Shown here: positions 1 to 64,000 of the stretch, piece by piece
Layout of the letters: every line of letters begins with the position of its first letter
How positions within the stretch are numbered: position 1 is the first letter of the stretch
From: Candidatus Saccharimonadota bacterium
GTDB lineage: Bacteria; Patescibacteriota; Saccharimonadia; Saccharimonadales; Saccharimonadaceae
Direction: 5' to 3'
Assembly (NCBI GenBank): GCA_017545485.1
Contig: JAFWMY010000002.1
Span: forward strand, 7,688 to 71,687
DNA: 64,000 nucleotides
Program-made: the position numbers and the translations under genes
Notes under the pieces: generated by a model
The model's input: the letters and a program-made list of their open reading frames with translations, nothing else
Told to the model about the DNA's origin: nothing
Databases searched by the model: none

Positions 1-189
1 TCGGCCTGTGCGGCTGGCGATACCAAACCTTCACATGTCTTGATGGCAAAAAGCGGAGATGCAGAGGTGGCGCACTCCTCTATTCGTTTCTCTTTTGGGT
101 TGAATAGCACCGAAAATGATGTGAATGAAGTAATGAAAGTATTGCCTGGAATTATAAAAAAATTACAACAGATAAGTACAATTAATTAA
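1..189 (+). CDS. cysteine desulfurase (class V aminotransferase, NifS/IscS-like), C-terminal fragment; 5' end outside window
   Basis: Frame 1 from base 1 reads SACAAGDTKPSHVLMAKSGDAEVAHSSIRFSFGLNSTENDVNEVMKVLPGIIKKLQQISTIN-stop. The S-A-C active-site loop, SHVL and IRFSFG motifs are typical of this family. Absent from the ORF track because it has no start in the window. Confidence 0.6.
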   Translation, partial: SACAAGDTKPSHVLMAKSGDAEVAHSSIRFSFGLNSTENDVNEVMKVLPGIIKKLQQISTIN

Positions 190-225
190 TACCTTCATAG
201 CGAAATAAAATAGCAAGAACGATTC

Positions 226-2838
226 TTATTTGTTCTGGCTTAACCACTTGTCTAAAAATTCGTTATTTGACGCGTCAGACGCGTTAGGAGCGGAGCTAGC
301 GACATTTGTGGAACCATGAGCGTTTTGAATAGAAGACGGCTCCTGAGGGCTATTAGAGGCCTCTGGCGCGATTTTTTCTGTAGCCTCTTGCTTGGCTTTG
401 TCAGTTGCAGACCAACGCTCTTGAATTTCTTTTTCTACCTCTGCACGAGTTTTACCGTATTTGGTGGCAGAATAAACCTTTAAGGTCTTCATTAACTCCT
501 CATTTGGTTCTCCCATTGGCGCAGGTAACTTCATAGTGAACGGAGCAGACGGCATATCGTACATCATCACTTTTGCAACTGCAGAGAAGTTTGGTGTTTT
601 TGTTAGATCCTCAGCTGTAAAGGTAGGAGTGAAAGCTTTGACCATAAGGTCCGCATCTGTAACACCAATACGTCCACAGATAATTGAGCCGACGTTGCCA
701 AGTAGTGCCTCCCTGATTTTCTCAGTTAGCTGAGTCATAAACTGGTTGGCCACGATAAGATTGAGACGATATTTACGTGCTTCAGAGAGGATAGATTCAA
801 ATGATTCTGTAGCAAAGTTTTGGAACTCGTCAACGTAAAGGCAGAAATCTTGGCGTTGGTCTTCTGGTATATCTTGGCGGCTCATAGCAGCTTGTTGAAA
901 CTTCATAACAAAAATCATACCGAGAAGATTAGAGTTGATGTCGCCAAGTTTACCTTTAGATAGGTTAACAAGGAATATTTTCTTATTATCCATTATTTCG
1001 CGGATATTAAAGCCAGATTTAACTTGACCAAGCGTATTTCGCATGATGGTGTTCGCGAGGAATGGGCCCCATTTACTAGAGAACCAAGTAATAACTTCGC
1101 CCGCGTCGCTAGATTTTTGGGAAGCTGGGAACTCTTTAGTCCAATAATCATAGACGGCTTTATCAGTGACATATTTAAGCTTGGATTTGACAAATTCCGG
1201 GTCAGTGAAGCACTGAGGAATATCAATAAAAGTAGCACCAGCTGGATCAGCCATTAAGAGGAGAGCGGCGTTACGGAACATATGTTGGCCACGTGGGCCG
1301 AAGAAGCCTTGGTTTTGTGGATCAAATAGAGATTGAAGCATGCTTATTCCCTCTTGGACAATGAAGTCTTTTTGATCTGGGTTGGTAAATTCAAACATGT
1401 TCATACCGACAGGATGCTCAATATCTGATGGGTCAAAGTAAATAACATCGTCAATTCTTTCCTCTGGAACTCTTTCTAACAAGGCGTCAACGGCGTCACC
1501 ATGCGGGTCAATGAAGGCAAAGCCTCGCCCGTCACACATGTCCTGGAAAGCAATATTTTCCAAGAAGACAGATTTACCCATACCAGTTTGACCAATAACG
1601 TACATGTGGCGGCGGCGGTTTTTGTCGTCTAGATAAATTGCTTTTTGATTACCTCTAAATTCATTAGTGCCGAGGAACACGCCTTCGGTAGTTAATTTGG
1701 CTGGACCATCAACTTCCTTAGTGAGCTGGCGTTCAACTTGAGAAGTAGGAATAGCCGACTGCTCCGGCAAATGAAAAATGCTTGCTAACTCCACGCTGTT
1801 CAAAATATTTGAACGGGTTTTTAAGGGGAAAAATCGGAAAATGTAGTCTACAATTAGTTTTTTAGTATCTTTTAGAGTGTTTACTTTAAAACCATTCTGT
1901 TCTGGCGAATTAAATTGCGAGAAGGCAGAAATAATACCGCCTGTAAGTGCCTCTGAGCGCGCCTTAGTTGCGGAACTTGAGACAACCCTAATTAACGTTT
2001 CAAAAGCCGGATAGCGTATCTTATTGTTGATAGCGTTGATTTCTTCTTGTTTAACATTGGTGACTATCTCTGTCTTCTTCTCATCACGTTCGGCAGGTGG
2101 TTCAAAGGGGGCTCTCATGACATCTATGACGAGCTGACCAAATAAAGCACCCCCGGTGGTGACTTTTTTGCCTTCTTGTACGGATTTAATATGTTCTTTG
2201 GCACCTTCTGACCAATTTTTGTCTGCAGGGCGGAACAAAACTTGTACAGCAATTCCCTCTCCTTTACTCAGGTTGGACATTGCGTTCAGGATTGCAAGTT
2301 GAGCGTCGCGTTTAGTGTCTTCGTAGGTTGCGATTGGTAAATAATAGTCTTTATTTAGAGTTAGCTCAGCACCAGTGACCGCCTCAGTACCGCCACCCCC
2401 TTCAAAGATGTTATCCTCACGTTTTTCTTCAACTCGGGCAGTAGGATAAGCTGATTGAATAGCCTGTTTAACTGTCTCTGTAAGAACGGCCGGAACTATA
2501 GCATAATATCTGATAAAACCGTCTTTTGCGATTATTTCAAAGGAAAAATGACGTTGTCCGTATAGTTTAGTCTTATATCCTTTAGTGATAGTAGAAGAAA
2601 GAATAGAGTACATAACCTGAGCTTTAGAAATAGCTTCATTTGCGACATCTCGCTTGTCACGACCACCTCCCTCAATGTCGTCGGTAGTTGGCGGTAAGTG
2701 AATAAGTAGTGGCACCATTTTGAGACCACGTTCATACCTTTTAGCCTTACGGAGTTTAGAAATTTTGGACCCAAAAACAATGGCGATGAATAATACTACT
2801 GATATCGCTATGATTAAAATCACCACCCAAGGTTCCAT
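226..2838 (-). CDS. membrane-anchored FtsK/HerA/TraD-clade P-loop ATPase (type IV secretion coupling-protein-like, VirD4/TraD family)
   Basis: 870 aa with an N-terminal TM helix. Walker A GQTGMGKS then FIDPHGD; Walker B-like LYVDEFQNF; ARKYRLNLIVANQFMTQL resembles the TraD/TraG C-terminal module. ATG preceded by a GGAGGAG SD. Confidence 0.6.
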   Translation of the reverse strand: MEPWVVILIIAISVVLFIAIVFGSKISKLRKAKRYERGLKMVPLLIHLPPTTDDIEGGGRDKRDVANEAISKAQVMYSILSSTITKGYKTKLYGQRHFSFEIIAKDGFIRYYAIVPAVLTETVKQAIQSAYPTARVEEKREDNIFEGGGGTEAVTGAELTLNKDYYLPIATYEDTKRDAQLAILNAMSNLSKGEGIAVQVLFRPADKNWSEGAKEHIKSVQEGKKVTTGGALFGQLVIDVMRAPFEPPAERDEKKTEIVTNVKQEEINAINNKIRYPAFETLIRVVSSSATKARSEALTGGIISAFSQFNSPEQNGFKVNTLKDTKKLIVDYIFRFFPLKTRSNILNSVELASIFHLPEQSAIPTSQVERQLTKEVDGPAKLTTEGVFLGTNEFRGNQKAIYLDDKNRRRHMYVIGQTGMGKSVFLENIAFQDMCDGRGFAFIDPHGDAVDALLERVPEERIDDVIYFDPSDIEHPVGMNMFEFTNPDQKDFIVQEGISMLQSLFDPQNQGFFGPRGQHMFRNAALLLMADPAGATFIDIPQCFTDPEFVKSKLKYVTDKAVYDYWTKEFPASQKSSDAGEVITWFSSKWGPFLANTIMRNTLGQVKSGFNIREIMDNKKIFLVNLSKGKLGDINSNLLGMIFVMKFQQAAMSRQDIPEDQRQDFCLYVDEFQNFATESFESILSEARKYRLNLIVANQFMTQLTEKIREALLGNVGSIICGRIGVTDADLMVKAFTPTFTAEDLTKTPNFSAVAKVMMYDMPSAPFTMKLPAPMGEPNEELMKTLKVYSATKYGKTRAEVEKEIQERWSATDKAKQEATEKIAPEASNSPQEPSSIQNAHGSTNVASSAPNASDASNNEFLDKWLSQNK

Positions 2839-2910
2839 AATTAAATACTCCTCCTCAGATGGCCACTAAGAGAGGCATTATTGTTGTAAAAAATACTAAA
2901 ACAGATAAGC

Positions 2911-3444
2911 TTAACCATTTCCTAATTTCCTCCCAAAGCTGTTTTCAAGGTACGCATTAGTCGCCTCCCATTTTAAGTCATTCAAATCTGCAGGGGTAAT
3001 CTCACCACTTTTAAACTTGTGGACTGCTTTTTCGGTAGTTTCTAGTGTGCCTTTGGAAATAAAATTATTTCTCTCTTTGATGGTTGAAAAATCTAAAATC
3101 GTGTCTGATTTCGGCTCATTTTCTTTTTCGGCGGTAGGAATTTCGGTGATTTCTGGATATCCCGGTGGCATGTCTGGATTTATCATTTGATTTGGAGCAC
3201 TGTCTTGAGCTTCTGGATTAGGGATGGCGTCTGTTTCAAGCGAAGATGTAATTACTTCACTACCAATTTTGCGTGAATCCCGTTCAGGAGTTTGGCCCCA
3301 AGTTGCGGCACCGCTACTGTTTAAATCAAGATTATTTTCTGACTCGTAATTATTGTTAGACTCTTGATTTGTGCCTACGCCAGACGTAAAAAAAGCATCA
3401 GTCGGTTGACCGCTAGGGGTAGATTTTGATTGACCATAGTCCAT
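2911..3444 (-). CDS. hypothetical protein, low-complexity N-terminal half
   Basis: 177-aa ORF with an ATG start, co-oriented with its neighbours. No recognisable motif. Confidence 0.5.
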   Translation of the reverse strand: MDYGQSKSTPSGQPTDAFFTSGVGTNQESNNNYESENNLDLNSSGAATWGQTPERDSRKIGSEVITSSLETDAIPNPEAQDSAPNQMINPDMPPGYPEITEIPTAEKENEPKSDTILDFSTIKERNNFISKGTLETTEKAVHKFKSGEITPADLNDLKWEATNAYLENSFGRKLGNG

Positions 3445-3463
3445 ATGCTTATTTTATCATACT

Positions 3464-3817
3464 TTATATTCTTTTGTATACTAAAAATTCGGCTAAAGCC
3501 ACAAAAATAATGATTAAACTGATCGTCCAGAGGTTAATTGCGCCAAATGAGCGAGCCATAAGCAGCATAATTGGAGCAAAAGCTGCGATTGCTGAGTACA
3601 AATAGTCCTTGTTTCTAGTGGCCGTCTTTTTAAAAGCAACCTTCACAAAGAGCTGGAGCATGAAAGTAGCAACGCCAAAACATACCACATATAATGTTGT
3701 AAAAAATAACAAAACCCCGAACGGTCCTATTTCCGTCGGAGATGTCAGGTTGATCATAAGAATTAATGCTGCGAGTCCGATAATACTTACGATCAGTACA
3801 ATGCGGTTACGTTTCAT
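3464..3817 (-). CDS. small integral membrane protein (3-4 TM helices)
   Basis: 117 aa, strongly hydrophobic segments. TGATACAAT extended -10 (3824-3832) lies 6 nt upstream of the ATG with no SD, so the mRNA is possibly leaderless. Confidence 0.6.
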   Translation of the reverse strand: MKRNRIVLIVSIIGLAALILMINLTSPTEIGPFGVLLFFTTLYVVCFGVATFMLQLFVKVAFKKTATRNKDYLYSAIAAFAPIMLLMARSFGAINLWTISLIIIFVALAEFLVYKRI

Positions 3818-4352
3818 AACTTCATTGTATCATATTTAGTCCATGCCCCCAAGAATAATGTTTTTAGGGAGGAAGCGGGGGGTTATCCGGCTCTTAAAAT
3901 CTTAACTATTTACCGCAACCCCTGTCGCTATCCCTTTTGACCGCTTCACGCTAGGTGAAGCAAATGTCCTTATAGTTCTATTTCTTTCGCTCTTGTTTAT
4001 GTATTTAGAATGTGCTAACGAAAGATTTAACTATGCGCTCTACGCTTTTCCCTTTGTCGGGATTTGGCGGAGCTCTAGGTAATTCCTATTGGTGTAATTT
4101 ATGGCTAGAAATTACCTTTTTGCCCGCCAAATATTACGTTTGATACTTTTTCATGTTGGTAAGGTTCCTTTTGGTTTGCTGTTTTTATTTGAGTCATCAC
4201 GACTATTTTCATCGTATCACATTCTTACAAAAAAAGCAATAGTTTTATACAGGTTTTTCGCTGTAAAATTTACAACATTGTTCCCTATTTATCTCTGTAT
4301 AATTTTATTATTCATTTTGTTGTATTTTTTACAACATTTATGCGTTTTTGGT

Positions 4353-4378
4353 TTAAAAAATTGCCATAATAATGGCAT
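4353..4378 (-). terminator. rho-independent terminator of ssrA
   Basis: Hairpin tgccat/atggca (4362-4367 / 4372-4377) followed on the minus strand by a T-run (plus-strand A-run 4355-4360). It starts about 12 nt after the tmRNA CCA end. Confidence 0.7.
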
Positions 4379-4389
4379 TTTATAAAACT

Positions 4390-4748
4390 TGGTGGAGCTG
4401 CCGGATACTGCCTCCGGGTCCGAAATATCACTGGGTCATAATTCTACGCGCATAGTTCCTTGTTTCGTCTTGGCAAGTATCGTTAGCTGCAAGAAACAAA
4501 ACTAACGAACACCATGGCTAAATTTTCGTGTTAAATTTCGCCAATCAAATAACCTTATTTCCGTCATATGATAATTTTGATGCTACGGAAACTTGCACCA
4601 AAACCAGCCTAGAAAATAATATTAGGCATAAGCTGGCATGTACATGACATGCGCAGTTTTAGTGTTTTTAGCACTTATTCAATACTTACGGTATTTAATC
4701 GACGCGCCTTACAACTGTTAATATCCCGTCTAAGCTATGATCAGCCCC
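4390..4748 (-). ncRNA. ssrA: tmRNA (transfer-messenger RNA)
   Basis: The minus strand begins GGGGCTGATCATAGCTTAGACGGGA and ends ATTTCGGACCCGGAGGCAGTATCCGGCAGCTCCACCA. The 5' GGGGCTG pairs with the 3' CAGCTCC, including the G3:U pair used as the AlaRS identity element, and CCA is encoded. Candidate tag ORF GCT AAA AAC ACT AAA ACT GCG CAT GTC ATG TAC ATG CCA GCT TAT GCC TAA lies at plus 4672..4622. Confidence 0.9.
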
Positions 4749-4759
4749 AACTGCCTATA

Positions 4760-4788
4760 ATTATACCACAAGAGGAACAACAGAGCAA
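4760..4788 (-). promoter_or_regulatory. candidate ssrA promoter
   Basis: On the minus strand: TTGCTC (4783-4788), a 17-nt spacer, then TGGTATAAT (TATAAT at 4760-4765). An 11-nt leader precedes the mature G1. Confidence 0.55.
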
Positions 4789-4790
4789 GA

Positions 4791-4828
4791 AAAAGACCGG
4801 TAACTGCGAGGAAAACCGGTCTTTTTGT
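4791..4828. terminator. orphan terminator-like hairpin with A/T runs on both sides
   Basis: Stem agaccggt (4794-4801) / accggtct (4815-4822), flanked by aaaa upstream and ttttgt downstream. No obvious upstream transcript on either strand. Confidence 0.4.
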
Positions 4829-5105
4829 AGAGTGTGGAGTTATTTTGGCTAAATTTTTGTTTTGACCTTTTGAATAATTTTTTTATTCAAAAGCTATCTC
4901 TATAATATCGCGAAAAAATGCTTATGTCAACACTTTTTTGATATTTTTTTTATACATTTTTTGCGAGTTTTCCACAGGCTTTATCTATACTCCTCATATG
5001 ACATTTTTTACGTTTTTGCTTTTTAAAATTCTCATGCAAATAAAATTTAGCGTAAGCACTTTTAAAACGTTGCTTTGGCCATTATGACGTGGTAGAAAAA
5101 CTCAC

Positions 5106-6608
5106 ATGATAGCAAAAATTCATTCATTAATTCCCTACGGTTTTGACGCAAAATTGGTTGAAGTTGAAGGCGATATGAATCGTGGACTTCCAGCTTTTAA
5201 TATTGTAGGAATGGCAAACAAAACAATTAATGAGTCTAAGGAACGCGTGAGAAGTGCTGTGGTTAATTCTGGTTTTTCGTTTCCTGATAAAAAAGTGACA
5301 ATTAATTTAGCGCCGGCGGGCTTGCAAAAGGATGGAGCTTATTTGGATTTGCCAATTGCGTTGTCTATAATGCTGCTTTCTGGACAATTAATTAGAGATG
5401 ACATAAAAGACAAGGTGTTTGTGGGTGAACTGTCTTTAAATGGCGAAATACGACCGATAAAAGGCATAATTAATATCGTGGAGGCGGCAAAAAAGGCACA
5501 TTTTCGTGAAATATTTGTGCCAATAAAAAACCTCTCACAAGCATCATTGATATCAGGAATCACCATTTATGGTGTTAGTTCTTTGCGGGAATTATATTTA
5601 TCATTTAAAAACCAGGTTTCATTAGTTTCTTCAGATACAATAAACATAGCTTACTCTAAGCAAGAGATAAACGGACCATTTTTAGATTATGTTCTTGGCC
5701 AATCTTTAGCAAAAAGAGCTATAGAAATAGCTATAGCTGGCCATCATAATTTGCTAATCTCTGGGCCTCCAGGGTCTGGAAAAACGCTACTTGCAAAAGT
5801 AGCATCTAATCTGTTGCCCGATTTATCTCCGCAAGAGATGATTGATATCACGAAAATTTATTCTATCGCAGGACTGACAACGGATGAAATAATCGGAGTT
5901 CGCCCTTTTAGAGCACCACATCACAGCGCAAGTGCAACATCGGTGATAGGAGGCGCAAATGGGCCTGGTGAAATTTCCTTGGCTCACAAGGGAGTGTTGT
6001 TCTTAGATGAAATGCCGGAATTTCCAAGATCAGTACTTGAAGCATTGCGACAGCCACTAGAGGATAAGTGCATCTCAGTATCGCGAGTTGGAAACAAAGT
6101 TATTTATCCTGCAGATTTTATGTTAATTGGTACGATGAACCCATGCCCCTGTGGCTATTTAAATGACCCTACGCATGAGTGTAAATGCACTGAAACACAA
6201 ATTCAGAATTATAAGAAAAAACTATCTGGTCCTTTATACGATAGAATTGACATGAATATTGTAGTGGATAGAGTAAACAACCGAGAGTTGCGCGAAAATC
6301 TTCCTCCAACAAACCATGAGCATAATGTTGTAAAAAATACTATAACAGAGGCAATATCGCGTCAAAGAGCGAGATATAAGCAAGACGGTATGTATAATAG
6401 TTCCCTTTCTTCTTACCAAGTGACGCAGCTTTTAAAGCTAGAGTCAGCTGCCGAAAAATTACTCGCTAATGCTTCTGAAAGACTTAGCCTTTCGGCACGT
6501 TCGTATTTTAAGACGATTAAAGTAGCCCAAACGATTGCTGACTTAGAAAAATCGGATGTTATTCTAGTAAAACACCTTGCAGAAGCGTTGACTTTTAGGA
6601 GCAGATAA
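5106..6608 (+). CDS. comM: YifB/ComM family Mg-chelatase-like AAA+ ATPase
   Basis: 500 aa. The N-terminal Lon-protease-like domain starts IHSLIPYGFDAKLVEVE. Walker A GPPGSGKT. Also GVLFLDEMPEF, the Cys cluster NPCPCGY...HECKC, and LSARSYFKTIKVAQTIADL. Confidence 0.9.
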   Translation: MIAKIHSLIPYGFDAKLVEVEGDMNRGLPAFNIVGMANKTINESKERVRSAVVNSGFSFPDKKVTINLAPAGLQKDGAYLDLPIALSIMLLSGQLIRDDIKDKVFVGELSLNGEIRPIKGIINIVEAAKKAHFREIFVPIKNLSQASLISGITIYGVSSLRELYLSFKNQVSLVSSDTINIAYSKQEINGPFLDYVLGQSLAKRAIEIAIAGHHNLLISGPPGSGKTLLAKVASNLLPDLSPQEMIDITKIYSIAGLTTDEIIGVRPFRAPHHSASATSVIGGANGPGEISLAHKGVLFLDEMPEFPRSVLEALRQPLEDKCISVSRVGNKVIYPADFMLIGTMNPCPCGYLNDPTHECKCTETQIQNYKKKLSGPLYDRIDMNIVVDRVNNRELRENLPPTNHEHNVVKNTITEAISRQRARYKQDGMYNSSLSSYQVTQLLKLESAAEKLLANASERLSLSARSYFKTIKVAQTIADLEKSDVILVKHLAEALTFRSR

Positions 6609-7171
6609 TGTATAATTACTCTCAGGTTAATTCAAGAGAAGAAAGGACTACTATAAAAAACAATTCACGAACTAGGTTAAACGGAGAAATTCGTTATCCA
6701 GAGGTTCGCGTTATAGGTTCAGATGGGGAGCAACTAGGCATTATGTCTAGTCGTGATGCCCAGCTTCTTGCGAAAGAACAGGGAGTGGATTTAGTAGAGA
6801 TTGCTGCTAACGCCAATCCGCCGGTCGTTAAAATAATTGATTGGGGAAAATACCAATACCAGAAGATGAAAGAAGAGGCTAAGAACCGTAAGAAGGCTCG
6901 TGAAAAACAATCCGAGTTGAAACAGATGAAGATTGGCCTTAAGATTTCAGACAACGACCTTAACATTAAAGTCCGTAAAATGCGTGCTTTTCTAGATGAT
7001 GGCGACAGAGTAAAGATTATGATTGTCTTTAAAGGTCGCGAGATGGCTCACAAGGAACTAGGTACAGATTTACTAAACAGAGTTCTAGGCCTACTTGGCG
7101 ATGACGTCATAACAGAAGGCAAGCAGCAAATGAGCGGGCGGAACTTGTCGGTACAAGTTCGCAGAAAATAA
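6608..7171 (+). CDS. infC: translation initiation factor IF-3
   Basis: [63 protein letters not shown] matches IF-3. The real start may be the in-frame ATA at 6653, which follows an AAAGGA SD (see findings). Confidence 0.9.
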
Positions 7172-7268
7172 CCAGATAGAATTCGGAAGAAGTATTTTCC
7201 TACTTCCACGGTTCCCTGGTAGCACATTTTGGGGGATTAATAATATTAACCAAACGAAAGGAAAGTTT

Positions 7269-7463
7269 ATGCCAAAACTAAAAACGCATAAAGGTACTGC
7301 CAAAAGAATCAAGATTACTGGTTCTGGCAAATTGGTACGCGAGCGAGCATTTGGAAATCATATTCTCGCCAAAAAATCTAAGGCCAGAAAGCGCAACATG
7401 AAAACTGCTGCTACAATTAATGGCAAAATTAATAAGAATATTAAGAAAGCTTTGGGGGTTTAA
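7269..7463 (+). CDS. rpmI: 50S ribosomal protein L35
   Basis: [22 protein letters not shown]... with the canonical infC-rpmI-rplT gene order. Confidence 0.95.
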
Positions 7464-7465
7464 TT

Positions 7466-7813
7466 ATGAGAGTTAAAAGAGGTGTCGCAGCACATGCGAA
7501 ACACAAGAAATTGTTATCTGCTACCAAGGGTATGCAACACTATCGCCGACGTAGTTTCCGCTTAGGCAAACAGGGTGTTATTAAAGCCCTACAATACAGC
7601 TACAGAGATCGTCGCAACCGCAAACGCGATTTGCGTGCTTTATGGATTACTCGCATTAACAATGCTTCTCGCGAGTTAGGTCTTTCCTATTCGCAGTTGA
7701 TTGCTGGTATGAAAGCTAAGAACATCAATCTTGATCGTAAAGTTCTTGCCGATCTTGCCGTAAACAATCCTGAGGCATTTAAAGCAATTGTAAATACAGT
7801 GAAGGAGAAATAA
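7466..7813 (+). CDS. rplT: 50S ribosomal protein L20
   Basis: [17 protein letters not shown]...[22 protein letters not shown]. Confidence 0.95.
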
Positions 7814-7814
7814 G

Positions 7815-8042
7815 ATGGCGATTTGTGAAGTTACTGGAAAAGGCAAAATGTATGGTCACAATGTTTCCTTCTCTCAGAGGCACACACGTAAGGTGTTTAA
7901 GCCAAATGTAAGTAAGAGAACTTTAGTGATTAACGGTCAAAAAGTGAAATGCAATGTTTCTACTTCTGCACTACGCACTTTGAAGAAGAAAGGTTTAATT
8001 GAAAGCCCTAAAGCTCGCGCTGAGAAAAAAGCGAACAAATAA
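7815..8042 (+). CDS. rpmB: 50S ribosomal protein L28
   Basis: MAICEVTGKGKMYGHNVSFSQRHTRKVFKPNV. Confidence 0.9.
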   Translation: MAICEVTGKGKMYGHNVSFSQRHTRKVFKPNVSKRTLVINGQKVKCNVSTSALRTLKKKGLIESPKARAEKKANK

Positions 8043-8058
8043 TTATCACTTTATATAC

Positions 8059-8087
8059 AAAAATCCACCCTTTCGGGTGGATTTTTG
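8059..8087. terminator. bidirectional rho-independent terminator (rpmB on plus, rnpB on minus)
   Basis: aaaaATCCACCC tttc GGGTGGATtttt; stems at 8063-8070 / 8075-8082 with A- and T-runs on both sides. Confidence 0.8.
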
Positions 8088-8424
8088 ATATGAGCCATCG
8101 TTAAGCCGGGTTCTGTAACTCTGCAAGCAGAGTTGGCAATCATCTATCTTGGCGCTACATTGCTATAACGCTCTAGCGGTGAACGTGCGTCCTCGAGCAG
8201 AGGCTGATAGCACTCCTTGCAACAGGTAGGGTTTGCCTCCGATATGCATCGCTACATATCGCTGTGGGCTCTTACCCCACTCTTTTCACCATCGCCCATT
8301 GGGCAGTTTTGTTTCTGTGGTACTTTCCCTATCCTTGCGGACGGTCGCCGTTAGCGACTACCTTGCTCTATGTTGCCCGGACTTTCCTCTTTTTAACAAG
8401 CGATTGCCTTTCAGGCTCCCCTAT
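8088..8424 (-). ncRNA. rnpB: RNase P RNA, bacterial type A
   Basis: The minus strand contains GAGGAAAGTCCGGGC (P4 5' strand), CCACAGAAAC, GGTGAAAAGAGTGGGGTAAGAGCCCAC, CAAGATAGATGATTGCC and ACAGAACCCGGCTTA (P4 3' strand). 5' GAGCC pairs with 3' GGCTC (P1). TGATATAAT sits at 8425-8433, just upstream. End coordinates are good to about 5 nt. Confidence 0.9.
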
Positions 8425-8436
8425 ATTATATCATAT

Positions 8437-9345
8437 TTAAGCGCCAACACGGTCTTTACCGTTGTGACGAGGAGCATTGTGCTCAATATACTCAATAATT
8501 TTAGAAGCTACATCGCGGCCAGTAACTTTTTCTATACCGAAACCAGGAGAGGCATTTACTTCTAACACTAATGGACCGCGTGAGGAGCGCATGAGGTCTA
8601 CACCACAAATATGTAACCCCATGGCTTTCGCAGCCTTAATTGCAACTTTTTTCTCTTGATCTGTTAATTTGATTGGTGTACCAAGACCACCTTTATGAAG
8701 ATTAGAGCGAAAATCATCATCTAACGATTCCCTTTTCATAGAGGCGACTACGCGACCGCCCACTACAAAAGCACGAATGTCTGTACCGGCAGACTCTTTG
8801 ATAAACTCCTGCAAAAGGATATTGGTGCCGTCTTCGTTATAGAGATAAAACGCCTGAAGAGCTGATTTAGCGGCTTTACGGGTGTCGGCAAGAATGACAC
8901 CATTACCGTGAGTACCGGAAGCTAACTTGATAATAACAGGGAGGCCAATCTGTTCCAATAAGTCGTCTATATCAGAGGTGTTGCGCGAAACTAGAGTTTT
9001 TGGAGTATCTACGTCATATTTAGCTAAAATCTGAGCGGCACGCAATTTATCACGAGCACGCGTGATCGCTACAGAGGCTGCGGAGGTGTAGACACCTTGC
9101 ATTTCAAATTGGCGTACAACGGCACAACCATACCTAGTCATACCATTAGAGATACGTGGTAAAACCGCATCAAAACCTGATAACTTTTCTCCTTTGTAAT
9201 AGACATCTGGATGTTTATCATCTAGAGAAAGATAACAGTTTTTGTATTTAATTACTCTTACTTTGTGGCCACGTTTCTCGGCTTCTTCAACCAAGCGCTT
9301 AGTAGAATAATTGGCATTACCATTTGAAAGAATTGCTAATTTCAT
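8437..9345 (-). CDS. rimK: RimK-family ATP-grasp alpha-L-glutamate ligase
   Basis: 302 aa: MKLAILS...STKRLVEEAEKRGH, then ATP-grasp motifs (VIIKLASGTHGNGV, LLQEFI, GVDLM...PLVLEVNASPG). Confidence 0.85.
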   Translation of the reverse strand: MKLAILSNGNANYSTKRLVEEAEKRGHKVRVIKYKNCYLSLDDKHPDVYYKGEKLSGFDAVLPRISNGMTRYGCAVVRQFEMQGVYTSAASVAITRARDKLRAAQILAKYDVDTPKTLVSRNTSDIDDLLEQIGLPVIIKLASGTHGNGVILADTRKAAKSALQAFYLYNEDGTNILLQEFIKESAGTDIRAFVVGGRVVASMKRESLDDDFRSNLHKGGLGTPIKLTDQEKKVAIKAAKAMGLHICGVDLMRSSRGPLVLEVNASPGFGIEKVTGRDVASKIIEYIEHNAPRHNGKDRVGA

Positions 9346-9360
9346 ATTATCCTTTCTGCT

Positions 9361-9924
9361 TTAAGCCTGTTTTAAAGTTGTTCTAACATATTTTTGATGG
9401 AATAAATAGGGGTCTTTTTTGAGTCGCTTCTCTATAGCCCTAGTTTTAGGCTTTTTTGGACGAATGGTAACGTTTTTTTCGGTTACATTAACCAAGAATT
9501 TGCCTGCAATAGTGCGACGTCCAATCAAAACTGGAAAGGTGTTAAGGCTGCGGTTTGAGAGATTGAATAAAGCTTTAATCCTGCGACCAGATAGTTTAAG
9601 GCTAAGCTGAACGCGATAACGGATTTGTTCATGACCGGAAGAACTTCTTATAACAGCAGCTTTAAAATCTTTGCGTTTTATAGTTTTGCCTGTATAAAAA
9701 GGGCTTTTTTTATCAAAAAGCTGGAAGTGTAATACTCCGTCTTGGCTAACCTCTATGTGGCTAGCCCAAATTGAGGACGAATCAGCCCCGGTATCAATCT
9801 TGGCGGGAATATGTTTATAGTCTTCCACGTCAATGTATTCGGTAGAGCCAATGGTTCTCATAACAGGTTTATTATTTATCCCAGTCATAATCTTAATTAT
9901 ACCATTTTTGCTTAATATAGTCAA
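9361..9924 (-). CDS. retropepsin-like aspartic protease (DUF785, RimB-like partner of RimK)
   Basis: IPAKIDTGADSSSIWA and VLIGRRTIAGKFLVNV. TTG start with a GAGG SD 7 nt upstream. Sits immediately upstream of rimK in the same orientation. Confidence 0.6.
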   Translation of the reverse strand: MTILSKNGIIKIMTGINNKPVMRTIGSTEYIDVEDYKHIPAKIDTGADSSSIWASHIEVSQDGVLHFQLFDKKSPFYTGKTIKRKDFKAAVIRSSSGHEQIRYRVQLSLKLSGRRIKALFNLSNRSLNTFPVLIGRRTIAGKFLVNVTEKNVTIRPKKPKTRAIEKRLKKDPYLFHQKYVRTTLKQA

Positions 9925-9937
9925 TATCTTACCTCTG

Positions 9938-10789
9938 TTATTTATTTCGTAATATATTATCTATTGCAGCGTTGGCTTCATGGTCTGCAAGTGCGTTTTG
10001 GGAGCGAGGCACATGAGTAAAAGAAACAGCGTCAAAATCGCTAAGCTTCGCTTGGATATCTTGATAAATTGGCATGATATCTTGATTTTTAACCGAAAAG
10101 ATACCTGATAATTGATTTACTACCATAAGGCTGTCAGAGATAAATTTTACAGTTTTGTAGCCCAATTCGGTGGCACGGTCTATTCCTTTACGCATAGCAT
10201 AATATTCGGCCATGCGAGAGGTAGCAAAACCAATAAATTCTCCTCCTTGTTCAATAATTGCTCCTTTACTATCATGAATTACGTAACCAATACCAGATGG
10301 TCCAGGATTACCGCGTGAAGCTCCATCTACGTTAATTGTGATGCTATTTGCAGTATCACGAGCATTCACTCGGTTAGAAAAGGTCTTTTCTTCTACTATC
10401 TCGGTAACGGCAATGCTGGTTTCATTGAGATGAATGTTGGAATTAGCGAAATCTTTGACATATTTGTAAGCGGTGTATCTTTCTCTTGGGGATGGTTTTT
10501 CTTCTCCAGCAATGGTGAGTTCATATATTATATATAGATTGCTTAATTGAGAAGAGCCTTCGGGAGCGAGAAACGTAATCACGTCTTTTAGCTTGACAGA
10601 AGAAGCAACCAGCCCAGTGTACTCTGTAAGAGAACGTGCCATGGCTTCCTCTGGTTGTTCACCAAATTTAATCTTGCCGGTTGGGAGCTCCCAAAAAACC
10701 GGCGACTCGCTGCGTCCCCGGTTGCGTTTAAAAACTAAAACCCCCTCTTCGTTTTTAATGATACCTACTACGCGTATTCTTTGTTTCAT
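9938..10789 (-). CDS. Nudix-domain / RNase HI-like fusion protein
   Basis: N-terminal Nudix fold (GKIKFGEQPEEAMARSLTEYTG). C-terminal RNase H-like DEDD residues (VDGASRGNPGPSGIGYVI, AEYYAM, ISDSLMVVNQL, ADHEANAA). I place the start at the ATG at 10789, not the GTG at 10795 used by the track. Confidence 0.7.
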   Translation of the reverse strand: MKQRIRVVGIIKNEEGVLVFKRNRGRSESPVFWELPTGKIKFGEQPEEAMARSLTEYTGLVASSVKLKDVITFLAPEGSSQLSNLYIIYELTIAGEEKPSPRERYTAYKYVKDFANSNIHLNETSIAVTEIVEEKTFSNRVNARDTANSITINVDGASRGNPGPSGIGYVIHDSKGAIIEQGGEFIGFATSRMAEYYAMRKGIDRATELGYKTVKFISDSLMVVNQLSGIFSVKNQDIMPIYQDIQAKLSDFDAVSFTHVPRSQNALADHEANAAIDNILRNK

Positions 10790-10950
10790 GCCCACCTTTT
10801 CGGTAATTGTCTAGGGCCCTGCTAGCCTGTTTTCCCCGTAATATATACAAGGTGGGTAAAATCTTATGCGATACATCCACAGACGTAAGCCACGAAATCC
10901 CTAAAACATGATTATTCAGGAAAATCATGCTGCCAACAGGGCTAATTCTA

Positions 10951-11592
10951 TTATACCACACCGACAATCCAATAGAAGAAATTTAGAATCCCATTGACGC
11001 CTCCAGACATAATACCGGAGAAAACTTGTCCTAGGATGACGATTAGAGCATAAATGATAATAATGCCATATTGTTCCATAACTTGTAGGATGTTGCGAAC
11101 TGGATCAGGGGCGATAGCATAAAGAAGCCTGGAGCCGTCAAGAGGAGGAATAGGTATAATATTGAAGATTGTAAAACCTAAATTTACAAAAACTAATTCT
11201 GCAAAAATAAATTCTGGAACTTCCCCACCGCTACCGTATAATAAACCCGTGAAGTGACCAATTAGAAAAGAGATAAAAGCAATAAGTAAATTTGTAAAAG
11301 GACCGGCCAAAGCAACCAGAGCCATTCCCCATTCTTTCCATTTGAGATTATATTTGTTAATCGGCACCGGCTTAGCACCGCCGAAGACTGGAGCTTTTAG
11401 TAAGTATAATATCATCGGGACAAGAATAGACATATAAGGATCTATATGTTTAATTGGATTTAAAGAAAGACGGCCGGCATCTTTGGCGGTACGATCACCG
11501 AGCCAATATGCTACGAGACCGTGAGAAAGCTCATGCAAAATAACTGAGCCGACTACGATAACTAATACTAGAACAATATAAACAAAATCCAT
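10951..11592 (-). CDS. site-2 protease family (M50) membrane zinc metalloprotease
   Basis: HELSHGLVAYWLGD (HExxH in a TM helix), a multi-TM protein, and PLDGSRLL. Confidence 0.8.
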   Translation of the reverse strand: MDFVYIVLVLVIVVGSVILHELSHGLVAYWLGDRTAKDAGRLSLNPIKHIDPYMSILVPMILYLLKAPVFGGAKPVPINKYNLKWKEWGMALVALAGPFTNLLIAFISFLIGHFTGLLYGSGGEVPEFIFAELVFVNLGFTIFNIIPIPPLDGSRLLYAIAPDPVRNILQVMEQYGIIIIYALIVILGQVFSGIMSGGVNGILNFFYWIVGVV

Positions 11593-12039
11593 TTAGCTTA
11601 AGACCACTACTTCTTTAACTGCAGGAAGAGAGTCGGCATTTTTGATTTTGAGCTTCTTTTCGGTGCGAGCGGTAAGTTTTAATTCGGAAACCATGCCATC
11701 AACGTTGCCCATAGAAACAATGAGCTTTGGTTCAATCTCACGAATAGCACGAACAGATGAGGTGCAAAGGATATCTGCAACAATATCATCTAGGTTTTCC
11801 TCATTAGCACCAATAATACCAACATGAACACCGCCTATTTCGGTATCATAAATAGTTTTATGGCTTTCAGTTTGAATACCGCGAATGGTCATTTCACCTA
11901 TTTCAAATTCTCCAGGCCCATGAATTTTGCCTACAGAAAGATTTGCATCTATCACTCCCTCAGCGACATTGAATTTGGCCACAGTAGTTTTGGTTGACAG
12001 AATAATTTCGTCTTGGTTTTTGCTTTCTATTTCAAACAT
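11593..12039 (-). CDS. hypothetical protein resembling the C-terminal half of an MBL-fold (Lactamase_B_3-like) hydrolase
   Basis: 148 aa with a GPGEFEIGEMTIRG...VHVGIIG pattern. The HxHxDH motif is absent. Good AGGAGA SD. Confidence 0.35.
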   Translation of the reverse strand: MFEIESKNQDEIILSTKTTVAKFNVAEGVIDANLSVGKIHGPGEFEIGEMTIRGIQTESHKTIYDTEIGGVHVGIIGANEENLDDIVADILCTSSVRAIREIEPKLIVSMGNVDGMVSELKLTARTEKKLKIKNADSLPAVKEVVVLS

Positions 12040-12046
12040 GTTTCTC

Positions 12047-12652
12047 CTATTCTTTTATTATTTTTTCTGGGTCATATATTTCGGTAATCTCCATTTCTAA
12101 TACATCAGCAACGAAACGATCGCGAACGCTTTTGCGGTAGGTAAAATCATCTGGCGACATAATAACATAATTAATAGGTTTGCCCTGCTTCTTTTCAATT
12201 ACTTCTGCCCAACGGGTAAGTTTTTTAGTCTTGTCATTACCGATAATCAAGAGGTCAATTCCATCTTGCCCTGGCAAGCGATTGGTGACGACTAAACCTT
12301 TAAGGTATTTTTTAACAGGACGACAATATTCTTCCCATGTGGTTTCGCGAATATCTTGGTCGCTAAGTGTATTAATTTTTTTAGAAAAAATATCAGTTAG
12401 TGGACGGCAAAATGGGTGTTTATTATTAGCTGAATAATAAACTTTGTTGTCAAAGGTTTCATTTTTAATAATTCCGATACTTTCTAAATTAAGAAGTTCC
12501 CTTCTTACAGAATTAATCTGTTCGTCAATTACCCTAGTCATCTCGCGTACGTAAAAAGATTTTTCCGGGTTTTCAAAAAATAGTCTAAGGAGCTTAGCTC
12601 TGGTTTTAGAACCGAATAATTTTTCTGTTGGAGTGTTAGAAACTTTAGTCAT
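12047..12652 (-). CDS. winged-helix DNA-binding protein (ArsR/MarR-like N-terminus)
   Basis: RAKLLRLFFENPEKSFYVREMTRVIDEQINSVRRELLNLESIGII. Confidence 0.5.
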   Translation of the reverse strand: MTKVSNTPTEKLFGSKTRAKLLRLFFENPEKSFYVREMTRVIDEQINSVRRELLNLESIGIIKNETFDNKVYYSANNKHPFCRPLTDIFSKKINTLSDQDIRETTWEEYCRPVKKYLKGLVVTNRLPGQDGIDLLIIGNDKTKKLTRWAEVIEKKQGKPINYVIMSPDDFTYRKSVRDRFVADVLEMEITEIYDPEKIIKE

Positions 12653-12702
12653 ACTATATATTATTTTAGCACGATTTTGTTAATTTTGTTAAGTGTCGTT
12701 TA

Positions 12703-13476
12703 TTATTTTTGGATGTTGTGAAATTTTTTTATAACATATGAATAAACATTTTCTAAACTTAGCCAGGTAATTTGAGGAGTGCGTTTAAACCAAGTCATTT
12801 GGCGTTTAGCAAGATGCCAATCTTCATAAAAACACTTCTCTTTAGCCTGATCCAGCGTCAATTCTCCTTGTAAGTATTGCCAAGCGTATTCATATATATC
12901 GCTTTTCATAGCTTGATTTTCCCAACCGTATTCCTGAACTAGTTTTGTAACCTCGTCATATAATTCTTGTGAGAACATCTGGTTGATTCTTGTTCGGATT
13001 CTTTCACGTAGTTCTTCGGTTGGCCATTTGATGCCGATGAGCAGGTAATTTCCTTTGATGGATTGTCTGTCTGAACAAGTTTTTTGCTCAAAATCACCAA
13101 TCTTGGCGCCGGTTGGGCCTTTGAAATGGTAGTCATAAATTAAAGCATCGGTATATAAGCCTGTGCCACCAACAATAATCGGAACTTTGCCCCGCGCTTT
13201 GATATCTTTGATTTTTTCTTCGGCATATGTTTTCCAATCTGCAACAGTAAAACGTTCATTTGGTTTTACTAAATCTAAACCGTAATGAGGAATGCCCTGT
13301 TGCTCTTCCTTGCTAGGTTTAGCGGTACCGATGTCCATACCCTTATATATCGCGCGAGAATCAGCAGAAATAATCTCACCATTTAAGGCTTTTGCTATTT
13401 TTATAGAAACTCCAGTTTTGCCGGAAGCGGTGGGACCTAAAATTACTATCGTAGGGGTAGCCGAATTACTATGCAT
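12703..13476 (-). CDS. miaA: tRNA dimethylallyltransferase
   Basis: VILGPTASGKTGVSIKIAKALNGEIISADSRAIYKGMDIGTAKPS. Confidence 0.85.
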   Translation of the reverse strand: MHSNSATPTIVILGPTASGKTGVSIKIAKALNGEIISADSRAIYKGMDIGTAKPSKEEQQGIPHYGLDLVKPNERFTVADWKTYAEEKIKDIKARGKVPIIVGGTGLYTDALIYDYHFKGPTGAKIGDFEQKTCSDRQSIKGNYLLIGIKWPTEELRERIRTRINQMFSQELYDEVTKLVQEYGWENQAMKSDIYEYAWQYLQGELTLDQAKEKCFYEDWHLAKRQMTWFKRTPQITWLSLENVYSYVIKKFHNIQK

Positions 13477-13477
13477 G

Positions 13478-15223
13478 CTATTTCAGTTTTTTCAAATACT
13501 CAGCGAGTTTGGCAAGTTTGACCTTTTCTTCCTTGTCACGAAGACGGATGGAAACAACTTTTTCTTCAGCATCTTTAGGGCCTACTACGAAAACTGCTGG
13601 TATTTTCATTTCGGTAGCACGCTTTATTTTTTTGCCAAGAGAATCTGCGGAATCATCCACCGAATAACGTAATTCATTATATTTAAGTGGTTTATTTAAG
13701 ACTATTTTATCTAAAATGGCAGTAATTTCTGAGACATAGTCGCTCACTTTGTCATTCACTGTAACAATACGGACTTGTTCTGGAGCACACCAGAATGGGA
13801 ACCAACCGCCAGTATGTTCAATGAATACTGATAAGAAGCGTTCAATGGAGCCTAGAGTAGCGTGATGAATCATAACCGGACGTTCTTTTTCGCCTTTACT
13901 ATTAGTAAATTCAAGGCCAAAACGTTCTGGTTGAACAAAATCTAATTGAATAGTGGCAAGCTGATGCTCGCGACCAATGGCATCTTCGGCCATAAAATCA
14001 ATCTTAGGGCCATAAAAAGCTGCTTCACCTTCCTGTTCAAAGTAGTCTAGGCCATTATCAATCGCAGCCTGTTTGATTTGTTGCTGTGCCATTTCCCAAA
14101 GTTTTTTGTCACCTAGGTATTTATCTTCATCAGAACGGTAAGAAAGGCGAGCACGAAGCTTCTGCATACCCATGGTTTCGTATAATTCCTTAACGATGCC
14201 TACTAAACGCTTGACCTCGTCTTTAATCTGATCATTACGACAAAAAACGTGAGAATCGTCTTGCGTTAGCGAACGAACGCGAGAAAGCCCACCAAGTTCA
14301 CCGGTTTTTTCGTCACGATAATCTGTGGTAGCTTCCATGTAACGAACTGGCATATCACGATAAGTGCGTGGACGAGAGGCAAATATTTGCGCGTGGTGTG
14401 GACAATTCATTGGTTTCATTGCAAAATCTTCGCCACTAACTTGAGAGTGAACCATGAACAGCTCATCACCAAACTTAGCATAGTGACCAGAGGTTTTGTA
14501 CAAATCTGTTTTGGTAATGTGAGGAGTCCAAACTTTCTTGAACCCTTCTCTGCCACGGAGTGATAGCGAATAATTTGCCATAAGTTCGCGAAGCTCTGTA
14601 CCACGTGGCGTAAATAGAGGTAAGCCAGCACCCACTAAATCTGAGAAGCAAAATAGGTCTAGTTCTTTGCCGAGTTTACGGTGATCACGTTTTTTGGCTT
14701 CTTCTTGCTGTTTAAGATAATCGTCTAGTTCTTTTTCAGTATTAAACGCTACACCATAAATACGAGTGAGCATTTGGCGCTTCTCATCGCCGCGCCAGTA
14801 GGCTCCAGCGACGCGAATAAGTTTAAATGGTCCAACCTTAGACAAATCTTTGACATGAGGGCCTTTGCATAAATCTGTAAACACGTCACCCATATCGTAA
14901 AAAGATATCTCAGAATCTTCTGGTAATTCCTCAATAAGTTCAATCTTATAATCTTGTTGGTTGTCGCGAGCCCAGTTTAACGCTTCAGATTTAGAGGAGA
15001 GTCGCTTAGTCATTGGGAGCTTTCGGGCAATAATGCCTCGCATTTTTTTCTCAATTTTTGCTAAGTCTGTATCTGATACCTTGGCATCACCAAAATCAAT
15101 ATCATAATAAAACCCATTGTCTATAGCAGGCCCAATGCCGAATTTTGCCTTTGGATAAAGCTCTTTGACTGCGGCCGCAAGGACATGGCTGAGAGTATGT
15201 CTCGTTTTTTCTAAATCATTCAT
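13478..15223 (-). CDS. thrS: threonine--tRNA ligase (no N-terminal TGS domain)
   Basis: 581 aa. HTLSHVLAAAV (second additional domain), class II motifs, and the catalytic Zn-site context MNCPHH. The protein begins directly in the editing/SAD region. Confidence 0.9.
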   Translation of the reverse strand: MNDLEKTRHTLSHVLAAAVKELYPKAKFGIGPAIDNGFYYDIDFGDAKVSDTDLAKIEKKMRGIIARKLPMTKRLSSKSEALNWARDNQQDYKIELIEELPEDSEISFYDMGDVFTDLCKGPHVKDLSKVGPFKLIRVAGAYWRGDEKRQMLTRIYGVAFNTEKELDDYLKQQEEAKKRDHRKLGKELDLFCFSDLVGAGLPLFTPRGTELRELMANYSLSLRGREGFKKVWTPHITKTDLYKTSGHYAKFGDELFMVHSQVSGEDFAMKPMNCPHHAQIFASRPRTYRDMPVRYMEATTDYRDEKTGELGGLSRVRSLTQDDSHVFCRNDQIKDEVKRLVGIVKELYETMGMQKLRARLSYRSDEDKYLGDKKLWEMAQQQIKQAAIDNGLDYFEQEGEAAFYGPKIDFMAEDAIGREHQLATIQLDFVQPERFGLEFTNSKGEKERPVMIHHATLGSIERFLSVFIEHTGGWFPFWCAPEQVRIVTVNDKVSDYVSEITAILDKIVLNKPLKYNELRYSVDDSADSLGKKIKRATEMKIPAVFVVGPKDAEEKVVSIRLRDKEEKVKLAKLAEYLKKLK

Positions 15224-15306
15224 GTTTACTCCATTTCTTTAGTATATTATAGCACAGTTCCCTGATTTGGGACTGGTATAAATAAGCCAGGAGCTAATCT
15301 TTGTTT

Positions 15307-16233
15307 TTAACCTAAAAGAATTAAAATCATTAGTGGCATAGTGACAACAGAGAGAATAGTAGATATAGTAACGAGTTCAGAAGATTCAATATTATTTCCG
15401 CCGTATTTGGTGGCAAAGAGCCCAAGCGAGGTGGCTGTAGGTAGAGCTTGAATTAGAGTGCAAACACTGATGACTTCTGCTGGAAATTTAAGCCAAGTGA
15501 GTACAAAGTATGTGACAACTGGGCCGACAATGAGCTGGACGGCGGCTGTAAGGACAAGACGCCATTTCTTGAAAAGAGCTTTAAAATCAGCATGAGAGAG
15601 CATAAAGCCTATACAAATAATTGATAGTGGCGTGGTAGCACCCCCGACAAAACCCACTGCGTCCATTACAAAACTGGGGAGATGGAGGTTGGTTAAGAAT
15701 AATATCATGCCAATTAATACGGCGAGAATATTAGGATTAGTGACTATGCTCTTAAATAGTTTAATACTAATTTTATGTTCAAATAGCCAAATGCCGTAAG
15801 AAAACAGAGCTACGTTAAAGGCAATGATGAAACCGCAATAAGCAATTACTCCGGTAGGGCCGAAGGTGCTAGCTACGATAGGGTAGCCAAGAAAAGTAGC
15901 GTTATTAAAGATAAAAGCAAATTGGGATTCGTAGCGTAAACCACCTTTAAATAACCATTTATTGAAAAATATTCTAGAGATGATAATTAAGAGAGCCATG
16001 ATAATAATGCCGGCAACTAGTCCAGAAAAGAACAAACCGAGTGAATTCTCGTCATATTCATCCGGAAAAGCTACAAAAAGAGAAGCTGGCATAAAGACCG
16101 TCAGAAGTAGATTAGTGATTTCTTTGTTCGTGCTAGTGCTGATTAGTTTCCATTTGCCGAGGCAAAAACCTAAGATTAGAATTAACACAATTGTGCCGAG
16201 ACGGATATAAAATTGCGTTAATTCAATTTGCAT
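15307..16233 (-). CDS. AEC (auxin efflux carrier) family permease
   Basis: 308 aa with about 10 TM segments and an AEC-like N-terminus. Confidence 0.65.
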   Translation of the reverse strand: MQIELTQFYIRLGTIVLILILGFCLGKWKLISTSTNKEITNLLLTVFMPASLFVAFPDEYDENSLGLFFSGLVAGIIIMALLIIISRIFFNKWLFKGGLRYESQFAFIFNNATFLGYPIVASTFGPTGVIAYCGFIIAFNVALFSYGIWLFEHKISIKLFKSIVTNPNILAVLIGMILFLTNLHLPSFVMDAVGFVGGATTPLSIICIGFMLSHADFKALFKKWRLVLTAAVQLIVGPVVTYFVLTWLKFPAEVISVCTLIQALPTATSLGLFATKYGGNNIESSELVTISTILSVVTMPLMILILLG

Positions 16234-16251
16234 AAAACAATTATATCATAA

Positions 16252-16908
16252 TTATTTTCCAGTGATACCTTTAATGTGTAGCATCTTGTATATGCTGCTA
16301 ATGACATCGCGTGAACCATCATGAAATTTTACTTTTTTACCAAATACTTTTTTAAGATCTTCTAAAATATCGCTAAACTGCGAGCAAGCGAGAATAATCT
16401 CATCGGGCTGAAAACTATGTTTAAACACTTCACGCTGTAGAGTTTCCTTGATTTCAGTAAATGATAGTTCCCCGTCGTCTATCCTTGAAGGCCAGGAATC
16501 CAGAACAAGTGTTTTAGTATTCATTTTTAAAAAATGTACGAAACAATGGAAGCGGAAGGTTCGGGAAACTGCTTTAGTAGTGAGGATTAAAATGTTTTTT
16601 CTCGTAAACGTACATGGGTGCTCTAATTGTAGACCGGTAAATTTTTGATTTTCATACTTCTTTTGAAAGTATTTAAGACTAGTAGTGGTTAAAAGATGAT
16701 TAGCGAAGATAATCAGATCTACTTTGCCAATATAGGGGTGTAAAGCTACCTCAGCGCATCTACGAGCAGTTTTGGCGCTGGATTGGATTTCAGTGGCATG
16801 GCGCCAGTCTATGATTCTTATAACTTTTACAACTGGAAGCTCTTGTTCTAGCCTGTCAGCGAAATTTTCTCCACCATACCCGCTATCATAAACTGCAATC
16901 TGTAACAT
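16252..16908 (-). CDS. Asp/Glu racemase superfamily protein (MurI-like, one catalytic Cys missing)
   Basis: VYDSGYGG matches the MurI FDSGVGG motif. ILACSQFS corresponds to GCTHYP, but the first Cys motif (ACNTA) reads FANHLL. Confidence 0.5.
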   Translation of the reverse strand: MLQIAVYDSGYGGENFADRLEQELPVVKVIRIIDWRHATEIQSSAKTARRCAEVALHPYIGKVDLIIFANHLLTTTSLKYFQKKYENQKFTGLQLEHPCTFTRKNILILTTKAVSRTFRFHCFVHFLKMNTKTLVLDSWPSRIDDGELSFTEIKETLQREVFKHSFQPDEIILACSQFSDILEDLKKVFGKKVKFHDGSRDVISSIYKMLHIKGITGK

Positions 16909-16972
16909 TTTTTCCTTTCCCCTCCGCTTGAATGGAATTTTAACACAAACTGACAGCGAATAATGACTGTAT

Positions 16973-17008
16973 TTTTAAAAGATGCGACAAGTGTCGCATC
17001 TTTTAAAA
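16973..17008. terminator. bidirectional terminator-like hairpin
   Basis: gatgcgac aagt gtcgcatc (16981-17000), flanked by ttttaaaa on both sides. Confidence 0.6.
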
Positions 17009-17043
17009 TAATCTTTTAGCGGCGCATTATTAATCATTGGAAT

Positions 17044-17068
17044 AAAAAATTAAACCCCTGTGGGGTTT
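17044..17068 (-). terminator. terminator after tRNA-Val
   Basis: aaacccc tgt ggggttt (17052-17068), followed on the minus strand by a T-run (plus-strand 17044-17049 is an A-run). Confidence 0.7.
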
Positions 17069-17078
17069 ATTCTAAATC

Positions 17079-17155
17079 TGGTGGGTTGTGAGGGGCTCGA
17101 ACCCCCGACCTTCTCGGTGTAAACGAGACGCTCTAGCCAACTGAGCTAACAACCC
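17079..17155 (-). tRNA. tRNA-Val (anticodon TAC), CCA encoded
   Basis: Minus strand reads GGGTTGTTAGCTCAGTTGGCTAGAGCGTCTCGTTTACACCGAGAAGGTCGGGGGTTCGAGCCCCTCACAACCCACCA. Cloverleaf checked by hand. TGATACAAT lies 8 nt upstream. Confidence 0.95.
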
Positions 17156-17215
17156 GTGCAATTATTGTATCATAAAACGCATTTTTTTACTAGAGGACAC
17201 TAGATGAAGAGTGTT

Positions 17216-18841
17216 TTATTTTTTCACTATCTTTTTAGTGACGTCAAATTTTTCCATATAAAGGCCTAAAAGAAGTCGTGTTTGAGCGTAAAACGCAGCT
17301 AGTGACTGGTAAATAATAGAGGTAATAGGCATAAGAATCCATTGGATGAGCATGAGAATGCTACGCCCTTTTTTATATTTAGCAGGTCGTTCTGGGAGAA
17401 TTTTGAAGGACACCAAAACAGAAATAATAAGACCGACAGAAGCGAATGTTTCCACGATGCTAACAATGTTTGGCAAATTATACGCCACCATGGTGTGAGC
17501 GGATACGTTCATAATCATTGGGACCCAGCCGCCGAAAGCAACGATTGGAGCGAGAATGGCGAGAGTGATGTGCCCATCTAGCAATCGCCAAAATTTGGGT
17601 AGTAACTGCCAAAATGGCATAATACGCTTTTCCCTACTAGTAAAGAGGCGAGAACCGACATATGCGACATCGCTTGCACCATAGTACCAACGGCGAACTT
17701 GAACAAACTGGGCTTTAATAGTTTTCCAAAGAGTTTCGTCTATCACGGCGTCTTGAAAAATCGGGATACGGATGGGCAAGACACTATAATCACCACTGAA
17801 GAAGAACAAGCTACGCCAGTATTGGTGGCCATCTTCTACGATGGTGCGTTTACTCCAAAAATTCATTGCCTCTAAAGCTTGAAGTGGTTGAGAGTGAGAG
17901 GCAAAATTGCGCAGAACATGAGGGCGCATGGTGGATATAACATTAAAGAACGAGTTAGATACAGCGATAACCCGGGAAGGAGCGGGAGCGTCCCATATAT
18001 TATTAGTAAAAATTGAAACGGGTTGATAGCTGAGTCGTTGACGGTTGGGGTGAGTAATAAATTCATAAGCTACAGAGTCTAGATATTTAGGATGCATACG
18101 ATTATCACTATCTAGAGATGTGACAATAATATTTTCTACGGGTAAATGTTTCTCTTCAACATATTTTTGGACAGCGTGGCCGGCATAAGTGAGATTAGGG
18201 CCTTTGCCAACTATTTCGCCAGGGATGTTATCTGGATGTTTTACAATCATGAAGTGTTTAAAGACACCTTTGTACTTTTTGGCAAGAGAATTTGCAATCT
18301 GTTCCATCTCTTCTCCACCACGTTCCTCATAAGCTAAGGTAAAAATAATATGGTCATTTGGAAAGGTAGTATTTTTGACTGCGTCTATAGATGGGGTTAG
18401 TATATCTTCCCCTTCGTTATAGGCAGTCATAATGACTACGTGATACACTTTGGCTGGGTTGGGGTATTCTTTGCCCATAGCTGCCATCATTTTAAGATTT
18501 TCAATATGGTTTTCAAAATGATAGCTTTTATTGTCGTCATCATGCAATCTTTCGTATGCCTCATGAGGGTTTTCTAAATCTTCCATACGGCGTCGCCAAT
18601 CAACACGCTCAGCACGTTTAATTACGTTATACCCTTGCACGGTACGATAAGCGATGCCTATAGCTTTAACTAAGGTAGTAGAGATTAAGATGAACAAATA
18701 AATTGAACCAATAACGGGATCAAGCCAGGACAACAAAAAGAGTAAAATAATTGCTCCGTATGATATTAAACCTGGTAGCATTTCTAAAAAACGATAGCCT
18801 TTAGTACGCTTGCCTTGAGGGATTTCAAGATTTTTACGCAT
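17216..18841 (-). CDS. membrane-embedded family 2 glycosyltransferase (processive, cellulose/chitin-synthase-like)
   Basis: Motifs VVIMTAYNEGED, TSLDSDN and QVRRW (QxxRW), with multiple TM helices at both ends. I prefer the ATG at 18841 (GAGG SD 5 nt upstream) over the TTG at 18868 used by the track. Confidence 0.75.
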   Translation of the reverse strand: MRKNLEIPQGKRTKGYRFLEMLPGLISYGAIILLFLLSWLDPVIGSIYLFILISTTLVKAIGIAYRTVQGYNVIKRAERVDWRRRMEDLENPHEAYERLHDDDNKSYHFENHIENLKMMAAMGKEYPNPAKVYHVVIMTAYNEGEDILTPSIDAVKNTTFPNDHIIFTLAYEERGGEEMEQIANSLAKKYKGVFKHFMIVKHPDNIPGEIVGKGPNLTYAGHAVQKYVEEKHLPVENIIVTSLDSDNRMHPKYLDSVAYEFITHPNRQRLSYQPVSIFTNNIWDAPAPSRVIAVSNSFFNVISTMRPHVLRNFASHSQPLQALEAMNFWSKRTIVEDGHQYWRSLFFFSGDYSVLPIRIPIFQDAVIDETLWKTIKAQFVQVRRWYYGASDVAYVGSRLFTSREKRIMPFWQLLPKFWRLLDGHITLAILAPIVAFGGWVPMIMNVSAHTMVAYNLPNIVSIVETFASVGLIISVLVSFKILPERPAKYKKGRSILMLIQWILMPITSIIYQSLAAFYAQTRLLLGLYMEKFDVTKKIVKK

Positions 18842-18854
18842 TGCGACCTCTAAT

Positions 18855-19217
18855 TTATCCTTCTCCAAGTAACCGTATTAAGACTAAGAAGCTGCCGGCA
18901 ATCAACATAGTAGTGGTAATTAGGAAGAATTTTACCATACCGCCACCGCGTTTTCTGAAGATTTTTACGGCTAGAAAATTGTGTAAGATACCAAACAATA
19001 TCGCTAACAACGGAAATGCAATAAGATCAGTCCAGCTACCATCACGGTAACCACCGATATCGCCATAGCCAACTTTAACTACTGAAGCATTCGGATTTAA
19101 TTGAATAATTGAGAATATAAAGAGGACAAGAGAAAACAAGAAATTAAAAATCATCAAAATGAGAATACCGCGCTCATTTTGATAAAGTTTGATAATATCT
19201 GATTTAATTGTTTTCAT
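18855..19217 (-). CDS. small membrane protein
   Basis: 120 aa, 3 TM segments, ATG start. Its start overlaps the 3' end of the upstream gene by 14 nt. Confidence 0.55.
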   Translation of the reverse strand: MKTIKSDIIKLYQNERGILILMIFNFLFSLVLFIFSIIQLNPNASVVKVGYGDIGGYRDGSWTDLIAFPLLAILFGILHNFLAVKIFRKRGGGMVKFFLITTTMLIAGSFLVLIRLLGEG

Positions 19218-19812
19218 TATGTTTCCCAGTTAGAGTATCCACGACTTGATTGACTTGTTGGATAAACATCACATCGCCGATTATACCTACGAGACCAGTT
19301 ATAATCATCATCCACCCAACTAGCACTACTACAGCTCCTGAGTTAAAGGTGACAAAGACGCCTAGAACTAACATAACGAGGGCAAGAATCAGGATATATT
19401 TCCAAACGCTTATCTTTGCAGAGGCAAGCTTAGTGGCAGTATTGATGCGGACGAGCGATTCATAAATGATAATTATGCCAATAATGACACGGAAGATATC
19501 AGCGATATCATCCCCAATAAGAAGAGCGGCTATACCAATTAATACTGATACTACGCCACTGAGCAGGCCGTTGTTAAGAAAATCATTCTGGCCTTTTTCC
19601 ATGAAGTAATTAATGATTTGGAAGCCACCTTTGACGATAAAGAAAGCCCCAACGATATAAGCCAAAATTTGTACCATGGTCTCCTGTAAAACAATGAACA
19701 AGATCCCAATGACAATGAGCGCTAACGACTCGACAATAGCAGACCATGCTGATCTTTTGACATCACTACCAATTTGTTCAATTGGCCGTTTAATGATTTC
19801 GGCTTTTGGCAT
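19204..19812 (-). CDS. DUF308/HdeD-like multi-pass membrane protein
   Basis: Repeated pairs of TM helices. ATG at 19812 with an AAGGAG SD; the track begins at the GTG at 19818. Confidence 0.5.
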   Translation of the reverse strand: MPKAEIIKRPIEQIGSDVKRSAWSAIVESLALIVIGILFIVLQETMVQILAYIVGAFFIVKGGFQIINYFMEKGQNDFLNNGLLSGVVSVLIGIAALLIGDDIADIFRVIIGIIIIYESLVRINTATKLASAKISVWKYILILALVMLVLGVFVTFNSGAVVVLVGWMMIITGLVGIIGDVMFIQQVNQVVDTLTGKHNENN

Positions 19813-19831
19813 AATCACTCCTTTTAAATAA

Positions 19832-19907
19832 TGGAGCCGATGGCAGGGTTCGAACCTGTGACCTGCTCGTTACGAATGAGCTGCTCTACCAGCTGAGCTA
19901 CATCGGC
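19832..19907 (-). tRNA. tRNA-Thr (anticodon CGT), CCA encoded
   Basis: Minus strand reads GCCGATGTAGCTCAGCTGGTAGAGCAGCTCATTCGTAACGAGCAGGTCACAGGTTCGAACCCTGCCATCGGCTCCA. Two A:C mismatches occur, at 31:39 and 49:65. Confidence 0.85.
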
Positions 19908-19938
19908 ATAATTATAATATGGTAATATTTAAATTATA

Positions 19939-21411
19939 TCACACTTTACGAGGTTTACGTTTTTTCTTGTGTGGCTGATTATCATCTATAGTTGAGGGAC
20001 GCAAAGCATGAAGAAGTTTAGTGCGAGCATGAGGAGTAATGATACGGTCTAGCCAAGAACGTTTGGGGGTTTGATTTTTAGAGGTTAAGATTTCAACAAT
20101 ATCCCCTTGTTCAAGTTTTGTATTCAAGTTGCTCATTTTGCCATTAATTTTGACACCAACGACATGGTCGCCTATTTCAGAGTGTAGTCTATAAGCGAAG
20201 TCTAGTGGTAAGGCACCTTTAGGAAGATCTATAATATCACCTTTAGGAGTATAAACAAAAATTTTATCAGCGAAGAGATTGATTTTAAGCTTTTTTAAAT
20301 CAACCTTCTTCCCTTCGCGAAGACGGGCAGCGGTAGTCTGAAGTTCGGTAATCCAAAGTAAATTAGTAGGTAGATGTTCTATTTTGCCCTTTTTGTAGTT
20401 TTCCGTAAGCTTCTGCTCGTTATAATAGAAGCTGGCGGCTAACCCGCGTTCAGCGTATTCATGCATTTCTTTGGTGCGAATCTGGAATTCAACTACTTTC
20501 TTATCTTTCGTAATAACGGTAGTATGAAGAGATTGATAACCATTTTGCTTAGGCATAGCAATATAATCTTTGATGCGACCATTCATCGGAGTATAAAGAG
20601 AATGGATGATGCCAAGAGTAAGGTAACAATCAGTAATATCATCTACGATGATACGGAGGGCGGTAAGGTCATAAATTTCGTTGATGTTTTGATTGTGTTT
20701 GGCTAGTTTCTTGTGAAGGGAGTAAACTGACTTCACGCGACCGGAGATTTCATAGTTGATTTTTTCTTTTTTTAAAGCCTTCCCTACTTCTTCTTCTACC
20801 CTTGCTAAAGATTTTTCGGCAGATTTGTTATATTTTGCAATTAAGGCTTTGAGCTCTTCATAACGACGAGGATCAACATATTTAAAAGCGAGGTCTGCCA
20901 TCTCAACGCGAAGGCGTCCCATGTTGAGACGATCGGCAAGCGGAGCGAACACCTCTAGAGACTCTTTGGCAATTTTTTTCTGCTTGTCTGGCGGTAAAGC
21001 AGAAAGAGTACGGAGATTGTGAAGACGGTCAGCGAGTTTGATAATTAGAACCCGGATGTCATCTCCTAGCGCTATCATGAGCCTCAAGAAGTTATCTCTT
21101 GTGGCAGGAAGATAAGTATCAATATCGCGCATACCATTGCGAGCGGTAGAGAGTTTTGTCACGCCATCTACTAAAAATGCTACTGAGTCACCAAATTCTT
21201 GTTTGATATCTTCCAAAGTTAGTTCTGTATCTTCTACGGTATCATGTAAAATCCCTGCGATAATAGTGTCTTCATCCATTCCCCATTCTTCAAGAATTTT
21301 CTTGACGGCTAAAGGGTGCACAATGTACGGCTCTCCGGTTTTACGAAACTGCCCATCGTGGGCCTTTTTGGCCATAGCAATTGCTTTTTCAACTTTTGGG
21401 GAGTCTGTCAT
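19939..21411 (-). CDS. rel: bifunctional RelA/SpoT-family (p)ppGpp synthetase/hydrolase (no ACT domain)
   Basis: HD domain (HPLAV...ILHDTVEDT), synthetase region (RVKSVYSLHKKL, DLTALRIIV) and TGS domain (VYTPKGDIIDLPKGALPLDFAY). Confidence 0.9.
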   Translation of the reverse strand: MTDSPKVEKAIAMAKKAHDGQFRKTGEPYIVHPLAVKKILEEWGMDEDTIIAGILHDTVEDTELTLEDIKQEFGDSVAFLVDGVTKLSTARNGMRDIDTYLPATRDNFLRLMIALGDDIRVLIIKLADRLHNLRTLSALPPDKQKKIAKESLEVFAPLADRLNMGRLRVEMADLAFKYVDPRRYEELKALIAKYNKSAEKSLARVEEEVGKALKKEKINYEISGRVKSVYSLHKKLAKHNQNINEIYDLTALRIIVDDITDCYLTLGIIHSLYTPMNGRIKDYIAMPKQNGYQSLHTTVITKDKKVVEFQIRTKEMHEYAERGLAASFYYNEQKLTENYKKGKIEHLPTNLLWITELQTTAARLREGKKVDLKKLKINLFADKIFVYTPKGDIIDLPKGALPLDFAYRLHSEIGDHVVGVKINGKMSNLNTKLEQGDIVEILTSKNQTPKRSWLDRIITPHARTKLLHALRPSTIDDNQPHKKKRKPRKV

Positions 21412-21418
21412 GACTCTA

Positions 21419-22258
21419 TTATAACAAATTTTTAATCAGTTCTTGTAGGTCTGCTTCGCTTTTACATCTGAAGGTGAGTGAACGGCCATGGATAACGGCA
21501 GAAGTATTATATTTAGCGGTAAGGGCATTTTCTTCCTTAATATGCTTACCGCGTTTAATTGAAGCGGCAGAAGAGTGTTTTTTGTGCTCAGCCAAATAAC
21601 GTTCAACTTTACGGGAGGTCCAACCTTCTTTTACGATTTTTGGAAGTAATTTATTGATGGTTTCTTCATCGCGGGAGACTAGAGGACGCATCACGCCTTC
21701 GGAAAGCTTTTCTTTGACCATGACTTTTTTGGCTTCTTCTGGGAGACTTAACAGGCGCATGGTGTTTTGAATGGTGGTTTCGGACTTACCGACTTTTGCG
21801 GCAATATCTTCAGTGCTTAGATTAAACTGTGTCTTTAGTTTAGCGTAAGCAGTAGCAAGCTCAATCGCATTGAGGTCTTCCCTTTGGGCATTTTCAATGA
21901 TGGAAAGCTCAAGACGATTCTGAGAATCAAGAGTTCGCACAATGGACGGAATGGTTTTTAAGCCAGCAATCTTGGCGGCGCGCCACCTTCTTTCACCAGC
22001 GACAATTTTATATTTGCCTTCTTCTTTGGTAACGACAATAGGTTGCAAAACACCGTGCTCTTTAATAGAGGCGGCAAGAGCCTCCAAGGCATCTTTATCA
22101 AAATCGCGACGAGGCTGTTCTTCGTCTCGGACGATGTCGCTGAGCTTCAATTCTTTAAGTTTGCTCTCCTTCTTATCCTCTGCAGATGTGGGGTCAAACT
22201 CATCGTCGATGAGCTCTGTAGGAATTAAACTTTCAAAACTACGGCCTAATCCTTTCAT
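21419..22258 (-). CDS. parB: ParB/Spo0J chromosome partitioning protein
   Basis: LQPIVV...YKIVAGERRWRAAKIAGL plus an HTH region. Its start overlaps the parA stop by 4 nt. Confidence 0.9.
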   Translation of the reverse strand: MKGLGRSFESLIPTELIDDEFDPTSAEDKKESKLKELKLSDIVRDEEQPRRDFDKDALEALAASIKEHGVLQPIVVTKEEGKYKIVAGERRWRAAKIAGLKTIPSIVRTLDSQNRLELSIIENAQREDLNAIELATAYAKLKTQFNLSTEDIAAKVGKSETTIQNTMRLLSLPEEAKKVMVKEKLSEGVMRPLVSRDEETINKLLPKIVKEGWTSRKVERYLAEHKKHSSAASIKRGKHIKEENALTAKYNTSAVIHGRSLTFRCKSEADLQELIKNLL

Positions 22259-23028
22259 TTGGTTCTCTCCTCTACTTCTTTTGTAAACTCTTTGTATGCT
22301 TTGGCACCTTTACTAAAACGGTCGTATGCGCCGACAGGAACGCCATGGGATGGAGCTTCGGCGACACGGACATTGCGCGGAATAGTAGTCTTAAAGGTAA
22401 GTTTTTTGAAATACTTCTTAATCTCATTATAAACTTGCGTGGAAAGGCTGGTACGCTTATCATACATGGTAGCAAGTACTCCTAGCAGCTGGAGATGAGG
22501 ATTTGCCTGTTTCATAACAAGCTTCATGGACTCTAAAAGTTGCGCAACGCCTTCTAGGGCATAGAATTCAGTTTGGACCGGAAGTAAAAGATAATTGCTC
22601 GCAATCATGCCATTAACAGTTAAGAGGCTAAGAGACGGCGGAAGGTCAATGATAATATAATCGTAATTTGCTTCTACCGTGCGTACTGCGTCACGCAAAC
22701 GAGTAAATTTTTTATTCTGGGTAGTAATCTCTACTTCGGCATTAGCAAGTTCAGGGGTGGTAGGAGCAATATCAAAGTTCTTATACTGGGTAGAGCGAAT
22801 AACCATGTTTAACTTCGCTAGGTTTAATAGGACATCAGTCATGGTAAGCCCGAGGTCTCCTTGATTCTTTTCTATGCCAAGACCTGAGGTAGCATTACCT
22901 TGAGGGTCAAAATCTATTAGTAAAGTTTTAAATTTGTCTTTTGCGAGATAATAAGCGAGGTTAACGGCTGTAGTGGTTTTTCCTACACCGCCCTTCTGGT
23001 TTGTGACACAAATTACCTTCGCACTCAT
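22255..23028 (-). CDS. parA: ParA/Soj chromosome partitioning ATPase
   Basis: MSAKVICVTNQKGGVGKTTTAVNLA. I place the start at the ATG at 23028; the track's 13-aa N-terminal extension is hydrophobic and unlikely to be real. Confidence 0.9.
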   Translation of the reverse strand: MSAKVICVTNQKGGVGKTTTAVNLAYYLAKDKFKTLLIDFDPQGNATSGLGIEKNQGDLGLTMTDVLLNLAKLNMVIRSTQYKNFDIAPTTPELANAEVEITTQNKKFTRLRDAVRTVEANYDYIIIDLPPSLSLLTVNGMIASNYLLLPVQTEFYALEGVAQLLESMKLVMKQANPHLQLLGVLATMYDKRTSLSTQVYNEIKKYFKKLTFKTTIPRNVRVAEAPSHGVPVGAYDRFSKGAKAYKEFTKEVEERTK

Positions 23029-23065
23029 AATACTTAAGATTATAACACAAATAATCAAAGTTACC

Positions 23066-23210
23066 AAAAAATCGCATAATACCTTCGGGGGACGGGTCGC
23101 TCGCGCCCGTCGTTACGGGGCTCGCGCCCTTCATCCAGGGCTACGCCCCGCCTTCGGCGAGCGGCCGTAGCCTCCGGACACCCCCGAAAGGTATTATTGC
23201 GATTTAAAAA
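23066..23210 (-). other. GC-rich multi-stem structured element closed by a ~23-bp helix and followed by a T-run (element C); probably also the rplU terminator
   Basis: Arm AAATCGCATAATACCTTCGGGGG (23068-23091) pairs with CCCCCGAAAGGTATTATTGCGATTT (23181-23205) with two 1-nt bulges. In the core 23091-23180, 67 of 90 bases are G/C by my count. Internal hairpins are GACGGG/CCCGTC, CGGGGC/GCCCCG, GCCCT/AGGGC and CGCC-ttc-GGCG. Confidence 0.6.
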
Positions 23211-23213
23211 CCA

Positions 23214-23522
23214 CTATGCGATTTTGGTAATTTCAATCTCGGAATATTTCTGGCGGTGGCCAGTTTCCTTGTGAACACGTTTCTTGGCTTTGTAGCGGAT
23301 AACGCGGAGTTTATCGCCTTTAACTTCGGGCGTTTTGACTTTAGCTGAAACTTTTACGCCCTTTACTGTTGGAGTACCGACGGTCGTTTTGTCGCCATCA
23401 GTTACGAGTAAAGCGTCAAGTTCGAGCTCTTTGGTGCCTGCCGGGAGGAGGTCCACCCGTAGGGTCTCTTTTTCGGCAACGAGATATTGTTTCCCGCCGA
23501 CCAAAATGACTGCTTTTTTCAT
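23214..23522 (-). CDS. rplU: 50S ribosomal protein L21
   Basis: MKKAVILVGGKQYLVAEKETLRVDLL...KLRVIRYKAKKRVHKETGHRQKYSEIEI. Confidence 0.9.
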   Translation of the reverse strand: MKKAVILVGGKQYLVAEKETLRVDLLPAGTKELELDALLVTDGDKTTVGTPTVKGVKVSAKVKTPEVKGDKLRVIRYKAKKRVHKETGHRQKYSEIEITKIA

Positions 23523-23547
23523 ATTGTTCCTTTGTTAACTCTGGTAA

Positions 23548-24966
23548 TTATACCATATCATTTGGTTTTTGGGAAGAGTCTTCTGGTCCAGAAGTTTCTT
23601 CTGGGGTATTTAGATCTTTTGCGTCTTTCCCTGCTACACCATTTTCTACGGTTTTAAGATTTTTCCTGGTGCGATAGAAGTAGTAGCCAGCACCACCAAT
23701 ACCACCGATAATAACAATCGCTAACACGATTTCAAGAGGACCGGTGTTAGGAAGTTCTTGGCAGCCTTCCATTTCAGGGTTGGTTTTGCAGTTCTTTTCT
23801 TGGCATTCTGGGAGACCTGGATTGGTTTCACAGTTATCTAATGGAACATCTGGCTCTTCGCAATCTTCTTTCTTTACTGTTACTGTTATTTCGTCTTCCT
23901 TAGTTTCGCCAGTAGCAACATTGCTGTCATAAGTTAAGGTTGCGTGGTTGGATAATTCTTTACCTTCGCAATCAAAATCTTCTCCGGCTTTAACCTTATA
24001 TCTTATATAAACAGTATTACCAGTCCCGATTGTTCCAAGATTAATACCGCCTCCTACAATATCGTCGGTGAGGGTTTCCCAAACAGTGGATTCATTTGCA
24101 CGGAGCTGAACGCTTCCTGGTACTAAAGTGAGACCTTCTGGGAGAACATCTTTAATAACTGCGTTAGTTAATGCAACGTCACCAGTATTGCGAATGGCTA
24201 ATTGGAAGAACGCTTCTTCGCTGGGGCCAAGGATTAAGCTTTCGTTATACTTTTCGCCATCCTTTGATACTTGCTTGTCAATAGAACCACCAAGCTCCTC
24301 TGCTTGGAGAACGTATGTGACAACGCCATGGTATTCTTCACATCCTGGGATAACACCATTTAGCTCGTTAAGTCCTAACAGGGTGCCTTCTTCCGTGAAT
24401 ATACTAGATGGCATAACTGTACCATTTGATCTCCAGTCATTATAGATTTTAGCTGATCCGGCAACATAGCGTAGGAATACATTATCGGTTTTAGTAGTCA
24501 TATAAGCTTCATCCCAAACCGAAAGAGGGTTAGAATTGTCTGCTGTAATTGTGGCCGTAATTTCTCCTCTTTCTGATGGAGTGAGAACGGTAGAAAATGA
24601 AGTAGACATACGGGTCCTTACAGCTACACCTACATTATTATGAGCTTTGTCATTAAGTGTAGAAGAAGCATTGTTGTGAAAGTATACATATACCAAGTAT
24701 TGCCTACCTGGAATAACTTCTACTTCATTTTTTAAATCTGTAACTTCGGCATTAATCTCACCAACTCTTACAAAATCTCTTTCATCACCAATAGTTGGGT
24801 TATTAGTAATGGAATTAAAGGTCGGGTAAGTGGCGGGGTTCTCCATAGTAAAAGTTGAACGTTCTGGTCCCCATGCCGACGCTGGTGTAATGGCGGCCAA
24901 GCATATGCCTAAAACTGTTGAGGTAAAGACAATAGCTTTGATTGCTTTATTGTTAATTGTTTTCAT
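23548..24966 (-). CDS. LPXTG-motif cell-surface protein
   Basis: Signal peptide; N-terminal WGPERSTFTMENPATYPTFNSITNNPTIGDERDFV domain; LPNTG followed by a TM helix and RTRK. An unusual extra tail of about 45 aa follows the sorting signal. Confidence 0.7.
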   Translation of the reverse strand: MKTINNKAIKAIVFTSTVLGICLAAITPASAWGPERSTFTMENPATYPTFNSITNNPTIGDERDFVRVGEINAEVTDLKNEVEVIPGRQYLVYVYFHNNASSTLNDKAHNNVGVAVRTRMSTSFSTVLTPSERGEITATITADNSNPLSVWDEAYMTTKTDNVFLRYVAGSAKIYNDWRSNGTVMPSSIFTEEGTLLGLNELNGVIPGCEEYHGVVTYVLQAEELGGSIDKQVSKDGEKYNESLILGPSEEAFFQLAIRNTGDVALTNAVIKDVLPEGLTLVPGSVQLRANESTVWETLTDDIVGGGINLGTIGTGNTVYIRYKVKAGEDFDCEGKELSNHATLTYDSNVATGETKEDEITVTVKKEDCEEPDVPLDNCETNPGLPECQEKNCKTNPEMEGCQELPNTGPLEIVLAIVIIGGIGGAGYYFYRTRKNLKTVENGVAGKDAKDLNTPEETSGPEDSSQKPNDMV

Positions 24967-24987
24967 GTGTTTCCTTTCTTCCCACCA

Positions 24988-26556
24988 TTAATTAATACCT
25001 AAATCACTTAGACTATCTTCAAGTTCTTGTCCGTCAGTCGGCGCCTCGGAGATTGGTATTTCAGCTTGGTCGGCGGCTTTCTGAGCGCTTTGATTATCTT
25101 GGACTGGGGCATATTGATCGGAATTTGCTCCGCCACGATTTTCATTGTAATTATTTTGCGGATTAGATGGAGCTGGCGCTGGAGTCGCCTCTGAAGCTGA
25201 ATTGTTGACTACCGTAGTCGCTTCTGTGCCTTGATACGACTCGGAAGATGGTTTTTGGGTTGGAGTTTGTCGCGATACATCTTCAGTTGGCGTAGGAGTT
25301 ACTCTTACCTCTTCCGTACCGATATCATCCGCGATATCTTCAAGAATTTGATTATCAATTCGTGTCATATTGTCATAGTCTTTTGGTTTTAGATCGTCAT
25401 GTGGGTCGTCTGGATTATCTGGATTTTCTGGGGATGGAATCTGGCGAACAGTAGTTGTAAAATCAAGCTGGTCTAGTGGCTGACCACCACATTTTTCCTT
25501 AAAGGTAAAAGTATCCATATGGAAATTACCATCTTTATCTTCCCAAGTGTATGCAAGAGAATAAACCTTTGTACCATCTTCGTTTGTTGTACAACCGACA
25601 ACTTCTACATTGCTAGTATCTATGTTCCCTGTTTCAAATTGCGAGTCCATAAAGAAATTATGAAATGTTCCAGTAACAGTACTCTCTGCTAAGCTATTGT
25701 TTTTTATGGTATCTTTTATGTAATTGTAAACTTTTTGATGAAGTTCCGAATCATTTTCCATTGCTTCTAGAAGGTCGTCTGGATTACTAAATTTAGCACC
25801 TTCTACGCCGAAATCTGGATTAGAAGTTTTTTCTTGCATATAGAAATATGTGGCAGCAAGTTGCCCGGGTTGTATCATACGCCCAAGCATTTCATCTTTC
25901 ATTTCGGCTTCTGGAGCATCGCTCTTTAATTCTTCGCCGAAGTTAACTTTTGCGCCTTTTTCCGAATTGTAGCTAGTTCCGTCTTCATTTGCGAATTGTC
26001 CACGATAAGTTGATAATTCTGCAATTGATTCTTTGTCTTCAGTCGTGTCTTGGTCTTGTTCGGCTTGTTCTGTCCTGGTTGAATCTTGTTCATTGCCCTG
26101 TCTGCTATTTTTAATTATATTAGCGCCGATAGAAGCTATCACGACTATGGCAGCAGAAACACCAACGCCAACTATGAATCTTCTGAAGCCTCTTTTAGCT
26201 TTAGCTTTTTCGGCGGATTCATTTGTTAGCTCTTTGTTTGAAGCATCGGTCTCTGGGGTTGAATCTGATGGCTGCTGGTTTTTGTTATCATTTGAAAAGA
26301 TTTCTTGTTCTTGGGAATTAAGCTGTTTTAGTCTTTCAATATTATTTTTCAATTCAGTCTTTTCTTCATCGGACAAAGCACCCATTTTGTCATATATGTT
26401 ATATAGTTCTTCAAGATTTTCTACTTCAGCCTCGTGAGCGTGAATTGCCTCTAACGTAAGTTCCCCTCTTTGTTCGTAGGTTTGGCGCAGAGTATTGCCG
26501 GACATTTCGCCAGCATTTGTATTGTCGCTATTTCCAATTTTTTCACCACTAGGCAT
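24988..26556 (-). CDS. hypothetical single-pass membrane protein (coiled-coil N-terminus, acidic low-complexity regions)
   Basis: 522 aa with a central TM segment FIVGVGVSAAIVVIASIGANII. GGAGG SD. Its start overlaps the upstream gene by 8 nt. Confidence 0.55.
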   Translation of the reverse strand: MPSGEKIGNSDNTNAGEMSGNTLRQTYEQRGELTLEAIHAHEAEVENLEELYNIYDKMGALSDEEKTELKNNIERLKQLNSQEQEIFSNDNKNQQPSDSTPETDASNKELTNESAEKAKAKRGFRRFIVGVGVSAAIVVIASIGANIIKNSRQGNEQDSTRTEQAEQDQDTTEDKESIAELSTYRGQFANEDGTSYNSEKGAKVNFGEELKSDAPEAEMKDEMLGRMIQPGQLAATYFYMQEKTSNPDFGVEGAKFSNPDDLLEAMENDSELHQKVYNYIKDTIKNNSLAESTVTGTFHNFFMDSQFETGNIDTSNVEVVGCTTNEDGTKVYSLAYTWEDKDGNFHMDTFTFKEKCGGQPLDQLDFTTTVRQIPSPENPDNPDDPHDDLKPKDYDNMTRIDNQILEDIADDIGTEEVRVTPTPTEDVSRQTPTQKPSSESYQGTEATTVVNNSASEATPAPAPSNPQNNYNENRGGANSDQYAPVQDNQSAQKAADQAEIPISEAPTDGQELEDSLSDLGIN

Positions 26557-26878
26557 ATTGACCTCCTAGAAATTCTTCTTTATAGCTTTGCATCGCACTA
26601 GCAACAGTACGCTGAATATTGATGCCGGCGTCCTGGAAAAACTTTTCATAAACCTCGGGAGTGCCATCATCTTGGTCAAGCAGTACGTTAAGTTTTTTTA
26701 ATTGGCTGTCGTTAAGCGAGCCAAAAACTGCCTGAGTGATTTTGTCATCTAATCGTTTGATATTGTTTTCGCGAAGAGTGTTGAGCTCCTCGGGGGTTTG
26801 TGCTGGCACGGGCTTTGCCTTCATGAGACTGTCAACAAAACCGCCAAGAGTCTCATAATCTAGAAGATAGTTATCCAT
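26549..26878 (-). CDS. hypothetical protein
   Basis: 109 aa, ATG start, first gene of an apparent three-gene minus-strand unit. Confidence 0.5.
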   Translation of the reverse strand: MDNYLLDYETLGGFVDSLMKAKPVPAQTPEELNTLRENNIKRLDDKITQAVFGSLNDSQLKKLNVLLDQDDGTPEVYEKFFQDAGINIQRTVASAMQSYKEEFLGGQYA

Positions 26879-26970
26879 AGAAACCTTTTGTTAAATAATA
26901 TTGACCTTTCTGGTTTTAGTTTAACATAAGCGATTTTTTTGGTCAACTTTTGGATTATGGATTTTATGAC

Positions 26971-26999
26971 AAAAAACCGAACGTAGTGTTCGGTTTTTT
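26971..26999. terminator. bidirectional rho-independent terminator
   Basis: aaaaaaCCGAAC gtagt GTTCGGtttttt (stems 26977-26982 / 26988-26993). Confidence 0.75.
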
Positions 27000-27114
27000 G
27001 CGTAATTTATGTCTCGTCTATCTTATTATAGACATATTGTTTTAATTATTTTCGTCTTACATTGGTCTCCTTTCTTTTTTTGTTTTTGTTAAATACTTGG
27101 TAAGCGGATAAATA

Positions 27115-27315
27115 TTAGCTATTCACTAACGCTTTCCAGTCCACCATGTTCCTAATTGCGAGTTTAACTGGGGATTTTTTGATTTTAGCGATGGTTTCCT
27201 TTTTGATGCTGTTTGGCGAAATGTAAGTTCCCTCTTCTTCGTAGGGCTCGTAGTCAATATCGTCTTTCCAGTCTGAATCAACTACTTTAGTTGGTATTGT
27301 GAGTGTTTGTGTCAT
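27115..27315 (-). CDS. hypothetical small acidic protein
   Basis: 66 aa with an AAGGA SD about 10 nt upstream of the ATG. Followed by the terminator at 26971-26999. Confidence 0.4.
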   Translation of the reverse strand: MTQTLTIPTKVVDSDWKDDIDYEPYEEEGTYISPNSIKKETIAKIKKSPVKLAIRNMVDWKALVNS

Positions 27316-27500
27316 TGTTTGTTTTCCTTTTTATTATTTGTTTGTTAGAATTTTTGTTTTGTGTTCTAACTTGTTTTCATTGTAGCACAGATTGCTAAAT
27401 TTGTCAATAGTACTTATGCTAAAAAATGTTGGTTTTGTCAAATTAACAGAGACAAAAAATCCAAAAATAATGCTGTAAAAATGTCTTGGTTTAAATATTT

Positions 27501-30443
27501 TTATGCTTTTTCTAATGAAATGGTGACGTTTTCGCCATTTAACTTGGCGGTTTCGTCGTGAGAATAGTTTTCACCCTTAGTAAGGCTAATAGCATTAACT
27601 TCTGCTTTAATAAGGTCTTCGTAGCCTTCTGGGAGGCTGCAGCTGACTGAGAGCTTAATTTGGTCGTCTTGGCGAAGATTGGCGTGTTTACGGGCTGATT
27701 GGACGGCACGAATGAGTTCGCGGGCTTCTCCTTCCCTTTTTAGTTCTGGAGTCAAGGTCTTATCTAGTTTAAACTCTTTACCGTTAATTACTTCTTTAAC
27801 ATTTACTTCGTCGGCAATGATTTGCTCATAAAAACTGTCTAGTTTATCCCCGTCATAAGAGAGTTTGGAGAGTGGCTGGCGAATCTTAATCTGGTCCTCA
27901 GTGTCAGATTTCTGCATACGAAGGGCAAGAGCGTCGGTGATGATTTGGCGAGTACGCGACATTTGTTCTAGAACGTCGGTATCTATAACGCCTGGTTCTG
28001 GCCAGTCTTTGAGATGGATAGAGTCAGCGTTACCGGTCATCTTCTGATAAAGTTCTTCGGCTAGAAATGGGACAAATGGGGCGAGCAAATGAGCAAGATA
28101 TACTAATACAAAATACAATGTAGAGAAAGCTTGTTTCTTATCGTTTTCATCGTCGTTTTTACTAAAGCGACGGCGAGAACGGCGAACAAACCAGTTGCTC
28201 ATGTCATCGATAAATGGTAAAACCCCTTCTAAGGCCTTAGGGATGTTGTATTCTCCCATACCTTCAGTGATTTCATCTCTTAGCTGATAGATGCGGGAGA
28301 TAATCCAGATATCTAATGGATTTGTTGAAGACATGTTATTTTCTGCTAAATCATTACTATCTATTTTCTCTAATTCCGCATAAGTGATGAAGAAATCATA
28401 AACATTCCAAATCATGGCAAGTTTACGATTAACGTCAGAGACATCCTTATCAAGAAGAGCGAAGTCTTCACCAGAGAGGACGGGGCTGGAGAGCAAGAGA
28501 AAGCGTAAAGCATCGGCTGAATATTGGTCCATGAGTTCATTGGGGTCGGTGAAGTTACCGAGAGATTTACTCATCTTGCGACCATCATTTCCTGCAAGAG
28601 TGCCAGTAGTAATGACATTTTTATAGGCGTTTTTAGGGCCATTTTTAGCTTTTTCACCGAAGGCGCCAATTGATGCTAAAGCAGTATTAACAGTATGCAC
28701 ATAATAAAACCAGGCACGAACTTGACCGACATATTCTACGATGAAATCGGCGGGATAGTTAGCTTCAAACTTTTCTTTGTTCTCAAATGGGTAGTGAAGT
28801 TGAGCGAAAGGCATGGAACCAGATTCAAACCAACAATCTAGGACCTTTTCAATACGGGTAAAGTGCTCGCCATTGATATCAAATTCTATTTTATCTACCC
28901 AAGGACGATGATAATCATCTAGGCGCTGGCCGGAGAGAGCGTAGAGCTCGTCGTAGCTACCGACCACTTTAACAGTACCATTATCGCCTTTCCAGACGGG
29001 CATAGCGGTGGCCCAGAACCGATCACGAGATAAATTCCAATCAGGAGCCTGTTCAATGTTTTTGGCAAAGCGTCCATGTTTTAGATAGGCTGGGAACCAA
29101 TTGATATTTTCATTTTCCTCAAGCATGAGAGGCTTTTGACCTTCGGTATCAAAGAACCAAGACGGAAAAGCACGATACATAATACGCTCTTTTGAACGAG
29201 GGTTAAAGGGATATTCGTGCTGGATATACTCTATTTTGTAAATAATACCCTTTTCTTCTAGACATTTGGCAATGAATTTGTTGCCAGCCCAAACCTGAAT
29301 GCCGTTTTCATCGGTATCGCGAACGCCGAGTGAGTGAAGCTGTTCCGCCATCTCTGGAAGGTAGTAGCCGTTTTCGTCAATACAGTCAGTAAAATCAACC
29401 TCATAATGCTGGCATAGCTCATAATCGTCCTCGCCATAGGCTGGAGCAATATGGACAACGCCGGTACCATCTTCAGCGGAAACAAAGTCACCTGGAAGAA
29501 CTGTATAGGTATCTTTACGGACAACTGTTCCCTTGTCACCACGAAGACCAAGATCATAGAGGCCATCGGCAACTTTTATAATTGGCTCGTAATGCCTGCC
29601 AACTAAGGCAGTGCCTTTAAAGACAGTCTCAGGTTTTTGGTCTTTGAACAAAACTTTGGCACGCTCTGTAGACAAAATGTATTTTTCATCATTTACATTA
29701 TATATACCGTAGTTTAGTTCTGGATTAACGGCGAGAGCCATGTTTCCTGGCAAGGTCCATGGCGTGGTGGTCCAAGCTAAGAGATATTCGTCGCCCGATT
29801 TGAACTTCACATATGCACTGGGGTCAGTGACGGTCTGATATGCGTCATTATCCATAGTGACTTCAGCCTTAGAAACAGGTGTAGCAAACTTGGTATCGTA
29901 CATGAGAACCTTGCGGCCTTCATAAATTTTGCCTGCATCATAAAGCTGTTTAAAGGCCCACCAGACGGATTCCATAAAATCTTTGTTCATGGTGCGGTAA
30001 GCATTATCAAAATCTACCCAACGACCAATACGATCAATAGTAGCACGCCAAGTCTCAGAGTTTGCGACCATGGATTCACGAGCTTTGATAATATAATCTT
30101 CTAGACTCCATTTGGTGCCGATATCGCGTCGGTCAGTAATGCCAAGCTGCTTTTCAACGAAATTCTCGGCAGGAAGGCCATGACAGTCCCAGCCCCAACG
30201 GCGCTCGCATCTGTAACCGTTCATAGTCCAATAACGCGGAACCGCATCTTTAACAATGCTTGAAAGGAGTGTGCCGTGATGAGGGTTACCAGTGATAAAC
30301 GGTGGGCCATCATAAAAAACGTAAGATTTATCAGCAGGTCTGTCTTCTACTGATTGTTCAAAAGTTTTATTTTGTTTCCACCAGTCAGCGATGGCTTTTT
30401 CATAAACAATAGCCTTGCGGCGTTCTCCAGCTCTATATTTCAT
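27501..30443 (-). CDS. ileS: isoleucine--tRNA ligase, type 2 (eukaryote-like)
   Basis: PPFITGNPHHGTLL (HIGH), RRWGWDCHGLPAE and KMSKSLGN. 980 aa. Confidence 0.9.
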   Translation of the reverse strand: MKYRAGERRKAIVYEKAIADWWKQNKTFEQSVEDRPADKSYVFYDGPPFITGNPHHGTLLSSIVKDAVPRYWTMNGYRCERRWGWDCHGLPAENFVEKQLGITDRRDIGTKWSLEDYIIKARESMVANSETWRATIDRIGRWVDFDNAYRTMNKDFMESVWWAFKQLYDAGKIYEGRKVLMYDTKFATPVSKAEVTMDNDAYQTVTDPSAYVKFKSGDEYLLAWTTTPWTLPGNMALAVNPELNYGIYNVNDEKYILSTERAKVLFKDQKPETVFKGTALVGRHYEPIIKVADGLYDLGLRGDKGTVVRKDTYTVLPGDFVSAEDGTGVVHIAPAYGEDDYELCQHYEVDFTDCIDENGYYLPEMAEQLHSLGVRDTDENGIQVWAGNKFIAKCLEEKGIIYKIEYIQHEYPFNPRSKERIMYRAFPSWFFDTEGQKPLMLEENENINWFPAYLKHGRFAKNIEQAPDWNLSRDRFWATAMPVWKGDNGTVKVVGSYDELYALSGQRLDDYHRPWVDKIEFDINGEHFTRIEKVLDCWFESGSMPFAQLHYPFENKEKFEANYPADFIVEYVGQVRAWFYYVHTVNTALASIGAFGEKAKNGPKNAYKNVITTGTLAGNDGRKMSKSLGNFTDPNELMDQYSADALRFLLLSSPVLSGEDFALLDKDVSDVNRKLAMIWNVYDFFITYAELEKIDSNDLAENNMSSTNPLDIWIISRIYQLRDEITEGMGEYNIPKALEGVLPFIDDMSNWFVRRSRRRFSKNDDENDKKQAFSTLYFVLVYLAHLLAPFVPFLAEELYQKMTGNADSIHLKDWPEPGVIDTDVLEQMSRTRQIITDALALRMQKSDTEDQIKIRQPLSKLSYDGDKLDSFYEQIIADEVNVKEVINGKEFKLDKTLTPELKREGEARELIRAVQSARKHANLRQDDQIKLSVSCSLPEGYEDLIKAEVNAISLTKGENYSHDETAKLNGENVTISLEKA

Positions 30444-30459
30444 ATGGTATATTATATCA

Positions 30460-31257
30460 CTATTTAGTATGGACGTCTAACTGCGAATAAGGGATGTGAA
30501 TTTTGTGTGATTCTAGAGTGGTAACGATAGTGCGAAGACAGTCCCTGCGAATTTGGAGTTTATTTATAGGATCACAGGTGACGACAATTTGATAATCAAT
30601 GGAGGAATCAGCTAGTGTGGTAATTCCCTGATATTTGATGTCTGTGATGCCGTCATGTTTGGCGAGTAGCTTAACAATCTCATGGACAATGGATTCGGCT
30701 TTTTCTACTTTTAATTCGTGGGGGAGAGGGATTGGAATGTAAATACAGCCTGAAACAACCTCAACCTGATTAATATTACGGTTTGCGATAGAAACAATAT
30801 TCATAGTATTAATATCTTGGATTTTAGTGGTGCGAAGACTGATTGATTGAACTTGACCAGTATTTTCGCCAAATTTAATTACATCGCCAATCTCGTAATA
30901 ACCATCTGAAATGATGTCAAAACCACGAAAAATATCTTTCATGGCATCTTGAAGAGCAAAACCGATTACAATGGAAGCAATGCCAACACCCGCTAGCATA
31001 GAGGTAACATTAATACCAAAAATCTGCAAAATCACTAAAAAGGTAAAAATACCAAGCCCATAACCAATAATGCTTTTTAACATGCGAATAAAGGTTTTGT
31101 TCTTTTTGCTAGAGAGAATTTTAGAGTTCTTTTTTTCTTTGTTATTAAGAAATCTGGCAACAATATGATAAACGAGAAAACTGAACAGTATTAAAATGAG
31201 AGACCAAAAACAGCGTTGAACCCAAATATTACCAAATATGGCTTCTAAAAACTTCAT
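30460..31257 (-). CDS. MscS-family mechanosensitive channel
   Basis: TM3 and beta domain: GVGIASIVIGFALQD, GDVIKFGENTGQVQSISLRTTKIQD. I place the start at the ATG at 31257 (MKFLEAIF); the longer track ORF overlaps the upstream gene. Confidence 0.8.
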   Translation of the reverse strand: MKFLEAIFGNIWVQRCFWSLILILFSFLVYHIVARFLNNKEKKNSKILSSKKNKTFIRMLKSIIGYGLGIFTFLVILQIFGINVTSMLAGVGIASIVIGFALQDAMKDIFRGFDIISDGYYEIGDVIKFGENTGQVQSISLRTTKIQDINTMNIVSIANRNINQVEVVSGCIYIPIPLPHELKVEKAESIVHEIVKLLAKHDGITDIKYQGITTLADSSIDYQIVVTCDPINKLQIRRDCLRTIVTTLESHKIHIPYSQLDVHTK

Positions 31258-31264
31258 ATGCTTA

Positions 31265-31519
31265 TTATACCATATAGTATAGAACCTCGTTGATGAGGGG
31301 GAGAGTTTTACCACGCCATGAAGCACGAACTTCGCCATTTGTGCCGAGAGCCATAATAGTGGGGTACTCAACTACATCATAGGCTTCACAAAAGCCTGGG
31401 TCTTGGTCGGGGTCTATGGTTTCTATTTCCCTACCGGTTTGACGACGAAGATTTTCAAGCCATTCATTAACAGACCTTGAGTAATCTTGATTATCTCGGT
31501 AAATACACACTACACGCAT
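31265..31519 (-). CDS. hypothetical small protein, possibly thioredoxin-like fold without CxxC
   Basis: MRVVCIYRDNQDYSRSVNEWL...VVEYPTIMALG. ATG at 31519 with an AGAGGAA SD; the track's 20-aa extension runs into repeat element A. Confidence 0.4.
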   Translation of the reverse strand: MRVVCIYRDNQDYSRSVNEWLENLRRQTGREIETIDPDQDPGFCEAYDVVEYPTIMALGTNGEVRASWRGKTLPLINEVLYYMV

Positions 31520-31531
31520 AAAATTCCTCTC

Positions 31532-31616
31532 TGACGGGTCCTGCCGAACCTTATCCCTCCCCAAAGTTTTGCTTCGCAAACATTTTGGGGCCCCCTTCTA
31601 GGTCCGTCACCCGTCA
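31532..31616. repeat. GC-rich nested-hairpin intergenic element, copy A
   Basis: TGACGGGT...ACCCGTCA outer helix and CCCCAAAGTTTTGC-ttc-GCAAACATTTTGGGG inner helix. About 80% identical to 40814-40900. Overlaps the last 10 nt of nrdR. Confidence 0.7.
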
Positions 31617-32068
31617 TGTTTCTTTTTTCTCTTCTGTTCTTTAAGGATGTTTTCAAAATCCTCCAAGGTCTTAAATTCGCGGAAAACGGAGGCAAAACGG
31701 ACATAGGCCACTTCGTTTACTTCGGCGAGAACGTCTAAGACGGCTTCACCGATTTGTTTACTAGTGATTTCGTCGGTATTATAGGAATAAAGTATTTCTG
31801 ACGCGCGATTAACAACGTCTTCTACTTCTAATTCGGAATTGAAAAATTTACCGACGCTACGACGGACAGCTAAGAGTAATTTGTCACGATCATATATTTC
31901 CTTGTTGCCACTGCGTTTAATAACGGTGAGTGGTGGCATTTCTACACGTTCATAAGTGGTAAAGCGATGACCATCGCTTGACTCACGACGACGACGAATC
32001 ATGGTGCCGTCTACGGTTTCGCGGCTTTCTAGAACTTTACTGTCCCCTATTCTAAATGGTCGTTCCAT
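31607..32068 (-). CDS. nrdR: NrdR-family transcriptional repressor homologue lacking the four zinc-ribbon cysteines
   Basis: KVLESRETVDGTMIRRRRESSDGHRFTTYE plus an intact ATP-cone (VIKRSGNKEIYDRDKLL...VAYVRFASVFREF). Confidence 0.8.
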   Translation of the reverse strand: MERPFRIGDSKVLESRETVDGTMIRRRRESSDGHRFTTYERVEMPPLTVIKRSGNKEIYDRDKLLLAVRRSVGKFFNSELEVEDVVNRASEILYSYNTDEITSKQIGEAVLDVLAEVNEVAYVRFASVFREFKTLEDFENILKEQKRKKKHDG

Positions 32069-32086
32069 TCCGCTGATGCCCTTCTT

Positions 32087-33250
32087 TTATTTCTTTTTGC
32101 GGTTTTTAAAACGCTCTCTCAAGGATGGTGGTACATCCATATCATCATCATGCTCTGGAGTAGGTTCTTCAGGTTCTGGTTCGTTCTTAATGGAATCCCA
32201 CATGTTGGATTTGTTTTCGCTGGCAAAATCTTTGGCTTCAGTGGAAGGCTTTTCGTCTTTGAAATTGGTTTCTTCAGGTTTTTCTGGCTCTGGTTCGGTA
32301 TAATAATCTGAGTCAAAACCTGTAGCGACTACAGTAACTACAATCTCGTCTTCTAGCTCTGGGCGAATGGAGGCACCAAAGATAATATTGGCGTCAGGAG
32401 AAACAGCACCGGTAATAACCTCAGCGGCTTCTTGAATCTCGCTCATAGACATGTCATAACCACCGGCTACACTAAAGAGCACGCCACGTGCGCCTTCAAT
32501 CTTAACTTCAATCAGTGGCGATTCTACGGCTTGTTGGGCAGCAATCACAGCGCGGTTTTCGCCAGAAGCACGACCAATACCCATGAGGGCAGAGCCGGCG
32601 TTCTTCATGATAGCTTTGACATCGGCGAAGTCTAGGTTAATTAATGAATGCTCGGTAATGAGCTCAGAAATGCCCTGCACGCCCTGACGAAGAACGTCAT
32701 CGGCGATTTTAAAGGTTTCAAGGAGTGGAGTACGAGGGTCAATTGTCTGTAAGAGACGATCATTAGGGATAGTGATAAGCGCATCTACTTGACGAGCCAA
32801 TTTATCAATAGCAACATCGGCATTAGCACGACGACGAGCGCCTTCAAAAGTAAACGGCTTAGTTGCAACACCTACTGTAAGAATATCCTTCTTGCGAGCT
32901 TCTTCAGCGACAATTGGGCCAGCACCAGAACCAGTACCGCCACCGGCTCCTAGAGTGATAAATACCATATCTGCACCATCTAGGGCCTTATCAATGGCTT
33001 CCCTGCCTTCTTCGGCAGCTTCACGACCTTTTTCTGGATCGCCACCGGCGCCTAAGCCTTTTCCGATATGGACTTTGACATCAGCCGGAGAATGATGAAG
33101 AGCCTGTGCATCAGTGTTAATGGCGACGAATTCAACGCCAGTGAGACCCACTTCTTTCATGCGCTCTACTGCAGAACCGCCGGCACCACCTACACCTACA
33201 ACTTTAATACTTGCTTTACTTTCCACCTCTGTTGGTTTAACTTCTGGCAT
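32087..33250 (-). CDS. ftsZ: cell division GTPase FtsZ
   Basis: GVGGAGGSAVERM, GGGTGSGAGPIVAE and an acidic C-terminal linker. Confidence 0.95.
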   Translation of the reverse strand: MPEVKPTEVESKASIKVVGVGGAGGSAVERMKEVGLTGVEFVAINTDAQALHHSPADVKVHIGKGLGAGGDPEKGREAAEEGREAIDKALDGADMVFITLGAGGGTGSGAGPIVAEEARKKDILTVGVATKPFTFEGARRRANADVAIDKLARQVDALITIPNDRLLQTIDPRTPLLETFKIADDVLRQGVQGISELITEHSLINLDFADVKAIMKNAGSALMGIGRASGENRAVIAAQQAVESPLIEVKIEGARGVLFSVAGGYDMSMSEIQEAAEVITGAVSPDANIIFGASIRPELEDEIVVTVVATGFDSDYYTEPEPEKPEETNFKDEKPSTEAKDFASENKSNMWDSIKNEPEPEEPTPEHDDDMDVPPSLRERFKNRKKK

Positions 33251-33439
33251 AATTTACCTCGTTTTAATTTAATAATAGTATACACCTAATGAGAGGTTTT
33301 ATCAAGGGTAAAATTTGATGGTTTGGTTGAATAATTTTTTTATTTTGTTGGGTTGCTGGGTTTGTATTCTTTTTGTGTGATTTTAGCTTGGGGGCTAATG
33401 ATGTGATATAGGTTTTTGCAAGATTAATACGGAGTTTTG

Positions 33440-36400
33440 TTAATTTGCGAGAGTGAAGGATTTGCCTGATGGTGGAGTAGCAGTGACCGAAGTAGTGCTA
33501 CCATAAAGATTTGAAGTAGTATTGCTAATCGGGCCTGTTGCTGTACCGTTATTGGTTTTTGGAATAGTAATGGACCAGGTGGTGGCGTTGTAACCAGCGT
33601 AGAAAAGCATGTTAGACATATTCGTCACATTGGAAGTGTTCCAGGAAGAGAGATTTAAAGTAAAGGTAGTGGCATCGTAGCCAGCCATATAGAACATGCT
33701 AGACATATTTGTCACACTGGAAGTGTCCCAGGAAGAGAGGTCCAAAGTAAAGGTGGTGGCGCTGTAGCCGGCTTGGTTGAACATGTAAGACATATTTGTC
33801 ACACTGGGAGTGTTCCAGGAGGAGAGATTGCCTACGGACCAAGTGGTGGCGCTGTAGCCAGAAGAGGAAAACATACTAGCCATATTTGTTACACTAGAGG
33901 TGTCCCAGGAAGAGAGGTCCAAAATAAAGGTGGTGGCGCTGTAGCCGGCTTGGTTGAACATGCTGTTCATGTACTTCACGTTAGAAGTACTCCAAGAAGA
34001 AAGGTCGCCTACAGACCAGGTGGTGGCGCTGTAGCCGGCTTGGTAGAACATGTTAGACATATTTGTCACACTGGAAGTATTCCAGGAGGAGAGGTCGCCA
34101 ACGGACCAGGCAGTGGCGCTGTAGCCAGAAGAGGAAAACATACTAGCCATATTTGTTACACTAGAGGTGTCCCAGGAAGAAAGATCCAGGGTGAAAGAGG
34201 CTGCATTATGACCAGCACCGAAGAACATACTAGACATATTTGTCACACTGGAAGTATTCCAGGAGGAGAGGTCGCCTACAGACCAGGTGGTGGCACTGCG
34301 GCCAGAAGAGAAAAACATACTAGCCATATTTGTTACACTAGAGGTGTCCCAGGAAGAGAGGTCCAGAGTAAAGGTGGTGGCGCTATAGCCAGTATAATAG
34401 AACATCTGAGACATAGTTGTCACTTTAACAGTATTCCAGGTAGAAATAGTGGATAAGTCAGATAAGGCTCTCATTTCATAAAAGAAAGAACTAGAATTTT
34501 TATTCATAATAATATTTGTAGCTTCAGAATAATAGTAAATAGTAGTGTTAGTAGAATCATACCAAGCATAAATTGGATATGGCGAAGTACTGTCTGAGAT
34601 AGTATTTGCAGTAGCAGGAGTAAAGCCATTTGGTAATGTATTGGAGCGGACAAGAGCTGTGATGGTATTATCTTGGGTTGAATAAGAAGCTGAACTATTT
34701 CCAGCCAGTCGCTTGAGCTTTTGGTTTACAGTTGTGCCTTGATCAAGTAAGGCCCCTTCTACCCATATAGCATAAAGGGTAATAGTGTTGCCAGTAGTAG
34801 TGAGGTTAGTGACTTGCTGCCCGTCACCATAAAATGTACCAGTACCACTAGCGTTCGTATTCCAACCACGGAAAATAAAGCCAGAACGGGTAAACGTACT
34901 AGTTTTAATGGCGGTAGCTGCGTCTCTTGCTACGGTCTGGTTGGTCATAGTACCAGACCCACCATTAGCATTAAAGGCAATATAATAAACATCATCCCAA
35001 ATAGCATAAAGAGTAAGCGAATCATTATAAGCTACATTAGCTGGAGCAGTAAAGTTAGAGTTAGCAGCATAAGAAGTACCAGTACCATCAGCTTTAGTGT
35101 TCCAGTTTCTGAATTGTTTATTAGCTCCTGGTGCAGTAAAACCATTACTCTTTAATGTGATAGATTCTCCTGCAGCAACAGTTTGGCTAGCCGTAGTACC
35201 GCTCCCGCCATTAGCATTGTAATTAATTGTTAGGTTGTTTTTCCAAACAGCATATAAAGTCTTAGTTTCGCCATTATTACCAGGAAAATCATTTAAGACT
35301 GCATCGGCCGTAGTATAATCCGCAGTAGTGGCGGACTGGTTTTCACCCCACCCATAGAATGTGCGAAGTGAATCAATAACGGGTGTTTTATATTCACCAC
35401 TTACAATGGTGCGTGAGCAAACTTGAGCAGTAGAAGCATAGCTAGCAGGCGCAGTGCTATAATAGCCAACCACATTAGCATAGTATCCCCAATATTGTCC
35501 TGAACCATCTGAATAAAATGCGAAAGTAGCAGTATCACCTGGAATATCTAATTCTACTGTAGTAGTTGTGTTATTCCCTCCCATGTATGTAGCTAATTGC
35601 CCAGCAGACATGTTCCTGGTAACACTGCCAGTGTATTCTCCTTGGAAGACATATAGCATATCCCAGTTATTCTCTGTGCCGTAAGTAATAGTGGCATGTA
35701 GCGACTCAGCGCCTGGGATAGTAATAACGTCCTTAGTGGCTAAATTGTTGTCATACTTAGTAGTGCCAATTTGTGTGCCATCATTATTAATATTAGAAGT
35801 ATGTGAATAGCTAGGATATGATACGTATTTAGTAGCACATTCATTATAATAAGAAACAGTATTAACCGAAGCAGAGTTATCATAATTTAGGCCATTACCA
35901 TTGAAATTAACCGTCATTGGAGTAATCTGCTCCCATTGAGCATAAAGAGTAATAGTTTGGCCAACAGGAGCAAGATTAGTAACTGAAGCGCCATCTGCAT
36001 AGTCTGTTCCAGTACCATTTGCCCTGGTGTTCCACTTAACAAAACGATAAGCTGTGCTAGAAGTAGCAGAACGTTGAAAAGCGTTCGCTTTTAGAGCAGT
36101 AGCCTCACCAATAGTAATACTTTGATCAGGCATAGTCCCAGTAACTATATCTGTAGTATTAGCGTCAAAATGGATGGCATAGAGATTGCTTGGGACCATA
36201 CACCTAATACTTCGGCCGTAGTACTTACTGTCGTAATTCGTACCTGGGTAAACGTAGGGACTATCCAGGTACAGGAAGTAGCTACCGATGTTACTGTTCG
36301 CAGTAGACGACCAATAGTAACCGCTGCTACCCCTACCGCCCGCGGACGACGTACCGAAGATGCCGGAGTAGAGGAAGTTGTTAGGAAAACTTCTAAGTTT

Positions 36401-38032
36401 GTTAGCTACTGGTCTAGCTTCAGCTGTGCCTGTATAATATGGATATGTGCTGCTACTGTAGTTAGCTGGGTTTACACCGCCATTTAATGCATCTACAGTT
36501 AGATTCCAGAAATCATTATCGTCGTTACTTTCTATTCTAGTTTTATCGCCACTTTGTGGTAGATGCCAGCCAGTAGGACATAGTGAAGTATTAGTAGTAG
36601 ATTGATTATTAGTACCATTGTGGGTAAGATCTGCTATAGCCGCATGCCAAGTGTAGTAGTTGCCATAGCTATACATTGCTACACCATTACTAGTTGGTGA
36701 AGAAGCACGAGTAGAAGTGTTAACGTTATTATAGCGTGGCATACGGTAGCCTGGGTAATTAGATGTACCGATATCTATACTAGCAGTACCTTCCTGAGTG
36801 CCGCTGTAGTATAGACTGTTGGCGGTGGTGAAATAGGAGAAGTTGGCGGATTCTGCATCAGCTAGTCCGGAGAAGTTGCCGTAAGTAGTAGATGCGCCGT
36901 AACCTTGAGCTAGGTTACCAGTGCTGTTATCACTATTGGTGCTTTCTAGTCTTAGATTCTCAATCATCCAACAATTACCATCTGCTAGTCTGGCCACAGC
37001 ATAAGTATCGTTGTCGCGTTGGTCTGTAAGGGCAGTAATACTGTTTTTAGTAAGGTCTAGGGCACCGGTAGTACTGTTATATGTAGTAGTATCTAAACTG
37101 CTACAGCCCATCCAGCCTTGTAGATTACCTTGACTAGGTATCCAGACAGCATATAGTTTTACGATGCTGTCATTGTCTGTATCATAATTAGTAAAGCCAT
37201 TAGGAAGAGTAACGGTTTCTTGTGGACCATAAACGATTGGATTATTAGTATTATCATTATCTATGAGTTTAGCTCCGGCATTCTGGTCAGTACTCCATCC
37301 AGCAAAGCCATAGCCAGTCCTGCTGAAGTTACTAGCAATTAGGTCTATAGTATCACCATCTTTAACTCCAGTATGGATTACTCCGGTACCTGCTGCACCC
37401 ATAGTGCCAGCATCTGCATTATTACCATCATAAGCAATGTTAACTGTCATACAGGTCTCATCCATAGTAAGGTAATAAACGATTGTACCATTATTCCCCA
37501 TTCTATATGCACCAGGAGTTATAGTTTCGTCTGTATGTACACCATAATTAATGTTAAAGGTATCATTGATATTACTATTAGGATTGGCAGTCTGAGCTGG
37601 AGTTTTAAGCACTGATGTATTAGCAGATAATGGTAAGAATACTGTAGAACTGGTAGGATTAGCTGCTAGAGTATAGCCCCATTTATTAGTATTATTACTG
37701 CTACTTAAAGCAGATGTACCATCTACTGCAGTAAATGATGCATTTTCTGAATTGTTTCCGTTTAAATATAGGTTACTGCCATTAGGAGTTGCTATATTTA
37801 GGTTATATCCTGCACGGCAGTCTGTCTGAATATTAATGGCTTCAGCTTTTATGCTGGTACCTGTACCATTAATAGTTGCATCCAGAGTTACTGAATCGCT
37901 GGTAGAAATCGCTGCTGAATAGGCAGATACTGAGACTGTGTTAGAAAAAATACTTAAGAATACAGAAAATAATGAGATAGCAAAAAACAAACACAACGCC
38001 CCAAAAATACTCTTTGTTTTTGTTCTTTTCAC
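33440..38032 (-). CDS. giant secreted multi-domain repeat protein: InlB B-repeat (Listeria-Bacteroides repeat) modules, a Fibrobacter-paralogous (FISUMP-like) domain and 10 BspA-like leucine-rich repeats
   Basis: 1530 aa with a GTG start and signal peptide. Motifs: GYGFAGWSTD...LYAVW, YNANGGSGT...FRNWNTKADGTG...LYAIW, DNDTYAVARLADGNCWMIENL...CPTGWHLP...YWSST...SIRC, and repeated DLSSWDTSSVTNMxSMF. Confidence 0.8.
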   Translation of the reverse strand: MKRTKTKSIFGALCLFFAISLFSVFLSIFSNTVSVSAYSAAISTSDSVTLDATINGTGTSIKAEAINIQTDCRAGYNLNIATPNGSNLYLNGNNSENASFTAVDGTSALSSSNNTNKWGYTLAANPTSSTVFLPLSANTSVLKTPAQTANPNSNINDTFNINYGVHTDETITPGAYRMGNNGTIVYYLTMDETCMTVNIAYDGNNADAGTMGAAGTGVIHTGVKDGDTIDLIASNFSRTGYGFAGWSTDQNAGAKLIDNDNTNNPIVYGPQETVTLPNGFTNYDTDNDSIVKLYAVWIPSQGNLQGWMGCSSLDTTTYNSTTGALDLTKNSITALTDQRDNDTYAVARLADGNCWMIENLRLESTNSDNSTGNLAQGYGASTTYGNFSGLADAESANFSYFTTANSLYYSGTQEGTASIDIGTSNYPGYRMPRYNNVNTSTRASSPTSNGVAMYSYGNYYTWHAAIADLTHNGTNNQSTTNTSLCPTGWHLPQSGDKTRIESNDDNDFWNLTVDALNGGVNPANYSSSTYPYYTGTAEARPVANKLRSFPNNFLYSGIFGTSSAGGRGSSGYYWSSTANSNIGSYFLYLDSPYVYPGTNYDSKYYGRSIRCMVPSNLYAIHFDANTTDIVTGTMPDQSITIGEATALKANAFQRSATSSTAYRFVKWNTRANGTGTDYADGASVTNLAPVGQTITLYAQWEQITPMTVNFNGNGLNYDNSASVNTVSYYNECATKYVSYPSYSHTSNINNDGTQIGTTKYDNNLATKDVITIPGAESLHATITYGTENNWDMLYVFQGEYTGSVTRNMSAGQLATYMGGNNTTTTVELDIPGDTATFAFYSDGSGQYWGYYANVVGYYSTAPASYASTAQVCSRTIVSGEYKTPVIDSLRTFYGWGENQSATTADYTTADAVLNDFPGNNGETKTLYAVWKNNLTINYNANGGSGTTASQTVAAGESITLKSNGFTAPGANKQFRNWNTKADGTGTSYAANSNFTAPANVAYNDSLTLYAIWDDVYYIAFNANGGSGTMTNQTVARDAATAIKTSTFTRSGFIFRGWNTNASGTGTFYGDGQQVTNLTTTGNTITLYAIWVEGALLDQGTTVNQKLKRLAGNSSASYSTQDNTITALVRSNTLPNGFTPATANTISDSTSPYPIYAWYDSTNTTIYYYSEATNIIMNKNSSSFFYEMRALSDLSTISTWNTVKVTTMSQMFYYTGYSATTFTLDLSSWDTSSVTNMASMFFSSGRSATTWSVGDLSSWNTSSVTNMSSMFFGAGHNAASFTLDLSSWDTSSVTNMASMFSSSGYSATAWSVGDLSSWNTSSVTNMSNMFYQAGYSATTWSVGDLSSWSTSNVKYMNSMFNQAGYSATTFILDLSSWDTSSVTNMASMFSSSGYSATTWSVGNLSSWNTPSVTNMSYMFNQAGYSATTFTLDLSSWDTSSVTNMSSMFYMAGYDATTFTLNLSSWNTSNVTNMSNMLFYAGYNATTWSITIPKTNNGTATGPISNTTSNLYGSTTSVTATPPSGKSFTLAN
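33575..34460 (-). repeat. in-frame tandem coding repeats (10 units of 27-32 codons) within the giant surface protein
   Basis: Near-identical DNA units recur, for example tgtcccaggaagagaggtccaaa at 33724 and 33901 (a 177-nt double unit). This produces the spurious antisense ORF 33773-34456. Confidence 0.85.
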
Positions 38033-38150
38033 CTTTAAACACCTGTTTGTTAAATGTATGACCTTTTGGTCTCTTTTATTATATAATGCTAAAGGTTAAA
38101 AGGCAAGGGGTTTAAAAAATAATTATTATATTTTTAACAGGGGTGAATAT

Positions 38151-39404
38151 TTAAAACTTTGAAAATATTTTTTTTACGAGGCCGAACGGGCCGGAACCGG
38201 ATGGTTTTTTGCCGGATTTTTTGGCTTTTTTGCTCTGAGTGGGAGCAAGGTCGCCAGACTCAGCGGCAATAATAGCAAGACCTACGGCTGTAGCAAATTC
38301 AGGTTTTTCTACAGCATCAGCAACACCATCTAAGCCTTGTGGCGTACCAATAGTGACTGAAGCTTCTAGGGCTTCTTTAGCAAAGACTTCAATATCGCGC
38401 ATTTTGGCACCACCACCAGTGAGAACGATACCTTCTGGAAGACGTTGATCATAATGGGCGGCTTTAAGTTTTTTGCGAATTTCAGCAAAAATTTCATCCA
38501 AACGAGCCTTAACTACTTCTTCTACTTCTTTGCGATCAAAAGCTCGTTCGTTATTCTTCCCCACTTTGATTGCTAGGGATTTTTCTGAATTAAAGTCGCC
38601 GGTAATAAAGCGAGTTTTGATTTCTTCGGCAAGTTCTGGAGCGATTGCAAGAACAATGGCAAGATCGTTGGTGATGTTATTAGAACCAACTGGGATTACG
38701 CCGACATATTGTAAATCGCCCTCTTCGTAAATTGCAATGCCAGTAGTGGCAGCACCAAAGTCAACTACGGCAACACCATTTTCTTTTTGCTTCTCGTTAA
38801 GAACGGCTTTTGCTGCGGCTACTGCACTAGGAATAAGACGATCAGCTTGGACATCGGCAGCGGCAGTAGTTTTTTTAAGATTTTCACAGTTTGGGGTGAG
38901 TGCAGAAATAACGTTCGCGCGCATTTCAAGACGGGCACCAGACATGCCGATAGGATCTTTAATTCCCCCTTGACCATCTAGAGCGTATTCTAATGGGACC
39001 ACGTCTAATACGTCGCGATTGGCTGGAATACGGCCTGAAACGGCTACGCCTTCTACACGGTCTAAATCTTCGTCGTTGATTTCGTGCTCAGTAGTGCCGA
39101 CGGCGATCATGCCTTCGGTATGGGTAGAGATAACAGTAGAGCCGTTAATAGAAACGTAGGCATTACGAACATCGTAACCCCCCATACGCTCTGCGTCGCC
39201 GAGCATACGGTCAATAGCGCCAGCGGGGCCAGCAAGATTAGCAGGAACGCCTTTTCGCATCCCGGCAGATTTGCCTTCGTTATATCCTACAATGGCGATT
39301 TCGCCAGATTTATTAACGCTGGCAATGACGGCACGGACGTTTTCAGTCCCGACATCTAAACCAGTTACAAAGCGCTTATTGTCATCCATAAGCTTATTAT
39401 ACAT
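38151..39404 (-). CDS. ftsA: cell division protein FtsA
   Basis: Actin-like ATPase motifs GLDVGTENVRAV, VVDFGAATTGIAIY and VLTGGGAKM, with a basic amphipathic C-terminus. Confidence 0.9.
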   Translation of the reverse strand: MYNKLMDDNKRFVTGLDVGTENVRAVIASVNKSGEIAIVGYNEGKSAGMRKGVPANLAGPAGAIDRMLGDAERMGGYDVRNAYVSINGSTVISTHTEGMIAVGTTEHEINDEDLDRVEGVAVSGRIPANRDVLDVVPLEYALDGQGGIKDPIGMSGARLEMRANVISALTPNCENLKKTTAAADVQADRLIPSAVAAAKAVLNEKQKENGVAVVDFGAATTGIAIYEEGDLQYVGVIPVGSNNITNDLAIVLAIAPELAEEIKTRFITGDFNSEKSLAIKVGKNNERAFDRKEVEEVVKARLDEIFAEIRKKLKAAHYDQRLPEGIVLTGGGAKMRDIEVFAKEALEASVTIGTPQGLDGVADAVEKPEFATAVGLAIIAAESGDLAPTQSKKAKKSGKKPSGSGPFGLVKKIFSKF

Positions 39405-39406
39405 AT

Positions 39407-40222
39407 TTAATCCGGTAATGTCAAAACTTCGTAGCCGTCTTTAGTGACGAGAACTGTGTGCTCACAGTGACAACCGATGGAACCGTCTTTCATTTTGACA
39501 GTCCAATTGCTGTTTTTGTCTACATAATTAGCAGGCTTGCCAAGACAAGACATAGGCTCAATGCAAATAGTATCACCTTCGCATAATTTATAGCCGTGTC
39601 CTTTTTTGCCATAATTCGGTACTTCAGGTGATTCGTGCATTGTTTTGCCAATACCGTGTCCGATGTAATTTTCAATAACGCCAAGATGACCTTTTCTTAA
39701 TACCTGTTCCACAGCATGGCCAATGTCACCAATATGAGCGCCTGGTTTAACTTGCTCAATCCCCTCCCACATGGAGGCTTCAGTGACTTGGAGCATTTTT
39801 TTGACGGCTGGGTTAGCTTTATTACCAACAATCATGGTAAAAGCAGAGTCTGTAAAATAACCTTTATAATAAATGTCTAAATCAAAGGAGACTTTGTCGC
39901 CTTCTTCTAGTGGCTCGTCGGTGGGAGCACCATGGACAAGAGCGTCATTGACTGAGATGCAAATTGCCCCTGGAAATTCATCGTTTAACATGTCATAAGC
40001 AACACCGGCACCACGTTTAACAATCTCTTGACGCACCCAAGCGTCTATTTGTTTGCCAGTCATACCTGGCTTTACATAGTTCTTGAGGTCTTTTAGAAGA
40101 TTGCCCAAAATTTTACCACCTTCTCGCATGGCAGTAATTTTTTGCTGAAGAGTTTTTGAATCAGCAGTTAGGATATTAATTTGGTCGTTACTCGCCATAG
40201 CTTTTCTCAATCTCTCCACCAT
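39407..40222 (-). CDS. map: type I methionine aminopeptidase
   Basis: NDALVHG, SFDLDIYYKGYFTDSA, IGHGIG and CHCEHTVLVT metal-ligand context. The start could instead be the ATG at 40198. Confidence 0.9.
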   Translation of the reverse strand: MVERLRKAMASNDQINILTADSKTLQQKITAMREGGKILGNLLKDLKNYVKPGMTGKQIDAWVRQEIVKRGAGVAYDMLNDEFPGAICISVNDALVHGAPTDEPLEEGDKVSFDLDIYYKGYFTDSAFTMIVGNKANPAVKKMLQVTEASMWEGIEQVKPGAHIGDIGHAVEQVLRKGHLGVIENYIGHGIGKTMHESPEVPNYGKKGHGYKLCEGDTICIEPMSCLGKPANYVDKNSNWTVKMKDGSIGCHCEHTVLVTKDGYEVLTLPD

Positions 40223-40781
40223 TAACGTCTTGCTCTTGTATGGTAGCAGTAGGGTTTAGCTTTTTGACTACTTCTGTTAAGCGAGCTGTAACATCTTCTA
40301 TTTTACCAACACCATTTACACGTTCTATAGGGATATTTTTAGCTTCTAACAGCGGTAAAATTGAACAAATATTTTGTTCAAAGATAGCAAAGCGCCGATT
40401 AATGCTTTCCTTTTCTTTGTCATCATCGCGACCACGAAGAGCTAGGCGCTCATATAATTCTTCTTTTGGCACTTCCAAAATAATAGCGCCGTCTAGTTTG
40501 TCTGCCATGGTGCTAGTAATATATTCTGCTTGCTCTACGTCACGAGGATAACCGTCCAAAATGAGGTCAAAACCTTCCGCTTCAGCTTTTTTAATCTGCT
40601 TATCCATCAGTTTAATCACGTCTTCATCAGGAATAAGGCCGCCGTTATTGATTATTTCCTCATAACCGCCAGTCTGGCGAATTGCTTCGCCTACAGAGAG
40701 CCAGCGCCAACCAAAAAGCTCGGACAACGCTTTGCCTTGTGTTCCCTTTCCGGAACCTGCTAAACCAAATAATATAATCAT
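40188..40781 (-). CDS. adk: adenylate kinase (short-lid type)
   Basis: IILFGLAGSGKGTQ...LILDGYPR. AAAGGAG SD. Confidence 0.85.
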   Translation of the reverse strand: MIILFGLAGSGKGTQGKALSELFGWRWLSVGEAIRQTGGYEEIINNGGLIPDEDVIKLMDKQIKKAEAEGFDLILDGYPRDVEQAEYITSTMADKLDGAIILEVPKEELYERLALRGRDDDKEKESINRRFAIFEQNICSILPLLEAKNIPIERVNGVGKIEDVTARLTEVVKKLNPTATIQEQDVNGGEIEKSYGE

Positions 40782-40813
40782 AAATCTCCTTTGGTAGTAT
40801 TATATCATATTCT

Positions 40814-40900
40814 GGGCGGGTCCCGCCGGACCTTCTTCCTCCCCAAATTTTTTGCTTCGCAAAAAATTTTGGGTCCCCTTTCCAAATCCGTCACCCGCTC
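40814..40900. repeat. GC-rich nested-hairpin intergenic element, copy B
   Basis: GGGCGGGT...ACCCGCTC outer helix and CCCCAAATTTTTTGC-ttc-GCAAAAAATTTTGGG inner helix. Lies between the rpsU terminator and the adk start. Confidence 0.7.
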
Positions 40901-40903
40901 GTG

Positions 40904-40926
40904 AAAAAATCTCCCCTAGGGGAGAT
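40904..40926 (-). terminator. rpsU terminator
   Basis: Palindrome atctcccctaggggagat (40909-40926), followed on the minus strand by T6. Confidence 0.75.
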
Positions 40927-40930
40927 TTTA

Positions 40931-41149
40931 TTATTTAAGTCCTAACTTGATGCGTTCGGTCTTTTCGGCCTTGCGGGCTTCACGGATGATAGCCTTAAGG
41001 CGACGCTCGCGTTTAGAAATAGGTTTACTAAAACGCATTTGCGACTTCTTGAGAGGCATCATGCCGCTCTGGAGGACTTTGCGGTTGAAACGACGGATAA
41101 TATTCTCGTTCGCCTCGCCCTGGTCTTTTCTTGTTACTTTAATAGCCAT
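40931..41149 (-). CDS. rpsU: 30S ribosomal protein S21
   Basis: MAIKVTRKDQGEANENIIRRFNRKVLQSG...RERRLKA. Confidence 0.85.
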   Translation of the reverse strand: MAIKVTRKDQGEANENIIRRFNRKVLQSGMMPLKKSQMRFSKPISKRERRLKAIIREARKAEKTERIKLGLK

Positions 41150-41171
41150 ATTGGAGTGATTATATCATAGG

Positions 41172-41200
41172 TTGACGAAAATGACAAGATAGTGTAGAAT
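41172..41200 (+). promoter_or_regulatory. sigma70-type promoter of tRNA-Asp
   Basis: TTGACG (41172-41177), a 17-nt spacer, TAGAAT (41195-41200), then 10 nt to tRNA position 1. Confidence 0.65.
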
Positions 41201-41210
41201 AATGTATATT

Positions 41211-41287
41211 GGATTCGTAGCTCAGTTGGTTAGAGCGCTGCCCTGTCACGGCAGAGGTCGCGAGTTCGAGTCTCGTCGGATCCGCCA
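41211..41287 (+). tRNA. tRNA-Asp (anticodon GTC), CCA encoded
   Basis: GGATTCGTAGCTCAGTTGGTTAGAGCGCTGCCCTGTCACGGCAGAGGTCGCGAGTTCGAGTCTCGTCGGATCCGCCA. Confidence 0.95.
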
Positions 41288-41378
41288 TTTTTTATGTTTA
41301 AAAAACTCAGATTAGACATTTCGCCTCTGTTGCACAATAGACACTTAATTTTATCAGGCGGATCTCGGACCTTTGGTG

Positions 41379-41406
41379 CGGATCCGCCATTTTTTATGTT
41401 TAAAAA
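41379..41406 (+). repeat. 28-nt direct repeat of the tRNA-Asp 3' end plus trailer (second copy)
   Basis: cggatccgccattttttatgtttaaaaa is identical at 41277-41304 and 41379-41406. The second copy forms the 3' arm of the hairpin GGCGGATC(41357-41364)/GATCCGCC(41381-41388), followed by a T-run. Confidence 0.9.
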
Positions 41407-41410
41407 CCAC

Positions 41411-41432
41411 AAAAAAAAGACCCCGAAGGGTC
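41411..41432 (-). terminator. terminator of the 662-aa gene (weakly bidirectional)
   Basis: GACCC cgaa GGGTC (41419-41432), followed on the minus strand by T8. Confidence 0.75.
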
Positions 41433-41437
41433 ATTTT

Positions 41438-43426
41438 CTACATACCTGGTATTTTAAAGGCACCTGGGTCAGAGGCCTGAGGACGATAGACTTGATCCTG
41501 CATAGCTGGTTGCTGGCCAAGAGGTTCTGGTGTAGGTTCTGACACCGGAGCAGCTGGTTCAATAGGAGTTGTTGGCAAACTAGTTTCTATGCTGCTAGCA
41601 GACATGTCAATTGGTGGAGCGGGAGGTGGCGGTAAAAGGTCTTCTCCAGCTGGAGGCATAAAGTTCATTTCTGGGACACCATTGATTTCTGGTTTAGATG
41701 AAACTATAGGAGCGCTAGCGGTAGCAGGATTGTTATTTAGTGCAGTAGCACTACCGGGATTAGTCAATTCTGCGAGGGCTTCTTCTAGCATATGGCCATA
41801 TTTATCAGCTTCACCATCGGAAAGGGCTGGTTCAAAATCAGAAGGAGGCGCAATTACCTTTTCAGCATTGTTTATGGTACCTTCATCAGTAGAAGATCCT
41901 AACGTGGATTCGGCAGAATCTGTTGTCGGTTCAGATGCGACTTCTGGAGCTGGTTCAGTAGTCAATTCTGATGATGCCTCAGGAATTAGCCCAGTAGATG
42001 GTTCGGAAGTTGGGGCAATGGCGGGTTCATTATCAGATGTGGCTTCTGGAGTTGATTCTAGAGGCTCGGTTGTTGATTCAGTTGATGGTTCTGGTAAAGA
42101 AGGCTCTTCTGCCATAGTGGTGTCACTATTAAGTTGAACTGGTTGATTAGATAAATCTGGTGTAGTTTCGGTGCCGGTTTGCGCAAGACTGGCTTCAGCA
42201 GCTTTGAGGTCGCTAAGTAGAGTAGATTCTTTTTCAGTGACGTTATCGCTAATTTCCTTGGTCTCGTCAACATCTTTTTCATTGCCATGTTGAATATCAA
42301 GTTTAGTAGGGTCTTCCTCTTTTGGAGAAGAAGATGGAGTATTTAGTAATGAGTACAATTCGTTATCTACATCCGGTGTGATATTTTTAGAAATTAGTTG
42401 CTGATTTGCGCCAGATTTCATGAGGCGGCTAGATAGTTGCATGGTTTCGGCAGTAGTATGCGCATTAGAAAAGCGGTTCGTAGCTGCAACAATTCCAGTA
42501 AGAAAAGCGGTAGCTTCTTCTTTGCCAATTTCTACATCGCTCTTAATAGAATAGAGCATTCTAGCAATCATCTCGGAAACGGAACTGGCTTTTTTGTCGC
42601 TCCATTCAATTTCACCAAATTTACCTGGATTACCAGTAGTGATATTAATAATTACGGCATCGTGCATAATGCGACCGTGCTCACGAAGAGCAGCGTCTAA
42701 ATCTATACCATTTACAACATCCAAAGCAAGAACTAAATCAACGTTGAAGTCGCCATATGAGAATTCCAAATCATCAGCTGATAGCCTGGAGTGATAAGGA
42801 GTGATATAAATTTTGACATAATCACCGTCTAACTTATATCGGAGGTGGTCGGCTTTTTCTTTATTTAGAGCTATAACAAAATCCTGCAATGTGTCGGCAG
42901 TAGATTCAAAAGTCTCTTCAGGTTTTAAAAACTCCAAAGCATTAGGGGTGGAGCCAGAATAAATAGCAGTGGCACGTTTGCCGAGTTTGTCTAAATACAG
43001 CGAAAGGCCAATAGCGGCACACATTTCATCTACTGACGGATCGCCAGAAAGTGCAATAAGAACATTTTGCGATTCGGAGATTTTTTTGGCCACTTCACCA
43101 TAGATTTCCGGGAGTGGACCAAATGATTGTGCAGGTGTTGGCATATCGTCAGATGGTTGGCTTGAGGGTTCAGCAGCAGGTATAGATGGCTCTGGGAAGT
43201 TTGGTTCTGGCAAAGATGGGTCAGGAGTGGACGGTTCTGGTTTGGAAGGCTCTGGTACGGATGGCTCTGGAAAAGCCGGTCCTGGCAGAGGAGGTTCCGG
43301 CATAGAAGTAGCAACACCAGCCCCTGACATTGTCGGGTCCATTACTGGCGGCAAGACAGAATTATCCGCAGGCGGATTTGTCATGTCGTCATTTTGTGGT
43401 AAGGGGTTTGTGTTGTCGTCCGGCAT
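41438..43426 (-). CDS. Pro/Glu/Ser-rich protein with a central DHH/NrnA-like region whose catalytic motifs look degenerate
   Basis: 662 aa. The N-terminus has (P/S)xPEPS pentapeptide repeats. The centre reads VLIALSGDPSVDEMCAAIGLSLYL...VLALDVVNG, where NrnA has HxxPDGDAxGS / DHH. The C-terminus is low-complexity. Confidence 0.35.
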   Translation of the reverse strand: MPDDNTNPLPQNDDMTNPPADNSVLPPVMDPTMSGAGVATSMPEPPLPGPAFPEPSVPEPSKPEPSTPDPSLPEPNFPEPSIPAAEPSSQPSDDMPTPAQSFGPLPEIYGEVAKKISESQNVLIALSGDPSVDEMCAAIGLSLYLDKLGKRATAIYSGSTPNALEFLKPEETFESTADTLQDFVIALNKEKADHLRYKLDGDYVKIYITPYHSRLSADDLEFSYGDFNVDLVLALDVVNGIDLDAALREHGRIMHDAVIINITTGNPGKFGEIEWSDKKASSVSEMIARMLYSIKSDVEIGKEEATAFLTGIVAATNRFSNAHTTAETMQLSSRLMKSGANQQLISKNITPDVDNELYSLLNTPSSSPKEEDPTKLDIQHGNEKDVDETKEISDNVTEKESTLLSDLKAAEASLAQTGTETTPDLSNQPVQLNSDTTMAEEPSLPEPSTESTTEPLESTPEATSDNEPAIAPTSEPSTGLIPEASSELTTEPAPEVASEPTTDSAESTLGSSTDEGTINNAEKVIAPPSDFEPALSDGEADKYGHMLEEALAELTNPGSATALNNNPATASAPIVSSKPEINGVPEMNFMPPAGEDLLPPPPAPPIDMSASSIETSLPTTPIEPAAPVSEPTPEPLGQQPAMQDQVYRPQASDPGAFKIPGM

Positions 43427-43529
43427 TATTAAACCTTTCTTTTTTTATATTACCATAAGCCTTAATAATTCGCAAGATTAAAATTCTGGCTTTACTTTGG
43501 AATATCAGCGGTCGGTAGTGAACTTACTC

Positions 43530-43558
43530 TTTACTTTTGGAGAAAAATGGGGTATAAT
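43530..43558 (+). promoter_or_regulatory. candidate rpsT promoter
   Basis: TTTACT (43530-43535), a 17-nt spacer, TATAAT (43553-43558). Confidence 0.5.
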
Positions 43559-43598
43559 GATGAAAAGTTATTAATTTTTAATCTATATAGGAAGTTAA

Positions 43599-43847
43599 AT
43601 GCCGATTATCAAATCTGCCAAGAAGGCTGCGAGGCAAGCTGAAAAGCGAACTGAGCACAATCAACAAATCAAGAAGGATATTAAGGCTGCTGTAAAAGCC
43701 TTTAAAGCGAAACCTTCCGCTAAGACTTTGGCAAAAGCTCAATCAGAGTTTGACAAGGCTGTGAAGAAAGATTTGTTGAAGAAAAACACTGCTTCTCGCC
43801 GTAAAGCCAAATTGCATGCTATTTTAAAAGCTACTAAGACGAAGTAA
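43599..43847 (+). CDS. rpsT: 30S ribosomal protein S20
   Basis: MPIIKSAKKAARQAEKRTEHNQQIKKDIKAAVK. Confidence 0.9.
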   Translation: MPIIKSAKKAARQAEKRTEHNQQIKKDIKAAVKAFKAKPSAKTLAKAQSEFDKAVKKDLLKKNTASRRKAKLHAILKATKTK

Positions 43848-44429
43848 AAAACTTTCAATTAAAAGCCACGGCTCATGAGACGTGGTTTTTAGTTGCAAGT
43901 CCAATTTAGCGAGTTCTCTTAGGACTCGTTTTTCTTTAGTTCCCTGACGGCTGGCATAGTCTTTGAGAGCCTGCGAAACAACAAGACCAAAAAACATAAT
44001 CGGATCTTCATTTTGCTTAATTTCCTCACAGATTTTAACGGCTTTTGGTCCGTTTATTTTGGCGGTTTTATAAATGTCAAAAACCCTACGGAAATTAGGG
44101 TCTTCAGGAATTTTGTATTCTTTTATTTCGGTTTTGTCCTTTATAGCTTTGTAAGTATTGGAACGTTTGTCTAGTTTGATTTCTTGAATGATTATATTAT
44201 GTGGAGTGTCTAGATATTCTGGAAGCTTATCGTAAACTGACTTGTTAGCACTAAGGTCGCGAATAAGGATATTACGTTCGGTAGCGAAAAGCGAATTGCC
44301 ATAAAAGATAGTAGGAAGAATTTCTGGAGTTAAATCAGTGCCTTCTATAATTTCATAATTTTTGCCAAGAATTTTAACGATATCGTTCTGTGCTCTAATG
44401 CGGTCATCACCAGTAAATATTCTAATCAT
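43824..44429 (-). CDS. holA: short DNA polymerase III delta subunit-like protein
   Basis: 201 aa. IFTGDDRIRAQNDI...GNSLFATERNILIRD resembles the HolA N-terminal domain. Its 3' end overlaps rpsT convergently by 24 nt. Confidence 0.4.
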   Translation of the reverse strand: MIRIFTGDDRIRAQNDIVKILGKNYEIIEGTDLTPEILPTIFYGNSLFATERNILIRDLSANKSVYDKLPEYLDTPHNIIIQEIKLDKRSNTYKAIKDKTEIKEYKIPEDPNFRRVFDIYKTAKINGPKAVKICEEIKQNEDPIMFFGLVVSQALKDYASRQGTKEKRVLRELAKLDLQLKTTSHEPWLLIESFLLRLSSF

Positions 44430-45292
44430 TTTTTGCTACTCTTTCTTTGACAGTTGGGACAAATGTGAGTGCCGCGACCTGCAACTTTGATTTTTTGGAT
44501 AGTGGCACCACATCTAGGACAGGGTTGATTTTCACGACGGAATACCTGAGCAAATAATTCTAAATAATCACCTTTGGTGCCATCTGCTTTAACGTAAGTC
44601 TGCATAGTAGACCCGCCGGATGCGATGGACTTGTCCATGACTTCTCTAGCAGACTGTAACAATAATTTTGCTTCTTGCTTCGTGATAGAACCGGATTTAC
44701 GTTCGGGATGAATTTTGGCGGCAAAAAGTGCTTCATCGGCATAAATGTTACCAAGACCACAAATAATAGTTTGGTCTAGAATGGTAGCCTTAATATTAGA
44801 ATTTTGATGACGTTGTAACCTCTCATAGAACTCTTGCTCGGTCATATCCCATGGCTCTTTGGCGAGTTTTCTGACAAAAGAGTCGTTTACAACTTCATTA
44901 GTAGGGATAATTTTGATAAAACCGAATTTGCGCTGATCATTAAAATAAAGAGTGCCGCCTTCCTTAAACTTAAGAATAACTCTTGTTTGTTTGTTTGGCA
45001 GTTTGGCGGTGAAATTTTCGCTAGGGTGACCGGCTGCATAGCGTTGTGATTTTTCTGTGCCTGGATCATAAATGAGCTGACCGGTCATGCGAAGGTGAAT
45101 CATGAGTGATGTTCCGTTATTTAAATCAATGATTAGGGCTTTACCAAACCGACGAAGACCTTTAACTATACCTCCTACTGGTTTTCCAATAAAAGATTTG
45201 TCGCAAAAGATTTCCGTGCTAACTAACTGCTTTTTAATGATGAATTTGCTTAGCCCACGACGAATTGTTTCAACTTCGGGGAGTTCAGGCAT
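44426..45292 (-). CDS. mutM: formamidopyrimidine-DNA glycosylase
   Basis: MPELPEVETIRRGL, an H2TH region, and an intact C-terminal zinc finger CPRCG...CPNCQ. Confidence 0.9.
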   Translation of the reverse strand: MPELPEVETIRRGLSKFIIKKQLVSTEIFCDKSFIGKPVGGIVKGLRRFGKALIIDLNNGTSLMIHLRMTGQLIYDPGTEKSQRYAAGHPSENFTAKLPNKQTRVILKFKEGGTLYFNDQRKFGFIKIIPTNEVVNDSFVRKLAKEPWDMTEQEFYERLQRHQNSNIKATILDQTIICGLGNIYADEALFAAKIHPERKSGSITKQEAKLLLQSAREVMDKSIASGGSTMQTYVKADGTKGDYLELFAQVFRRENQPCPRCGATIQKIKVAGRGTHICPNCQRKSSKK

Positions 45293-45923
45293 ATCGTTCT
45301 CCTAAATAATCATGCGTAAAGCTCTCTATCATATCCTCCATGAGGTCGTTCAGCCGTTTTTTGGAGTAAAAAATATATTTTTCTCCTTTTATATTAGAAG
45401 AAAGAACGTCTGATAGAAGTATGTTTTCAACTGTTTCAATATCTTCTTTAGTAATATTGGTGGCGCTAATTTGATTTGCGCGCTTAACTAAGTTTTGAAG
45501 ACGAGACGGATCGTAGCCTAAGTGATGATGAAAACTATTATCATAAAGCCAAAAATCATGATGTTTTATTTTGCGTTTTTCCTCTCGGCTTTTCCCTTCG
45601 CCTAGTTTATGACGTTTGATGGTGCGATAAAAATCATAATTAAAGAACCCATCAGTATATAAGTGAAATAAATAGCCTAAAAATAATGGATCTTTTTGGT
45701 TAATTTTAGATTTATTTTCAGCATAAAAATTAAGTGATGATTTTTGATTGAAGGCGTAGTGGGTTTCGTTATGGTCTTTTATGGTTTTTACTTTATTCAC
45801 ATAGCCGTTGTTAATATCTGGCAAGAGGCAACCGAGTAGAAATTCTTCTCGTTCTTTGCCTTTAAGCTTGAGTTTATCTGCCAAACGATTCCCCGCTTCT
45901 AGATGTGTATTCCAACTTGGCAT
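45285..45923 (-). CDS. hypothetical protein, possibly zinc-dependent phospholipase C-like fold
   Basis: MPSWNTHLEAGNRLA...LLPDINNGY...HLYTDGFFNYDF. Confidence 0.3.
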   Translation of the reverse strand: MPSWNTHLEAGNRLADKLKLKGKEREEFLLGCLLPDINNGYVNKVKTIKDHNETHYAFNQKSSLNFYAENKSKINQKDPLFLGYLFHLYTDGFFNYDFYRTIKRHKLGEGKSREEKRKIKHHDFWLYDNSFHHHLGYDPSRLQNLVKRANQISATNITKEDIETVENILLSDVLSSNIKGEKYIFYSKKRLNDLMEDMIESFTHDYLGERYA

Positions 45924-45974
45924 ATCTATATTCTATCATATATATAATATATGGTGAGGCGAAATTGTGGAAAA

Positions 45975-46023
45975 ACGCTATATTTAGTGTAGAAAAGGTA
46001 TTGACAGACGCTATATGTAGGGT
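45975..46023 (+). promoter_or_regulatory. tandem NrdR-box-like operators
   Basis: ACGCTATATTTAGTGT (45975-45990) and ACGCTATATGTAGGGT (46008-46023) match 14/16 and 13/16 positions of the NrdR box consensus as I recall it (acaCwAtATaTwGtgt). Their starts are 33 bp apart, and the second box fills the promoter spacer. Confidence 0.6.
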
Positions 46024-46029
46024 TAGAAT
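46001..46029 (+). promoter_or_regulatory. sigma70-type promoter of the mini-NrdD gene
   Basis: TTGACA (46001-46006), a 17-nt spacer, TAGAAT (46024-46029). An untranslated leader of about 125 nt runs to the ATG at 46161. Confidence 0.6.
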
Positions 46030-46160
46030 AGGTTATAGGTAATGCTTAAAAACACATAAATAGCTAGGCAGAGCGTAAATTTACTAAGTAAAACGTTGAA
46101 TATAAAACGAAAGGTACAAAGTAGAACGTCCGCCCGACATAGCGAAAGAAAGGAAAAACC

Positions 46161-46598
46161 ATGAAGAAAATAATCTACAGAAACCCAAATGAAGTAGAAA
46201 ATTTTGATTTAAAAAGATTTACTAAATCGGTTTCTAAGTATGCGAAGGTGTCAGAGAAAGAGGTTAAAGAAGCTTTGGCAGATTTTGATCAATACGAGAC
46301 AATGCATGTTTCGTGCCTAGTGGAAGTAGGGATGAAACTAATTGGGGCAAAGGCCGGCGATAAAGCGATGAAAGAATATTTTGATGAACACGATATGTGG
46401 TTTGAAGAAGGTAAATTTGAGAGACTTCGCAGAATTACTGGTTACCTAGTAGGGACTTTGGACAGATGGAACGATGCAAAGAAGGCAGAAGAAAAGGCTA
46501 GAGTGAAACATTGTGTGAACTCATCTATTGATGATGCGGAGAGACTGGTTGCATTGGAAACACAAGCGATGGCACAAAACATTGCATATGCGCGCTAA
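46161..46598 (+). CDS. 145-aa protein: ATP-cone-like N-terminus plus class III ribonucleotide reductase (NrdD) glycyl-radical C-terminal motif, no catalytic barrel
   Basis: C-terminus RLRRITGYLVGTLDRWNDAKKAEEKARVKH versus the E. coli NrdD tail RRVCGYLGSPDARPFNAGKQEEVKRRVKH (from memory). N-terminus IIYRNPNEVENFDLKRFTKSV. GAAAGGA SD. Confidence 0.6.
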   Translation: MKKIIYRNPNEVENFDLKRFTKSVSKYAKVSEKEVKEALADFDQYETMHVSCLVEVGMKLIGAKAGDKAMKEYFDEHDMWFEEGKFERLRRITGYLVGTLDRWNDAKKAEEKARVKHCVNSSIDDAERLVALETQAMAQNIAYAR

Positions 46599-48322
46599 TT
46601 CTTGCCAGTATTAGGAGTTTTTGGAATAAGGATTTCGGGGACAACGGAATCCTTATTTTTTAACTGAACGGAAACTGGCTCACCGCGAGTATCTGAAGAA
46701 AATGGAACTAAAGTTAGGACGTTTTCTCGGTTAGAGTTTAAGTTCGTAATTGTAAATTCTGTAAAGTCAGTAACGCCAAGTATGGTGTCGTTTAGAATAA
46801 CTATAGCTTTCTCGGCATCAGTAGTGATATTAATTTTGTATTCTGTGTCGGAGAGAGGTGAGATATTGTTAATTTCTAGGTGAGGGGCATCATAGCCTGT
46901 GTCTTCTAGTGACTCTTCTACTCTTGGAAGGCTGTCATATCGGGCGATGATAGTATCGGTTAATATGCTTAAATCGTCCAAAGTGGAGGCGACAGCACCG
47001 CTAGTAGCTTCTGCGAGAGGCTGGTAAGTCGCAATGTTCCCTGGCGTAGTGATGATGTAAAAATTGACTGGGTCAATTTGTTGACTAAGAGTTTTAACAT
47101 CAAAAAAAGTAGTGCCATCGTGGTCGGGTGAGTGATAACCGGCGTCTGTGAGAATGACAAGAGATTTTGTAGAGCCAAAGTTCCAATTCAAGCTTTGCAT
47201 GACATGAAGAGAAGCAGAAAGGAGCGATTCGTCTGCATCACCGCCATTATTGGCAACTATTTCTGCCAAGCCAGCTTGAAAGGTTTCATAGGTACAAGTT
47301 TCAAAATTACATCTCTCAGTTGGTTGATATGGATCATTTAAATCACGATAGTCATAAAGAGCGACACGACCGCCTGCGTTAAGAGTTTTTTCGGCTAGGC
47401 GCAATGCTTCGGCTTTATATTCTTCTATGAGTGAGCTCATAGAACCAGTTGAATCAATCAAAATAGCCGTGTCGTGCGGTGAAGTATATTCGTTAGAAAA
47501 GCCAAACTCCATGGCAATTTTGCTAAAAATAAAACGAGAGGCATCTTCATAAAGATTGTCTTTGTCATACGAGGTATGACTACTAACGCTATAATGTGAA
47601 CTACAAAAGATATCATGCTTGTTGCACCATACTCCTACTTTACCTGCATAGTCTGCGGTTGTATATGGTTCCTTGGCGCCTAGTAGCCCTTTGTAGGCAC
47701 GGCAGTCTGGGACATAAACACGATATTCTGAAAGGTTATCGCCTTTGCAAGCAGGTGGGATCATGCCAAATCCTTCTGGAAGATATATTTTTGGATCACC
47801 AAAAGTTGCGGCGTATATAAGTTTACTTGGATTTAACTTTTGGAGTGCGCCCGAAACAACCATTGCGCCTTGCGAATAACCGGCGACAACGTATTTAGTG
47901 TTTTTACAAACGCTGCTATTGACTTGGCTGACGAGATTAGCAATTCCCTGCTTCACACTTTCGCCAAATGCATAAGATTCACCGCCACTAATAAGAGCGC
48001 CTAAAGCAACTGAAATATTATCGGCCCCAACTCCAATTGCGGGATAGTCCAAATCTTCTATTTCATAGCTAAGACTTGAAGTGTTTAGTTTTGATTCCAT
48101 AGCAGACTTAAATGTAAGAAAATCGTTGTTGTTGTATCTTTCACCGCCAGAGCCACGGGCGAAAATTACTTTGAGGTCTGGGCATGATATTGCGTTTGTT
48201 TGACTTGATGTTGGTTTAAGAAGTGGCTGGCCAAGAAGCGTAGCTAGTAAAGCAATATATATGAAAATGCGAGGCGGAGCGAGTGGTTTTCCATGTACGA
48301 CACTTTTTGCTGTTTTTGGCAT
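46595..48322 (-). CDS. secreted cutinase-family serine esterase fused to a von Willebrand factor A domain
   Basis: CPDLKVIFARGSGGE and GYSQGA (cutinase), then AILIDSTGSMSS (vWA MIDAS DxSxS). I place the start at the ATG at 48322 with an AAGGAG SD. The C-terminus is ...IPKTPNTGKN. Confidence 0.7.
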   Translation of the reverse strand: MPKTAKSVVHGKPLAPPRIFIYIALLATLLGQPLLKPTSSQTNAISCPDLKVIFARGSGGERYNNNDFLTFKSAMESKLNTSSLSYEIEDLDYPAIGVGADNISVALGALISGGESYAFGESVKQGIANLVSQVNSSVCKNTKYVVAGYSQGAMVVSGALQKLNPSKLIYAATFGDPKIYLPEGFGMIPPACKGDNLSEYRVYVPDCRAYKGLLGAKEPYTTADYAGKVGVWCNKHDIFCSSHYSVSSHTSYDKDNLYEDASRFIFSKIAMEFGFSNEYTSPHDTAILIDSTGSMSSLIEEYKAEALRLAEKTLNAGGRVALYDYRDLNDPYQPTERCNFETCTYETFQAGLAEIVANNGGDADESLLSASLHVMQSLNWNFGSTKSLVILTDAGYHSPDHDGTTFFDVKTLSQQIDPVNFYIITTPGNIATYQPLAEATSGAVASTLDDLSILTDTIIARYDSLPRVEESLEDTGYDAPHLEINNISPLSDTEYKINITTDAEKAIVILNDTILGVTDFTEFTITNLNSNRENVLTLVPFSSDTRGEPVSVQLKNKDSVVPEILIPKTPNTGKN

Positions 48323-48460
48323 AGTGTCTCCTTTTTTATGGGGGAAATTATAAACATGGAAAAATTGAAAAAACAACCCCTGTATCCCGCTATTTGTTGC
48401 ATAAGTGCTTTGGAAGAAAAAGGTTAAGGTTTACTTTAAATATGAAACATTTTTAAATAA

Positions 48461-50875
48461 TTAAAGCTCGCCCCAATTTGTTCCTGTGGTGACTTCAACC
48501 GCAAGTTTAACTTTGAGTTCAGGTGCAACGGATTCCATTTCGGTTTTAAGAATCTTACCTACAGAATCGGCTTGAGCTTTATCGCATTCAACAATAAGAG
48601 AATCATGGACCTGCATGATTAAATCGGCGCCTTTTGGTAAGGCCTGATTAACTTTAATCATGGCACGTTTCATTAGATCGGCCTCGGTCCCCTGAATTGG
48701 CATATTTTGCGCGGCGCGTTCGGCAGCTTGGCGGATGATAAAGTTAGACGACCTAACATCTGGAGTAGGACGACGACGGCCATAGAAGGTCTCCACGTAC
48801 CCTTCTTCCCTTGCTTGCTTTAGTATTTCGTCTAGCTTCTGCTTAATTGGGGCACGAAGTTTAAAGTAATTATCAATAAATTGTTTTGCCTCGCCAATTG
48901 GCATTTTAGCGGCGTCAGAAAGACCTTTGACACTCATGCCATAAAGCACGCCAAAGTTAATAACTTTAGCAGCACGACGTTGCGTTTTGGTGACTTTATC
49001 CATTGGAACGTTAAATGCCTCAGAGGCAGTTTTAGTATGAATATCTATGTCATTATTAAAATCGTTGATGAGCGCTTCGTCATTTGACAAAACTGCAGCG
49101 AGACGGAGCTCAAACTGTGAATAATCGGCGGAAACGAGAACTCTGCCTTTGGGGGCGATAAAGCCCGTGCGAATGCGTTTCCCCTCTTCAGTGCGAACTG
49201 GAATATTTTGTAAATTAGGATCTTTGGAGCTAAGACGTCCAGTAGCTGTAACGTTTTGGGTAAAAGTAGTGTGGATGCGACCATCTGCATCTGCTAAATC
49301 TGGCATTGGAATAATATAGGTATTTAAGAGTTTAGCAGCCTCGCGGTGTTCAGTGATAACATCAATGATTGGGTGAGAGCCCTTTAGCTTTTCTAACTCC
49401 TTGGCGCCGGTAGAATAGCCACGAGTGGTCTTTTTGATGCCTTTGGTAGGAAGTTGAAGCTTCGTAAATAAAATTTCAGATAGTTGGATTGGCGAATTAA
49501 CATTAAAATCAGCACCAGCGAGGTCTTGAATCTCTCTTTCTAACCTTGTAACTTCGGCAGTGTATTCGGCCTGAAGGGCTTTAAAATAATCTCGGTCAAT
49601 TAACATGCCTTTCTCTTCCATTTTATATAGAATTGGGATTAACGGCAGATCAAATTCTGTATAAACATTGAATAATCTTGGATATTTTTGGAGATTAGTA
49701 AACTGGGTTTGGAATTCCTCTTCGGGGACAGACAAACGTGGTTCTTCCCTCGCTAAAGGATTTAACAAAAATGCAGCTTGACCAAGATCCCAGTATTTTG
49801 CGCCGTCATCTAAAATTTTTTTTGCGATTTCTTTATTATTATGCATTGAAAGTTTGATATCCCAATCAATGAGTAAGCCTTTGGCGGAAGCCATCTGATG
49901 GTTTTTCGGGCTCGTTTCCTCGCGACCATTTGCCTCCGGTATTTCGTTCTGAGAGTTATGTAACTTAGTCGCTTCGTTCGGACCGTGATTCTCGCGGGGC
50001 ACGGTTTCTACTAATTTCTCCTTCTCAAGTTTACGGATCAGAGAGTTAAATTCAAGTTTTTTGAGACCAGAAATAACTTGATTGTGATTAAAAGTGAAGT
50101 CTGGTATGTCTGACAACTTGATAGGGGCATCGGTCATGATTTTGGCGAGTTTTTTAGACATATAGGCCGAGTCTTTGCCGGCTTCTAGTTTAGTTTTAGT
50201 TGAGCCAGAAATTTGATTCAAATTATTATACACGCCATCAAGATCGCCGTAATCGTTGAGCAATTTAGCAGCGGTTTTTTCGCCAATGCCTGGTACGCCT
50301 GGAATATTATCAGAAGAATCGCCTTTAAGTGCTTTAAGATCTAGAAATTGTGATTTGTCAATGCCATATTTTGCTTCTAATTCTGGAACATTAATTTGTT
50401 CAATATTGGTAAAACCTTTGAGAATACGCCACATGTGAGTGTTGTCATCTACGATTTGAAGCATATCAAGATCCGATGAAATAATGAAAGTCTCCCAGTC
50501 GCCAGCATCGTCAGCCTGCTTAGATAGAGTCCCAATGATGTCATCCGCTTCGTAATCTTCAATTTCGGTAAATTCCCAGCCCAAACTATGAATTAGTTCT
50601 TCAAGCAATGGAATTTGAGTATAAAAATCTTCGCCTGGTTTGATGCGACCAGCTTTATAATCTTTATAAATCGCACGGCGTTTGGAGGTGGAAGATTTAG
50701 AATCCCAGGCAACTACAACCTTGGTAGGGTTTAGCTTTTTGACGATTTCCATTGAAATTGCAGCGAAGCCATAAATCCCGCCAGTAGGTGTGCCATCCGT
50801 GAGGCTAAGTGCGCCCATAGCATAATAACCACGGTAAAACACCGATTTTCCGTCTATGATAACAAGTCGCTTCAT
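48461..50875 (-). CDS. polA: DNA polymerase I
   Basis: 5' nuclease domain (LVIIDGKSVFYRGYYA, DSSDNIPGVPGIGEKTA) and polymerase motifs (DYSQFELR, RRAAKVINFGVLYG, QVHDSLIVE). Confidence 0.95.
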   Translation of the reverse strand: MKRLVIIDGKSVFYRGYYAMGALSLTDGTPTGGIYGFAAISMEIVKKLNPTKVVVAWDSKSSTSKRRAIYKDYKAGRIKPGEDFYTQIPLLEELIHSLGWEFTEIEDYEADDIIGTLSKQADDAGDWETFIISSDLDMLQIVDDNTHMWRILKGFTNIEQINVPELEAKYGIDKSQFLDLKALKGDSSDNIPGVPGIGEKTAAKLLNDYGDLDGVYNNLNQISGSTKTKLEAGKDSAYMSKKLAKIMTDAPIKLSDIPDFTFNHNQVISGLKKLEFNSLIRKLEKEKLVETVPRENHGPNEATKLHNSQNEIPEANGREETSPKNHQMASAKGLLIDWDIKLSMHNNKEIAKKILDDGAKYWDLGQAAFLLNPLAREEPRLSVPEEEFQTQFTNLQKYPRLFNVYTEFDLPLIPILYKMEEKGMLIDRDYFKALQAEYTAEVTRLEREIQDLAGADFNVNSPIQLSEILFTKLQLPTKGIKKTTRGYSTGAKELEKLKGSHPIIDVITEHREAAKLLNTYIIPMPDLADADGRIHTTFTQNVTATGRLSSKDPNLQNIPVRTEEGKRIRTGFIAPKGRVLVSADYSQFELRLAAVLSNDEALINDFNNDIDIHTKTASEAFNVPMDKVTKTQRRAAKVINFGVLYGMSVKGLSDAAKMPIGEAKQFIDNYFKLRAPIKQKLDEILKQAREEGYVETFYGRRRPTPDVRSSNFIIRQAAERAAQNMPIQGTEADLMKRAMIKVNQALPKGADLIMQVHDSLIVECDKAQADSVGKILKTEMESVAPELKVKLAVEVTTGTNWGEL

Positions 50876-50876
50876 T

Positions 50877-51314
50877 CTATAATCCTATATATTCGCGGCC
50901 AATTTTGCGCGATATTAATGCTTTAATAGTGGCGAGGATTTTTGGTTTTTCTGAGCATGCACCAAGCTCGCAGAGCTCAATTGTATCTTCGTCATATTTT
51001 AAAGTAGTAGTATTAATGCTGTCATAAATGAGCATGCTGCGATTCACTATATTATCATTAACGCTCTCGTCTTCTACAATAATGTGGTCATCATAAACAT
51101 AATATTTAGTACGAATTCTACTGCCCTCGGTATAATTATCTGTAACTGAAAATTTATACCCTTCTGGAACTGAGGCAGAAACCTCGCTATTCATAGTGTT
51201 AATAAAAGTATATATTAGAGTGCCAATGCAAATTGCCGCAAATGCCCAAAGCGAGTAGCGCATCCAGTTCCCTTTTTTGTAGGCTACGTTTGAAAGCTTA
51301 GCAATATCGGTCAA
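50877..51314 (-). CDS. hypothetical membrane-anchored protein
   Basis: 145 aa with one TM helix. Start is either the TTG at 51314 or the ATG at 51263. Confidence 0.45.
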   Translation of the reverse strand: MTDIAKLSNVAYKKGNWMRYSLWAFAAICIGTLIYTFINTMNSEVSASVPEGYKFSVTDNYTEGSRIRTKYYVYDDHIIVEDESVNDNIVNRSMLIYDSINTTTLKYDEDTIELCELGACSEKPKILATIKALISRKIGREYIGL

Positions 51315-51877
51315 AACTCAATCTCCTTTAATAACTTCTTTAAATCGTTCTGCATGTCTTCTATGGTGCCGTTGTTTAAAATGTAGTAGTCAGCTGCGAC
51401 AATGGGACCACCTTTTTCAAGGTTTTCAATTTCGCTACGATCGCGCTCGCGGATGGCTTTAGCATCAAATGAGCGACCGGGGCGCTTCGCAACCCGTTCA
51501 TAACGCAGGTGTTTGTTTACTACGATAGCGAGGAAAGTAAGACATTTGGGAAATTCACGTCTTAGAATTTTATACTCGGTCCATGAATAGACGCCATCCA
51601 AGACAATGCGTTTCTGACCGGCGGCGATAAGATCTTTTGTTTCAGCAACAACTTGGTTGACTACCCAATCTTTGCCTTCTTCTTCTCTGATTTGTTCACG
51701 GAATTTTTTCTCAGACTCACCGTCTTCAGTGCGTGGGATACCGCGTTTTTCCATTTCTTTGTAAATCATGCCCCCAAAATATACTTTAGGATAGCCTTGG
51801 TCAGTGAGATAATCAACAGCTACCGATTTGCCAGCGCCAGGCATGCCAACGATGGCAAGAATTTTAACATTGTCCAT
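51311..51877 (-). CDS. P-loop nucleotide kinase (dephospho-CoA kinase / UPF0200-like)
   Basis: MDNVKILAIVGMPGAGKS. I place the start at the ATG at 51877; the track's 80-aa extension overlaps the divergent gene. Confidence 0.5.
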   Translation of the reverse strand: MDNVKILAIVGMPGAGKSVAVDYLTDQGYPKVYFGGMIYKEMEKRGIPRTEDGESEKKFREQIREEEGKDWVVNQVVAETKDLIAAGQKRIVLDGVYSWTEYKILRREFPKCLTFLAIVVNKHLRYERVAKRPGRSFDAKAIRERDRSEIENLEKGGPIVAADYYILNNGTIEDMQNDLKKLLKEIEF

Positions 51878-51893
51878 GATATAATTGTACCAT

Positions 51894-52706
51894 ATGAAAA
51901 TGTTTTTTACGACAGGTGATGCTTTAGATGAAATAATCTGTAAAACAATGCCTGACAACAAAGTATTAGAAACAAAACATATCTTAACTGGGTGGACAAA
52001 TATTGTAATTGAGGTAAAAACAGATGCTGGGTCGTATTTTTTTCGCTTTCCTAGAAACCCTTTTTGGTCACGAATGATTGTAAAGGATGCAGCGGTATGT
52101 AACTTTGTGGATGGCAAAACTTCTTATTATACGCCTCAGATGAAATTATGTTATGACGCCCAAGGTAGGCCATTTTCAGTGCACAAAAAAATTGAAGGAT
52201 ATACTCTGGGAGATAGAATATATCATTTATCGCATACGGCTTTGACTGGGGTAGCTTACGATGTAGCAAAGTTTATAAAGGAACTTTCAGGAATTGATTT
52301 AAGAGGTGCACCACAAGAAGTGAAACATCCATTGAGTGAGTTCTTGCATGAACTGGATTATGAACACTACGATAAGCACATAGATGCTGACCATAAATAT
52401 ATAAAGAAGACCGAAGGCTCTTCCCTAGTACATGGGGATTTAAACCTTGGAAATATTTTGTTAAATAAAGATGATAAAGTAATCGGCGTAATTGATTTTG
52501 CGTTTGCTGGAACCGGTAATCCAAATATGGATGTGGCGAGAATGGTTTCGCGGCCAGCACCAGAAGATTTTGAAAAAGAGTTCTTAGGCTATTTTGAAAA
52601 TACTGGCGAAATAGAACGAATGAAAAAGGCTTGGAAGCATATTGATAACGGATACGCTGAGCATATTCGGGCGCATTTTCCAGAGATTAATTTGAATCAA
52701 CTTTAG
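51894..52706 (+). CDS. aminoglycoside/choline-kinase-family phosphotransferase (APH fold)
   Basis: LVHGDLNLGNILL...VIGVIDFAFAG (Brenner and DFG-like motifs). The ATG at 51894 lies 8 nt after TGATATAAT. Confidence 0.7.
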   Translation: MKMFFTTGDALDEIICKTMPDNKVLETKHILTGWTNIVIEVKTDAGSYFFRFPRNPFWSRMIVKDAAVCNFVDGKTSYYTPQMKLCYDAQGRPFSVHKKIEGYTLGDRIYHLSHTALTGVAYDVAKFIKELSGIDLRGAPQEVKHPLSEFLHELDYEHYDKHIDADHKYIKKTEGSSLVHGDLNLGNILLNKDDKVIGVIDFAFAGTGNPNMDVARMVSRPAPEDFEKEFLGYFENTGEIERMKKAWKHIDNGYAEHIRAHFPEINLNQL

Positions 52707-52715
52707 ATTAATAAA

Positions 52716-53522
52716 CTAAAAATTATCGTCTAATAAGTATTCTATTTTAGCTTCTCTTCTCTCGTCGTCGTCTTTTTTTGGTAAGGTGTTACGGGAGGAA
52801 TAATCTTTAAAGATATTTAGACAATTTGCAACGGGGCCGTCATAAACTGGTGGCTTATCATATACGCTCCAGAGGACAATACGAGTATCTGAGGCGCTTT
52901 CTGCATAAAACTGTAGGGCTTTTTCAGTGGCGCGAATAAATTCTAATTCGGTTTCTTTGGAATGACGCCACGCGCGACCGCTTAAATATTGTTCAGTGAC
53001 TGTCGGGGAAATCGCAATCATGAGAATTAATAGTTTATAATCTCCTGCTTTTAATAGCCTCAGTAAAATTGCCTCCATTTCAGGATCCAGCAGTGTAACA
53101 TCAAGGATAATATCGTAGCCGCCTTTGATAAGCTCGGAAAGAGCTAAAAATAGCATAATGGTGGCAAATTCGTCAGTATTTTTGCGAAGGTTCTCATCGC
53201 CATAATAATCTTTTATTTCTTGGTAATGGGGATGATATTCTACGAATTTTCTGGCAGCCATTAAGATAGGCTCATAACCATTTTTTTCGCAATAGGCTTC
53301 AACTGCGGGCAAGATTTGAGTAGTTTTGCCAGAACCTGAGATGCCAGCAAGACGGATGAGGTGATGGTTTTTAGTAGCAGCGAGAGTAAAATCGTCCATT
53401 GCTTTTTGTAAAATGGCGGGATATTCAGCCAAACCAACTTGCCATTCTGGTTTAACCTCACTAGGCCAGTGAGATTTCATGTACTTAATAATTTGCTCTA
53501 AATCGTGATTACTTTCAGGCAT
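52716..53522 (-). CDS. zeta-toxin-like / AAA_33-type P-loop kinase
   Basis: RLAGISGSGKTTQILPAV. AAGGAAG SD. Confidence 0.45.
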   Translation of the reverse strand: MPESNHDLEQIIKYMKSHWPSEVKPEWQVGLAEYPAILQKAMDDFTLAATKNHHLIRLAGISGSGKTTQILPAVEAYCEKNGYEPILMAARKFVEYHPHYQEIKDYYGDENLRKNTDEFATIMLFLALSELIKGGYDIILDVTLLDPEMEAILLRLLKAGDYKLLILMIAISPTVTEQYLSGRAWRHSKETELEFIRATEKALQFYAESASDTRIVLWSVYDKPPVYDGPVANCLNIFKDYSSRNTLPKKDDDERREAKIEYLLDDNF

Positions 53523-54415
53523 TTTTTGCTCTTCCTTATATTAATTGTTTTAACATTTTGAAAACTTGTAGATTCACCTTCTGATTGAAGAGTAATTGTG
53601 GCAGATTCGGTGAATTCCAAGGTATCACTGGTGGTATTTGAACCAGGGATGCGGAATAGAATACTTCTTGCCATTAGATTAAAAAGACGCCAAAAGTTGG
53701 TAAGACGGTCGGTCTTTGAACGAAAAATACTGGGGTTTTTAAAGTCCTCTCTTCCTTTCATAACACGCGCCATATAACGGCCATTAACGGCGGCATAATC
53801 TGAGGTACGAGATGGCTGAAGAACATCATTTAATCTAAAATCTGGCAAAAATACTCTTTTATGGCGATTTTTAAAATACCATTTTGCGAGCTGAGTATAG
53901 GAACTAATCTTGCGGCCGAAGTTAGTTTTTAATTTACGGCGAAGACTGGGGCTATCATAGATTTTAACAGCCTCTCCCATCATGCCGATAGTGACATAAC
54001 AAGTAGCATAGCGATAAAATTTGTCATTAATATAGATTTCAAGGGGATAAAAAACGCTCTGAGTGGGTTCTGACGACACAACTTGCATAATATTATCTAA
54101 GGTTTTGGTGCCGAGGGTATGGGAGAGGTCATTAAAATTGCCATAAGGTAAAACTGCCAAAGTAGCGTCTTTGCCAGATTTTAAAATAGCGCTACTAGCA
54201 ATAACGCCGGTAGCGTCGCCTCCGGCAGAAATAACTAAATCACCATCTTTTAACAGTTTTGATAGTTTTAGGATGTTGTCTTCTATATTAGTGTGAGCTA
54301 CTTCGTACTTTCCAATTATGTAACCCTTGAGATCGGTTAATCGGTCTAAGACTTCTTTTCGCACATCAGAATACCGTGAAGAGCGCGGATTATAAACTAC
54401 TAACAAGCGATTCAT
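53498..54415 (-). CDS. diacylglycerol/lipid kinase family protein (DAGK catalytic domain, YegS/LCB5-like)
   Basis: LLVVYNPRSSRYS...VISAGGDATGVIA. I place the start at the ATG at 54415. Confidence 0.65.
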   Translation of the reverse strand: MNRLLVVYNPRSSRYSDVRKEVLDRLTDLKGYIIGKYEVAHTNIEDNILKLSKLLKDGDLVISAGGDATGVIASSAILKSGKDATLAVLPYGNFNDLSHTLGTKTLDNIMQVVSSEPTQSVFYPLEIYINDKFYRYATCYVTIGMMGEAVKIYDSPSLRRKLKTNFGRKISSYTQLAKWYFKNRHKRVFLPDFRLNDVLQPSRTSDYAAVNGRYMARVMKGREDFKNPSIFRSKTDRLTNFWRLFNLMARSILFRIPGSNTTSDTLEFTESATITLQSEGESTSFQNVKTINIRKSKKCLKVITI

Positions 54416-54419
54416 ATAT

Positions 54420-54803
54420 TTATTGTGTTGGCATGAGCCATTTAACAACGGCATAGAGTATGACATAGGCGACTAAGCCAATCACTATTTCAAACATACG
54501 GCGTTTGGCTTTACGGGTTTTTTCTTCACTGCCGCCGGCAGTTAGATATTGTATACCAACAACTGAGATACCTATCACACCGAGAATGCCAATGCCAATC
54601 GTCATGATATCAATTACGGTATTTAGAATATGCATCACCCCGGAGCCATTGCCATCATCGCAACTACAATGATTTTCACCTAAGATAGCTGTGGGAACGC
54701 ATCCCTCTGGGCATTCACCATCGGCGTAAACTGGAGCAGTGATGCTGCCTAAACTGGCAATTATCGCGAATGCTGTAATGAATAAACTAATTATTTTTTT
54801 CAT
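54420..54803 (-). CDS. secreted Cys-rich small membrane protein with a two-TM hairpin (VirB2/TrbC-pilin-like topology)
   Basis: Signal peptide ending VYA-DG, six Cys in the mature N-terminus, then two TM helices separated by the basic loop GGSEEKTRKAKRR. Strong TAGGAGG SD. Confidence 0.4.
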   Translation of the reverse strand: MKKIISLFITAFAIIASLGSITAPVYADGECPEGCVPTAILGENHCSCDDGNGSGVMHILNTVIDIMTIGIGILGVIGISVVGIQYLTAGGSEEKTRKAKRRMFEIVIGLVAYVILYAVVKWLMPTQ

Positions 54804-54810
54804 ATACCTC

Positions 54811-55785
54811 CTATCTTAAGTATTCGTGTAGTTTTTTTGTGTCTTTGTTCTTGCGAAGTTTGGAAAGGGCTTTGGCCTCAATTTGGCGAATACGCTCGCG
54901 TGTGACATCAAACTCATTCCCTACTTCTTCCAAGGTATGAGGGCGACCACCGCCGATGCCAAAACGAAGACGGATGATTTTCTGCTCGCGTTCAGTAAGG
55001 GTAGCGATGATTTCAGAAAGTTGTTCTTTAAGAATTTGGTTGGAAGCAGCTTCTTCGGGAGAATCGCGTTCTTCGTCTTCCACAAAATCGCCTAATACAG
55101 AATCTTCATCGTCACCGTCACGGCCAACAGAGGCGTCTAGAGACGCGATATCTTGTTTAATGCGCATAACGTAATCAACTTTCTCTGGTTCCATATCTAG
55201 AGCCTTAGCAATTTCATCGTTGGTAGGCTCACGATTTAGCTCTGAAGTGAGCTTGCGAGTGGTCCTTAAAACTTTATTGATAGTCTCAACCATATGGACT
55301 GGGATGCGGATAGTACGAGCTTGATCAGCAATAGCACGGGTGATTGCTTGGCGTACCCACCAGGTAGCGTATGTAGAAAACTTAAAACCTTTTTCAGGAT
55401 CAAATTTTTCAACGGCTCTAAGAAGGCCAGTATTCCCTTCTTGAATTAAATCAAGAAAATCAAGACCACGGCCACCATAACGTTTAGCAATGGAAACTAC
55501 TAGACGCATGTTAGCTTCAACCATTTTGTCCTTGGCTTTTTTATCGCCTTTGACGATGCGCTGAGCAAGATCAGCTTCTTCTTCTGGCGTGAGAAGTGGG
55601 ATTTTGCCTATTTCTCTTAAATAGAGGCGGACTGAGTCATCAGCAAAAGCATCTACATTCTCTGCAGTAATGGCCAATTCTTCGTCTGTTAACTCTTCTT
55701 CGTTTTCTAGGTCCCTGGTCTCAGGCTCTTCAAAGTCTATATTTTGTTCTTTTGCGTTCAAAATGTCGTCATTTTTCAAGTTCAT
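54811..55785 (-). CDS. rpoD: primary RNA polymerase sigma factor (sigma-70 family)
   Basis: [37 protein letters not shown] and [20 protein letters not shown]. Confidence 0.95.
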
Positions 55786-55807
55786 TATGATAGATTATAA
55801 AGCACTT

Positions 55808-57439
55808 TCACTTTTTTTGCAAATTATTTATTTCGCGGAGAATGTCATAATACTCATCTGATTCTTCATCATAGTCAGACAACTTCTGTTTCAGTATGGC
55901 TATTTGTTGTTTTTTATCTTCTTTTTGATAAAGCGCGAGGAGTTCTGCGGCTTCTTTTTCATAATCATCGGTTTTAGATAGCTCATGCTCAGAATTAAAT
56001 ACTAATTCAAGTTCGGCAAGTTTAGTGTCGTCTTCTGGTATCTTTAATGGGATTTTGGTTTTAGTAACACCACCATATATTTTGAGTGCAAGAAGAGAGT
56101 TTGTGAGTTTTTCTAATTTGGCATTTGCGATGGTAGTTTTGGGTTTTTTAAGGTATTTTTTGGAGGATTGTTCTAGTTTTTTATTCAGACGATCGCCTTT
56201 TTCACGAAGAGTAGCTACGTCAACGCCTAGTTTTTTGGCTATTTTTACTTCGTAACTTGCTCGTTCTATTTCATCTTTAATGTAACTTAATAACTTGATA
56301 GCAACGTCGGAATATTTGCGTTTGTCTTGAGCAGATGAGAGGTCAAGATTTTCTTCGTATTTTTGGAGTAGCCAGTCGGTAGCTGGGATGCTTTTAGTGA
56401 CGGCTTTTTGCCATAGTTTTGGGTCTTTTTGAATTAATTCATCTGGGTCTTTGGCGCCGTGATAATCGGAAATAACCTTTAAATCAACCCCTAAATCGCC
56501 TGCCATCATGATGGCGCGCTCAGTAGCTTTAATGCCTGCTTCGTCGCCATCGTAGGCAAGGCGAATGTCTGTGGTGAGCTTAGAGAGGGTTTTTAGGTGT
56601 TGTTCAGTCATGGCAGTTCCAGAAGTCGCAACCGCCTCTTTGACGCCTGCTTGATGAGAAGAAATAACGTCCATATTCCCTTCTACTATAACAACATAGC
56701 CATTCCTTCGGATTGATTCTCTGGCCTGGAATAAACCAAAGATAAATCTAGATTTGTTAAATAACAGTGTTTCCGGAGTATTGAGATACTTTGGCTCCCC
56801 GTCTTTTAAAATGCGGGCAGTGAATCCGATAACGTCGCCATTAGTATCTATAAAAGGTACTGTCATACGATCACGGAATAAATCAGTCTTAAAGCGGTTG
56901 AGGAGGCCGGCAGTTTCTAGTTCCGCAAGCTTAAAACCGCGTTTTTTAAGTGCTTCAGTGACAGCTTTACCGCTTGAAGGGGCATAACCAATTTTGAATT
57001 CTGAGACTGTTCGGCGATTAAGGTTGCGCTTATAAAAAACATATTCACAAACCGATTTGTTGCGGATGAGACATGCTTGATAGTATTTTGTTGTGAGGGC
57101 AAGAGCTTCTTTTGCGCGTTGCTTTTTGCGGCTAACGGCTGGATCTCCACCTTGATATTTGGAAATATCTACCCCTGCTTGGTGAGCAAGTTTTTCAAGG
57201 GCTTCTTTAAAGCTGATACCCTCTACTTCCATGACAAAAGTAAAGATATCCCCACCTTTGCCGGCGGAGAAATCATGCCAGATACCTTTCTCGGGAGAAA
57301 CCATAAAGGAAGGAGTTTTATCGGGGCCCCAAGGCGAACGGCCTTTTAAATTGCGGCCGGCACGCTTTAACTCTACATATTGACCCACCACGTCCTCCAC
57401 GGCTAACCGGGATTTAATTTCCTCCTTTAGGTCATACAT
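55808..57439 (-). CDS. dnaG: DNA primase (zinc-binding-domain ligands all substituted)
   Basis: TOPRIM (VVIVEGNMDVIS, AYDGDEAG). The N-terminal domain reads GRSPWGPDKTPSFMVSPEKGIWHDFSAGKGGD where the canonical sequence is CPFHxEKTPSF...HCFGCG. Confidence 0.9.
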   Translation of the reverse strand: MYDLKEEIKSRLAVEDVVGQYVELKRAGRNLKGRSPWGPDKTPSFMVSPEKGIWHDFSAGKGGDIFTFVMEVEGISFKEALEKLAHQAGVDISKYQGGDPAVSRKKQRAKEALALTTKYYQACLIRNKSVCEYVFYKRNLNRRTVSEFKIGYAPSSGKAVTEALKKRGFKLAELETAGLLNRFKTDLFRDRMTVPFIDTNGDVIGFTARILKDGEPKYLNTPETLLFNKSRFIFGLFQARESIRRNGYVVIVEGNMDVISSHQAGVKEAVATSGTAMTEQHLKTLSKLTTDIRLAYDGDEAGIKATERAIMMAGDLGVDLKVISDYHGAKDPDELIQKDPKLWQKAVTKSIPATDWLLQKYEENLDLSSAQDKRKYSDVAIKLLSYIKDEIERASYEVKIAKKLGVDVATLREKGDRLNKKLEQSSKKYLKKPKTTIANAKLEKLTNSLLALKIYGGVTKTKIPLKIPEDDTKLAELELVFNSEHELSKTDDYEKEAAELLALYQKEDKKQQIAILKQKLSDYDEESDEYYDILREINNLQKK

Positions 57440-57460
57440 ATGCTATAATTATAGCATATG
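57437..57460. promoter_or_regulatory. perfect 24-bp palindrome containing both divergent start codons and two overlapping back-to-back TATAAT boxes
   Basis: CATATGCTATAATTATAGCATATG. TATAAT is at 57444-57449 (plus) and 57448-57453 (minus), each 8 nt from its ATG. Confidence 0.6.
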
Positions 57461-58096
57461 AACAAGCAGGAATATCTTAATCAGATTTCGGCTACAAGTA
57501 GGCCGGTGGGCACCGCAAAAGGTGGCAAGTTTGGAAAAATTCTATCATCAAAAATTACTATGATTGTAGTGGGGGCTATTGCGCTTTTTATCGTAATTGG
57601 GGCTATTGGTGCAATAATTGGAGGGGCTAAAGGAAACGTAAAAGATAATCTTTTCTCTCTTAAAGTTCATGCTGATAATACTAAAAATGTAATAGACGAC
57701 TATCTTGGTAAGGTTAAATCTTCGGCTTTACGATCTGATGGTTCTACACTATCTAGTTTGTTAGCAGATTTGAACGGCAATATTGAAGGATATGTTACTG
57801 AAAAATACAATATGAAAGCCAATGAGATAGAAAAGAAATTAAATGAGAAAAAAATTGAACAGTTACAATTAGAGAAAGATGATTTAGAGGCATCTTTGTT
57901 TGAGGCAAAAATTAATGGTAATTTGGATAGAGTATATGCGCACAAGATGGCGTATGAAATCTCGTTGATAATGGCTGAAGAAAACCAGATTGCCGGAGCT
58001 TCTAATGATGATAGCTTAAAAGGATTTTTGTCAAATAATTATACTAGTCTGGAAAATTTATACAATAAAGTAGATAGTTTTTCGGAGGCCAAATAA
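57458..58096 (+). CDS. hypothetical membrane-anchored coiled-coil protein
   Basis: 212 aa with one TM helix (ITMIVVGAIALFIVIGAIGAIIGG). Confidence 0.5.
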   Translation: MNKQEYLNQISATSRPVGTAKGGKFGKILSSKITMIVVGAIALFIVIGAIGAIIGGAKGNVKDNLFSLKVHADNTKNVIDDYLGKVKSSALRSDGSTLSSLLADLNGNIEGYVTEKYNMKANEIEKKLNEKKIEQLQLEKDDLEASLFEAKINGNLDRVYAHKMAYEISLIMAEENQIAGASNDDSLKGFLSNNYTSLENLYNKVDSFSEAK

Positions 58097-58114
58097 TACT
58101 AAGAAAGGAGTTTT

Positions 58115-58504
58115 ATGACTAAATCAGAAGAGGCAAAAAAACTAGCCGAGAAGAAAGGTCTAAAGGAAGAATTTATTGAATTTATCAATCGTGGTTCAAT
58201 GATTGATCTCGCTGTAGGTGTGGCAGTAGGTGGAGCATTTACTGCTATTGTTAATTCCCTAGTAAACGATATAGTAATGCCTATTGTAGGATTATTACTC
58301 GGTGGCGTAGATTTTACTGGTTTGGCGCTGCATATTCCAAACTTCTTTGGAACAGGCGATGAAGCCGTCATTGCTTATGGTAATTTCATTCAACATGTAG
58401 TGCAGTTTCTAGTGATTGCTTGGGTAATCTTCATGGTGATTAAAGCTATGAACCGCATGAACCGCAAGCGTGACGAAAGAAAAGCTAAAAAAGAAGCTAA
58501 GTAA
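58115..58504 (+). CDS. mscL: large-conductance mechanosensitive channel
   Basis: [40 protein letters not shown]. Confidence 0.9.
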
Positions 58505-58666
58505 AGCATAGTTCTGGTTTTTCGGCGTTGAAACATGCGCCACATAAAAATTACAACAGGTCAGGCGGGCTCGTCCTGGTATTTCAGTACCAGCTACTCG
58601 CCCGTGACTGTTGTAATTTTTATTGGGCAGTTTCAAAATGCCTCAAAACCAGAACTATGCTTTACT
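58500..58666. repeat. 167-nt imperfect palindrome with perfect 22-bp terminal inverted repeats that include both convergent stop codons (element D)
   Basis: AGTAAAGCATAGTTCTGGTTTT (58500-58521) is the reverse complement of 58645-58666. Inner helices are AAAATTACAACAGGTCAGGCGGGC / GCCCGTGACTGTTGTAATTTT and CTGGTA-tttcag-TACCAG. Confidence 0.8.
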
Positions 58667-58949
58667 GAGTTATATTGTAGCTGAGGCGGATTAGGTCCTC
58701 TATTTCAGTAGGGCTTAATTGGCCGGCGAGGACAATTTCTATGCCGCCTTTGCCATAGTAACGAGATTCCATAACTGATTCATATTTCGCTTTGAGATTC
58801 TCGCTGAGCATCTGGTCACAACGAACCTCAATAGTGTTGCGATGCATGACTAGGAAAACAAGTTGATTTTTGTAGTATAAGTCGCGTTCGGGCTCTGATT
58901 TAACCTCATAAGGGCCGATACCACTTATTTTAGAAATGTTAAGTACCAT
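58662..58949 (-). CDS. MmcQ/YjbR-family protein (short)
   Basis: 95 aa; ...VRCDQMLSENLKAKYESVMESRYYGKGGIEIVL...IEDLIRLSYN. GAGGAG SD. Confidence 0.4.
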   Translation of the reverse strand: MVLNISKISGIGPYEVKSEPERDLYYKNQLVFLVMHRNTIEVRCDQMLSENLKAKYESVMESRYYGKGGIEIVLAGQLSPTEIEDLIRLSYNITQ

Positions 58950-59449
58950 TTTAGCTCCTCTATTGAGCCATTAATATCATCTAACGCGCGATGATTTTCT
59001 GGCTTAATGAATTTCTTATTTAGCGCGTTTTCAAAATAAATTTTCCAGGCTGAAACATCTAGCATGCGGTAATGAAGAATTTTATTTAATTCTGGCATTT
59101 CTTTCTCAATAAATTTGCGGTCTTGATGAATTGAATTGCCTGCTAAATAGATTTCTTTGCCGAAATTCTTTTTTACAAAATTCAATAATTCCCTTTCAAC
59201 TGTTTCTATAGATTGCCCGTTTGAGTTTTGAGCGATGAGAGCTTCGCGGGATTTGTTATTTTTATCCCAGAAATCGCCAATCATGCGTTCTTTCATAAGT
59301 TTTTCATCGGTTTTAACTACTGCTTCGTAGGTGGCAATTTGATTTAATTTCATGTCTGTAGCAATGGCAGCAACTTCAAGAATTTTATCTTTGGCTGGGT
59401 CTAGGCCGGTCATTTCTAAATCTAGCCATAATAATTTTGCTTTTTTCAT
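58925..59449 (-). CDS. orn: oligoribonuclease
   Basis: LLWLDLEMTGLDPAKDKILEVAAI...AGNSIHQDRKFI...HRALDD (DEDDh). Confidence 0.85.
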   Translation of the reverse strand: MKKAKLLWLDLEMTGLDPAKDKILEVAAIATDMKLNQIATYEAVVKTDEKLMKERMIGDFWDKNNKSREALIAQNSNGQSIETVERELLNFVKKNFGKEIYLAGNSIHQDRKFIEKEMPELNKILHYRMLDVSAWKIYFENALNKKFIKPENHRALDDINGSIEELKWYLTFLK

Positions 59450-61167
59450 TACATTTCCTCCGGAATTTCAATTCCTAAAATATTTAGCCCATGAGACATG
59501 GTGTTAAAATAGGCTTGGACGAGTTTAAGACGTTCCGGTTCTTCTTCGCTACCAACAACTGGACAGTTTTCATAAAAACGACTAAAGGTTTGGGCAAGTT
59601 CATATAAATAGTTCGCAACTTTATGAGGAGCCATTTCGGCTACTGATTCATTCAGAACTGATATATATTCAAGAATCTTTTTTATTAGGTTTCTTTCACT
59701 TGGATGAAGGTCTCTTGGCCTCGTTTGCTCGCCCGCTTCTTCTTGTACAGATGTTTTATCAAGAATCTTTTTGGCGCGGACGCAAGAGTAAAGGAGATAG
59801 GGGCCAGAATTGCCAGTCATTTTGACAGATTCTTTAGGGTCAAAAACAATATCGCCGCCCATTTTGTATTTTAGGAAAGCATATTTAGTGGCGGCGAGAG
59901 AAACTCTCTCGTCGGTAGAATTATACTCATCTTTTAGTTCGTCTTTGACCATGTCTATGACATCAGTGGCTTTGAGGAAATTTCCTTTCCTGGAAGACAT
60001 CTTGACATTGCCGGGGAGTCGGACCATACCATGAATCAGGTGTGAGGTCTTTGCAACCAACTCTGGGGCAAACTGCTCAATTGATTTGAGAACAACTTTC
60101 ATGTATTCAAGTTGTTCACTACCAGTAATGACAACGGATTTATCAAAGTGATAGTCTGCGTCTTTTTGAAAGATTAAGCCAACGTCTTTTGCTTCATAAG
60201 TGGGGACACCTTCTTGATTAATAAAGACGCGGGTATGAAGACCAAACTTCTCTCCATTGAATACTACAGCGCCTTGAGACACTTCGTAAACTCCTTTGTT
60301 TAACTCAGCTTTGACCTTCTCAAGACCGAGGCTAGCTACGGTAGACTCTGGATAGTATTTGTCAAACTTTACGCCAATTGAATTATAAAAATCTTTGAAA
60401 TAGTCATATGATAATTCCCTGCCACGCCAATAAAGCTTGGCCAGATCACTGTCATGTAAATCTTCAGAATTGATGTGATAGATTTCTTTATTTAACTTGG
60501 TAATTTCGGCCTTTGCAGCTTCATCGTCCTCGTAAGCAGTAGTGCCTTCAACATAGCATCTAGAGATATCGTCAATAGTGAGGTCAGCCAAATCCTTTTG
60601 TTTCATGATATACATGGTTTTTGCTACATGGAGACCAACATCACCACCAAAATTTGCACGAATTACTTTAGCGCCAGCGTATTCAAAAAGACGGCTAATA
60701 GAGTCACCTACGATAGACGTATACAGATGTCCGACATGAAGGACTTTAAAAGGGTTTGGGTCGCTAAACTCGCAAACGACAGTTTTTCCCTTATATTCAT
60801 CTGAAACATAGTCGCCATTTAGCTCTTTAATTGCGTTTTGTAAATAACTATCTGATAATGTAAAATTTAGGAAGCCCGGAGGAGTGGTTTCTACTTTGGG
60901 CGGATCCTGCCAAACCTTTTCCTCCCCCATTTCGCTTTCGGTGGATAGGGGATCCTCTCCAGGTCTGTCGCCCGCCTGTGCAATCTTCTCTGCAATAGCC
61001 TTTGCAATATCCATTGGCGATTGGTGTATTTCTTTAGCGAGTTTTAATGGAACATTTGAGGAATAGTCTGCATCAATGTTGTCTGGTGAGGGGGTGAGTT
61101 CTGGATTATAATTAAGGCCATAAAGGCTTTGAATAACTTTTTTAAGTTGGTCTTTTATCTCTTGCAT
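59449..61167 (-). CDS. argS: arginine--tRNA ligase
   Basis: SDPNPFKVLHVGHLYTSIVGDSISR, KMSSRKGN and a C-terminal anticodon-binding domain ending in M. Confidence 0.9.
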   Translation of the reverse strand: MQEIKDQLKKVIQSLYGLNYNPELTPSPDNIDADYSSNVPLKLAKEIHQSPMDIAKAIAEKIAQAGDRPGEDPLSTESEMGEEKVWQDPPKVETTPPGFLNFTLSDSYLQNAIKELNGDYVSDEYKGKTVVCEFSDPNPFKVLHVGHLYTSIVGDSISRLFEYAGAKVIRANFGGDVGLHVAKTMYIMKQKDLADLTIDDISRCYVEGTTAYEDDEAAKAEITKLNKEIYHINSEDLHDSDLAKLYWRGRELSYDYFKDFYNSIGVKFDKYYPESTVASLGLEKVKAELNKGVYEVSQGAVVFNGEKFGLHTRVFINQEGVPTYEAKDVGLIFQKDADYHFDKSVVITGSEQLEYMKVVLKSIEQFAPELVAKTSHLIHGMVRLPGNVKMSSRKGNFLKATDVIDMVKDELKDEYNSTDERVSLAATKYAFLKYKMGGDIVFDPKESVKMTGNSGPYLLYSCVRAKKILDKTSVQEEAGEQTRPRDLHPSERNLIKKILEYISVLNESVAEMAPHKVANYLYELAQTFSRFYENCPVVGSEEEPERLKLVQAYFNTMSHGLNILGIEIPEEM

Positions 61168-61197
61168 AAAATAATTATACCATAATTAATAGGGATA

Positions 61198-61206
61198 TGA
61201 TATAAT
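61198..61206 (+). promoter_or_regulatory. extended -10 promoter element of tRNA-Gly
   Basis: TGATATAAT lies 9 nt upstream of tRNA position 1. The same 9-mer class occurs upstream of rnpB, tRNA-Arg and tRNA-Val. Confidence 0.5.
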
Positions 61207-61215
61207 GAAGAGGTT

Positions 61216-61290
61216 GCGGGTATCGTATAGCGGCTATTATGTATCCTTCCCAAGGATGAGATCAGGGTCCGACTCCCTGTACCCGCACCA
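61216..61290 (+). tRNA. tRNA-Gly (anticodon CCC), CCA encoded, T-loop TCCGACT
   Basis: GCGGGTATCGTATAGCGGCTATTATGTATCCTTCCCAAGGATGAGATCAGGGTCCGACTCCCTGTACCCGCACCA. Anticodon stem TATCC/GGATG, loop TTCCCAA. Confidence 0.85.
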
Positions 61291-61298
61291 GAGAAAGT

Positions 61299-61324
61299 AA
61301 AAATAACCACTTGTGGTTATTTTT
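61299..61324 (+). terminator. first terminator after tRNA-Gly
   Basis: ATAACCA cttg TGGTTAT (61303-61320), then TTTT. Confidence 0.65.
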
Positions 61325-61357
61325 AGTTTCTGTGGAGTGGAGCCTAGGGAGAGCAAT

Positions 61358-61375
61358 CTCCCTGTACCCGCACCA
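61358..61375 (+). repeat. 18-nt direct repeat of the tRNA-Gly 3' end (second copy)
   Basis: ctccctgtacccgcacca is identical at 61273-61290 and 61358-61375. The second copy is preceded by the T-arm-like hairpin GGGAG agcaat CTCCC. Confidence 0.9.
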
Positions 61376-61377
61376 AT

Positions 61378-61400
61378 AAACGCCATAGTGGCGTTTTTTT
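61378..61400 (+). terminator. second terminator after the tRNA-Gly repeat
   Basis: ACGCCA tag TGGCGT (61380-61394), followed by T7. Confidence 0.75.
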
Positions 61401-62439
61401 AATTAGCGGGGGCTTCAATTGGAGCTTCGGAGAGATTAGGGTCTTTTATAAAAATGTATTCATGAATTTTGCCTTCGTCGCGAAGAGAGGCGAGGCGTTT
61501 ATTAAACTCTGTGAAAGGAATTTTTATAGAGACGAAATCTACTGAAGAGTCGGTCTTTTTAATTAGTTTTACGAAATAGTAGCCATCACCATTCATGGAA
61601 ACAAACTTGCCACTGCTCTGGCCGGGTTCAAGTTTCATGGCTTCGGTGGCACGACCGCCATCAATGTTTTTGCTGTCAACCAGACCACCGGTTTCCTCAT
61701 AAATAATGGCATCCCCTAAGGCGTCTGCCACAGCTTGAAAATTTTCACCGTTCCCTGCGAGAAGAGATTCTACTTTAGTGGCAATGCTATTAGCATTTTC
61801 ATCAATGGCGGTAGAAACTTTGGCCTTTATGAGAGTTAGATAAAGCATGCGTTCATATTCTGATTTGGTAAGACCAAAATTGTCAGAGATGATTTTAATA
61901 AAACCTTCTTCGGAACGGTCAACACCGCCAATTTTGAGATGACGATCAAATTCTGTTTGAACTTCTTCGTTAGTAGCAGTTATATTTAACTCCTTGGCTA
62001 GTTTTAGAGCATAGGTATAATCTTCAGCTTCAGTGAGAGCGGAACGTTTGTACTCGTTCCTGAGTGCTTCAAATGATTCTGAATCAAATTGGCTACCAGA
62101 TTGACGTTCAATGGAGGTCATACTACTACGATAAAACATAAGGTAATCGGAAAACCTGGTTTCTTCACCATCGGTGTTAGCAACGGAAACTGGTATAATC
62201 TCAGTGACCTTAAAAAGTAGGTCATCTGTTCTGCCTAAACGATAGAGGGCTAGCCAGCCGCCAATAATAATAACCGCAAAAACAATAACAGCGATAAGAA
62301 TAGTATTAATAATAATGCGGTGTCGTGTCCATTGCAAGGGATATTTAAATTTGCGACCTTGCGCTAAAACTTCTTCGCGACGTTCATTTACCTTTTCTTG
62401 TTCGGTTTTCTTGTCGTCTTTTTTCTTTAGTATACTCAT
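61399..62439 (-). CDS. membrane-anchored SurA-N/PpiC-like chaperone (PpiD/PrsA-like)
   Basis: 346 aa from the ATG at 62439 (AGAGGAAAG SD): basic N-terminus, one TM helix, then a SurA-N-like helical region. The track's extra 14 aa overlap tRNA-Arg. Confidence 0.45.
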   Translation of the reverse strand: MSILKKKDDKKTEQEKVNERREEVLAQGRKFKYPLQWTRHRIIINTILIAVIVFAVIIIGGWLALYRLGRTDDLLFKVTEIIPVSVANTDGEETRFSDYLMFYRSSMTSIERQSGSQFDSESFEALRNEYKRSALTEAEDYTYALKLAKELNITATNEEVQTEFDRHLKIGGVDRSEEGFIKIISDNFGLTKSEYERMLYLTLIKAKVSTAIDENANSIATKVESLLAGNGENFQAVADALGDAIIYEETGGLVDSKNIDGGRATEAMKLEPGQSSGKFVSMNGDGYYFVKLIKKTDSSVDFVSIKIPFTEFNKRLASLRDEGKIHEYIFIKDPNLSEAPIEAPAN

Positions 62440-62451
62440 ATGCTTTCCTCT

Positions 62452-62527
62452 TGGTGATCCGGGTGCGAGTCGAACGCACAACCTCTTCCTTAGGACGGAA
62501 TTGCTCTATCCATTGAGCTACCGGACC
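62452..62527 (-). tRNA. tRNA-Arg (anticodon CCT), CCA encoded
   Basis: Minus strand reads GGTCCGGTAGCTCAATGGATAGAGCAATTCCGTCCTAAGGAAGAGGTTGTGCGTTCGACTCGCACCCGGATCACCA. TGATATAAT (62536-62544) lies 8 nt upstream. Confidence 0.9.
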
Positions 62528-62574
62528 ATGCAATTATTATATCATAATCTGATGTTTGATGTTATAATGGGATT

Positions 62575-63426
62575 ATGCATAAGGTTAAACATGTGATTGC
62601 TATTGTTGTATTTCTGCTAGTAACTGTGGGAATGGGGATTAGCGTATGGCGTTCAATTGATGACGAAAAAGGGGCGGATTATATAGTGGAAACAAATGTT
62701 CCTTTTGCGCCGTTTGAGTTTTATGAGAATCGGGAAATTGTGGGTGTAGATGTAGAGATAGTGAACAGAGTAGCGGAGCGGCTGAATAAAACTATACAGA
62801 TGAAGAATGTAGAATTTGATGTGATTATAGATAATGTGGAGGCAGGTAGAATTGCTGATGCAGGAGCGGCTGGTTTAACTATTACGCCGGCGCGAGCTGA
62901 AAAAGTAGATTTTACGATTCCCTACTATAATTCAGTACAATATGTAATTTATAGTGACGAGATGCGTCCATCGCTTCGTGAAGACCATGTAGTGTGGGAA
63001 GCTTTGGCTGGATCACGACTTGGCTCACAAATTGGTAGTACTGGATATTTATTCATTGAAGATGAAATAGAAAATGGTGTATTATCTGGAACCGGTACAA
63101 CAGCGAAAGGTATAGACTCGCATCAACTTGCAGCAGATGCCATTAAAGCACACATTATAGATTATGCGGTAGCAGATGAGTTAGCAGCAAAGTTTATTGT
63201 AGAAAAGAACCCTGGTTTGTCTGCGTTGCCATTGTATTATTCCGGAGCTACGCGTGAAGATGATTACCCAGTAGAAGAGTCCTATGCAATTGCAGTAAAT
63301 CGCAATAGGCCCGAACTACTAGAGGCATTTAATGGGGTGCTTTCTGAGATGCTGACAGAAAATGAAGATGGAGTAAGTGAAATAGATAGATTGGTATTAA
63401 AATATATGGGGTTAAGCGATGGATAA
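62575..63426 (+). CDS. amino-acid ABC transporter substrate-binding protein (membrane-anchored)
   Basis: N-terminal TM helix plus an SBP_bac_3-like domain (PFAPFEF..., GLTITPARAEKVDFTIPYY). TATAAT (62563-62568) lies 6 nt before the ATG. Confidence 0.75.
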   Translation: MHKVKHVIAIVVFLLVTVGMGISVWRSIDDEKGADYIVETNVPFAPFEFYENREIVGVDVEIVNRVAERLNKTIQMKNVEFDVIIDNVEAGRIADAGAAGLTITPARAEKVDFTIPYYNSVQYVIYSDEMRPSLREDHVVWEALAGSRLGSQIGSTGYLFIEDEIENGVLSGTGTTAKGIDSHQLAADAIKAHIIDYAVADELAAKFIVEKNPGLSALPLYYSGATREDDYPVEESYAIAVNRNRPELLEAFNGVLSEMLTENEDGVSEIDRLVLKYMGLSDG

Positions 63427-64000
63427 TTTCTTTAGTAAAATTGGAGAGTTGTTTAGTACACCGGAGTATATTGAATCTCTGCTACACGGCTTTTTATTAA
63501 CCATGCAAGTGTCGTATTTTGCAATTTTAATTGGGATAGTGCTTGGAACAATAATTGCATTAGTAGATACGGCTAGACCATCCAAATGGATGAAAATACC
63601 AAAATTTATTTGTAAATTATATGTTGGGATAATCCGGGGGACACCGATGGCGTTGCAGCTATTTATTATGTTTTTCGTTATCTTTGCAGTGAAAGGTTTC
63701 CCAAGCATTATTACGGCAATTATTGCATTTGGGCTAAATTCTGCTGCATATACAGCCGAGGTGATTCGTGGTGGAATTCTTTCGGTGGACCCGGGGCAGA
63801 CGGAAGCTGGTTTGGCTTTAGGACTATCACGGTTTACAATCTTTATGAAAATTGTGGCGCCACAGGCTATTAAAAACATTATTCCGGCGCTTGGAAATGA
63901 AATTATCACGGTAATAAAAGAGACGGCCATTGTGAGCATGGTTGGGATGTATGACCTTAATATGGCGGCAAAAGACATTGGCTCTGGACAGAACATGGCA
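63419..64000 (+). CDS. amino-acid ABC transporter permease (HisM/GlnP family), 3' end outside window
   Basis: Open frame from the ATG at 63419 to the window end: MDNFFSKIGELF...YVGIIRGTPMALQLFIMFF...AFGLNSAAYTAEVIRGGILSVDPGQTEAGLALGLS...IIPALGNEIITVIKETAIVSMVG (EAA-loop motif). Its start overlaps the SBP stop by 8 nt. Absent from the track because there is no stop in the window. Confidence 0.85.
   Translation, partial: MDNFFSKIGELFSTPEYIESLLHGFLLTMQVSYFAILIGIVLGTIIALVDTARPSKWMKIPKFICKLYVGIIRGTPMALQLFIMFFVIFAVKGFPSIITAIIAFGLNSAAYTAEVIRGGILSVDPGQTEAGLALGLSRFTIFMKIVAPQAIKNIIPALGNEIITVIKETAIVSMVGMYDLNMAAKDIGSGQNMA

Follow-up and report, generated by a model that had tools for sequence, protein, structure and literature searches.

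The window analyzed here (the whole 64-kb stretch of DNA) contains a gene for a 145-aa protein, hereafter mini-NrdD, part of which, judging by its sequence, is a genuine glycyl-radical segment of the class III ribonucleotide reductase (RNR), NrdD, although the protein itself is not an NrdD. The sequence signals that surround the gene mark it as a solitary, self-contained transcription unit with its own promoter, operators and terminator, which is likely to be expressed and is predicted to be controlled by the repressor NrdR. We tentatively favor the view that mini-NrdD is a trans-acting NrdD glycyl-radical cartridge that is activated by NrdG and most likely serves as a spare part similar to GrcA. 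The first-pass annotation of this DNA had already suggested that the gene encodes a free-standing radical module serving an anaerobic RNR, and this is still the best reading; the anatomy, the predicted wiring to NrdR and the likely expression described there are upheld.

The NrdD tail and the rest of the protein

The Pfam NRDD profile (PF13597) scores 30.3 bits with mini-NrdD, above the cut-off of 26.2, but over residues 85-117 only, which correspond to the last 31 positions of the model; the NCBIfam NrdD models match the same residues with an E-value of 2.6e-12. The NCBIfam scores (46, 41 and 30 bits) have to be set against whole-protein cut-offs of 736, 764 and 326, and the matches to the NrdD profiles are confined to the last 31-36 model positions. 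The tail of mini-NrdD also matches residues 707-739 of the P. copri NrdD (PDB 8p23) and is 75-83% identical to the tails of full-length NrdDs of the phage/Clostridia type, the better match being with NrdDs of the FERIRRITGYLVGT..RVKH type. When aligned with the NrdDs of P. copri and phages, the RRITGY...RVKH region of mini-NrdD displays the RxxGY motif followed by the conserved C-terminal helix that is expected of NrdD. Gly94 is invariant in all 76 orthologues and in the family alignment of 65 sequences, and the pattern RLRRITGYLVG..RWND.K..E...RVKH that includes this residue is likewise invariant in the 76 orthologues. The C-terminal glycyl-radical tail of the NrdD type that the first-pass annotation had recognized is thus corroborated by the above-threshold PF13597 match and by the level of identity to NrdD tails.

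Table 1. Features of the mini-NrdD locus and the nrdR gene (positions in the window)
Feature	Position	Strand	Remarks
nrdR, 153 aa	31607..32068	-	trans-acting repressor (predicted); adjoins ftsZ
NrdR box 1 (ACGCTATATTTAGTGT)	45975..45990		exact match to the box pattern
-35 hexamer TTGACA	46001..46006	+	part of the 11/12 promoter match
NrdR box 2 (ACGCTATATGTAGGGT)	46008..46023		occupies the -35/-10 spacer; offset from box 1, 33 bp
-10 hexamer TAGAAT	46024..46029	+	TATAAT in the family consensus
5' leader	46030..46160	+	~85-nt insertion 46061-46145; SD AAGGA 46150-46154
mini-NrdD CDS (stand-alone NrdD-tail protein), 145 aa	46161..46598	+	ATG start; stop codon included
Head, residues 1-84	46161..46412	+	predicted beta-hairpin and helical bundle, ATP-cone-like fold
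Glycyl-radical tail, residues 85-117 (KFERLRRITGYLVGTLDRWNDAKKAEEKARVKH)	46413..46511	+	Pfam, NCBIfam, PDB and PHROGs matches
Gly94 codon (RITG*Y)	46440..46442	+	predicted radical site; aligned to the NrdD radical glycine motif
C-terminal extension, residues 118-145	46512..46595	+	predicted helical, low confidence; absent from NrdD
Intrinsic terminator	46623..46661	+	15-bp hairpin and U-run, 25 nt past the stop codon

Mini-NrdD resembles NrdD (PF13597, TIGR02487, PRK14704) over the ~33 residues at the NrdD C-terminus, which contain RxxGY and the terminal RVKH. The ten-stranded alpha/beta barrel, the finger-loop cysteine and a whole-protein NrdD match were not found in mini-NrdD. The Cys4 Zn ribbon of NrdD is missing as well: full-length NrdDs contain CGY..CPxCG immediately before FERIRR, whereas the only cysteines of mini-NrdD are C52 and C118, neither of which is conserved family-wide. 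The absence of both the barrel and the Cys4 site had been noticed at first pass and is confirmed by these comparisons. Lacking a barrel, a Zn ribbon and any conserved cysteine, mini-NrdD should be unable to catalyze anything alone. The Pfam Gly_radical profile (PF01228) produced no match at E<=10 in mini-NrdD or in 13 relatives.

The ATG start is kept in all 76 orthologues, which are 144-146 aa long. A 98-aa annotation of the gene that starts at M48 was ruled out, given that residues 2-47 are constrained (pN/pS 0.17) and the upstream ATG is universally retained. At the other end, NrdD chains terminate 4-16 residues past RVKH. "Hypothetical protein" is the only database name found for the family, and neither PHROGs nor NCBIfam holds a dedicated family for proteins of the mini-NrdD type, the NrdD tail alone being matched in these resources.

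Described at first pass as an orphan, mini-NrdD turns out to belong to a family of thousands of members, with relatives in 374 species genomes and many phages. The best 80 of these 374 genomes belong to Ca. Saccharibacteria (Ca. Nanosyncoccus, TM7 G3), and the saccharibacterial carriers come from the gut. The carriers include Ca. Nanosyncoccus alces (NZ_PRLM01) and JAFWHO01, and an identical copy of the gene is present on the 355,910-bp scaffold_14 of ERZ28656078.

The proposed role of a separate tail

Anaerobic ribonucleotide reductase supplies DNA precursors in anaerobes, and oxygen kills glycyl radical enzymes by scission at the radical glycine. Against this background, we infer activation by NrdG, docking to NrdD, rescue of the enzyme and any role of the head along the following lines. 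NrdG, encoded elsewhere in the genome, would abstract a hydrogen from free mini-NrdD at Gly94; the tail (residues 85-117) would enter the NrdD barrel in place of the C-terminal glycyl loop of NrdD itself and pass the radical to the active-site cysteine of NrdD, with the ATP-cone-like head and the C-terminal helix serving as docking or gating handles. Oxygen destroys the glycyl loop by cutting the chain, so that a separate tail would amount to an inexpensive, exchangeable cartridge, most likely for a GrcA/YfiD-style rescue of NrdD molecules whose own tail has been cleaved or not activated. NrdR would repress mini-NrdD when dNTPs are plentiful, and derepression would ensue when the dNTP supply falls, for example, owing to oxygen damage to NrdD. 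The lone copies in phages (see below) could be auxiliary genes that sustain dNTP synthesis in the host.

GrcA/YfiD of E. coli, Y06I of phage T4 and mini-NrdD are all small, stand-alone proteins the core of which is the glycyl-radical segment of a large enzyme. Both GrcA/YfiD and mini-NrdD are encoded by solitary genes unlinked to the gene of the enzyme, and both have phage-borne copies; by analogy, the logic of repair after oxygen scission would be expected to be common to the two. The differences are also substantial. The tail of GrcA/YfiD is of the pyruvate formate-lyase (PFL) type whereas that of mini-NrdD is of the NrdD type; the N-terminus of GrcA is disordered whereas that of mini-NrdD is predicted to be folded and ATP-cone-like, and is complemented by an extra C-terminal helix; and, unlike GrcA/YfiD, mini-NrdD is predicted to respond, through NrdR, to the dNTP status. 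With its folded 84-residue head and 28-residue C-terminal extension, mini-NrdD looks, in comparison with GrcA, more like a stable subunit, and its wide retention in a lineage with tiny genomes (374 species genomes, dN/dS 0.06) is no less compatible with an essential component than with a spare.

A review of June 2026 restricts the known spare-part proteins to formate lyases, cites Y06I of T4 as the phage homologue of GrcA, and lists a spare part for any other glycyl radical enzyme as an open question. In keeping with this review, the statement made at first pass that no equivalent of mini-NrdD had been described holds. If the function is as proposed, mini-NrdD would extend the "spare radical part", for the first time, to an enzyme other than pyruvate formate-lyase. 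As an abundant and constrained spare-part candidate for NrdD, it makes this question about glycyl radical enzymes testable, and it suggests how the ultra-small, host-dependent Saccharibacteria that live on oxygen-exposed mucosal and gut surfaces might sustain DNA synthesis.

Partner genes, phage copies and split nrdD

When six full-length NrdDs and one NrdG were compared with the 64-kb window by tblastn, neither nrdD nor nrdG was detected, in agreement with the first-pass annotation, and ~10 kb beyond each window end likewise yielded nothing. Within 10 kb of mini-NrdD, tblastn also found no barrel or nrdG in 83 Nanosyncoccus loci (L001-L083), and none was called in a second chromosomal lineage; no full-length nrdD is present at the mini-NrdD locus in any relative examined. 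A tail-less barrel gene adjoining mini-NrdD, the hallmark of the small subunits of split nrdD (see below), was thus not seen in the window, in its ~10-kb flanks or in the 83 orthologous loci. In being a small, stand-alone protein encoded apart from the enzyme, mini-NrdD resembles GrcA. G3 Saccharibacteria have been reported to carry nrdD and nrdG, and the presence of a resident NrdD in Nanosyncoccus is accordingly taken from the literature. With both genes reported elsewhere in the lineage, mini-NrdD would not be stranded without partners.

A more diverse branch of the mini-NrdD family is found in many uncultured phages, where the gene occurs alone in contigs of 73-105 kb. These lone copies belong to several distinct lineages; their neighbors are genes for portal, lysin or tape-measure proteins, and neither a barrel nor nrdG lies within 10 kb. 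Among GenBank phages, no match was found for the portal protein of these phages, and the matches of the terminase are all distant (<32% identity). In tblastx comparisons of the phage loci with the saccharibacterial loci, the mini-gene is the only match. Furthermore, some phage contigs (one of them of 39 kb) carry tail-only NrdD proteins of 48-62 aa, again alone, which suggests that the tail by itself is a selected unit.

In several phage loci from IMG/VR (L135, L158, L159 and L163, as well as L167 and L134), nrdD is split. The barrel ORF lacks the tail and ends just after CPCCGR, and a separate ORF of ~95 aa carries a head and the FERIRRITGYLVGT..RVKH tail; in L135 and L134, nrdG follows downstream of the small gene. 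In L135, L158, L159, L163 and L167, the small gene directly adjoins the barrel gene or overlaps its end; in L134, it lies ~1.1 kb downstream. The split point is the exact start of the homology between mini-NrdD and NrdD, and these apparently undescribed small subunits accordingly share with mini-NrdD both the tail module and the cut boundary. They differ in that five of the six are encoded next to a tail-less barrel whereas mini-NrdD is solitary, and in that their heads consist of a helix plus a hairpin, unrelated to the mini-NrdD head. The split loci show that a separate polypeptide can provide the tail in trans.

The coincidence of the split with the module boundary further implies that mini-NrdD could be an obligate radical subunit. 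Under this alternative, a strong rival overlooked at first pass that we consider somewhat less likely than the spare part, mini-NrdD would be the small, radical-carrying subunit of a class III RNR made of two pieces, in which the resident NrdD is tail-less, ending after the Zn ribbon, and depends on mini-NrdD for its activity, mini-NrdD is the sole carrier of the glycyl radical and the head docks non-covalently to the barrel; the gene would have drifted away from nrdD-nrdG. The split phage genes provide a direct precedent, down to the position of the cut, and in L134 the small gene is already separated from the barrel. The predicted folded head, the very wide retention of the gene and the strong purifying selection are also compatible with an obligate subunit, and NrdR control would equally suit a core RNR subunit. 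However, mini-NrdD is more than 10 kb away from any barrel or nrdG in the 83 Nanosyncoccus loci, with none called in the second lineage, which is unlike the arrangement of five of the six split small genes; the heads are unrelated; and the lone phage copies, with no barrel within 10 kb, would need a host enzyme. In addition, the trees of McLean et al. treat the G3 nrdD as an ordinary nrdD, which is weak evidence in the same direction.

Distribution of an RNR function over two polypeptides, as proposed here, is also known from NrdJa/NrdJb of Pseudomonas aeruginosa, and NrdA of phage Aeh1 is split by a homing endonuclease. Both enzymes belong to RNR classes other than class III and are split at other points, and neither split parts the radical-storage element from the barrel.

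Beyond the radical cartridge proposed for mini-NrdD, a more general scenario can be entertained, although we regard it as somewhat unlikely. Under this scenario, class III RNRs would be able to use a diffusible glycyl-radical subunit encoded by a gene of its own. Such a subunit would have arisen on three or more occasions, once with a cone-like head, once with a hairpin head and once as the bare tail; phages would spread such modules as auxiliary genes to keep or seize control of anaerobic dNTP synthesis in the host; and Saccharibacteria would have fixed the cone-headed form under NrdR, with the head gating the delivery of the radical in response to the nucleotide status. Autonomous glycyl-radical cofactors would then, for the first time, be known outside formate lyases, and an oxygen-sensitive RNR would have a two-component logic recalling the class I alpha/beta split. 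The lone copies of mini-NrdD in many phages would represent a new class of phage auxiliary genes, and the split nrdD genes, together with the tail-only proteins, suggest that a class III RNR can consist of two polypeptides, which is of use for enzymology and engineering.

The predicted ATP-cone-like head, predicted control by NrdR, and selection

The head (residues 1-84) is predicted to adopt an ATP-cone-like fold. In two AF2 models, in which the tail is not in a docked conformation, pLDDT is 74-90 over about residues 1-80, and 48 of the top 50 Foldseek matches of the head in PDB are ATP-cone proteins, for example, 5olk (rmsd 3.3-3.9 A over 92-97 alignment columns, probability 0.96-0.99). The Foldseek E-values are marginal (0.05-1, with probabilities up to 0.99), and a search of a viral structure library yields the same picture. 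The hairpin of the head looks, by eye, ~2 residues longer than in canonical cones. At the sequence level, the Pfam ATP-cone profile (PF03477) has no match at E<=10 among 14 family members, hhalign of mini-NrdD with the NrdR of the same genome gives a probability of 0.1%, BLASTP finds no similarity of the head to NrdR or to six full-length NrdDs, and a profile search of PDB with the mini-NrdD family retrieves the NrdD tail but no ATP-cone. The ATP-cone head postulated at first pass is therefore supported by predicted structure but by none of the sequence methods: the predicted fold is common to the ATP-cone domains of NrdR, NrdA, NrdB and NrdD, whereas the profile match is lacking. We take the K-R nucleotide-binding pair of ATP-cones to lie in the hairpin, at positions that correspond to head residues 6-7; in the 76 orthologues, Y6 is invariant and residue 7 is variable. 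Derivation of the head from a piece of the NrdD barrel was considered and ruled out: an apparent barrel match in L053 proved to be mini-NrdD itself in a long gapped alignment.

The promoter of mini-NrdD (TTGACA-17-TAGAAT, 46001-46029) is an 11/12 match. In the scan for NrdR boxes, the two that overlap the promoter of mini-NrdD are the only exact matches in the 64 kb, where seven matches with up to two mismatches were found against 0.62 expected by chance. Box 1 is invariant at its core positions (C, A, AT, T, G, G) in 75/75 species, and box 2 at its own in 74-75/75; the first five positions of the -35 hexamer are conserved in 73-75 of the 75 species, and the sixth is A in 57. The SD, the promoter and the tandem NrdR boxes noted at first pass are thus all upheld. 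The same tandem layout, with an offset of 32 bp, is present in L185, a distant orthologue from a 55%-identical lineage. The distance from the promoter to the ATG ranges from 41 to 176 nt in the 75 species (131 nt in the window), and the ~85-nt insertion in the leader is missing in most orthologues in the upstream alignment. The nrdR product encoded in the window matches the Pfam ATP-cone (E = 2.5e-15) and Zn_ribbon_NrdR (E = 5.8e-10) profiles. With tandem 16-bp boxes ~three helical turns apart and nrdR in the genome, mini-NrdD has the features of an NrdR regulon member. The terminator folds with -20.7 kcal/mol (z = -3.99; none of 200 shuffled sequences folds as well) and is located within the 3' coding end of a convergent gene (46595..48376, minus strand).

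The resemblance of the head to the ATP-cones of NrdR, NrdB and NrdD, as seen in the models, raises the alternative, improbable in our view, that mini-NrdD acts as a regulator or decoy and has no part in catalysis as a cofactor. Repression or activity would be tuned by the head, through nucleotide binding or through pairing with an ATP-cone of NrdR or NrdD, or else the tail would be a competing NrdG substrate or a radical buffer, with the phage copies manipulating dNTP control in the host. In class III RNR, ATP-cones are known to mediate oligomerization and activity control, and the predicted regulation of mini-NrdD by NrdR would close a feedback loop. This alternative is, however, at odds with the constraint on the tail, which exceeds that on the head and includes the invariant glycine and C-terminal RVKH; with the existence of tail-only proteins in which the tail is selected alone; with the presence of Y6 and a variable residue where the presumed K-R pair is expected; and with the lack of an ATP-cone profile match to the head.

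Selection on mini-NrdD was estimated from 76 orthologue species, among which synonymous sites are near saturation. The dN/dS is ~0.06 overall, 0.03 for the tail, which is the most constrained part, 0.09 for the head and 0.08 for the C-terminal extension, indicative of strong purifying selection; the comparison of homologues envisaged at first pass, by length, radical glycine and selection, thus speaks for a maintained gene. The architecture does resemble the two ends of NrdD with the barrel removed, and the cone-like head is compatible with such a derivation, but a decaying, functionless in-frame deletion relic of full-length nrdD can be discarded as a description of the present-day gene, considering these dN/dS values, the ATG and intact frame in 76/76 species, the fixed length, the conserved Gly94, promoter and operators, and a diverse family that includes phage members and in which no relative has full-length nrdD at the locus. 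Deletion in the distant past may still have been the origin of mini-NrdD.

Glycyl-radical tail and head of the mini-protein

The tail (residues 85-117) of the 145-aa protein encoded by the mini-gene is a real glycyl-radical segment of class III ribonucleotide reductase (NrdD), as claimed in the first-pass annotation. The Pfam NRDD match (30.3 bits; cut-off 26.2) spans only the final 31 of 562 model positions, and three NCBIfam NrdD models align to these residues as well (best E = 2.6e-12), with scores that all fall far under the whole-protein cut-offs. The sole PDB sequence match is P. copri NrdD (residues 707-739), for which E = 2.3e-10 is reached with the family profile as the query. The tail is 75-83% identical to those of six full-length NrdDs recovered from viral contigs; the similarity begins at F86 (G84 or E82 in comparison with two of the six), that is, at the end of the Zn ribbon in the full-length enzymes. 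As this comparison and the family alignments show, the mini-protein has no barrel, Zn ribbon or conserved cysteine, in agreement with the original observation that the barrel and the Cys4 zinc site are missing, so that, judging from sequence, the mini-protein alone would be incapable of nucleotide reduction.

The description of the head (residues 1-84) as ATP-cone-like holds for the predicted fold, although it finds no match by sequence methods. An ATP-cone was detected neither by Pfam in 14 family members (E<=10) nor, for the head of the mini-protein, by BLASTP, by profile search of the PDB or by hhalign against NrdR encoded in the window. In contrast, two AlphaFold2 models, built from 26 close and 65 diverse sequences, give the same fold for residues 1-83, with a beta-hairpin leading into a helical bundle (pLDDT 74-90), and ATP-cone-bearing proteins account for 48 of the 50 best Foldseek matches of the deeper model among 350,542 PDB chains, with marginal E-values (0.05-1); the list for the first model is nearly identical. 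The matches include NrdR, the NrdDs of S. thermophilus and P. copri, and class Ia R1; the ATP-cone NrdB of L. blandensis aligns over 92-97 columns (rmsd 3.3-3.9 A, probability 0.96-0.99), and the matches in a viral structure library include phage RNRs and an 'ATP-cone domain-containing protein'. The predicted head is denoted here ATP-cone-like rather than a proven ATP-cone. The K-R nucleotide-binding pair of the ATP-cone would presumably fall at residues 6-7, where the family has an invariant Tyr6 followed by a variable residue, which makes canonical nucleotide binding doubtful. In the models, confidence is low for the tail and for the C-terminal extension of 28 residues, as expected of a segment that would fold only when docked.

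Conservation and NrdR control

The original view of the mini-gene as an orphan does not hold, given the relatives in 374 genomes (scan of one genome per species) and in more than 120 clusters of a divergent branch. The best 80 of the 374 genomes, mostly from ruminant guts, belong by title almost entirely to Ca. Nanosyncoccus (TM7 group G3) or Candidatus Saccharibacteria; every database name encountered for family members is 'hypothetical protein'. A word-indexed search yielded 2101 clusters, the best 120 of which are all 145-172 aa long and 83-92% identical, and an exhaustive search of representatives recovered full-length members down to 42% identity (131-148 aa). All 76 orthologues start with ATG and are 144-146 aa long, with an invariant Gly94, the predicted radical site, and an invariant RLRRITGYLVG..RWND.K..E...RVKH motif. 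With synonymous sites close to saturation, the Nei-Gojobori dN/dS is 0.06 overall (head, 0.09; tail, 0.03; C-terminal extension, 0.08). The constraint on residues 2-47 (pN/pS 0.17) rules out a 98-aa annotation starting at M48. One divergent member, P0137 (L188:67-504), has kept the head and the radical Gly, with a degenerate tail (LRLIRTTGYITGDYRRSNDAK...RLVH) that Pfam NRDD does not match; this copy may be in decay or have acquired a new function.

Features of the mini-gene and its surroundings in the window
Feature	Position	Strand	Remarks
Mini-gene ORF	46161..46598	+	ATG start, 145 aa
SD AAGGA	46150-46154	+	5' of mini-gene ORF
Promoter TTGACA-17-TAGAAT	46001-46029	+	near-consensus, 11/12 matches
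NrdR box 1	45975-45990		exact match
NrdR box 2	46008-46023		exact match; fills -35/-10 spacer
Leader insertion	46061-46145		~85 nt
Intrinsic terminator	46623-46661	+	strong; 15-bp hairpin and U-run; -20.7 kcal/mol, z = -4.0
Cutinase/VWA-like gene	46595..48376	-	convergent with mini-gene
nrdR	31607-32068		
Flg_new/DUF285 repeat protein	33440-38032	-	1530 aa
RNase P RNA (class A)	8087-8419	-	
tmRNA	4390-4748	-	

The promoter, SD sequence and tandem NrdR boxes reported from the first reading were all recovered. Because it has its own SD, promoter and terminator, the last beginning 25 nt past the stop codon, the mini-gene is predicted to be a self-contained transcription unit. The mini-gene overlaps its convergent neighbour, the cutinase/VWA-like gene, at the stop codons, and the terminator hairpin of the mini-gene lies within the last ~20 codons of that neighbour (region 46595-46661).

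The two NrdR boxes are the only exact matches in the 64 kb; with up to two mismatches, 7 matches were observed vs 0.62 expected. Across 75 aligned species, there is little or no variation at the core positions of the boxes and in the -35 hexamer, and conservation of the flanks is ~50%; the leader varies from 41 to 176 nt, with operators and promoter fixed. The leader insertion in the window is missing from most of these 75 loci. A second chromosomal lineage (55% protein identity, different synteny) shares this layout, with ACGCTATATATAGCGT, a perfect palindrome, and, 32 bp further on, a second box flanked by TTGACA and TATAAT. Because the boxes are kept in the 75 species and in this distant lineage, NrdR control, in which we infer binding itself, is probably an old, conserved trait of the family.

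In 83 Nanosyncoccus loci, the mini-gene lies between phospholipase-C-like and cutinase/VWA genes, near polA, with no NrdD barrel or activase (NrdG) gene detected within 10 kb. The same negative result for the window, consistent with the first-pass annotation, extends to ~10 kb on either side. Mammal-associated Saccharibacteria, among them G3, are reported to possess an nrdD that clusters with Clostridia, with nrdG reported in G3 as well (McLean et al.).

Phage relatives and possible functions

The proteins of the divergent branch (126-163 aa) show a median pairwise identity of 52%, vs 84% within Nanosyncoccus. Their genes are carried on contigs that recur at ~73-105 kb, among portal, CHAP lysin, tape measure, terminase, NinG, YopX and ART-PolyVal genes; each is a solitary copy, neither a barrel nor nrdG having been detected within 10 kb. 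No close annotated relatives of these phages were found.

In six other phage loci (L135:8001-10592, L158, L159, L163, L167:7975-10117 and L134:6453-10339), nrdD is split: the barrel ORF stops directly past the Zn ribbon, and the glycyl tail resides on a separate ~95-aa ORF, with a helix-plus-hairpin head unrelated to that of the mini-protein; nrdG then follows in L135 and L134. Between the barrel and the small tail gene of L134 there are two small ORFs (9317-9974) that, by eye, resemble a nucleotidyltransferase/HEPN (MNT-DUF86-type) toxin-antitoxin pair. In L160 (7286-10108; 218-kb IMG/VR contig, GC 31.5%), nrdD is interrupted by ~800 nt at reference residues ~322/~311, which may be an intron, intein or homing-endonuclease insertion.

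There are also complete, Met-initiated tail-only micro-proteins (48-62 aa in the protein set; ORFs of 50-79 aa in the loci) that consist of little beyond G.GV.FERIRRITGYLVGT..RVKH, each a separate cluster at 50% identity (L152:9971-10123, on a 39-kb contig, L096:9998-10219, L164, L165, L166 and L169; P0144, P0155, P0162, P0195, P0197 and others). On the phage contigs, their genes are solitary: neither an NrdD barrel nor NrdG was detected within 10 kb of them. We found no published description of a split nrdD, a two-polypeptide class III RNR or tail-only NrdD proteins; a 2022 survey of RNR insertions and extensions mentions split enzymes in class II only.

Because the conserved core of the mini-protein is a glycyl loop without chemistry of its own, it would depend on two partners: NrdG, from which it would acquire the radical, and an NrdD barrel, in which the radical would be used. 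That an NrdD tail can be supplied in trans is shown by the split nrdD genes of phages. We tentatively favor, by analogy, a spare part for NrdD comparable to GrcA/YfiD and T4 Y06I, which serve oxygen-cleaved pyruvate formate-lyase: the mini-gene is similarly solitary and self-regulated, and the likeness extends to the lone phage copies and to the existence of tail-only versions. A less probable possibility is that NrdD lacks a tail and the mini-protein is its obligate subunit, which the predicted folded head, the very wide retention in a reduced genome and selection at the level of essential genes fit equally well. Either way, the mini-protein would be a replaceable radical cartridge, the sole difference being the presence or absence of a further tail on the barrel itself. 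A regulator or decoy seems improbable, and a deletion relic, considered at first reading, is hardly credible given the dN/dS and the conserved length, start codon and Gly94.

The autonomous glycyl-radical cofactor is a known concept. According to a June 2026 review, only the formate lyases among glycyl radical enzymes have identified spare-part proteins, their existence for the other enzymes being undetermined, and our literature search for a GrcA-type spare part or a split form of NrdD returned nothing relevant. What is new is a candidate cofactor of the NrdD type with a cone-like head, NrdR control and phage carriage.

Other features of the chromosomal loci

In the second chromosomal lineage (P0124; L185:6770-8529), the mini-gene is located ~1.5 kb from a glutathione-peroxidase/thioredoxin/thioredoxin-reductase cluster, a proximity that may be fortuitous or may reflect a connection with oxidative stress. 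The Flg_new/DUF285 gene separates ftsA from ftsZ/nrdR in the window and has no counterpart in Nanosyncoccus locus L002, where synteny is otherwise preserved; it is thus an insertion encoding a surface protein that varies between strains. Five tRNAs, together with RNase P RNA and tmRNA, are also present in the window, as is usual for the housekeeping genes of a Saccharibacteria chromosome.
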